Assembly (NCBI GenBank): GCA_035635515.1
Contig: DASQAY010000059.1
Span: forward strand, 1-31,116
Length of the DNA: 31,116 bases
DNA from: Candidatus Eiseniibacteriota bacterium
Lineage (GTDB): Bacteria > Chloroflexota > Dormibacteria > CF-121
Reading direction: 5' to 3'
Below are positions 1 to 31,116 of the stretch, one piece after another. A program made the position numbers and the translations under genes. Below the pieces are notes generated by a model. The model was not told the origin of the DNA. It saw only the letters and a program-made list of their open reading frames with translations, and did no database searches. How positions within the stretch are numbered: the stretch's first letter is position 1; every line of letters starts with the position of its first letter.

Positions 1-1
1 C

Positions 2-331
2 AACATCTTCCTGATCCTGGTCACGGTTGTCCTGCTGGGCGGGTCGTTCGGCTTCGTCCTGCGCAAGGTGCTGGATGCCCGCCGTCGGCCGTTCGCGGCC
101 GGTGAAGAATCGATCGTCGGCAAAGTAGGCACGGTCCGCGAGGCGCTCCGGCCGGAGGGCCTGGTCTTCGTCGACGGCGCCCTCTGGCAGGCGACGTCGG
201 TCTCTGGACCGATTGACGCGGGCAGCCAGGTCCGGGTCGTCGGGATTGACGGGCTGCGTCTTCGGGTCAACACCGTGAGCGCCCAATCCACGCCATCGTC
301 GCAAACGCCGCCCAGGGCTGCGGCCCAATAG
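2..331 (+). CDS. NfeD-family membrane protein, C-terminal part (5' truncated by window)
   Basis: The frame is open from base 2 (NIFLILVTVVLLGGSFGFVLRKV...). It encodes a hydrophobic helix and then GEESIVGKVGTVREALRPEGLVFVDGALWQA...VRVVGIDGLRLRV, typical of the NfeD C-terminal OB-fold. It lies directly upstream of an SPFH gene. Confidence 0.85.
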   Translation, partial: NIFLILVTVVLLGGSFGFVLRKVLDARRRPFAAGEESIVGKVGTVREALRPEGLVFVDGALWQATSVSGPIDAGSQVRVVGIDGLRLRVNTVSAQSTPSSQTPPRAAAQ

Positions 332-350
332 GCCCAATCCGAATCCGGGC

Positions 351-356
351 TAAGAT
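351..356 (+). promoter_or_regulatory. Putative -10 element TAAGAT for the SPFH gene
   Basis: TAAGAT lies 35 nt upstream of the GTG start, followed by a GAGGAGG Shine-Dalgarno. No convincing -35. Confidence 0.4.
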
Positions 357-391
357 GTGTTGCGTCCGGCCGCACTGAAGAGGAGGAAGTC

Positions 392-1195
392 GTGTTCGCC
401 ATAGCTGTCGTCGGCGTCATCATCGTCCTGGTCCTGGTCGGGTTCACATCCGCCGTCCGGATCATTAACGAGTACGAGCGAGGGGTGCTGTTCCGCCTCG
501 GCCGGCTAATGGATGTCAAGGGGCCGGGACTGCGGCTCATCATCCCGTTCGGGATCGACCGCCTGGTCAAGATCGACCTGCGCACCATTACTCTGGAGGT
601 TCCTCCGCAGGAGGTCATCACCCTCGACAACGTGACCGTGAAGGTCAACGCGGTCATCTATTTCCTGGTCATCAATCCCAACTGGGCCGTGACCAAAGTC
701 ATGAACTACGTGAACGCCACCTCGCAAATTGCCCAGACGACCCTGCGCAGCGTGTTGGGCCAGTCCTCGCTCGACACCCTGCTGGCCGACCGGGAAAAGA
801 TCAACACCGTGCTGCAGAAGATCATCGATGAGCAGACCGAACCCTGGGGCATCAAGGTCTCGACGGTCGAGATCAAGGATGTCGAGCTGCCCCAGACCAT
901 GCAGCGGGCGATGGCCAAGCAAGCCGAAGCTGAGCGCGAGAAGCGAGCGAAGATCATTCACGCGGAGGGGGAGTTCTCGGCCGCCAGCCAGCTCGCCGAA
1001 GCCGCGAAAATTATCGCCACACAGCCAAGCGCCCTGCAACTGCGCTACCTGCAGACCCTGACCGAGATCGGCGTCGAGCGCAACACCATGATTGTGTTCC
1101 CGATGCCCATCGACCTTATCCAACCCCTGCTCGACATTCGTCCGCGGGCGCCCGGGGCCCCGGCTGCACCTTCCGGGGCGGCTTCCAAGACCTGA
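392..1195 (+). CDS. SPFH/band-7 (stomatin-like) membrane protein
   Basis: N-terminal TM helix and the motifs [48 protein letters not shown] and [10 protein letters not shown]. Strong SD (GAGGAGG). Confidence 0.95.
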
Positions 1196-2121
1196 TCCCA
1201 GCGGCCTCGGCTCCCGTCGACCTGGTCACCGTCCTGGTCCTGGGCCTGGTGGCCGGTCTTTTCGTGCTCGCCAACTACGGAGAGCGGTCCAGCGCCGCGC
1301 GGGTGGTGACCATCGTGCTCACCATCACCATCGGCCTGCTCTTCACTGCGGCCGGTACCTTCACCAGCCAATGGGTTGGGCTCCTGATGGTGGTGGCGCT
1401 GGCCGCCTCGCTCCTCTACCTCCTTCCCAGCGTGCAGCAGGTGGTGGCTAAAGGCGTGCCGCTGCGGCCGGGCTCGACGGTGAACTACGTCGCCCTCTCC
1501 CTGGCCCTGCTCCTGTTTGCCTTCCAGCTGGGAACCCAATTGACGGTCGACGTGCTCGGCCTCTTGGCCAAGAGCCCACCGTTCACCCTGGCGGACCTCT
1601 TGGTGCAGGAGATTCCGCTGATCGTCATCGCCGTCCTGGGAGTCGGCTTCCTGGTGCGACGTAGCTGGCCCGAAACGATCGATCGGCTGGGCCTTCGCCC
1701 CCTGCGCAAGACGTGGTGGGTGTACGCGCTGGTGGCGGTGGTCGCGTTCCTGGCCGTGGGCTACGGGATCGATCAGCTGGCGTCGTGGCTGAGCCCCGAG
1801 ACGCAGAAGCGCGTCAATGACGCCAGCCAGGTGGTCTTCCACAGCCTGAGCAATCCCGGGGCCGTCGTCCTCCTCGGGCTGACCGCCGGGGTGTCGGAAG
1901 AGCTGATCTTCCGGGGGGCGATGCTCCCCCGGTTCGGCGTGCTCGCCACCTCCCTGTTGTTCGCCGCGGTCCACACGCAGTACGGCATAACCTTCGCCAC
2001 CCTGGAGGTCTTCGTCATCGGCCTCGGGCTGGGCTGGCTGCGCCTGCGCGCCGGGACCCTCGCGTGCATTGCCAGCCACGCCGGGTACGACATCATCGTC
2101 GGGTTGCTCGCCCTCCACTAG
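1192..2121 (+). CDS. CPBP-family (CAAX protease/Abi) intramembrane metalloprotease
   Basis: Multi-TM protein with motifs [13 protein letters not shown] and HAGYD. First canonical start is GTG 1249. The frame stays open and hydrophobic back to a CTG at 1192 that overlaps the SPFH stop (CTGA), so the start is uncertain. Confidence 0.85.
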
Positions 2122-2161
2122 TTTTCCCCTTACAGAACATCCGTTCGGGCGATGCCGGGCG

Positions 2162-2167
2162 TATAAT
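2162..2167 (+). promoter_or_regulatory. Putative -10 element TATAAT for parAB
   Basis: Perfect TATAAT in the gap between the CPBP stop and the TTG start of parA. Confidence 0.55.
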
Positions 2168-2203
2168 CCAGCCCAAATCCACGCCCTCGTCCCAGCACAG
2201 CAC

Positions 2204-3010
2204 TTGCCCTGCATCTATGCCGTCGTCAACCAGAAGGGTGGAGTCGGAAAGACGACCACGGCGATCAACGTGGCCGCCAACCTTCCCGACCTCGGCAAGT
2301 CCGGCCTGATCGTCGACATGGATCCGCAGGGCAACACCACCAGCGGGTTTGGCATCGACAAGAGCCGGCTGGCGGGCAGCGTCTACAACGTCATCATCGA
2401 GGCCGCCGACGTCAATGCGGTCATCCGTCCGACCGGCGTGCCAGGCCTCGATATCCTCCCCTCCCACCGATCGCTGGCTGGCGCCGAAATCGAGCTGATC
2501 GGACTACCCCGCCGGGAGCGGCGGCTGGTGTACGCGCTGGACATGCTCCGCAACGCCTACGACTACGTGATCATCGACTGTCCGCCCTCGCTGGGCTTGC
2601 TCACCGTCAACTGCCTGGTGGCCGCGGAGTACATGCTGATCCCTATCCAGTGCGAGTACTACGCGCTGGAAGGCCTGGGGGCGCTGACCCATACCTCGCA
2701 GCTGATCCAGCGCGAGCTCAACCCCAGGCTGAAGATCGGCGGCATCGTGCTCACCCTTTTCGACCCGCGCACCACGCTGGCCTGGCAGGTGGCAGAGCAG
2801 GTGCGCAGCCAGTATCCGGACGAGACCTTTCGCACCATCATCCCGCGCAACGTGCGCTTGAGCGAGGCACCCAGTCACGGGATGCCGATCACCCAGTACG
2901 ATCCGGCCTCTCGGGGCGCGGTCGCCTACCACGAACTGACCAAGGAGTTAATCTCCCGCGGCGCCGCGGCGAACCACCACGAACTGACCAAGGAGTTGAT
3001 CGCCAGATGA
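2204..3010 (+). CDS. parA: ParA/Soj chromosome partitioning ATPase
   Basis: Deviant Walker A NQKGGVGKTTT, plus DMDPQGN, IIDCPPSLGLLT, IPIQCEYYALEG and IPRNVRLSEAPSHG. Start placed at TTG 2204 because the longer ORF-track start overlaps the upstream gene and promoter. Confidence 0.97.
   Translation: MPCIYAVVNQKGGVGKTTTAINVAANLPDLGKSGLIVDMDPQGNTTSGFGIDKSRLAGSVYNVIIEAADVNAVIRPTGVPGLDILPSHRSLAGAEIELIGLPRRERRLVYALDMLRNAYDYVIIDCPPSLGLLTVNCLVAAEYMLIPIQCEYYALEGLGALTHTSQLIQRELNPRLKIGGIVLTLFDPRTTLAWQVAEQVRSQYPDETFRTIIPRNVRLSEAPSHGMPITQYDPASRGAVAYHELTKELISRGAAANHHELTKELIAR
2928..2997 (+). repeat. 22-bp direct repeat ACCACGAACTGACCAAGGAGTT, 48-bp period, in the parA 3' end
   Basis: Identical copies at 2928-2949 and 2976-2997. 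The protein reads YHELTKELISR...NHHELTKELIAR. Confidence 0.95.
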
Positions 3011-3894
3011 ACAAGCGGCGCGGCCTGGGGCGCGGGCTGGAAGCGCTCATCCCCTCCGGCGAATACCTTGACGACACGGCGGTCGGCATGGCGCAGCGCC
3101 AACAGGCCCTGCGCATCCCGATCCAGGACATCCGACCCAACCCGGACCAGCCCCGCCAGGCCTTCGGTCCAGAGGCCCTCCAGGAGCTGGCCGACTCCAT
3201 CCGGCAGCACGGCATCCTGCAACCCCTCCTCGTCCGCGAGCTCCCCGATGATGGCTACGAGTTGATCGCCGGCGAGCGCCGCCTGCGCGCCGCCCAGATT
3301 GCCGGCCTGACCGAGGTGCCAGTGATCATTCACAACGGCTCCACCGATACCGCCGACGAGCGCCTGCAACTGTCGTTGATCGAGAACCTGCAACGGTCCG
3401 ACCTCAACCCGGTCGAGGAGGCGCGGGCCATCCAACGTCTTCTCATGGAGTTCGGCCTGACGCAGGACGCTGTAGCCGACCGCCTGGCCAAGAGCCGTGT
3501 GGCGGTCGCAAACACCGTACGGCTGCTGCGACTTCCCAGATCCGCAGTAGACGCCCTCGAGGCCGGCGTTATTACGGCGGGTCACGCGAAGGCTCTCCTA
3601 GGACTTGCGACCCTTGCCCAGCAGGAAGCGGCGCTCCAGCAGATCATTGATGGACATTGGAGTGTCCGCCAGACGGAAGACTGGGTTCGGGCCCGGGAGG
3701 GAGCGAGCCGCCGCCGCGAGCCGCGTCAGCGGATTGGGGTCGACGCGGAGACACTGGCCCTTGAAGGTGAGTTCAGGAGTGCGTTGGGTACCAAGGTCAT
3801 TTTGACCAGGATCAAGGATGGCGGGCGCCTGACGATTGAGTTCTACAGCGATGTAGAGCTCGATGTGCTGCGAGCCAAGCTGATCGGCCGCTAG
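3007..3894 (+). CDS. parB: ParB/Spo0J partitioning protein
   Basis: MNKRRGLGRGLEALIP, PNPDQPRQ, GILQPLLVR and the arginine patch AGERRLRAA, then LIENLQRSDLNPVEEA and an HTH. The ATG overlaps the parA stop (ATGA). Confidence 0.97.
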   Translation: MNKRRGLGRGLEALIPSGEYLDDTAVGMAQRQQALRIPIQDIRPNPDQPRQAFGPEALQELADSIRQHGILQPLLVRELPDDGYELIAGERRLRAAQIAGLTEVPVIIHNGSTDTADERLQLSLIENLQRSDLNPVEEARAIQRLLMEFGLTQDAVADRLAKSRVAVANTVRLLRLPRSAVDALEAGVITAGHAKALLGLATLAQQEAALQQIIDGHWSVRQTEDWVRAREGASRRREPRQRIGVDAETLALEGEFRSALGTKVILTRIKDGGRLTIEFYSDVELDVLRAKLIGR

Positions 3895-3901
3895 CTCCGT
3901 T

Positions 3902-3917
3902 GGTTCCACGTGGAACA
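3902..3917. promoter_or_regulatory. parS: parS site GGTTCCACGTGGAACA
   Basis: 15/16 match to the palindrome TGTTCCACGTGGAACA, 7 bp after the parB stop. Confidence 0.9.
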
Positions 3918-4020
3918 CGAGTGGCGCCTGCGCTCTGCCAGAGCCGTATTCCATGGGACCACTCCCTGATCAAGAATTCGATGGGCTACGAGACTCAGAG
4001 CTGATCGGCCGTATCTCCTT

Positions 4021-4036
4021 TGTTCCACGTGGAACA
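4021..4036. promoter_or_regulatory. parS: parS site TGTTCCACGTGGAACA (perfect palindrome)
   Basis: Perfect 16-bp palindrome matching the widespread chromosomal parS consensus. Confidence 0.95.
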
Positions 4037-4068
4037 CCCAGTGGCGCTTGGGGCGCTGCCCCGAGCTA

Positions 4069-4084
4069 TGTTCCACGGGGAACA
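4069..4084. promoter_or_regulatory. parS: parS site TGTTCCACGGGGAACA
   Basis: One mismatch from the perfect palindrome. Confidence 0.85.
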
Positions 4085-4103
4085 TTGCTTGGCCAAGACC
4101 TGC

Positions 4104-4556
4104 CTATTCGGCGATCCAGCGGTCGCCCGTACGGGCGTAGTCGTGGATCTCGTCCGGCTTAAAGAACAGGTCGATTTCGACTTCCGCTCGTTGCGGCGAG
4201 TCCGACCCGTGGATCAAGTTCATCCCCAGGTCCAAGGCCAGATCGCCCCGGACGGTGCCGGGGCCCGCCTTCAGCGGATCGGTGGATCCCATCAGCGTCC
4301 GGACCACGGTGACGGCCTCCCGCCCTTCCCAGATCATGGCGACCACCGGTCCGGAGGTGATGAACTTGACCAGGCCGTCGAAGAACGGCTTGCCTTTGTG
4401 CTCGGCATAGTGGCGGCCGGCCAGCTCCGGAGTAATTCGGATCATTTTGAGGGCTATCAGCTTCAACCCGCGCCCCTCCAGCCGGCTGACGATCTCCCCG
4501 ATCAACCCGCGCTGCACCCCGTCTGGTTTCACCAGAACGAGCGTGCGCTGAGTCAT
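4104..4556 (-). CDS. ndk: Nucleoside-diphosphate kinase
   Basis: [38 protein letters not shown] and the catalytic NLIHGSDS. Confidence 0.98.
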
Positions 4557-5137
4557 TGAGCCGGAGCAGCCAGGGTCGGCCGACCGTTCAACAGGGAGAC
4601 CTCGTCCAGCGGCCAGATCCGGACCTCCGCCTTGCCCAGGATGTCCGCCTTGTGGATGAAGCCAAAGGTGCGCGAGTCGCTGGAGTGGTTGCGGTTATCT
4701 CCCATGACGAAGAAGCTATCCGGCGGTACCTGCACCTCGCGGCCGTCGGGCGGCCACGAGTTGTTGTAGGTCCATTTCTCGGGCAGGTAGGGCTCCTGCA
4801 GGACCTCGCCGTTGATGTACACGACCCCCTGGCTGATGCGCAGCCGATCGCCGGGGATGGCAATCACCCGCTTGATGAAGTCCCGCGTTTCCTCGTTGGG
4901 CGGGCGGAAGACGATAATGTCGCCCCGCTGCGGATCGTGCAGCTTGTAGGAAATCTTGGAGGCGACCAGCAGGTCGTTGTCGTGCAGCGTGCCGTACATG
5001 CTGGACCCGAGCACGTGGACGGTCTGGACCGCGTACTGGATGACGATGTAGAGGGCGAGCGCCAAAAAGACAATCTCGAGGGTGTCGCGGACGAACGACT
5101 TCTGGCGGGGCTGCTGGGGCGCCACGGCTCGCCCCAC
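4553..5137 (-). CDS. lepB: Signal peptidase I
   Basis: TM anchor, catalytic Ser in GSSMYGTL, catalytic Lys in FIKRVIA, and box [13 protein letters not shown]. The start may be GTG 5137 or 5125. Confidence 0.95.
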
Positions 5138-5164
5138 TAGTGTGAATCCATTTGCGGGCGTCTC

Positions 5165-5170
5165 ATTCTA
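5165..5170 (-). promoter_or_regulatory. Putative -10 element TAGAAT for lepB-ndk
   Basis: TAGAAT on the minus strand, 27 nt upstream of the lepB start. No clear -35. Confidence 0.4.
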
Positions 5171-5187
5171 GTCGACGGCACCAGTCG

Positions 5188-6468
5188 TCAGGCGATTTGG
5201 CGAAGGAAGGGTGCCTCGCTGCGGAAGGGCCCGATGGCCGCCAGCTGGATGCTCTGACTGAAGAGGCGCTCGGCCACCCGGGTGATATCCCCTGGGGTCA
5301 CCGCGTCGATCTGGGCGGTGGTCGCCTCCAGGTCCTCGATCCGACCCATGAGCGCTTCCTGCCCGCCGTACCAGGTGGCGACCGAGTTGGTGCTCTCCAT
5401 CTGCAGCAGCAACCGGCCCTTGTAATACTCCTTGGCCTTGACCAGCTCCGCCTGACCCACCGGCTCGCTGGCCAGCCGCCGCATCTCGCCCACGATGGCG
5501 CCCACGGCGCGAGCCGCCTGGGCCGGATCGGTCCCGGCATACACTCCGAGCACCCCCGTGTCATAGAGCCGGTTGACGTAGGAATGGACGTCGTAGGCGA
5601 GGCCCAGCTTCTCCCGGACTTCCAGGAAGAGACGAGAGCTCATCCCTTCCCCCAACACCCCGTTGAGGATGTCGATCACATGCCGATCGCGGTCCATGTA
5701 CGAGGGCGCATGGACGCCCAGGGCGATGTGCGCCTGCTCGGTCTTCTTGGTCTTGATCAGCACCCGCGGCTTGTGCCCGTTGGGGCTGGAGGCCAGAAAC
5801 CCGGGCGGCGCGGCGCCGTTTCCGCGTGGCCGCAGCCGCGGCTGAATGAGCTCGATGGCCCGCTCGTGCGTCACCGGCCCAGCGATGGTGACCACCAAGT
5901 TTTTCAGGAGATAATGCTCCTCCAGGTAGCGCAGCAGGTCCTCGCGCGTCAGGGCTCGCACCGAGGCCTCGGTGCCGGCCGTGTCCCGTCCCAGCGGGTG
6001 ATTGGGCCACATGATCTGTTCGAAAAGGCTGTGCACGTGCTCCTGGGGAGAGTCGAGGTACATGCGCAGCTCCTCCAGGATCACCAGCCGCTCCTTCTCT
6101 AGCTCGGTCGGGTCCAGCCGGGGCTGGAAGAGCATGTCGCCCACCACATCGATGGCCAGCTCGGCGCGGTGCTCGGGCACCCGGGCCCAGTACATGGTCA
6201 GCTCCTTATCGGTGGCCGCGTTCAGCACCCCGCCCACCCCCTCGATCGCCTCCGCAATCTCTTTAGCGCCGGCATAACGGGCGGAGCCCTTGAAGAACAT
6301 ATGTTCGAGGAAGTGGGATACCCCGGCGAGCTTGTCCGACTCGTAGCGGGAACCCACCCGGAACATGACCGCCAGGCTGACCGACGGCCGGTCTGGGAGT
6401 TCGATGGTGATCAACCGGGCCCCGTCCTGCAGCCTCTCCAGGCGAAACGGAGGAGAACTCAGGGGCAC
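5188..6468 (-). CDS. M16 family (pitrilysin/insulinase-like) zinc peptidase
   Basis: Inverted zinc motif HFLEH in GVSHFLEHMFFKGS, plus NAATDKE and GEGMSSRLFLEVREKLGLAY. Start placed at GTG 6468 (VPLSSPPFRLERL) just downstream of a TATACT. Confidence 0.93.
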   Translation of the reverse strand: MPLSSPPFRLERLQDGARLITIELPDRPSVSLAVMFRVGSRYESDKLAGVSHFLEHMFFKGSARYAGAKEIAEAIEGVGGVLNAATDKELTMYWARVPEHRAELAIDVVGDMLFQPRLDPTELEKERLVILEELRMYLDSPQEHVHSLFEQIMWPNHPLGRDTAGTEASVRALTREDLLRYLEEHYLLKNLVVTIAGPVTHERAIELIQPRLRPRGNGAAPPGFLASSPNGHKPRVLIKTKKTEQAHIALGVHAPSYMDRDRHVIDILNGVLGEGMSSRLFLEVREKLGLAYDVHSYVNRLYDTGVLGVYAGTDPAQAARAVGAIVGEMRRLASEPVGQAELVKAKEYYKGRLLLQMESTNSVATWYGGQEALMGRIEDLEATTAQIDAVTPGDITRVAERLFSQSIQLAAIGPFRSEAPFLRQIA

Positions 6469-6474
6469 CGAATC

Positions 6475-6480
6475 AGTATA
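6475..6480 (-). promoter_or_regulatory. Putative -10 element TATACT for the M16 peptidase (leaderless geometry)
   Basis: The minus strand reads TATACT-GATTCG-GTG. Confidence 0.5.
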
Positions 6481-6523
6481 TCGTAGGAGTTTGGCCGGGC
6501 CCGAAGCCTTCTCTAGCGCACCC

Positions 6524-7066
6524 ATGACTACTGATTCCCTCGATATGCCATTTTATGACAGTCCAGAAGCAATGGTCGCCCTCGACTGGCTCCCCGGTGA
6601 GCGCGGGTTTGCGCTGGTTGGTGCCGGGGCGCTGGGGCTGGCCGAGCGCCTGTTCGGGTCCAGCCTGACGATCGGCGTCGCGGCCCACCGACCCTGGAAG
6701 CCCGGCGCCCCCCAGGCCCTGGTGATCCCGGTCACGGCGGAACGAATCGAGATCCGGATCCCAGACCGCGAGCCATGGGCCAGCCTGCTGGCCGGCCACC
6801 TGGCGGACCTCGCCGAGCCGGCCTCATTCGGTCGGCGCCTGGCTCAGGCGATCTCCCGATTGGAGGCCTGGCACGAGTCGGATACCGACTCCGGGAGCGG
6901 ACCGGAGGAGCTGGCTGCCGAGCTGCTTCGACTGCGGCGGCTGGCCCCCTCACCCGAATCGGGGCAAGCCATCGGCGACGCGGTCGAGGCCCTTGACGAT
7001 GGCCTTCCGGTGGACGTGGTGGCGGCCGCGCTGTACCGAGCCCTGGGCCAGAAGACGCCCGGCTAG
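6524..7066 (+). CDS. Hypothetical protein (~180 aa)
   Basis: Fills the gap between the M16 gene and jag and overlaps the jag stop by 4 nt. The composition is protein-like. Start is ATG 6524 or 6545. No family recognised. Confidence 0.7.
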   Translation: MTTDSLDMPFYDSPEAMVALDWLPGERGFALVGAGALGLAERLFGSSLTIGVAAHRPWKPGAPQALVIPVTAERIEIRIPDREPWASLLAGHLADLAEPASFGRRLAQAISRLEAWHESDTDSGSGPEELAAELLRLRRLAPSPESGQAIGDAVEALDDGLPVDVVAAALYRALGQKTPG

Positions 7067-7824
7067 CCTTCTTCGGGCGGCGGCTCGGGAGTCGGCCGCG
7101 GTTCGCCGAAACGAACGCGTTCCCCGGACCGGGCGCGGTCTCCATAACGGGGCCGGTCGGCAAAGCTGCGCCGGGGGGTCGCCTCCGGCGCCGCGGCGGG
7201 CGGTGCTTCGGGCGGGCGCCGGCCGGCGGCCGTCCCCTCGGGCCAGATCACGACCCGCCGGTTGGGCTCTTCGCCCTGGCTCTCGGTGCGGATCCCGGGC
7301 TCGGTGTCCAGGGTGACGTGCACGATGCGCCGCTCGTAGGCGGGCATCGGATCCATCAGGACGCGCTCGCCGCTACGGCGGGCGCGCTGGGCGAGCCGGA
7401 GGGCCATCTCGCGCACCGTCTCCTCGCGCCGCAACCGGTAGCGTTCCACGTCCACGATCACCCGCCGCCGGTCGGTGCGGCCCTCGTTGATGATCAGGTT
7501 GACAACGGCCTGAAACGAGCGCAGGGTCTCGCCCCGCCAGCCGATCAGCACGCCCAGGTCCTGGCCGGCAATGTCAATCGTCACCGGATCCTCCACGTTG
7601 CGCACGTACACCTGGGCGACGATGCCCATCTTGCCGAGCAGCTCCATCACCGCCAGGCGCGCATTGCCGGCATAGGTCTCCCGCAGGGTGACCCGGACTC
7701 GGGCCTGCGGAGACTCCTCCAGGACCTGGACTTCCACGTTTTCGCGCGCCTCTTCCAATTCCTCGAGGGCGCGCTCGATGGCTTCGTCGACCGTGGCTCC
7801 GCTGGTTTCGATGCTCGTCGTCAT
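7063..7824 (-). CDS. jag: Jag/KhpB/EloR RNA-binding protein (Jag_N, KH, R3H)
   Basis: SGATVDEAIERAL, LGVLIGWRGETLRSFQ, VDVERYR and R3H-type PMPAYERRIVH...TESQGEEPNRRVVI. ATG 7824 overlaps the yidC stop. Confidence 0.95.
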   Translation of the reverse strand: MTTSIETSGATVDEAIERALEELEEARENVEVQVLEESPQARVRVTLRETYAGNARLAVMELLGKMGIVAQVYVRNVEDPVTIDIAGQDLGVLIGWRGETLRSFQAVVNLIINEGRTDRRRVIVDVERYRLRREETVREMALRLAQRARRSGERVLMDPMPAYERRIVHVTLDTEPGIRTESQGEEPNRRVVIWPEGTAAGRRPPEAPPAAAPEATPRRSFADRPRYGDRARSGERVRFGEPRPTPEPPPEEG

Positions 7825-8636
7825 GTCCTCGGCCCCCCTCCAGGCAATGTAAGCGACCCCCACCCGGTAATGAAGTATTGCTGACCGATGGAGAACAGGT
7901 TGCTGACCACCCAGTAGAGGGCCAGCGCCGCCGGAAAGTTAATGGCGAAGAACCCGATCATGACCGGCATGAAGAGCGTCATGGTCTGGGTGACCTGCGC
8001 CGTTGAGGGATCCTGTCCGGCCATGCCACCCGCCGGCGTCATCATCTTGGTCTGCACGAACGTCGTCAGGCCGGCCAGCACGGGCAGAATCAGCATGCCC
8101 ACGGCCACGGCCAGGGCGGCATGGCCAAACACGGATGCTGGCGTGGCTGCCACGTTCGGGATCCAGAGGAAGTGGTGGTCGTGGAGCCCCAGCGATTTCT
8201 GCGCGCCGAAAATCACCCAGTACAGGGCGATCAGGATGGGAGCCTGGACCACGGCCGGCAGGCATCCGCTCATCTGTGACAGGGGATTGATGCCGTGCTC
8301 GCGGTACAGCGCCATCGTCTCCTGGTTGAGTCGCTGGGGGTCTTTCTTGTACTTCTTGCGCAGCGCCGCCATCTGGGGCGCAATCTTCCGCTGCTCGCCC
8401 TGGATCCGGCGGGAAGTCGCCAGCTGGTACTGGAAGATGGGGGAGAGCACCACCTTGATCCCCACCGTGAGGAGGACGATGGCGATCCCAAACGGGCCGA
8501 TCGTCTGGGCCAGCGGGTTGCCCGACAGACCAGTGACGAGCCAGTGAAGCCCGGCCGACATGGGAACGCCAAAGATGGTCCACCACGCCTTCCAGACGGG
8601 GTGCCACAGCTGACCGATCGAACTATCCAGCATCAT
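7821..8636 (-). CDS. yidC: Membrane protein insertase YidC (short form, no large periplasmic domain)
   Basis: [45 protein letters not shown] and [19 protein letters not shown]. Canonical position. Confidence 0.95.
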
Positions 8637-8848
8637 GGAACCGGATCCCAGCCGCCTTCATGGAAGGGATGGCACCGGCCGATCCGCTTGACGGCCATCC
8701 ACCAACCGCGGCGCCAGCCGTACTTCTGGATGGCTTCGTACCCGTACTGTGAGCAGGTGGGCGTGAAGCGGCACCCGCTGATAAGGCCAAACAGTGGACC
8801 CAGCGTGACCCGGTAGACGCGGATCAGGACCAGCGAGGCCGCGGTCAT
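8633..8848 (-). CDS. yidD: Membrane protein insertion efficiency factor YidD
   Basis: [19 protein letters not shown]...[20 protein letters not shown] 8848 overlaps the rnpA stop. Confidence 0.95.
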
Positions 8849-9177
8849 GTCCCCACCGACTTGGACCACAGCGCCTGGAGCTCGTCGCGCAGGCGCGCCG
8901 CATCGGCATCCACCGCGCGAGCCCGTGCCACTATCACCACATCCCGTCCCGCCTGGGTGCGCTCGGCCATGGGCCGAACGAGTTCCCGCAGGCGTCGCTT
9001 GATCCGATTGCGAACTACGGCGTTCCCCAGCTTCCGGCTGACCGCGAATCCGACCCGGGGATGGCCGAGACCATTATTACCCACAAACAACGCCAGGTAA
9101 GCAGAGGAGGCGCTGGCCCGGCCGGCCAGGGCGCGATCGAACTCGCTACGCCGGACCAGTCGAGCCCGGCGCTTCAC
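8845..9177 (-). CDS. rnpA: Ribonuclease P protein component
   Basis: [25 protein letters not shown] (RNR motif) and DVVIVAR. GTG 9177 overlaps the rpmH stop. Confidence 0.95.
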
Positions 9178-9326
9178 ACATACCGGCGAGCGGTCGGGGT
9201 GAGGACTTTGCGGCCCTTGAGCCGGCGAGACTTGAGGACGTTCTGGCCGCCCGGCGTCGCCATCCGGGCCCGAAACCCGTGGACGCGGCGCCGGTGTCGT
9301 TTTTTGGGTTGGAACGTTCGCTTCAT
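9174..9326 (-). CDS. rpmH: 50S ribosomal protein L34 (missed by the ORF track)
   Basis: Manual translation gives [50 protein letters not shown]. Confidence 0.97.
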
Positions 9327-9349
9327 GGTGAGGGACCCCCGGGTCGGAC

Positions 9350-9355
9350 ATTATA
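9350..9355 (-). promoter_or_regulatory. -10 element TATAAT for the rpmH operon
   Basis: Perfect TATAAT on the minus strand, 23 nt upstream of the rpmH ATG. Confidence 0.65.
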
Positions 9356-9372
9356 CAGTCTGCCGACGGCAC
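9353..9372. repeat. Left arm of a 20-bp perfect inverted repeat (ATACAGTCTGCCGACGGCAC)
   Basis: Exact reverse complement of 11115-11134. Confidence 0.95.
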
Positions 9373-9403
9373 GATAAGCGGATCTGGGCTTCGAGTGGTC
9401 CTA

Positions 9404-9417
9404 TCTGCCGACGGCAC
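9404..9417. repeat. Third, 14-bp copy of the repeat core (TCTGCCGACGGCAC)
   Basis: Direct repeat of 9359-9372, 45 bp downstream. Confidence 0.9.
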
Positions 9418-9537
9418 CCTGCTTAGAACGACTTCCCGCATCTCCCTCTGACCGTCGCTTCCGCCTGCCCGAAACCTGTCGATTTCGCCTGCCCTCGTTC
9501 GACGCATCAGTACAACCAGGAATAGATGGGAGGGGAA

Positions 9538-11043
9538 ATGCGGTTGAAGAACGATGTGGCCGAGACGAATGAGGTGAAGTTCAGCAGGAGGAACAGCTCC
9601 CGGCCGGTCCGATCGGCCGACTCGCGTTGGCTGGCATTGATCATCCTGTGCACCGGCTTTCTGATGATCGTTCTCGACCAGACGATCGTGAACGTCGCAC
9701 TCCCCTCGATTAAGAGCGACCTCGGCTTCTCGCAGGCTGGCCTTGCCTGGGTCGTCAATGCCTACCTGATCGCCTATGGCGGTCTCTTGCTCCTGGCCGG
9801 CCGGCTGGGCGACCTGGTCGGTCGCAAGCGGATCTTCCTGATCGGGCTGGCGATGTTCACGTCGGCCTCCCTGTTGTGCGGGCTGTCGATCAGCCAGCCG
9901 ATGCTGGTGGCGGCGCGGTTTATCCAGGGGATCGGCGGCGCGGTGAGCACAGCCGTGATCCTGGGAATGGTCGTGACCATGTTTCCGGAGCCCGGGGAGC
10001 GCGCGCGGGCGATCGGCGTCTTCAGTTTTGTCGCCTCCGCGGGGGCCTCGATTGGCCTGCTGGCCGGCGGCTTCATCACCCAGGCGGTCAGCTGGCATTG
10101 GATCTTCTTCGTCAATCTGCCGATCGGGGTGGCCATCGCCGTGGTGGCATCGCGGTTGCTCGAGTCCGACCGCGGGATCGGGCTGGGCAACGGCGCCGAC
10201 GTGGTCGGCGCGCTCCTGGTCACGGCGGCGCTGATGCTGGGCGTTTATACGATTGTTGAGTCATCAACATACGGATTGGGTTCAGCGCACACACTCGGAT
10301 TCGGCGCGGTCGCGGTGGCGCTGCTCGCCGCCTTCGTCGTCCGCCAGGCGACGGCCCGCAACCCGCTGCTCCCGCTTCGCCTGTTTGGGTCCCGGAACTT
10401 CTCGGGTGCGAATGTGATCCAGGCCTCGATGGCCGCCGCCATGTTCGGGTTCTTCTTCCTTGGATCCCTCGACCTGCAGCGGGTGCTTCGCTACGGCCCG
10501 CTGGCGATCGGCCTCGCCTTCCTGCCGGTCGCCCTCGGGATGGGCGGGCTGTCGATCGGCGTCAGCGCCCGGCTGATCCTGCGATTTGGCGCCCACAGGG
10601 TGCTGCTGGCCGGGCTGGCCTTGATCACGGTGGCACTCGGACTGGTTGCGGCAGGGCCGGTCTACGACGAGTACCTGCGGGACCTGTTCGTCCCGATGGC
10701 GCTGCTCGGGATTGGCGCGGGGCTGGCCTTCCCGGCGCTGACCATCCTGGCCATGGCGCACACGACACCCAGCGACTCAGGGCTCGCCTCCGGACTGCTC
10801 AACACCACCGCGCAGGTCGGTGGCGCGCTCGGTCTCGCGGTCCTCGCCACGCTGTCGACGAGTCGGACCGGGCAATTGCTCGCGCAGGGCCAGGGGATCG
10901 CGGCCGCGCTGAGTGGGGGCTTCCACTCGGCCTGGGCGATCGGCGCCGGGATAGGACTCGCCTCGATCGTGCTGGCTGCCACCGTGCTGAAGCCCGCAGC
11001 CGAATCGGAGAGTTCGATCGCCGAAGAAGAAATTCCTGCCTAG
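9538..11043 (+). CDS. DHA2/EmrB-QacA-like 14-TM MFS efflux transporter
   Basis: Motif D1 (LDQTIVNVALPSI), WVVNAYL, motif A-like GRLGDLVGRKRIF, WHWIFFVNLPIG and ASGLLNTTAQVGGALG. Start ATG 9538 (GGAGG upstream) is preferred over 9526. Confidence 0.93.
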   Translation: MRLKNDVAETNEVKFSRRNSSRPVRSADSRWLALIILCTGFLMIVLDQTIVNVALPSIKSDLGFSQAGLAWVVNAYLIAYGGLLLLAGRLGDLVGRKRIFLIGLAMFTSASLLCGLSISQPMLVAARFIQGIGGAVSTAVILGMVVTMFPEPGERARAIGVFSFVASAGASIGLLAGGFITQAVSWHWIFFVNLPIGVAIAVVASRLLESDRGIGLGNGADVVGALLVTAALMLGVYTIVESSTYGLGSAHTLGFGAVAVALLAAFVVRQATARNPLLPLRLFGSRNFSGANVIQASMAAAMFGFFFLGSLDLQRVLRYGPLAIGLAFLPVALGMGGLSIGVSARLILRFGAHRVLLAGLALITVALGLVAAGPVYDEYLRDLFVPMALLGIGAGLAFPALTILAMAHTTPSDSGLASGLLNTTAQVGGALGLAVLATLSTSRTGQLLAQGQGIAAALSGGFHSAWAIGAGIGLASIVLAATVLKPAAESESSIAEEEIPA

Positions 11044-11114
11044 TAGGGACGAGTCGCTTTGGAATCGGCGAATCGTCGGGAGACCGGCCAGTCGAGTGAC
11101 CAGACCGGCTCGCT

Positions 11115-11134
11115 GTGCCGTCGGCAGACTGTAT
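11115..11134. repeat. Right arm of the 20-bp perfect inverted repeat (GTGCCGTCGGCAGACTGTAT)
   Basis: Exact reverse complement of 9353-9372. It ends immediately before the dnaA -35 hexamer. Confidence 0.95.
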
Positions 11135-11163
11135 TTGCACGCGCCCGTGGGCTTTGCTATGAT
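11135..11163 (+). promoter_or_regulatory. Sigma70/SigA-type dnaA promoter
   Basis: TTGCAC (11135-11140), a 17-bp spacer and TATGAT (11158-11163), with an extended -10 TG at 11155-11156. Confidence 0.75.
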
Positions 11164-11203
11164 GCCGCTGCCCTGGAGAGCTGCGGCACTCTCTAATCAC
11201 AAC

Positions 11204-11212
11204 TTATGCACA
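11204..11212 (+). promoter_or_regulatory. DnaA box TTATGCACA
   Basis: Matches TTATNCACA. Downstream of the dnaA promoter, consistent with known dnaA autoregulation. Confidence 0.8.
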
Positions 11213-11259
11213 TGGGGGTGGGGACACTCCCTTAGGGTTCTCCACTTCTGGGGAACACC

Positions 11260-11268
11260 TGTGAATAA
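11260..11268 (-). promoter_or_regulatory. DnaA box TTATTCACA (top strand TGTGAATAA)
   Basis: Matches TTATNCACA on the minus strand, in the dnaA leader. Confidence 0.8.
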
Positions 11269-11381
11269 GTCTCAATCCAGCAAGCCGCCCATGGGCCAAC
11301 GTTTCCGTCTTGCGTGGCCACTGCCCCGCCAGGTCGGGCTCCGCTCTCCACTGAAGGCGTGGACCGTTGGTGGAGGAGCGT

Positions 11382-12737
11382 ATGACCCCGGATCAGATTT
11401 GGCAAGCGGCGCAGGAAGAGCTTCGATTCCAGCTCAGTAAGCCCAGCTACGAGACCTGGCTCAAGAATGCCTCCCTGGTCGCCCAGGAGAAGAACGCCTT
11501 CCGGATCGGGGTCCCGACCAAGCTGGCCAAGGACTGGCTGGAAGACCGGTACTCCGCCGTCATCAAGGAAACCCTGTCCGCCCTGGTCAGCGGGGATGTC
11601 AGCGTGGCCTTCGAGGTGGTGGCCGGCACTCGCGAGGCCAGAAGTCACGGCGCCGACACCGCCGTGGCGGTCGCGGAGGAGCCGCCGGTCGAGGAGGTGA
11701 CGCTGGACGAGGCCTCCCAACTCAACCCCAAGTTCCAGTTCCAGACCTTCGTGGTCGGCAACAACTCGCGCTTCGCCCATGCGGCCTGCCGGGCCGTGGC
11801 GGAGTCCCCGGCCAAGGCCTACAACCCCCTCTTTCTTTACGGGGGAGTCGGGCTGGGCAAGACCCACTTGATGCACGCCATCGGCCACGCAGTCCTGGAG
11901 AAGTACAAGCGGCGCAAGGTGGCCTACGTCACCAGCGAGAAGTTCATGAACGAGATGATCACGTCGATCCAGGAAGGCAAGATGACCGACTTCCGTACCC
12001 GGTATCGGACCGTCGACGTCCTGCTGATTGACGACATCGCCTTCCTGGCTGGCAAGGACCGCACCCAGGAAGAGTTCTTCCACACCTTCAACTCGCTGCA
12101 CGAGCTGAACCGGCAAATCGTCATCTCCTCCGACCGCCCGCCCAAGGAAATCCCCACCCTGGAGGACCGCCTGCGCTCCCGGTTCGAGTGGGGCCTGATC
12201 GCGGACATCCAGCCGCCCGATTTTGAGACCCGGGTCGCCATCCTCAAATCCAAGGTGGGCCCTTACACCAAGCTAGTGCCGGAGGATGTGCTCGCCTTCA
12301 TGGCCCACAAGATTCAGCGGAACATCCGCGAACTGGAAGGGGCACTCATCCGGGTCGTCGCCCACGCCTCGCTCAACCACCAGCCGATCTCGCTGGAGCT
12401 GGCTACCAAGATCCTGCAGGACGTGATCCCCTCGGCCGAGTCCAAGACCCTCTCCATCGAGGCCATCTCGCGGACCGTGGCCAACTTCTACCACATCAGC
12501 CTCGAGGAGATGCGAGGCAAGCGCCGCGACAAGCACATCGTCTTCCCCCGCCAGGTGGCCATGTACCTGATCCGGGAGGAGACAGCGTCCTCCCTGCCGG
12601 CCATCGGCCAGGCCTTCGGCGGGCGCGACCACACAACCGTCTTGCATTCGTACGAGAAGATCTCGACCGAGGCCAAAGAGGATCCGCGGCTGCAGGCGGA
12701 CCTGCGCAAAATCCGCGAGGTCCTGTATTCCCACTGA
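11382..12737 (+). CDS. dnaA: Chromosomal replication initiator DnaA
   Basis: LNPKFQFQTFVVG, YNPLFLYGGVGLGKTHL, DVLLIDDI, LRSRFEWGL, NIRELEGAL and GGRDHTTVLHS. SD GGAGGAG precedes ATG 11382. Confidence 0.99.
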   Translation: MTPDQIWQAAQEELRFQLSKPSYETWLKNASLVAQEKNAFRIGVPTKLAKDWLEDRYSAVIKETLSALVSGDVSVAFEVVAGTREARSHGADTAVAVAEEPPVEEVTLDEASQLNPKFQFQTFVVGNNSRFAHAACRAVAESPAKAYNPLFLYGGVGLGKTHLMHAIGHAVLEKYKRRKVAYVTSEKFMNEMITSIQEGKMTDFRTRYRTVDVLLIDDIAFLAGKDRTQEEFFHTFNSLHELNRQIVISSDRPPKEIPTLEDRLRSRFEWGLIADIQPPDFETRVAILKSKVGPYTKLVPEDVLAFMAHKIQRNIRELEGALIRVVAHASLNHQPISLELATKILQDVIPSAESKTLSIEAISRTVANFYHISLEEMRGKRRDKHIVFPRQVAMYLIREETASSLPAIGQAFGGRDHTTVLHSYEKISTEAKEDPRLQADLRKIREVLYSH

Positions 12738-12953
12738 CGGGTGTGGAGAAGGAACAGGTATGGACGTGGATAGCCCGAGTGGGACCGTGGCTGTGGACCG
12801 GACACCACCGGAATGCACCCCTTTTCCCGCTATAATGAGGGCCGTTTTCAATACGAACGGAAGGGTTTTCCCCGCTGTGCACCGGCCTACGATTACGTCT
12901 ATTCAGAAGATAGCGTCTTCCTTGCCGTCAGCCGGTGTGGAGAAGGAGCAGCG
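12738..12953. other. oriC: Putative oriC unwinding region (dnaA-dnaN spacer)
   Basis: Contains TGTGGAGAA boxes at 12742-12750 and 12936-12944, degenerate boxes (CGTGGATAG 12765-12773, TGTGGACCG 12792-12800), a trio-like tract CTACGATTACGTCTATTC at 12887-12904 and TATAAT at 12831-12836. Confidence 0.75.
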
Positions 12954-14069
12954 ATGAGGGTCACGTGCTCCACGCAGAACCTCGGACAGGGACTGCACAT
13001 CGTCTCCCGAGCGGTCTCGTCACGCACCACACTGCCCATCCTGAATAACGTCCTGATGGAGGCCAGCCCAGGCAAGCTCCGGCTGACCGCCACCAACCTG
13101 GAAATCGGTATCAAGCAGGCAATTGAGGCCGAGGTCCAGGAGGAGGGCAGCATCACGGTTCCGGCTCGCCTCCTCACCGATTACGTCTCGGCTAATCCTG
13201 ATGCCTCCATTTCCATGACGCTGGACAAGAAGAACCAGTCTCTGAAGCTCAAGAGCGAGCACTTCGACGCCGATATCCGGGGCATCGATCCGGCGGACTT
13301 TCCTCCGGTCCCCAGCGGAACCGAGGGCCGGAAGGTGCAGCTGTCCCAGGCCGACCTGAAGGACGCCATTGAGCAGACTGTGATCGCTGCGTCGTCGGAC
13401 GAGGGCAGGCCCGTCCTCACCGGTGTCTACGCCCAGCTCAACGGCGGGCACGTGACCTTCGCGGCGACCGATGGCCACCGGCTGGCCGTGAAGACCCTGG
13501 CCGTCCCGGCGGACGGGCAGCAACCGGACACCATGGTCATCCCCGCCCGCGCCCTGGCCGAGCTGAGCCGCATCCTCAAGGGCGGCAGCGAGCAGGTGGA
13601 TCTGACGGTGGCCCCCCAGAAGAACCAGGTGTTCTTCAGGGCCGGCGAGGTGGAACTCATGAGCCGGCTGATCGAGGGCACCTATCCCAATTACAAGCAG
13701 GTCATCCCCAACGACACGACGACCACCATCACTCTCAAGACCCAGGATCTCCTAACCACCACGCGGGTGGTCTCGCTCTTTGCCCGCGACGCCGCCAACG
13801 TGGTCAAGTTCAAGGCCGAGGGCGGCAAGCTGACCCTCACCGCCAACACCAGCGAGGTGGGGCAGAACACCGCCGACGTGGAGGCGAAGATCGACGGCAA
13901 CGACCTGCAGGTGGCCTTCAACGCCAAGTACGTGCTGGACGTGCTGGGAATCATCGGGGCCGACGAGGTGACCCTGGGCTTTACCGGCCCGCTCAACCCC
14001 GGCATGATCAAGCCAGTGGGGAAAGACGATTACCTCTACATCATCATGCCGGTCAGGGTCGCGATGTAG
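12954..14069 (+). CDS. dnaN: DNA polymerase III beta sliding clamp
   Basis: VSRAVSSRTTLPILNNVL, ATNLEIGI, FAATDGHRLA, RLIEGTYPNYKQVIP, AFNAKYVLDVL and YIIMPVRV. SD AAGGAG. Confidence 0.99.
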   Translation: MRVTCSTQNLGQGLHIVSRAVSSRTTLPILNNVLMEASPGKLRLTATNLEIGIKQAIEAEVQEEGSITVPARLLTDYVSANPDASISMTLDKKNQSLKLKSEHFDADIRGIDPADFPPVPSGTEGRKVQLSQADLKDAIEQTVIAASSDEGRPVLTGVYAQLNGGHVTFAATDGHRLAVKTLAVPADGQQPDTMVIPARALAELSRILKGGSEQVDLTVAPQKNQVFFRAGEVELMSRLIEGTYPNYKQVIPNDTTTTITLKTQDLLTTTRVVSLFARDAANVVKFKAEGGKLTLTANTSEVGQNTADVEAKIDGNDLQVAFNAKYVLDVLGIIGADEVTLGFTGPLNPGMIKPVGKDDYLYIIMPVRVAM

Positions 14070-14111
14070 CCAGACCCCTTAAGGGTCGGGCTGAGCCCCA
14101 AGCCACCGGCG

Positions 14112-15242
14112 ATGTTCCTCTCCAACATCTCCCTCTTCGATTTCCGCAACTACCAGGAACTCAACCTCCCCCTCGAGCGGTCGGTCACAGTTCTCACCGG
14201 CGGCAACGCGCAAGGGAAGACCAACCTGGTGGAAGCGGTGGCCCTGGCGGCCCTGGCCCGCTCGCCGCGCACCCAGCAGACGGCCGAGTTGATCCGCTTC
14301 GGGCAACCGCAGGCGCGGGTGACGTGCCTGATCCAGCGGGAGGCGGGCATGGAGGAACTGGACATTCGGATCACCGCCGGCGGCCGCCCCGAGCAGGCGA
14401 GGACCAGCAAGCGGTTCCAGGTCAACGGACGGGCCCGATCGGCCACGGACATGGTGGGGGAACTGCGGGTGGTGCTCTTCTGGCCGGACGACCTGCAGCT
14501 GATCAAGGGACCGTCGGAGTTGCGGCGCCGTTTCCTGAACACGCTGCTGACCCAGCTGGAGCGCGAGCATGCCCGGGCCCTGACCGATTACCAGCACCTG
14601 CTGGAGCAGCGCAACGCGCTCCTGAAGGCGATCCGAGAGGGAAGCCAGTCCCCGACCGGCCTGGACTACTGGAGCGACGCGCTCGCCCGGGTGGGTGCGG
14701 CCATCATGGTCGAGCGGCAGCGCCGGGTGCTGGAGCTCCAGCCCCTGGCGGCGGCTTTCCACCGCGAACTGACCGACGACCGGGAGCACCTGGAGCTGCT
14801 CTACCGCCCCAGCGGGGCTCGGGTCGGAGAAGCGCCGCCGGACGCGGTGGCCGAGCAGTTGCGCACGGCCATGGCGCGCAGCCGCGACGAGGAAATTGGC
14901 CGTGGACAGACAGTTGTCGGACCGCAGCGGGATGATCTGGAAATGCGGCTCGACAGCCGGGAATCGCGCCTCTACGCCAGCCAGGGGCAGCAGCGGACGG
15001 CCATCCTCAGCCTGAAGCTGGCCGAGCTTCATTACCTGGCCGAGGCCACGGGGGAGCAGCCCGTCCTGCTACTGGACGATGTGATGTCGGAGCTGGACCA
15101 GTCCCGGCGCGAGCGGCTGCTTGCCGCCCTGGAGCCGGGGCCCCAGGCCATGATCACCGCCGCCGACCTGCATGATCTGCCGGGCAGCTTCCTGGAGCAG
15201 GCGGCCATCTTCCAGGTGGAAGCGGGGCGGGTGCATGCGTAG
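14112..15242 (+). CDS. recF: DNA replication/repair protein RecF
   Basis: FRNY, Walker A GGNAQGKTN, GPQRDDL, signature SQGQQRT and PVLLLDDVMSELD. Confidence 0.98.
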   Translation: MFLSNISLFDFRNYQELNLPLERSVTVLTGGNAQGKTNLVEAVALAALARSPRTQQTAELIRFGQPQARVTCLIQREAGMEELDIRITAGGRPEQARTSKRFQVNGRARSATDMVGELRVVLFWPDDLQLIKGPSELRRRFLNTLLTQLEREHARALTDYQHLLEQRNALLKAIREGSQSPTGLDYWSDALARVGAAIMVERQRRVLELQPLAAAFHRELTDDREHLELLYRPSGARVGEAPPDAVAEQLRTAMARSRDEEIGRGQTVVGPQRDDLEMRLDSRESRLYASQGQQRTAILSLKLAELHYLAEATGEQPVLLLDDVMSELDQSRRERLLAALEPGPQAMITAADLHDLPGSFLEQAAIFQVEAGRVHA

Positions 15243-15528
15243 TCTCAAGGACGCCTTGCCGGGGACGCTGCGCGGGCTTGGCATTGCCCGCCGGACGCGG
15301 GAGGCTCAGGCGCTCCTGCTCTGGGCAGAGGTGGTAGGTGAGCCGCTGGCCTCCGAGACCGAAGCGCTGCAGTTGCGCGGCAGCACCCTCTGGGTCCGGA
15401 CGAGTAGCGCGCCGCTGGCGCACCAGCTGCATATCGAGAAGCCCCGCTTGCTTCAGCTCCTGAACGACCGGATCGGTGCCACCGCGGTCCGCGACATCCG
15501 CTTTCGGCAAGGGATGCCCGGCCGATGA
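15235..15528 (+). CDS. dciA: DUF721/DciA-family protein
   Basis: WAEVVGEPLA...LWVRTSSAPLAHQL...IRFR pattern, in the canonical position after recF. ATG 15235 overlaps the recF end. Confidence 0.8.
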   Translation: MRSLKDALPGTLRGLGIARRTREAQALLLWAEVVGEPLASETEALQLRGSTLWVRTSSAPLAHQLHIEKPRLLQLLNDRIGATAVRDIRFRQGMPGR

Positions 15529-18326
15529 GCCAGCCGGCCGCCCCCGCCCTCAACCAGGCCCAGGAAACGGCGGTGGCGCACGGCAACGGACCCCTGCTGA
15601 TCATCGCCGGCGCCGGCACCGGCAAGACCCGCGTGCTGGTCGAGCGCTACCGGCGATTGCGGACTGAAGGGGTGCCGGCTGAGGCGATCCTGCTGCTCAC
15701 GTTCACCGACAAGGCCGCCCGCGAGCTGCTGGACCGGATCGAGCTGCTGGACCCGGCTCCCACCGCCGAGCGGTGGGTGACCACCTATCACGCCTTTGCT
15801 CAACGACTGCTGCAAGACGATGGCTGGGTGGCTGGGGTACCGCGGCCCTTCCACATCGTGTCCCAGGTGCGCCGGTGGGAGCTGATGCGGGATGTTCTGC
15901 TGGAGCTGCGCCCCGCCAGCCTCTTTCACCCGCAGCGCCCCTACGAGCAGATCGCGGACCTGCTGAAGCTCATCGAGCGGGCCAAGCAAGAGATGATCGG
16001 CCCGCCAGAGTTCCTACAATGGGCGGCCGCTCAGGCCCAGGCGGAGGATCCGCTGGTGCAGCGGCAGCGAGACGCGGCGGCCGTCTACGCCCGTTACCAG
16101 GCAGTCATGCTGGCCGGCTCGGCGATGGATTTCGACGACACCATCTTCTACAGCGTGCGCCTGCTCACCGAGCACCCGGCCGTGCTGGCCCGCCAGGCGG
16201 GGCGGTTCGCCTACCTGATGGTGGACGAGTTTCAGGACACGAACCTGGCCCAGAGCCGGCTCCTGGAACTGCTGGCGTCCAGCCACCGCAACCTGGTGGT
16301 GGTGGGAGACGATGACCAGTCGATCTACAAGTTCCGCGGGGCCTCGGTCGCCAACCTCAAGCGGTTTCAGCGGATCTTTCCGGAGGCGTTGGTGGTCCGG
16401 CTCGAAGAGAATTATCGGAGTCGGAGCCCCGTGCTGCGGGCAGCGGCCAGGCTGATCGCCGTCGATCCAGGCCGGCTGCCCAAGTCCCTCCTGTCGACCC
16501 GCGGCGAGGGCCCACCGCTGACGGTGATCGAGGCCAGTGGCGTGCTGGACGAGGCCGACGGCGTGGCTACGTATGTCAAGGATGCCATCGACGGCGGCCG
16601 CCACAAGCCCAGCCAGATCGCCATCCTGCTGCGCGCCAACGCCCATCTCCAGAATTTCGCCCGGGCCCTGCAGCGCCGCGGCGTCGCCTACCAGATCAGT
16701 GGGGGCCGGGGCTTTTACCAGCAGCCGGAGATCAAGGACTGCATCGCCTTCCTGCGCTCGGTCGAGTCGCCCGACGACCCGGTCTCGCTCTTACGGTTGC
16801 TCAGCCTGCCGCGCTACATGGACGATCCACTGGAAGCCGGCCGCTGGGCCCGGGTGGCGCGCGACCGCGGGCTGAGCCTCTACCAATACCTCGAATCGCG
16901 CGAGGAGCCCGGTGTCCGCCGGCTGGTGACCGACCTGCGCGGCTTCGCCGCCCTCCGCCTGCGGCTGGGGGTGGACGACCTCTTCTACGAGATCATGGAG
17001 CAGACCCGCTACCTCGACCTCGACCGCTTCCGCGGCGTGGTGGAACAACTGCAGGTGAGCGCCAACGTCCAGCGGTTGGCCGAGCTGATCGCCGAGTACT
17101 GCGACGAGCACCCGGACCATCACCTGAGCGCCTACCTGGCCCACCTGGCCACCACCGAAGCGGCACAGGCCGACGAGGAGATCGCTCCTCTGGATGAGCA
17201 CCTCAACGCGGTGCGGCTGATGACCGTGCACCAGGCGAAGGGATTGGAGTTCGAGCTGGTGATCGTTCCGCACCTGGTCGAGGGGCGCTTTCCCGCCCAG
17301 CGCCGGGGTGAGGGGCTGACCCTGCCCGACGCGCTACTCTCCGAGGACCTGCCGCCCACCGAGCTGCACCTGGCGGATGAGCGGCGGTTGGCGTATGTGG
17401 CGGTGACCCGCGCCCGGCAGGAGCTGGTGTGCACCTGGGCGCAACGCTACGAGGGGAGCCGCGACTGGCGCCCGTCGCGCTTTCTGGAAGCGATTCGTGG
17501 CCAGGAGGCTCGCGTCCTGCACGCCAAAGACGTGCTCGGTCCGGCCCCTCCGCTGGAGCTCTCCATCGTGCCCGGCCAGGTCGAGCTGCCCCTGCCCGAT
17601 GCGGCCCCCCTGCCGCCCCTCTCGTACACCGCGCTGGACAGCTATCTCCGGTGTCCGCAGCAGTACCAGTACCGCTTTGTGTTCCGGCTGCCGACGCGCC
17701 AGCGTCCGCAGATGCAGTTCGGTCGCATCCTGCACGACACCCTCAAGGACGCGTTGGGGGCGATCGAGGCCGACCGGCCGCTCACCTGGCAGATGCTGGA
17801 GGCGGCCTACGCGGCGGCCTGGGCGCGCGAGCGCTTTTGCGCGCCGGAACAGGCGCCCAGCCTGCAGGAGCTGGGGCAAACCTATTTGCGGCGGGCCTTC
17901 GACCAGGGCGACCTGAAGAAGGCGTTGCTGCTGGAGCAGCCGTTCAGCCTCCCCATCGACGGCCTGCGGGTGACCGGTCGCATCGACCGGGTGGACCGCT
18001 TGCCAGACGGTGGCTACGAGGTGATCGATTACAAGACGGGAGCCGCTCGGCGGGCCCAGGACTTGCAGCGCGAGCTCCAGTTGGGGATCTATGCGATGGC
18101 GGCCCGCGAGGTGTTCCGGTTCGACCCGCTGACCCTGAGCTACTACTACCTCGAGACCGGCGAGCGGGTGTCGGTGGAGAAGCCGGCGGCCCAGCTGGCC
18201 GAGGACCGGGCGGTCATCCGGCGGGCGGCCGAGGGAATCGCCGCCGAGCTCTTTCCGGCGCGCCCCGACCGGGTGAAATGCGCGGCCTGCGACTTTCGCT
18301 TGCTCTGCCCCAGCGCCGCGTTTTAG
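15525..18326 (+). CDS. UvrD/PcrA-like SF1 helicase fused to a C-terminal PD-(D/E)XK (RecB/AddB-like) nuclease with a four-Cys Fe-S staple
   Basis: Helicase motifs AGAGTGKT, VDEFQDTN, VGDDDQSIYKFRGA, LEENYRS, MTVHQAKGLEF and ERRLAYVAVTRAR. Nuclease motifs GRIDRVD...IDYKTG...QLGIYA. Cysteines in YLRCP and CAACDFRLLC. Confidence 0.93.
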   Translation: MSQPAAPALNQAQETAVAHGNGPLLIIAGAGTGKTRVLVERYRRLRTEGVPAEAILLLTFTDKAARELLDRIELLDPAPTAERWVTTYHAFAQRLLQDDGWVAGVPRPFHIVSQVRRWELMRDVLLELRPASLFHPQRPYEQIADLLKLIERAKQEMIGPPEFLQWAAAQAQAEDPLVQRQRDAAAVYARYQAVMLAGSAMDFDDTIFYSVRLLTEHPAVLARQAGRFAYLMVDEFQDTNLAQSRLLELLASSHRNLVVVGDDDQSIYKFRGASVANLKRFQRIFPEALVVRLEENYRSRSPVLRAAARLIAVDPGRLPKSLLSTRGEGPPLTVIEASGVLDEADGVATYVKDAIDGGRHKPSQIAILLRANAHLQNFARALQRRGVAYQISGGRGFYQQPEIKDCIAFLRSVESPDDPVSLLRLLSLPRYMDDPLEAGRWARVARDRGLSLYQYLESREEPGVRRLVTDLRGFAALRLRLGVDDLFYEIMEQTRYLDLDRFRGVVEQLQVSANVQRLAELIAEYCDEHPDHHLSAYLAHLATTEAAQADEEIAPLDEHLNAVRLMTVHQAKGLEFELVIVPHLVEGRFPAQRRGEGLTLPDALLSEDLPPTELHLADERRLAYVAVTRARQELVCTWAQRYEGSRDWRPSRFLEAIRGQEARVLHAKDVLGPAPPLELSIVPGQVELPLPDAAPLPPLSYTALDSYLRCPQQYQYRFVFRLPTRQRPQMQFGRILHDTLKDALGAIEADRPLTWQMLEAAYAAAWARERFCAPEQAPSLQELGQTYLRRAFDQGDLKKALLLEQPFSLPIDGLRVTGRIDRVDRLPDGGYEVIDYKTGAARRAQDLQRELQLGIYAMAAREVFRFDPLTLSYYYLETGERVSVEKPAAQLAEDRAVIRRAAEGIAAELFPARPDRVKCAACDFRLLCPSAAF

Positions 18327-18336
18327 CCGGCGGAAA

Positions 18337-19470
18337 CTACGATCGAGTTCTGGCCACCCTGGCCAGGAAGCGGGCAATCTTGAAGGCGGCCTGCGGGTCC
18401 ATCGCCTCTCGAGCCCGGCGGCGGTCGGCCTCCCGTTCCGGCTCTGGCTTGGCGTACCAGGCACGCACCGCCTCCACCAACTGGCTGACGTGTGGCACAA
18501 ACTGGCCCACCCGCAGGCGCAAGACCTCGCGCACGTTGCCGGTCTCCTGACCGGGGAGCCGGGCGGTGAGCAGCAGGGGACAACCACAGGCCAGCGCCTC
18601 GGCGATCATGCCGGGGCCGGCGCGGGTGACGACCAGGTCGGAGGCGAGCATGAGCTCCGGCATGTTGTCCACAAAACCGAAAACGTGGACCCCGGTGTGG
18701 CTCTCCTCCCGCAGGCGGCGGGCCAGCCGCTCGTTGCGGCCGCACACGGCCAGCACCTGCAGGTCGAGGGGGAGCGCCGCCAGGGCGCGCGCGTAGCGAT
18801 CGAGCGGCTCCGTGCCGTCCCCGCCGCCGACCAGTAACACGGTGGGGGCGTACGGTCGGAGCTTCAGCGCTTGCCGAGCGGTGCGGCGGTCGGGGTAGCG
18901 GCGGATCGCATCGGAGAGGCGGGGATGCACAGGGAGGCCGGCCCGGAAAAGCCGAGCCTCTGGGATGCCGCGCTGCCGGCAGAGCAGCATGGCTTGCTCC
19001 GACGGACAGACGACAAAGGAGGCGCGCGGGTCCGTCCAGGCGTGATGGAAGTTGATCCAGTCGGTGATCACGGTGACCAGGGGGACGGCTTGGGGCAGGA
19101 CATCGAGGGCGACGTGATTGAGGAGCGGATGGAAGCTGGCCACCAGTGCCGGTGGCGGATCCAGCAGCTGGCGCATGCGGGGGCGCAGCCCGCGGCCCAG
19201 GGTGCCCTGGATGGTCCGTACAGTGGGGGCGGCATTGGTGAGGTGGTACCCCAGCGCCCAGAGGGCGGGGGCGTGGCGGGTGATCGGGCCGTAGAGGGCG
19301 GTCACCCGGCGAGCCAGGATGCCGGCCTGGCGCGACATCGGGTCTTCCAGATCGACGCTGAAGCGCTGCGGGGCCACCCGCTCGAGGGCGGCTTGTACGG
19401 CTTCGGCCGCCACCCGGTGACCGGCGCCGGTTTCCGAGAACAGGAAGACCAGCCGCGGCCGGTCGGTTAA
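18337..19470 (-). CDS. GT28 / MGDG-synthase (UgtP-like) glycosyltransferase
   Basis: N-terminal LFSETGAGHRVAAEA, VITDWINFHHAW, GLPVHPR, VLAVCGRNERL, GFVDNMPELM...DLVVTRAGPG and PGQETGN. The motif lies upstream of the first canonical start (GTG 19413), so the 5' end given is tentative. Confidence 0.88.
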   Translation of the reverse strand, partial: LTDRPRLVFLFSETGAGHRVAAEAVQAALERVAPQRFSVDLEDPMSRQAGILARRVTALYGPITRHAPALWALGYHLTNAAPTVRTIQGTLGRGLRPRMRQLLDPPPALVASFHPLLNHVALDVLPQAVPLVTVITDWINFHHAWTDPRASFVVCPSEQAMLLCRQRGIPEARLFRAGLPVHPRLSDAIRRYPDRRTARQALKLRPYAPTVLLVGGGDGTEPLDRYARALAALPLDLQVLAVCGRNERLARRLREESHTGVHVFGFVDNMPELMLASDLVVTRAGPGMIAEALACGCPLLLTARLPGQETGNVREVLRLRVGQFVPHVSQLVEAVRAWYAKPEPEREADRRRAREAMDPQAAFKIARFLARVARTRS

Positions 19471-20519
19471 ATCAGCCGTTCGGCCGCCTGCATCTGCGCG
19501 CGTGTGCCGATGGCCACCAGCAGGTCGTCGGTTTCGAGCACTTGGGTGTCGGCGGGATTGATGCGCAGCTGCCCGCTGCGCTTGCGGATGGCGAGCACAC
19601 TGGCCCCCACCGCGCGGAGACCGGAGTCCGCCAGGGTGGTGCCCAGCAGCCTGGACCCAGTCGGGATCAGCAGCTCCTCGACCACCAGGTCGATGTTCTC
19701 GCCCTGCAGCACCGTGTCCAGCAGATCGACCGCAACCGGATGGATGGCGAGCGCCGCCATCCGATGCGCGCCCATTACATAGGGGGAGACCACCTGGTTC
19801 GCGCCGGCGCGCCGCAGCTTCTCGGTTGAATCCTGGAAGGAGGACCGGGCCACGATGAACAGCGCTGGGTTCAGGGCTCGCGCGGTCAGAGTGATGAAGA
19901 CATTGCGCTCGTCCGAGTCCACCGCGGTGACCAGTCCCTTGGCCCGCAGGATGCCGGCTTCCAGCAGGGCCTCGTCCGAGGCCGCGTCCCCCTCCACGAA
20001 CAGGACCTGGCTGGCCCGCAGCCGGCTGAGCGGCTCCGGGTTGGCCTCGACCACCACGAATGGCGTCCCAGTCTGGGTAAATTCAGCGGCCACCCCGGTC
20101 CCCATCCGGCCGTACCCGCAGACGATGTAGTGATCGTTCAGGCTCTCGACCCGCCGCTCCATTCGACGCCTCCTAGCGTAGCTGGCGAGCTGTCCCTCGA
20201 CGAGCAGCTCGCCGAAGATTCCAAACGTATACAACATGGTGCCCACCCCGCTGATGATCACCGTCATGTTGAAAATGCGGCCGGCTGAATCCAGGGGGTG
20301 GACCTCCTGGTAACCGATGGTGGTGACCGTCGTCATCGTCATGTAGACGGCGTCGATAAACGACCAGTGCTCTAGCACCATGTAGCCGGTGATGGCGTAG
20401 ACGAAGACCAGGGCCAGGGCCAGGAGTGGGAGCCGGAATCGCCGGAGCGGGCTGTGGGCTGGGACGGGAGTTTGACCTGGGGCTCGGCCGGGTACCGAGA
20501 TGATGTCACACCGTAACAT
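19467..20519 (-). CDS. Two-TM potassium-channel-family protein with TrkA_N/TrkA_C (RCK) domains
   Basis: WSFIDAVYMTMTTVTTIGYQEVHPL pore region, HYIVCGYGRMG Rossmann motif, EGDAASDEAL, RNVFITLTARALNP and a C-terminal TrkA_C. Start ATG 20519 is tentative. Confidence 0.9.
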   Translation of the reverse strand: MLRCDIISVPGRAPGQTPVPAHSPLRRFRLPLLALALVFVYAITGYMVLEHWSFIDAVYMTMTTVTTIGYQEVHPLDSAGRIFNMTVIISGVGTMLYTFGIFGELLVEGQLASYARRRRMERRVESLNDHYIVCGYGRMGTGVAAEFTQTGTPFVVVEANPEPLSRLRASQVLFVEGDAASDEALLEAGILRAKGLVTAVDSDERNVFITLTARALNPALFIVARSSFQDSTEKLRRAGANQVVSPYVMGAHRMAALAIHPVAVDLLDTVLQGENIDLVVEELLIPTGSRLLGTTLADSGLRAVGASVLAIRKRSGQLRINPADTQVLETDDLLVAIGTRAQMQAAERLI

Positions 20520-20638
20520 ACGATCTCGACCCTCACAATCCCGTACCGAGCCTGCCGCCGATCCAGAATTGACCCCACCGGGCTGGTCGAGGACGATGTG
20601 AGGAGCGCCCGGTTTACGGGACGTCCACAGGAGGCAGT

Positions 20639-21916
20639 ACGAGCGACCGCCGGCCACTGGCCATCGTCAGCGTCCATGCCTCGCCGCTCGCGGCCCTGGG
20701 GTCGCAGGAGAACGGCGGGATGAACGTGTACGTGCGCGCTGTCTGCGAGGAACTGAGCCAGCACGGCGTCCCGACCGAGGTGTTCACCCGCCGCACCGAC
20801 GACACCGGCCCGGACCGGGTCCGGCTGGCGGATCTCAGCTGGGTGACGCGTATCCAGGCCGGCGATCCGGCCGCCCCGGCCAAGGAGGACCTCTTCGACC
20901 TGCTCCCGGCCTTCACCCAGGCGGTCCTGGCCGAGCAGGAGCGGCGCGGCGTGGACTACCAGCTGATCCACAGTCACTACTGGCTCTCCGGCTGGGTGGC
21001 GCGGCGGCTGAAGGCGGAGTGGGGGATTCCCTGGTTTCACACCGCCCACACCCTGGCCCGCGTCAAGAATGAGCGGGCGGCCGCCGGGTCGATACCCGAG
21101 CCGGAACACCGGATCGCCGTTGAACAGGCCGTGGTCCGCGACAGCGACCGGCTGGTCGCGTCGACCATGGCCGAGGCCGAGGACCTGATTCGGCTGTATG
21201 GCGCCGACTGGGCCCACCTCACGGTGGTCCCACCGGGCGTCAGCCTCAAAGTCTTCGGGCCGCGGCCGACGCGGGAGCTGCGGCTTCGGCTGGGCTTGCG
21301 CGATACGCGCGTGATCCTGTTTGCCGGCCGGCTGGAGCGACTCAAGGGTGCCGAGACCCTGCTGGAGGCGTTCGCCATCCTGCAACGCCAGCCGCCGGTG
21401 ACCCAGCCGCTGGCCCTGATCGTGATCGGGGACGACAGCCACAACGGGGCGGTGGAGAGCCGCGCCGACGGGGGCGAGCGCCGGCGGCTGGAAGCCGTGG
21501 CGGCCCGGCTGGGGATTGCCGGCTCCGTTCGGTTCATGGGAGCGGTGGCCCAGGGCGCCCTGGCCACCTACCTGAGCCTGGCCGACGTCTGCGTCGTTCC
21601 CTCATACACCGAGTCCTTCGGGCTGGTGGCCCTGGAGGCGGCCGCCTGCGGCACACCCGTGGTGGCCGCCCGGGTGGGAGGCCTGCCGGCCATCGTCAAG
21701 GACGGGCTGACCGGCTATACGATCCCGGGGCACCAGCCAGCCCTGTACGCCGAGCGGATCGGCCAGCTGCTCCAGGACGATGAGCTCCGCCGTTGCTTCA
21801 GCCGGCGCAGCCGGATGGTCGCCACCCAGTTCAGCTGGGAACGGACCGTCGAGCGTCTGCTCGAGGAATACCGCCAGGCCGAGGAAGTCGAGCTGCAGCC
21901 GGCCGTGGGCCGCTAA
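20639..21916 (+). CDS. MshA-like GT4 glycosyltransferase (D-inositol-3-phosphate glycosyltransferase family)
   Basis: LAIVSVHASPL...GGMNVYV, IHSHYWLSG, HTAHTL and VPSYTESFGLVALEAAACGTPVVA. The first ATG (20720) falls inside the conserved N-terminus. The 5' end given is an ACG with AGGAGG upstream. Confidence 0.88.
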   Translation, partial: TSDRRPLAIVSVHASPLAALGSQENGGMNVYVRAVCEELSQHGVPTEVFTRRTDDTGPDRVRLADLSWVTRIQAGDPAAPAKEDLFDLLPAFTQAVLAEQERRGVDYQLIHSHYWLSGWVARRLKAEWGIPWFHTAHTLARVKNERAAAGSIPEPEHRIAVEQAVVRDSDRLVASTMAEAEDLIRLYGADWAHLTVVPPGVSLKVFGPRPTRELRLRLGLRDTRVILFAGRLERLKGAETLLEAFAILQRQPPVTQPLALIVIGDDSHNGAVESRADGGERRRLEAVAARLGIAGSVRFMGAVAQGALATYLSLADVCVVPSYTESFGLVALEAAACGTPVVAARVGGLPAIVKDGLTGYTIPGHQPALYAERIGQLLQDDELRRCFSRRSRMVATQFSWERTVERLLEEYRQAEEVELQPAVGR

Positions 21917-21946
21917 CTGCGCCCGCTGAAGTAACCCGCGGCGCCA

Positions 21947-22036
21947 TCCCCTCCCCCCGGGACTGGAGGGAGGGGAAACAAGCTCGCGCCATTCTCTCCC
22001 GCCCCAGCCTTGAAGAGAGCGGAAATGAGGCTGGGG
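21947..22036. repeat. Two GC-rich stem-loops between the mshA-like gene and tetR
   Basis: TCCCCTCCC/GGGAGGGGA (21947-21955 / 21968-21976) and CCCCAGCCT/AGGCTGGGG (22002-22010 / 22028-22036). No U-tract, so not called as intrinsic terminators. Confidence 0.7.
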
Positions 22037-22097
22037 TTGACAACCGCCCTGGGATTTGATTAACTGACCAAACTTAGTTGACTGACCATTCAATCAA
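22037..22097 (+). promoter_or_regulatory. tetR-mmpL promoter with two candidate TetR operators
   Basis: TTGACA at 22037-22042 and an imperfect -10 near 22060-22065. Palindromes TTAACTGA-N6-TTAGTTGA (22060-22081) and TTGACTGA-CCAT-TCAATCAA (22078-22097). Confidence 0.6.
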
Positions 22098-22749
22098 CCA
22101 GGAGCGCCATACCCGGGGAGGGGACCAGACCCGCGATCGGATCGTGGAAGCGGCCTATCGAGCCTTGCTGAAGCAGGGATACCACCAGACCTCCATGAAG
22201 GACATTGCCGCCGAAGCCGGGGTGGCGCCCGGGCTGGCCCACTACTACTTCGAGAGCAAGGAGGACTTGCTGGTGGCGGTCATCGACCGGGCCTGCCTGC
22301 CGCTCAAGCTGGAATGGGACGCGCAACGCCGCCTGCTGGGCGGCGAGGCTCCCAGCCCGGAGCAGGCGCTGTCGCAGGCTTTGGCGGGCTTCCAGTTCGC
22401 CAAGGAGGAAGTGCGGCGGTTTCTGGACATACATCGGCTGGTGTTCGACATGTTCGGGGTAGGGCTGCACAACCCACGCATTGCCGCCGCGGTGGCGCGG
22501 TTCATCAATGAGCGTCGCGAGGATATCGCGCTGATCGCCCGGGCGGTGGTGGCGGCCTCGGCGGTCAAGCCGGCCTCCGACCCGGAGGCGCTGGCGGCGG
22601 CCGTCTGGGGAGCCGTGAACGGCATCGTCCTGCAAAAGTTGATGGACCCCGACTTCGATTCGGATGCGGCGATCAACGCGCTCTCGGAGATGGCGTTCAC
22701 CCTGGCGGCCGTCCCGGTCCCCGCCAGGATCAGCGAGGGGAGGGAGTAA
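22078..22749 (+). CDS. TetR/AcrR family transcriptional regulator
   Basis: N-terminal HTH TRDRIVEAAYRALLKQGYHQTSMKDIAAEAGVAPGLAHYYFESKEDLL. TTG start. Confidence 0.93.
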   Translation: MTDHSINQERHTRGGDQTRDRIVEAAYRALLKQGYHQTSMKDIAAEAGVAPGLAHYYFESKEDLLVAVIDRACLPLKLEWDAQRRLLGGEAPSPEQALSQALAGFQFAKEEVRRFLDIHRLVFDMFGVGLHNPRIAAAVARFINERREDIALIARAVVAASAVKPASDPEALAAAVWGAVNGIVLQKLMDPDFDSDAAINALSEMAFTLAAVPVPARISEGRE

Positions 22750-22751
22750 CG

Positions 22752-24998
22752 ATGTTCGCGGCCTGGGGTCGATTCGTCTATCGGTTTCGCTGGCTGGTGC
22801 TGGGCTTCTCGGGCGTCATGCTGACGGCGTCGATCGTGGCGTTGAGCCAGGGCGGGACTCTTCAGAACACCAGCCAGCCCGGGCTCGAGTACGCGCGAGC
22901 CGCCGGCCTGATCGCCAGCGAGCTGCCCCAACCGGGCGGATCGTCGTTCGACCTCATCTTCCGCAGCAGCGCCCTGACGGTCTCGGACCCAGCCTTCAAG
23001 GCGGCCATGGATTCGGCTCTGGCTCCGCTGCGGGCCGACTCCCGGGTGGACCTGGTCAGCACCCCGTATTCCAGCCCACCCAGCGCGGCCGCCGCGCTGC
23101 AATCGCGGGATGGCCACGCGGCGCTGGCTGTCGTCTCCGTGAAGGATGACTTCCCCACCGCCCGCCAGTACTACGAGCAGCTGCGCGGGCTGGTCCATTC
23201 CGACCAGCTGACGGTCCTGGCCACCGGAAACCTGGCCGTCGGCCACGACTTCGACACCATCCTGAAGGCCGACCTGCAGCGGGCCGAGGTGGTGTCGCTG
23301 CCGCTGGCCGCGCTGCTGCTGCTGGTCGTCTTCGCCACCGTGGTGGCCGCCCTGTTGCCGCTGGGGGTCGGCGGTCTGGCGGTGCTGGGGGGGCTGGCCG
23401 GTGTCGGTCTGCTGGCGCGGGTGACCGACGTATCGACCTACGCCACCAACATCGTCACCCTGATCGGCCTGGGGGTGGCCATCGACTACTCCCTGTTCAT
23501 GGTCAACCGGTTCCGCGAAGAGCTGGCCTCGGGCCGGTCGGCGGAGGACAGCCTGGCGCGGACCATGGCCACCGCCGGCCGAGCGGTCACGTTTTCGGGA
23601 TTGACCGTGGCCATCGGCCTCAGCGGGATGCTCTTCTTCCAGGGCTCGTTCCTGGCGTCGATGGGACTGGCGGGCGCGGTCGTGGTGGCGGTCGCGGTCC
23701 TTTACGCCCTCACCTTCCTGGCATCGCTGCTGGCGATCTTGGGCGGGCGCGTCAACCGGCTGCGGCTTCCCCTGCCGCGGCGGAGGGCCGGTCGAGGGCT
23801 CTGGCACGCAGTGGCCACCTGGGTGATGCGCCGGCCGGTGCTGGTGCTGGTCCCGGTGCTCGTCCTCCTGGCCATCATCGCCTCCCCGTTCGTCCGCATC
23901 CGGCTGGCCAACGGCGACGTCAATATGCTGCCGCCCAGCGCCCAGTCCCGGCAGGCCACGGAGATGCTGCAGTCGCAGTTCCCGGGTCATAGCCTCACCA
24001 CCATGACGGTGGTCGTCCGGTACGCGGGCGGGGCGCCCCTCACCGCGGACCGAGTCGGGGATCTGTATGACTTCAGCCGCCGGCTGGGGAGCCTTCCCAA
24101 CGTCGAACGGGTCGGTAGCGTGGTCGATCTGGACCCTGCCCTGAGCCGGGCCGATTACCGGGCCATGCTCAGCCGGCCGATCGCCCAGGCGCCCGCCGCC
24201 GTGCAGGATGCCGTCCGGCAGAGCGTCGGCCAGGACATCGTCGTGCTCACCGTGCGCACGCGCCAGGGGGCGCAAACCGATCAGGCCCGCGCCCTCGTGC
24301 AGGCGATCCGCGCTCAGCAGCCGCCCCAAGGGAGCCAGATCCTGGTGGGTGGGCTGACCGCCTACGACGTCGACCTGCTCAACTTCATCCTGCAGCGCAT
24401 CCCGGGCGCCGTGATGTTCGTGGTGCTGATGACCTATCTGGTCCTGTTTCTGCTGACCGGCTCACTGGTGCTGCCGTTGAAGGCGGTGGTCATGAACGTC
24501 ATCTCCATCTCCGCCTCCTTCGGCGCCCTGGTTTGGGTCTTCCAGCAGGGCCATCTCAGCCACCTGCTGAACTTCACGGCCTCGTCGATCGATCCCTCGG
24601 TCCCCGTCCTGCTCTTCTGCATCGTGTTCGGCCTCTCCATGGACTACGAGGTCATGCTGATCAGCCGGATCCAGGAGGAGTACCGGCGCACCGCCGATAC
24701 CACCCATGCCGTGGCGGAGGGCCTGGAGCGAAGCGGCCGGCTGGTCACCGGCGCGGCGGCCATCATGGTGGCGGTCTTCTCGGCCTTCGGGCTAGCGGAC
24801 GTGGTGCTGATCAAGTCCATCGGGCTGGGGCTGGCCCTGGCCGTCGCCATCGATGCCACCCTGGTCCGGGCGCTGATCGTCCCCGCCGTTATGCGCCTGC
24901 TGGGTCCCGCCAACTGGTGGTCACCTCGGTTGTTGAGCCGTCTGTACCGGCGGATCAACCTGGGTGAGCCCCTCGAACCCACCACCGAAGCGGCCTAA
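22752..24998 (+). CDS. MMPL-family (RND superfamily) transporter
   Basis: Two repeats with GLGVAIDYSLFMVNRFREE and FGLSMDYEVMLISRIQEEY, plus GRLVTGAAAIM and DATLVRALIVPAVMRLLG..NWW. SD GAGGGAG. Confidence 0.95.
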   Translation: MFAAWGRFVYRFRWLVLGFSGVMLTASIVALSQGGTLQNTSQPGLEYARAAGLIASELPQPGGSSFDLIFRSSALTVSDPAFKAAMDSALAPLRADSRVDLVSTPYSSPPSAAAALQSRDGHAALAVVSVKDDFPTARQYYEQLRGLVHSDQLTVLATGNLAVGHDFDTILKADLQRAEVVSLPLAALLLLVVFATVVAALLPLGVGGLAVLGGLAGVGLLARVTDVSTYATNIVTLIGLGVAIDYSLFMVNRFREELASGRSAEDSLARTMATAGRAVTFSGLTVAIGLSGMLFFQGSFLASMGLAGAVVVAVAVLYALTFLASLLAILGGRVNRLRLPLPRRRAGRGLWHAVATWVMRRPVLVLVPVLVLLAIIASPFVRIRLANGDVNMLPPSAQSRQATEMLQSQFPGHSLTTMTVVVRYAGGAPLTADRVGDLYDFSRRLGSLPNVERVGSVVDLDPALSRADYRAMLSRPIAQAPAAVQDAVRQSVGQDIVVLTVRTRQGAQTDQARALVQAIRAQQPPQGSQILVGGLTAYDVDLLNFILQRIPGAVMFVVLMTYLVLFLLTGSLVLPLKAVVMNVISISASFGALVWVFQQGHLSHLLNFTASSIDPSVPVLLFCIVFGLSMDYEVMLISRIQEEYRRTADTTHAVAEGLERSGRLVTGAAAIMVAVFSAFGLADVVLIKSIGLGLALAVAIDATLVRALIVPAVMRLLGPANWWSPRLLSRLYRRINLGEPLEPTTEAA

Positions 24999-25052
24999 CC
25001 GCAGCTCAGTTCCGGTCCGGCAAACTTCGCCCAACCAGGGCGATATACCGAT

Positions 25053-26330
25053 GTGCTGCGCGCCGTCCCATCTGCGGAACCCCCGGTGGCCGCGCCGCGC
25101 CCGCCACGCGCGCCCCTGCTGGGGGTGGACCGGGGCGGGTGGCAGATCTTCGCTGCCCAGGGTCTGAGCGGCCTCGGCACCGCGCCCTTTGTCGTCTTCG
25201 GCCCTATCTTTCAGCGACAGCTGGGTGCGACCGCCGTCGAGATCGGCCTGATCGGGGCGCTGGGATTGGTCCTGGGCACCCTGTCCATGATCCCGGGTAC
25301 CAGGCTGGCGGAACAGTATCACCTGCGCCGGACCATCTTCTGGGGCTGGCTCTTGACCCTTCCGGCGCCGCTTCTGTTCGCCCTGGCGCCCGACTGGCGC
25401 CTCACCGCCATCGGGACGGTGTTCCTGGGGGTGGCGGTCTGCAATACGCCGGCCATCAACGTCTACCTGACCCTCGAGGTGCCGAGGGACCGCATCAGCT
25501 TCGTGATGACGACCGTCGTCTCGGCCTTCTCCCTGGGCCTGATCGTGGCCACCGTGGCGTGCGGCTGGCTGGCCCAGATGATCGGGATCCGCTGGCTGTT
25601 CGCGGGCGCCTTCATCCTCTTCGCCGGGGCAGCCGCCTGCGTGGCCGTCCTGCCGCGAAAAACACTTCCGCCCGATGCCACGACCCGGGTCGCCTACCGT
25701 GACCTGCTCCGGTTTCGCCCATACGTGATCGGGGTCGCCCTCTTCTCGGCGGTGACGGTCATCATCTTCATCCCGTGGACCTTCACCACTCTCTATGCCC
25801 GGGAGGTGCTGCACGCGGACGACCTGACCATCGGGATGCTGATGGCGGTCTTCTATCTCGGGTCGGTCTTCATCGGCCTCGCGCTCAGCCGGTTGCGCGC
25901 CGCGGTGGGGCCCATGGTGGTGGTGCTCTGCTTCGAGGCGGCGTTCATCGTGTCCGCCATCGTGTTGCTTTCGGCCAGCGTGTTCCCCGTCATTGCGGTC
26001 GCCTTTTTTCTGCGCGGCGCCTTCTGGTCCTTCCGGCAGGTGATGACGGCCCTGGTGGGGGAGGCGCTGCCCAGCCGGGCGCTGGCCAAGGGGTACGGTC
26101 TGTTTGCCCTGGTGACGGGCCTGGCGGCCGCCGTGGCGTCGCCCATCGGCGGCTGGCTGTACGGGGTGGAACCCAGGCTGGCATTCTGGACGTCGGCGGC
26201 CCTCATGGGGGCCGCATTGGTGGCCACGGTGCTGGCCGCGGCGGCACTCCGTCCCCAGCCCGTGGCTCGCCCCCGGCCCGCCCCGTCCCTTGCGTCCGGG
26301 CCGGAGCAGCCAAGTCGTAAGGCTGCCTGA
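25053..26330 (+). CDS. MFS transporter (12-TM type, substrate unknown)
   Basis: About 12 hydrophobic segments, a GTRLAEQYHLRR loop similar to MFS motif A, and AKGYGLFALVTGLAAAVASPIGGWLY. Start uncertain. Confidence 0.82.
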   Translation: MLRAVPSAEPPVAAPRPPRAPLLGVDRGGWQIFAAQGLSGLGTAPFVVFGPIFQRQLGATAVEIGLIGALGLVLGTLSMIPGTRLAEQYHLRRTIFWGWLLTLPAPLLFALAPDWRLTAIGTVFLGVAVCNTPAINVYLTLEVPRDRISFVMTTVVSAFSLGLIVATVACGWLAQMIGIRWLFAGAFILFAGAAACVAVLPRKTLPPDATTRVAYRDLLRFRPYVIGVALFSAVTVIIFIPWTFTTLYAREVLHADDLTIGMLMAVFYLGSVFIGLALSRLRAAVGPMVVVLCFEAAFIVSAIVLLSASVFPVIAVAFFLRGAFWSFRQVMTALVGEALPSRALAKGYGLFALVTGLAAAVASPIGGWLYGVEPRLAFWTSAALMGAALVATVLAAAALRPQPVARPRPAPSLASGPEQPSRKAA

Positions 26331-26346
26331 TCAGGCCCAGCCGACG

Positions 26347-28044
26347 CTACTGGCCGGCTGGATTCCAGCTTGGGGCGAAACCCGTGTACGGAAAGTTGGC
26401 CGCCCAGTGAGTGAGCTGCTCCGGCCGCGATCCATCGGCGTTCATGACGCAGATCTGCGGATCGCCGTCGATGGTCGCCACATAACCGATCCGGCGGTCA
26501 TAGAGGGGCGCGTCCGGGGCGCTGCCATTGGGTGCGTCAGAGGTCCCGGTCACTTTGCTCACGCCACCCGCCTCCTGGGAGGCGAAGATGTTGACCCGGT
26601 ACAGCATGCTGGTTTCGCCATCGCCGACTGCGATCACGATGGTCCCGTTGTCGTTCAACCATGTGATGGCGCGGGCATCCAGGGCTGCCGCTCGAAAGTA
26701 GGTGCCCGGGCCGCTGGCCGTCAGATCGTAAATCCAGGTCTCTGGGCCCTGGGCTGCCATCCGTCGGAACGCGAGCTTGGTCCCATCCGCAGACCAGGAG
26801 GGCCGGTCTGCCGGATCGGTGAGCCCGGGTGGCTGGTACCGGGACTTCAGGTCGAGGTTGTAGATGAACAGCCGGGGCGTGCCCGGTGGGTCGTCCGCCG
26901 CGACGGCGAGGAATTTGCCATCGGGGCTGAAGGTCACCGGCGCCCGGACCGGCAGATCGTCCACCAGCGATCGGTCGTGGGCGCCGGCCAGCTGATACTG
27001 GCGCAAGCGATTGCGGGAGACGTAGACAATGCTGGTGCCGTCCGGCGTCCAGTACACGGTGCTGGCCTCCACCCGGAGGTCCTGGGTTTCCCCGGTGGAG
27101 AGCGTCACGATCAGCACCCGGCCCTCCAGCGCGCCTATTGTGTTCTCGATCACCACCAACTGCTGGCCATCGGGCGCCCAATCGAAGCCCAGTAGGCTCG
27201 TCGCGGCGCGCTCGGTATCGGATAGGGCGAAGACCTGCTTGGGGGTTGACTCCTCGAGGAAGGAGTCAGGGTGCGGATCCACCACCGCCACGCCAAAGGC
27301 GGCCTGCCCGTGCTCACCCATCAGGTAGCCGAGTTTGCGGGCCAGCGACCAGGCCCCGGTGCGAAAGCGGCTCTCCACCCGGCCGACCATCGCGTTCTGA
27401 TGCATGTCCAGCGCGCCTTCGATCGACACCGTGTACTGCGTGTTGGGCTGGAGCACGGCCAGCGGCACGACGTCGAACTGGGCGCTGTCCCCCGGGCGCT
27501 GCCGGAGGAGAAAGGGGATCTCGGGGTCGATCCGGATGGCAGCCAGGATCGTGGTTCGGTCCATGGCCCGGTTGAAGGTGATCAGGATATTGCGGTCGAG
27601 CGCGACGCCGGTCGCGCGGTTACTGGGCTCAATGCGCTGCAAGGTGGGCCGGCTTTCGGTGGTAAATGTCCATGACCGTTCAAAGCTGTCGTGCCGGCCG
27701 CTGAGATCCGCGTAGCCGCCGTGCAGGGCGACGGTGTACGTGGTGGCCGGATCCAGGTTCACGCTTTTGTGCGTGAAGATCAGCGCGTTCCGATTCCAGA
27801 CGAACCGGCAGCGAGCCGAGACCGCGCAACCCGGCAGCGCCGGTTTGAGCTCGAACCGTCCCTCCACCGAGGCGTGGTCCATGGGGCGGTCGAACTCGAC
27901 CCGGATGTCCTGGTTGGTCGGCACATCGCCGGCTCCCCGACTCGGATCGATACTGACGATCTTGGGCGGGTCCGCGGAGCAGGCTGCCACCGCGGCCCCC
28001 AGAACAAATGTGGCCACCAGGAAAGAGACCCCTCGACCGTCCAT
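26347..28044 (-). CDS. Predicted lipoprotein with two bacterial Ig-like (Big_5/SbsA-type) domains and a TolB-like beta-propeller
   Basis: Signal peptide ending VAAC. Ig-like repeats IDPSRGAGDVPTNQDIRVEFDRPMD and IEPSNRATGVALDRNILITFNRAMD. PD40-like repeats WAPDGQQL, FSPDGKFL, PSWSADGTKLAF and ICVMNADGS. Confidence 0.82.
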   Translation of the reverse strand: MDGRGVSFLVATFVLGAAVAACSADPPKIVSIDPSRGAGDVPTNQDIRVEFDRPMDHASVEGRFELKPALPGCAVSARCRFVWNRNALIFTHKSVNLDPATTYTVALHGGYADLSGRHDSFERSWTFTTESRPTLQRIEPSNRATGVALDRNILITFNRAMDRTTILAAIRIDPEIPFLLRQRPGDSAQFDVVPLAVLQPNTQYTVSIEGALDMHQNAMVGRVESRFRTGAWSLARKLGYLMGEHGQAAFGVAVVDPHPDSFLEESTPKQVFALSDTERAATSLLGFDWAPDGQQLVVIENTIGALEGRVLIVTLSTGETQDLRVEASTVYWTPDGTSIVYVSRNRLRQYQLAGAHDRSLVDDLPVRAPVTFSPDGKFLAVAADDPPGTPRLFIYNLDLKSRYQPPGLTDPADRPSWSADGTKLAFRRMAAQGPETWIYDLTASGPGTYFRAAALDARAITWLNDNGTIVIAVGDGETSMLYRVNIFASQEAGGVSKVTGTSDAPNGSAPDAPLYDRRIGYVATIDGDPQICVMNADGSRPEQLTHWAANFPYTGFAPSWNPAGQ

Positions 28045-28059
28045 GGCATGAGCTTAACG

Positions 28060-28126
28060 AGTGTCCCGAGTCAGAAATCCATTGGAAATTCGCGACTTTC
28101 TCAACGAACTTCCGACTCGGGACACT
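28060..28126 (-). ncRNA. Candidate structured 5' leader or small RNA (unassigned family)
   Basis: 13-bp perfect outer stem (up to 17 bp with one G-U on the minus strand) and a 9-bp inner stem. It starts 5 nt after a TAGAGT -10-like hexamer (28132-28137). Confidence 0.5.
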
Positions 28127-28211
28127 GGCCTACTCTAGAATTTCGCGCCCCTGGTGCGGATCGCGAAATACGATAGGCTCGCTTAAAGGCGGAGCTGCCC
28201 CCTGAGGGAGG

Positions 28212-29654
28212 CTAGCGCTCGGCCTCGACGACCTGGCGCATCTGGTCGGCCAGGTTGGCGAGCCGGGCAGGGTCGACGAACATGATGGACGTCTGCGAGA
28301 CCCGGTCGATGGTTCGGTCCAGGGCGTCGAGGTGCGGCTCCGTTGTGGCCAGCATCTCCTTCACCTTCTTGGCTCGGTTGCCGAGGGACTCATCGGCCAG
28401 CGCATAGAGCTGGTTCATCAGTCCCTCCCAGTCCACGTCGGTTTCGGCCTGGACGGGGGGCGGGGCCTGGTGGGGTGCCGGCGGGCCAGGCGCATAGGCT
28501 GGTCTCTGTGCGACCGGCGGCGGCGGGGCGGACCGGGCGGGCTGGTGGGCCATCCCCGGGCTGCTCAGCATGTCCTCCAGGTTGACCGATGACGGCTCCT
28601 CCAGGTCGGCGACGGCTTTGACCTCGATCCGCGTCCGCGGGTCCTTGCACAGCGCCAGGACGACGTCCGCCTGCGCTGAGAGCTGGGGCTGGCTGCGGGT
28701 GAAGGCGCCCAGCAGGTGGCCGCCCCGCAGCATGATGATCCCCATCTCATCGGGGGCCCGGGCGAGCAGGCTGCCATGCAACTGCTCTTCCTGCAGGTAC
28801 TCGAGCAACGCCTTCACGTCGACGAACCGCGCCAGCAAGCCCTGGAGGATGGTAGGCGCGGTCAAGAGCTGGTAGATGGCGGTGACGACTTCGGGCGATA
28901 GATCGATCACGTCCATCGTCCCTTCGCCGCGATCGACGTCGTTCTTGTAAAGCGTGAATGCGGTGCGGCCGGTGGTAACCACCGCGCCGCCATCGTAGAA
29001 ACTTTCGATCAGGCTGCCCTGGTAGAAGAGGATCATGCCGCGAGACGCCTGCCCGGTCAATCGCAGGTAGCCGGTGAGCCGGTCCGCACTCAGGGAGCGA
29101 AGCAGCTTGGGGAAATCGACAAAGGCCGTCTTCAGCGATTCATAGACGAGCCTCCCCACTGGCAGGGGGTAGAGCTCGGTGGCCGAGACCGACGTTTCGG
29201 ACGGCGGCGCAGGCTGGCTATTGTTGGGTGTCACCGGCGTCGGAGCCTTGGCGCTGGTCGTCGGCGTCGAGGCCGTCATCGCTGGGGCTGCCCGATCCGC
29301 GGAACCCGAGTTGGAGGGGGCCAGCCCGCGCCGCTCCGCTTCGGCCAGGATGTCGGCCGTCGAAGCCTTGATCGTCTCCTCGGCCGGTAACTTGGACTTG
29401 GGATCGAACGTGTAGTCACCGTGCTGCCAGGTCAGCGGCACAAAGACCGCTTCTTCGCCCTGGGTGCCGTCGCCATAGGCATGGAAAAGGTGGCCGAAAA
29501 GGAAGAAGAGCGCAAAGGTCTCACTTCCCTGTCGCACCTGTAGCGTCCCTGTCGCCCGCTGCGCCTGCATCGACTGCAAGAGATTTGCCAGCGGCATCTG
29601 CTCCAGGGACCCGCGATTGTCGAAAAGTTTCGGCGTTTGCTCCTTGGTGTCCAC
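28212..29654 (-). CDS. DUF4388/PATAN-like repeat protein
   Basis: N-terminal GSLEQMPLANLLQSMQAQRATGTLQV...GHLFHAYGDGTQGEEAVFVPLTWQHGDYTF, then two related units (FVDFPKLLRSL..DRLTGYLRL; FVDVKALLEYL..EQLHGSLL). GTG 29654 has GGAGG upstream. Confidence 0.75.
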   Translation of the reverse strand: MDTKEQTPKLFDNRGSLEQMPLANLLQSMQAQRATGTLQVRQGSETFALFFLFGHLFHAYGDGTQGEEAVFVPLTWQHGDYTFDPKSKLPAEETIKASTADILAEAERRGLAPSNSGSADRAAPAMTASTPTTSAKAPTPVTPNNSQPAPPSETSVSATELYPLPVGRLVYESLKTAFVDFPKLLRSLSADRLTGYLRLTGQASRGMILFYQGSLIESFYDGGAVVTTGRTAFTLYKNDVDRGEGTMDVIDLSPEVVTAIYQLLTAPTILQGLLARFVDVKALLEYLQEEQLHGSLLARAPDEMGIIMLRGGHLLGAFTRSQPQLSAQADVVLALCKDPRTRIEVKAVADLEEPSSVNLEDMLSSPGMAHQPARSAPPPPVAQRPAYAPGPPAPHQAPPPVQAETDVDWEGLMNQLYALADESLGNRAKKVKEMLATTEPHLDALDRTIDRVSQTSIMFVDPARLANLADQMRQVVEAER

Positions 29655-29682
29655 AAGCCTCCGCCGCCCCGGAATTTTCCCC

Positions 29683-29691
29683 ATGTTAGCA
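29683..29691 (-). promoter_or_regulatory. Extended -10 promoter TGC-TAACAT for the DUF4388 gene
   Basis: The minus strand reads TG-C-TAACAT. This overlaps the ORF-track ATG, which supports the later GTG start. Confidence 0.5.
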
Positions 29692-29807
29692 CAGGCCTAA
29701 TTGAGATCAGGCAAGCCCGAGTGACCCGGCGTGGTCGAATACGGGCCAAGCCCGAATTTACCGAATCGAGCCAGTAGATCCGGGCCTACCGACTAATCTG
29801 AGGCGGG

Positions 29808-30827
29808 ATGCCATCGCTCATTGAGTGCAGCGATGCCGGGACCTGGGATGCATTTGTCTCGGCCGCGTCGGATGGCACGCCTCTCCAGGCCTGGGCCTGG
29901 GGGGCGCTCAAGACCACCACCGGCTGGTCTGTGCGTCGATTTCTCTGGACGACCGGTCCCGGCCTGCCCTCCGGCGCGATTTCGGTGCTGCGGCGGGCCC
30001 TTCCCGGTGGGTTGGCGTTGCACTATGCCCCGCGCGGCCCGGTGCTGAGCGGGCACCCGCAGGAGTGGCCAGCCCTATTCGCGGCCCTGCAGGCCGCGCT
30101 CAAAGACGAGGGTGGCATCGTTTTGAAGGTGGATCCCGCCTGGACGGGCGAGCCGGAGCGCGCCATCATAACGCAGCTCGGTGGCCGTCCCAGCCGTCGC
30201 GCGATCCAGCACCAGGCAACCTGGGTGGTCGACATCAGCGGTGGCGACGCGGCCCTGATGCGGATGAAGGAGTCCACCCGACGGAACATCCGCGCCGGCG
30301 AGCGACAGGGCATCAGCGTCGAGGCGTCCGACAGCGATGCCGCCATGGACGCGTTTTATGACGTGCTGCGCGCCAGCGCGGACCGGCGCCGATTCGTCAT
30401 CCGGCCGCTCTCCTACTATCGAGCCCTGCTGCGGGCGTTCGCGGAGCGCGGCCAGGTCGCCGTGTATCTGGCGCGCCATCAGGGAGAACTGGTGGCCGGC
30501 GCGGTGATGCTCGTGTTCGGCACTACGCTGACGTACCTGTACGGCGGCACGCGCCTGGATGGCGACCTCAAGCCCGGCTACCTGCTGCACTGGCGGGCGA
30601 TCCAGGACGCACAGCAGCGGGGCTGCACTCGCTATGACATGTGGGGGGTGCCGCTGGATCCCACGCCCGAGCATCCCGGGTATGGCTATTACGTCTTCAA
30701 GACGCGCTTCAACGGCGAGCTGATCCGCTACATCGGCCTATACGACCTGCCCGTCCGGCAGCCGTTGGCGGCCGCGCTCCGGCTGGGCGAGCGCTTCATC
30801 CGGGCCGGGCAGCCGGAATTCGTGTGA
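29808..30827 (+). CDS. FemABX-family peptidoglycan aminoacyltransferase (lipid II:amino-acyl transferase)
   Basis: PLQAWAWGALK..TGW, HYAPRGPVL, MKESTRRNIR, YLYGG, YLLHWRAIQDA..RGCTRYDMWG and VFKTRFNG. Confidence 0.92.
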   Translation: MPSLIECSDAGTWDAFVSAASDGTPLQAWAWGALKTTTGWSVRRFLWTTGPGLPSGAISVLRRALPGGLALHYAPRGPVLSGHPQEWPALFAALQAALKDEGGIVLKVDPAWTGEPERAIITQLGGRPSRRAIQHQATWVVDISGGDAALMRMKESTRRNIRAGERQGISVEASDSDAAMDAFYDVLRASADRRRFVIRPLSYYRALLRAFAERGQVAVYLARHQGELVAGAVMLVFGTTLTYLYGGTRLDGDLKPGYLLHWRAIQDAQQRGCTRYDMWGVPLDPTPEHPGYGYYVFKTRFNGELIRYIGLYDLPVRQPLAAALRLGERFIRAGQPEFV

Positions 30828-31116
30828 AGACGACGGAGGTCACGTCAGACGGGGCGACCGAGTGGGACCGGATGCTGGAGCAGCATCACGGCAGTCTGCT
30901 GCAGAGCTGGCGGTGGGGCGAGCTGCAGTCCCGCTTCGGCTGGCACGTGGAGCGAATGTGCTTCGACGACGGCGCGGCCGGCCTCTGCTCCTTGCAGCTG
31001 ACGCCGTCCCTGCTCCCCGGCGGCGCCATCGCCTACGTGCCGCGCGGGCCGGTCATCGTGGCGGCCAGCCGCGCGGAAGGACTCGACGTGCTGACCCAGC
31101 GGGCCCGGTCTCGGCG
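30824..31116 (+). CDS. Second FemABX-family protein (3' truncated by window; not in the ORF track)
   Basis: A GTG overlapping the previous stop gives MKTTEVTSDGATEWDRMLEQHHGSLLQSWRWGELQSRFGW...IAYVPRGPV. Confidence 0.88.
   Translation, partial: MKTTEVTSDGATEWDRMLEQHHGSLLQSWRWGELQSRFGWHVERMCFDDGAAGLCSLQLTPSLLPGGAIAYVPRGPVIVAASRAEGLDVLTQRARSR

What the first reader, a model, noticed from the sequence alone, without database searches (positions are those of the whole stretch)
9353..11134. Perfect 20-bp inverted repeats bracket the MFS gene and are wired into both the rpmH and dnaA promoters
Seen: ATACAGTCTGCCGACGGCAC (9353-9372) and its exact reverse complement (11115-11134) enclose a 1742-bp segment with one MFS gene. 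The left arm forms the whole 17-bp spacer and the first half of the rpmH -10 (TATAAT), so the rpmH -35 position lies just inside the enclosed segment. The right arm ends on the base before the dnaA -35 (TTGCAC). No recombinase or transposase is nearby. Three inferences are possible. (a) An invertible cassette flipped in trans, which would swap the rpmH -35 position (CTTATC vs CTCGCT; neither is consensus) and reverse the efflux gene. (b) Scars of the event that inserted the MFS. (c) A shared operator co-regulating the ribosome/insertase operon and replication initiation. I know of no described element like this at the rpmH-dnaA junction.
Basis: partly seen in the sequence, partly recalled or inferred. 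Interest (0 to 1): 0.8.

Follow-up and report, generated by a model that had tools for sequence, protein, structure and literature searches.

The report
Short dispersed repeat brackets relocated gene
The two perfect 20-bp inverted arms are real, but they are two copies of a small repeat scattered through this soil bacterium's genome; they mark the edges of an efflux-pump gene that moved into the gap between the rpmH and dnaA promoters, and nothing indicates a flip switch or a dedicated operator.

Summary
ATACAGTCTGCCGACGGCAC (9353-9372) and its exact reverse complement (11115-11134) bracket a DHA2-type MFS gene and abut the rpmH -10 and the dnaA -35.

The arms are not unique. They belong to a ~35-45-nt repeat (head CAGTCTGCCGACGGCAC, tail AAGYGGGTYTGG) with 10 copies at 6 loci in this Limnocylindria MAG. 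The family was found only in its genus.

Sites are occupied in some sister species and empty in others, without target-site duplication. Copies form tandem arrays of variable period. One copy is a clean 41-nt insert in the centre of a ~180-bp MITE.

In 21 of 22 relatives outside the genus, rpmH and dnaA are directly adjacent. Only this genus carries the MFS gene between them, and it is a relocated resident gene that brought its own promoter.

In both sister species the dnaA-side copy lies in direct orientation, so the perfect inverted pair is specific to this genome. It looks like an inverted duplicate of the rpmH-side unit.

Contigs from four soil samples show only the window's orientation. 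The cores decay at orthologous sites, which argues against a conserved operator.

Verdict: a new short repeat family at the junctions of an unusual gene relocation. Its means of spread is unknown, and interest is moderate to low.

The parts
9353..9372 (+). Left 20-mer arm (ATACAGTCTGCCGACGGCAC). It is the head of the rpmH-side repeat unit and supplies the 17-nt spacer and the first three bases of the rpmH -10 on the minus strand.
9356..9399 (+). Full rpmH-side repeat unit: head CAGTCTGCCGACGGCAC plus tail GATAAGCGGATCTGG.... The distal tail CTGGGCTTCGAGTGGTCC is homologous to the ancestral rpmH-dnaA spacer of genus g3.
   Evidence: 36.3 bits, E 1.5e-8; p=0.003
9404..9417 (+). Second core copy, exact for the 14-mer only, with no family tail. 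It lies at the left junction of the relocated MFS segment. G001 and G002 have a decayed core plus about 54 extra nt here.
11091..11134 (-). Right (dnaA-side) repeat unit in inverted orientation; 11115-11134 is the right 20-mer arm. It is specific to G000, and its tail resembles the rpmH-side unit rather than the direct copy found here in G001/G002.
   Evidence: (30.2 bits)
9350..9355 (-). rpmH -10 hexamer (TATAAT on the minus strand). It is ancestral and shared with genus g3 spacers.
11135..11163 (+). dnaA promoter TTGCAC-N17-TATGAT, ancestral and conserved across the family.
9526..11043 (+). DHA2 (EmrB/QacA-type) MFS efflux permease. It is a resident family gene (orthologs 63-82% identical elsewhere in relatives) relocated here in genus g1.
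9476..9516 (+). Native MFS promoter/leader block carried along with the gene; it is homologous to the sequence upstream of the genus g5 orthologs.
11043..11068 (+). Native MFS 3' flank carried along with the gene; it is homologous to the sequence downstream of the genus g5 orthologs.
9174..9326 (-). rpmH (ribosomal protein L34).
11382..12737 (+). dnaA. The probable ATG at 11382 follows GGAGGAG; the longest ORF starts at TTG 11367.

Best explanation
The two arms are members of a genus-specific, low-copy family of short interspersed repeats. The unit is about 35-45 nt: a head CAGTCTGCCGACGGCAC containing the 11-bp palindrome TGCCGACGGCA, four variable bases, then a tail AAGYGGGTYTGG. The family turns over quickly. 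Copies appear at or vanish from otherwise conserved 5' intergenic sites between sister species, replacing a few bases without target-site duplication. They amplify locally into tandem arrays. One copy rides inside a MITE. In the ancestor of the genus, a ~1.6-kb resident segment (a DHA2 MFS gene with its own promoter) was placed in the 40-90-bp gap between the rpmH -10 and the dnaA -35, with repeat copies at both junctions. In the sister species those copies are in direct orientation. In the G000 lineage the dnaA-side copy was replaced by an inverted duplicate of the rpmH-side unit, and that created the perfect 20-bp inverted pair. The arms touch both promoters because that narrow gap was the only place where an insertion could leave both essential core promoters intact. 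Shown here: the family, its distribution, the occupied and empty sites, the relocation, and the orientation difference between species. Inferred: that recombination at repeat copies captured the MFS segment, and that some trans-acting protein recognises the palindromic head.
For: Family and copy number: exact 14-mers on C74 (x2), C178, C329 and C371, plus a 1-mismatch pair on C232. nhmmer finds 10 copies at 6 loci, and the alignment shows an invariant head with a graded tail. Range: a model search gave 9, 4 and 3 hits in G000, G001 and G002, and none in 39 of 40 other family genomes. The 17-mer across 185k species gave only scattered chance hits apart from a G001 contig. Turnover: at pyrG, G000 and G001 have two copies (46-nt and 65-nt periods) and G002 has none. 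At the EF-G-like locus, G000 has a copy where G001 and G002 have an unrelated 12-21 nt. At the permease locus, G000 and G001 have a MITE carrying a 41-nt insert, while G002 is an empty site. The other MITE copies aligned (15) have CTCSC where C178 has the 41 nt. Relocation: rpmH and dnaA are adjacent in 21 of 22 relatives outside the genus and in 13 of 13 within the family (one is the unpublished G014). The MFS lies between them only in G000, G001 and G002. MFS orthologs sit elsewhere in the family, and their native flanks are homologous to window 9476-9516 and 11043-11068. Orientation: G001 and G002 carry a direct dnaA-side copy and keep the outgroup-like CGAAACTGTA-TTGCAC flank. The G000 right-arm tail matches the rpmH-side tail (p about 0.02) and not the G001/G002 tail (p about 0.4). 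Decay: the G001 cores read TCTGCCCGCGGCA and TCTGCCGACGCCAC.
Against: No trans-acting gene and no insertion mechanism were identified. There is no Y1 transposase or serine recombinase in this 82%-complete MAG. The head is perfectly conserved in 8 of 10 copies while the tails differ by 25-40%. That points to selection or gene conversion on the head and is equally compatible with a host protein-binding function. Only three genomes of the genus were available, and all are fragmented MAGs, so copy counts are lower bounds and the polarity of gains and losses is uncertain. Whether the junction copies caused the MFS relocation or arrived afterwards cannot be decided. Public runs were available only as assembled contigs, which drop rare variants.
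Confidence: 0.65

Rival explanations
1. Operator reading. The palindromic core TGCCG-A-CGGCA is the binding site of a dimeric host regulator, and the copies define a small regulon of growth-related genes (rpmH operon, dnaA, pyrG, efp, an EF-G paralog, an amino-acid permease, the MFS pump). The repeat spread because it brings regulation with it.
For: Every copy lies in a 5' intergenic region, and most point toward the downstream gene about 65-120 nt before its start. The head is far better conserved than the tail across copies and across metagenome variants.
Against: The motif was not found in other genera, although they keep the same genes and the same dnaA promoter. Sister species lack the copies at pyrG, efp, the EF-G-like gene and the permease. 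In G001 both the rpmH-side and dnaA-side cores are mutated. The distance and orientation of the core relative to the dnaA -35 differ between G000 and G001/G002. The shared sequence runs asymmetrically for about 35 nt, which is more than a regulator site needs. One copy sits inside a MITE.
Confidence: 0.15
2. Recombination-site reading. The repeat is an att-like site for a site-specific recombinase. A circular intermediate carrying the MFS segment and one site recombined with a site in the rpmH-dnaA spacer, leaving direct repeats at both junctions. Solo copies elsewhere are remnants of similar events.
For: In G001 and G002 the inserted segment is flanked by direct core copies. The head resembles the last 20 nt of tRNA-Arg(CCT), a classic att-core source, with 17 of 18 bases matching plus one gap and the match ending at CCA. 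The genome encodes several tyrosine recombinases, five of them clustered on C187.
Against: The tRNA similarity is marginal (p about 0.05 for one consensus and 0.29 for the other; E 0.08-0.33 in direct comparison). The palindrome has a 1-nt centre, too short for a tyrosine-recombinase core with a 6-8-bp overlap region (my own knowledge). No recombinase lies near any copy. Tandem arrays and a 41-nt solo insert inside a MITE are not expected products of att recombination.
Confidence: 0.12
3. Invertible-cassette reading. The 20-bp arms mediate flipping of 9373-11114, which would reverse the MFS gene and swap the sequence at the rpmH -35 position.
For: There is a perfect 20-bp inverted repeat, 35 nt at 83%. 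Local structural variants occur at the arms in soil sample X3.
Against: The inverted pair exists only in G000. The gene orientation is identical in three species and in the metagenome locus L288. Contigs from X1 and X2 cross each arm in one orientation, and no strand-switch joint was reported. No invertase-type recombinase was found. Neither sequence at the rpmH -35 position resembles a -35 hexamer (sequence).
Confidence: 0.03

Closest known systems
REP / BIME / REPIN elements (mobilised by RAYT Y1 transposases)
   Same: Short (20-40 nt) extragenic repeats with a palindromic part. They are lineage-specific, occur singly, in tandem or as inverted pairs, and their distribution varies between close relatives.
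   Different: There are only about 10 copies rather than hundreds. The palindrome is 11 bp with a 1-nt centre, so no stable hairpin forms. There is no conserved GTAG-type 5' tetranucleotide. No Y1/RAYT gene was found (82%-complete genome).
MIRU-type interspersed minisatellites of mycobacteria (my own knowledge, not checked in a paper here)
   Same: Units of about 40-100 bp in intergenic regions, oriented with the adjacent genes, repeated in tandem with copy number differing between close lineages, and dispersed over tens of loci or fewer.
   Different: The tandem period is not fixed (39, 45, 46 and 65 nt). No small ORFs overlapping the neighbours' stop and start codons were demonstrated. Most loci hold a single copy.
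MITEs (miniature inverted-repeat transposable elements)
   Same: A non-autonomous small repeat that is present at a site in one sister species and missing from it in another. The same genome holds a true MITE of about 180 bp with 19-bp terminal inverted repeats.
   Different: The short element has no terminal inverted repeats and no target-site duplication. It replaces a few bases instead, and at 35-45 nt it is below usual MITE size.
Invertible DNA switches (Hin/Gin/Cin, FimB/E, Bacteroides-type invertons)
   Same: Inverted repeats of about 20 bp flank a segment next to promoters.
   Different: Only one orientation was observed. The inverted pair is not conserved in sister species. No invertase was found. 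The enclosed segment is a complete gene with its own promoter, not a promoter or a shufflon.

Membership tests
Invertible DNA switch | Both orientations of the enclosed segment exist in the population | tested here: not met
   Contigs from four soil runs show only the window's orientation across each arm and no strand-switch joint. Contigs drop rare variants, so a low-frequency form is not excluded.
Invertible DNA switch | Inverted repeats conserved in close relatives that carry the same cassette | tested here: not met
   In G001 and G002 the dnaA-side copy is in direct orientation. The metagenome locus L288 shows the same.
Invertible DNA switch | A cognate invertase (serine or tyrosine recombinase) is encoded nearby or in the genome | tested here: inconclusive
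   There is no PF00239 hit. Nine PF00589 hits lie on other contigs and none on C59. The genome is 82% complete.
REP/REPIN (RAYT-associated) | A RAYT (Y1 transposase) gene in the genome | tested here: not met
   No PF01797 hit in G000; the same search found hits in 6 of 14 control genomes. The genome is 82% complete.
REP/REPIN (RAYT-associated) | An imperfect palindrome able to form a stable hairpin, present in high copy number | tested here: not met
   The palindrome is TGCCG-A-CGGCA only. There are 10 copies.
MITE | Terminal inverted repeats and a target-site duplication | tested here: not met
   Comparisons of occupied and empty sites at the EF-G-like locus and inside the MITE show replacement of 5-21 nt, with no duplication and no terminal inverted repeats.
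MIRU-like interspersed minisatellite | Intergenic tandem arrays whose copy number varies between close lineages | tested here: met
   rpmH side: a full unit plus a head-only core 45 nt downstream in G000; two full tandem units (39-nt period) plus a decayed third core in G002; one decayed core in G001. pyrG: 2, 2 and 0 copies.
MIRU-like interspersed minisatellite | A fixed unit length, with small ORFs overlapping the ends of the neighbouring genes | tested here: not met
   Periods of 39, 45, 46 and 65 nt. Two copies start right after a TGA, but no consistent overlapping ORF was seen.
Transcription-factor operator shared by rpmH and dnaA | The site is conserved in position and sequence at orthologous promoters of relatives | tested here: not met
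   It was not found in other genera, whose dnaA promoter is otherwise conserved. Position and orientation differ within the genus, and the G001 cores are mutated.
Transcription-factor operator shared by rpmH and dnaA | A protein binds the site and changes transcription | not testable with these tools
   This needs a pull-down or EMSA and reporter assays.
Integron cassette / attC | R''/R' core sites (RYYYAAC...GTTRRRY) and an IntI integrase | tested here: not met
   The unit contains no such core sites. No integrase is adjacent.

The most novel reading that the evidence does not exclude
The ~41-nt module is a new kind of very small mobile DNA. It inserts without target-site duplication by replacing a few bases. 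Its palindromic head is recognised by an unidentified, possibly genus-specific protein. It can nest inside a MITE. By recombination between copies it moved a resident gene into the otherwise conserved rpmH-dnaA promoter gap at the replication origin region.
Probability: 0.2. Interest if true: 0.6.

Novelty: new variant of a known kind. Interest (0 to 1): 0.35.

Why it matters
The rpmH-dnaA junction is among the most conserved gene neighbourhoods in bacteria and lies at the replication origin region. This case shows that a 1.6-kb gene can be wedged between the two core promoters and kept through speciation. It also shows that what looks like promoter wiring of the flanking repeats is a by-product of where an insertion could be tolerated. 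Uncultured soil Limnocylindria turn out to carry a fast-evolving short repeat family and a MITE family. Both could serve as strain markers and as a natural system for studying how very short repeats spread without target-site duplication. For the scan, the lesson is that a perfect inverted pair should be checked against the rest of the genome and against sister species before it is read as a switch or an operator.

Tried and rejected
1. Rfam: a search of 8600-11500 at E<=1 found nothing.

2. RAYT/IS200-type origin: no PF01797 hit.

3. Simple in-place inversion of the G001/G002 dnaA-side copy to give the G000 arm: the short inverted motifs CAGTC...GACTG suggested it, but the tails are not significantly alike (p about 0.4). 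The arm resembles the rpmH-side unit instead.

4. Origin from an rlmN gene fragment: the metagenome hit L282 reads QSADGTRKWV inside a proteobacterial-type RlmN. G000's own RlmN reads ...DRGATVKYLF... at that position. The hit is therefore a coincidence of a conserved peptide with GC-rich codons.

5. The 41-nt insert as internal sequence of the MITE's parent IS: partial MITE hits lie mostly at contig ends, and no transposase-bearing copy could be recovered.

6. Looking for the vacated native MFS site: the genus g5 neighbourhood (a CarD-like gene upstream and a 371-aa gene downstream) is not conserved in g1, g2 or g3. G002 has no core-like motif upstream of the downstream gene.

7. tRNA-Arg(CCT) 3'-end origin of the head: 17 of 18 bases match, with one gap, and the match ends at CCA, but the significance is marginal (p 0.05 and 0.29). 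This is left open as a weak lead.

8. I did not re-test this.

9. Internal sigma-70 promoter in the unit: no consistent -35/-10 pair, and the distance to downstream promoters varies.

10. Literature: searches found nothing on this repeat or on a gene inserted at rpmH-dnaA in Chloroflexota.
Full report
OBSERVATION. The window has ATACAGTCTGCCGACGGCAC at 9353-9372 and its exact reverse complement at 11115-11134. The pair extends to 35 nt at 83% complementarity. Between the arms lies one gene, 9526-11043 (+). It matches MFS_1 and the DHA2/EmrB efflux subfamily TIGR00711. To the left is rpmH (9174-9326, minus strand), followed by yidC and jag. To the right are dnaA and dnaN. On the minus strand the left arm supplies the 17-nt spacer and the first three bases of a TATAAT. 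The right arm ends one base before TTGCAC-N17-TATGAT, the only sigma-70-like site scored in the region. The core 14-mer is enriched well beyond chance: 4 matches against 0.6 expected. A third core copy lies at 9404-9417, 45 bp after the first.

THE ARMS BELONG TO A DISPERSED REPEAT FAMILY. The window is contig C59 of a 2.62-Mb MAG that is 82% complete, in 407 contigs, with 67% GC. A sister genome's contig is titled Candidatus Limnocylindria bacterium, and the locus occurs in soil metagenomes. The exact 14-mer also occurs on C74 (twice, 46 bp apart), C178, C329 and C371, and with one mismatch twice on C232 (46 bp apart). In register, all copies share CAGTCTGCCGACGGCAC, four variable bases, then AAGYGGGTYTGG and a weaker continuation. 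nhmmer finds 10 copies at 6 loci. The head is invariant and the tail is graded. The downstream genes are unrelated to one another: CTP synthase, an APC-family permease, an EF-G paralog and EF-P. This is therefore not a duplicated gene family. Apart from the G000 right arm and the C371 copy (whose downstream gene could not be identified), the copies point toward the downstream gene. Rfam finds nothing.

TAXONOMIC RANGE. A pattern search and a sequence model built from 16 copies find the family in the three genomes of the genus: 9, 4 and 3 hits in G000, G001 and G002. There were none in 39 of 40 other genomes of the family. The one marginal hit (E 0.004) is in G043, an unpublished genome, and nothing here rests on it. 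The 17-mer in 185,579 species genomes gives only scattered single hits in unrelated phyla, as expected by chance for 596 Gb, plus a G001 contig.

TURNOVER AND BOUNDARIES. Orthologous loci differ between the sister species.
- pyrG: G000 has two units with a 46-nt period. G001 has two with a 65-nt period, and its unit includes flanking sequence. G002 has none, only 15 loosely similar bases.
- EF-G-like gene: G000 has one unit where G001 and G002 have an unrelated 12-21 nt. The flanks are conserved and there is no duplication.
- efp: all three species have a ~75-nt duplication of the leader plus the first codons. The segment between the duplicates is two units in G000, and about 130 nt and about 270 nt of other sequence in G002 and G001.
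- Permease locus: the C178 copy lies in the centre of a ~180-bp MITE-like repeat with terminal inverted repeats AGCCCGAATCCACCGG...CCGGTAGATCCGGGCT. That repeat has 53 hits in G000, 37 of them near full length. The 15 other MITE copies aligned have the pentamer CTCSC where C178 has 41 nt, AGTCTGCCGACGGCACCTGCAAGTGGGGTTGGCGTCGGTAA. This defines the module's edges. G002 has neither the MITE nor the module at this locus.
- Metagenome contigs carry the insert-bearing MITE in several different contexts.
The family therefore behaves as fast-turnover, probably mobile DNA. It lacks the hallmarks of a MITE (no terminal inverted repeats, no target-site duplication). It also lacks those of REP elements (no Y1 transposase found, low copy number, no hairpin).

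THE MFS GENE IS A RELOCATED RESIDENT GENE. In 21 of 22 relatives outside the genus, rpmH and dnaA are divergent neighbours, about 300 bp apart in most (676 bp in G033). The exception, G031, has no dnaA within 1.5 kb. One of the 21 is the unpublished G014, and the result holds without it. Within the family the count is 13 of 13. Only G000, G001 and G002 have the MFS gene between them, always in the same orientation. The gene is not foreign. Most family genomes have an ortholog at 63-82% identity elsewhere, comparable with DnaA at 80-84%. In genus g5 the ortholog's upstream and downstream flanks are homologous to window 9476-9516 and 11043-11068. So about 1.6 kb, including the gene's own promoter region, moved. 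The family's spacers show that the rpmH -10 (shared with genus g3) and the whole dnaA promoter and leader, with its DnaA boxes, are ancestral. In relatives the two hexamers are only about 40-90 bp apart. The distal tail of the rpmH-side unit (CTGGGCTTCGAGTGGTCC) matches the left part of the g3 spacer (p=0.003). The G002 dnaA-side flank (…CGAAACTGTA) matches its right part (p about 0.02). The insertion therefore split the ancestral spacer, and repeat copies lie at both junctions.

THE PERFECT INVERTED PAIR IS SPECIFIC TO G000. In G001 and G002 the dnaA-side copy reads CCAGTCTGCCGACG(G/C)CA(T/C) in direct orientation, about 40 nt upstream of the -35. It is followed by the outgroup-like CGAAACTGTA-TTGCAC. 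The metagenome locus L288 shows the same arrangement. G000 has lost CGAAA and carries a full unit in inverted orientation abutting the -35. Its tail resembles the rpmH-side unit (p about 0.02), not the G001/G002 tail (p about 0.4). It is therefore best read as an inverted duplicate of the rpmH-side unit that replaced the older copy. On the rpmH side, G002 has two full tandem units plus a decayed core. G001 has a mutated core followed by a deletion, and its dnaA-side core is also mutated.

TEST OF INVERSION. Public runs hold the locus only as assembled contigs. In the two best holders, a 2590-nt contig crosses the left arm and a 1463-nt contig crosses the right arm, each in the window's orientation with one differing base. 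No strand-switch joint between the arms is reported. Sample X3 shows local variants confined to the repeat units. No serine recombinase was found, and the tyrosine recombinases are on other contigs. Rare inversion cannot be excluded without raw reads.

INTERPRETATION. The best-supported reading is a genus-specific short interspersed repeat whose copies mark the junctions of an unusual gene relocation. The apparent wiring into both promoters reflects the narrow tolerated insertion gap. The invariant head against a drifting tail suggests that some protein recognises the head. Whether that protein serves the element (mobility, recombination) or the host (regulation) is open. Loss and decay of copies at orthologous sites, and their absence from other genera, argue against a conserved operator. 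The mechanism of spread is not known. Rejected or weak leads are listed under Tried and rejected.

COMPARISON AND NOVELTY. The family works most like REP-type or MIRU-type small intergenic repeats, but it fails defining features of REP, MITE, integron attC and invertible switches (see Membership tests). It is a new variant of a known kind of element in an uncultured lineage. The relocation into the rpmH-dnaA gap is the more unusual part. Literature searches found no description of either.

Noticed in passing
G000 contigs C70:7217-7397, C375:2280-2462, C312:1610-1791, C371:223-403 and about 50 more; in the locus set, L110 (C178:5850-6066): A MITE-like repeat of about 180 bp with ~19-bp terminal inverted repeats (AGCCCGAATCCACCGG...CCGGTAGATCCGGGCT). 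It has 53 nhmmer hits in G000 (37 near full length) and at least 20 in G002. At the permease locus it is present in G000 and G001 and absent in G002. No parent IS was recovered.
   Followed up: partly
G000:C232 ~10700-10900 (minus strand; L113), with G002:C51 and G001:C232: The 5' end of efp is an insertion hotspot in the genus. About 75 nt (the leader plus the first 12-14 codons) is duplicated, and a different insert lies between the duplicates in each species. In G000 the upstream pseudo-start opens a 54-codon ORF that runs through two repeat units and ends 16 nt before the real efp ATG.
   Followed up: partly
window 11204-11212 and 11260-11268: DnaA-box-like sequences (TTATGCACA and TGTGAATAA) lie in the dnaA leader. 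They are conserved with the whole leader across the family, which suggests autoregulation or origin function.
   Followed up: no
L123 (G008, genus g3), rpmH-dnaA spacer: Another genus has its own tandem duplication of about 60 nt in the same spacer. The gap between the rpmH and dnaA promoters therefore appears prone to duplication in the family generally.
   Followed up: no
G000:C187:274-4321 and C303:375-1861: Clusters of adjacent tyrosine-recombinase genes, five hits on C187 and two on C303. They are reminiscent of recombinase-in-trio type elements. No repeat core lies nearby.
   Followed up: no
L299-L302 (genus g5), upstream of the MFS orthologs: A conserved block of about 100 nt (…CGATGAGTTTCC…GTCTAAGGGTTCATGA…) lies between the promoter region and the MFS start. 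It is missing in genus g1 and may be a leader or regulatory RNA lost on relocation.
   Followed up: no
G000:C341:62-138 (= end of C103): The last 20 nt of tRNA-Arg(CCT) resemble the repeat head (AGTCCTGCCGAGGGCACCA against AGT-CTGCCGACGGCACCA). The significance is marginal.
   Followed up: yes
window 9454-9470 and 9478-9494: A 17-nt direct repeat (GTCGCTTCCGCCTGCCC / GTCGATTTCGCCTGCCC) lies just upstream of the MFS promoter block, near the left edge of the relocated segment.
   Followed up: no
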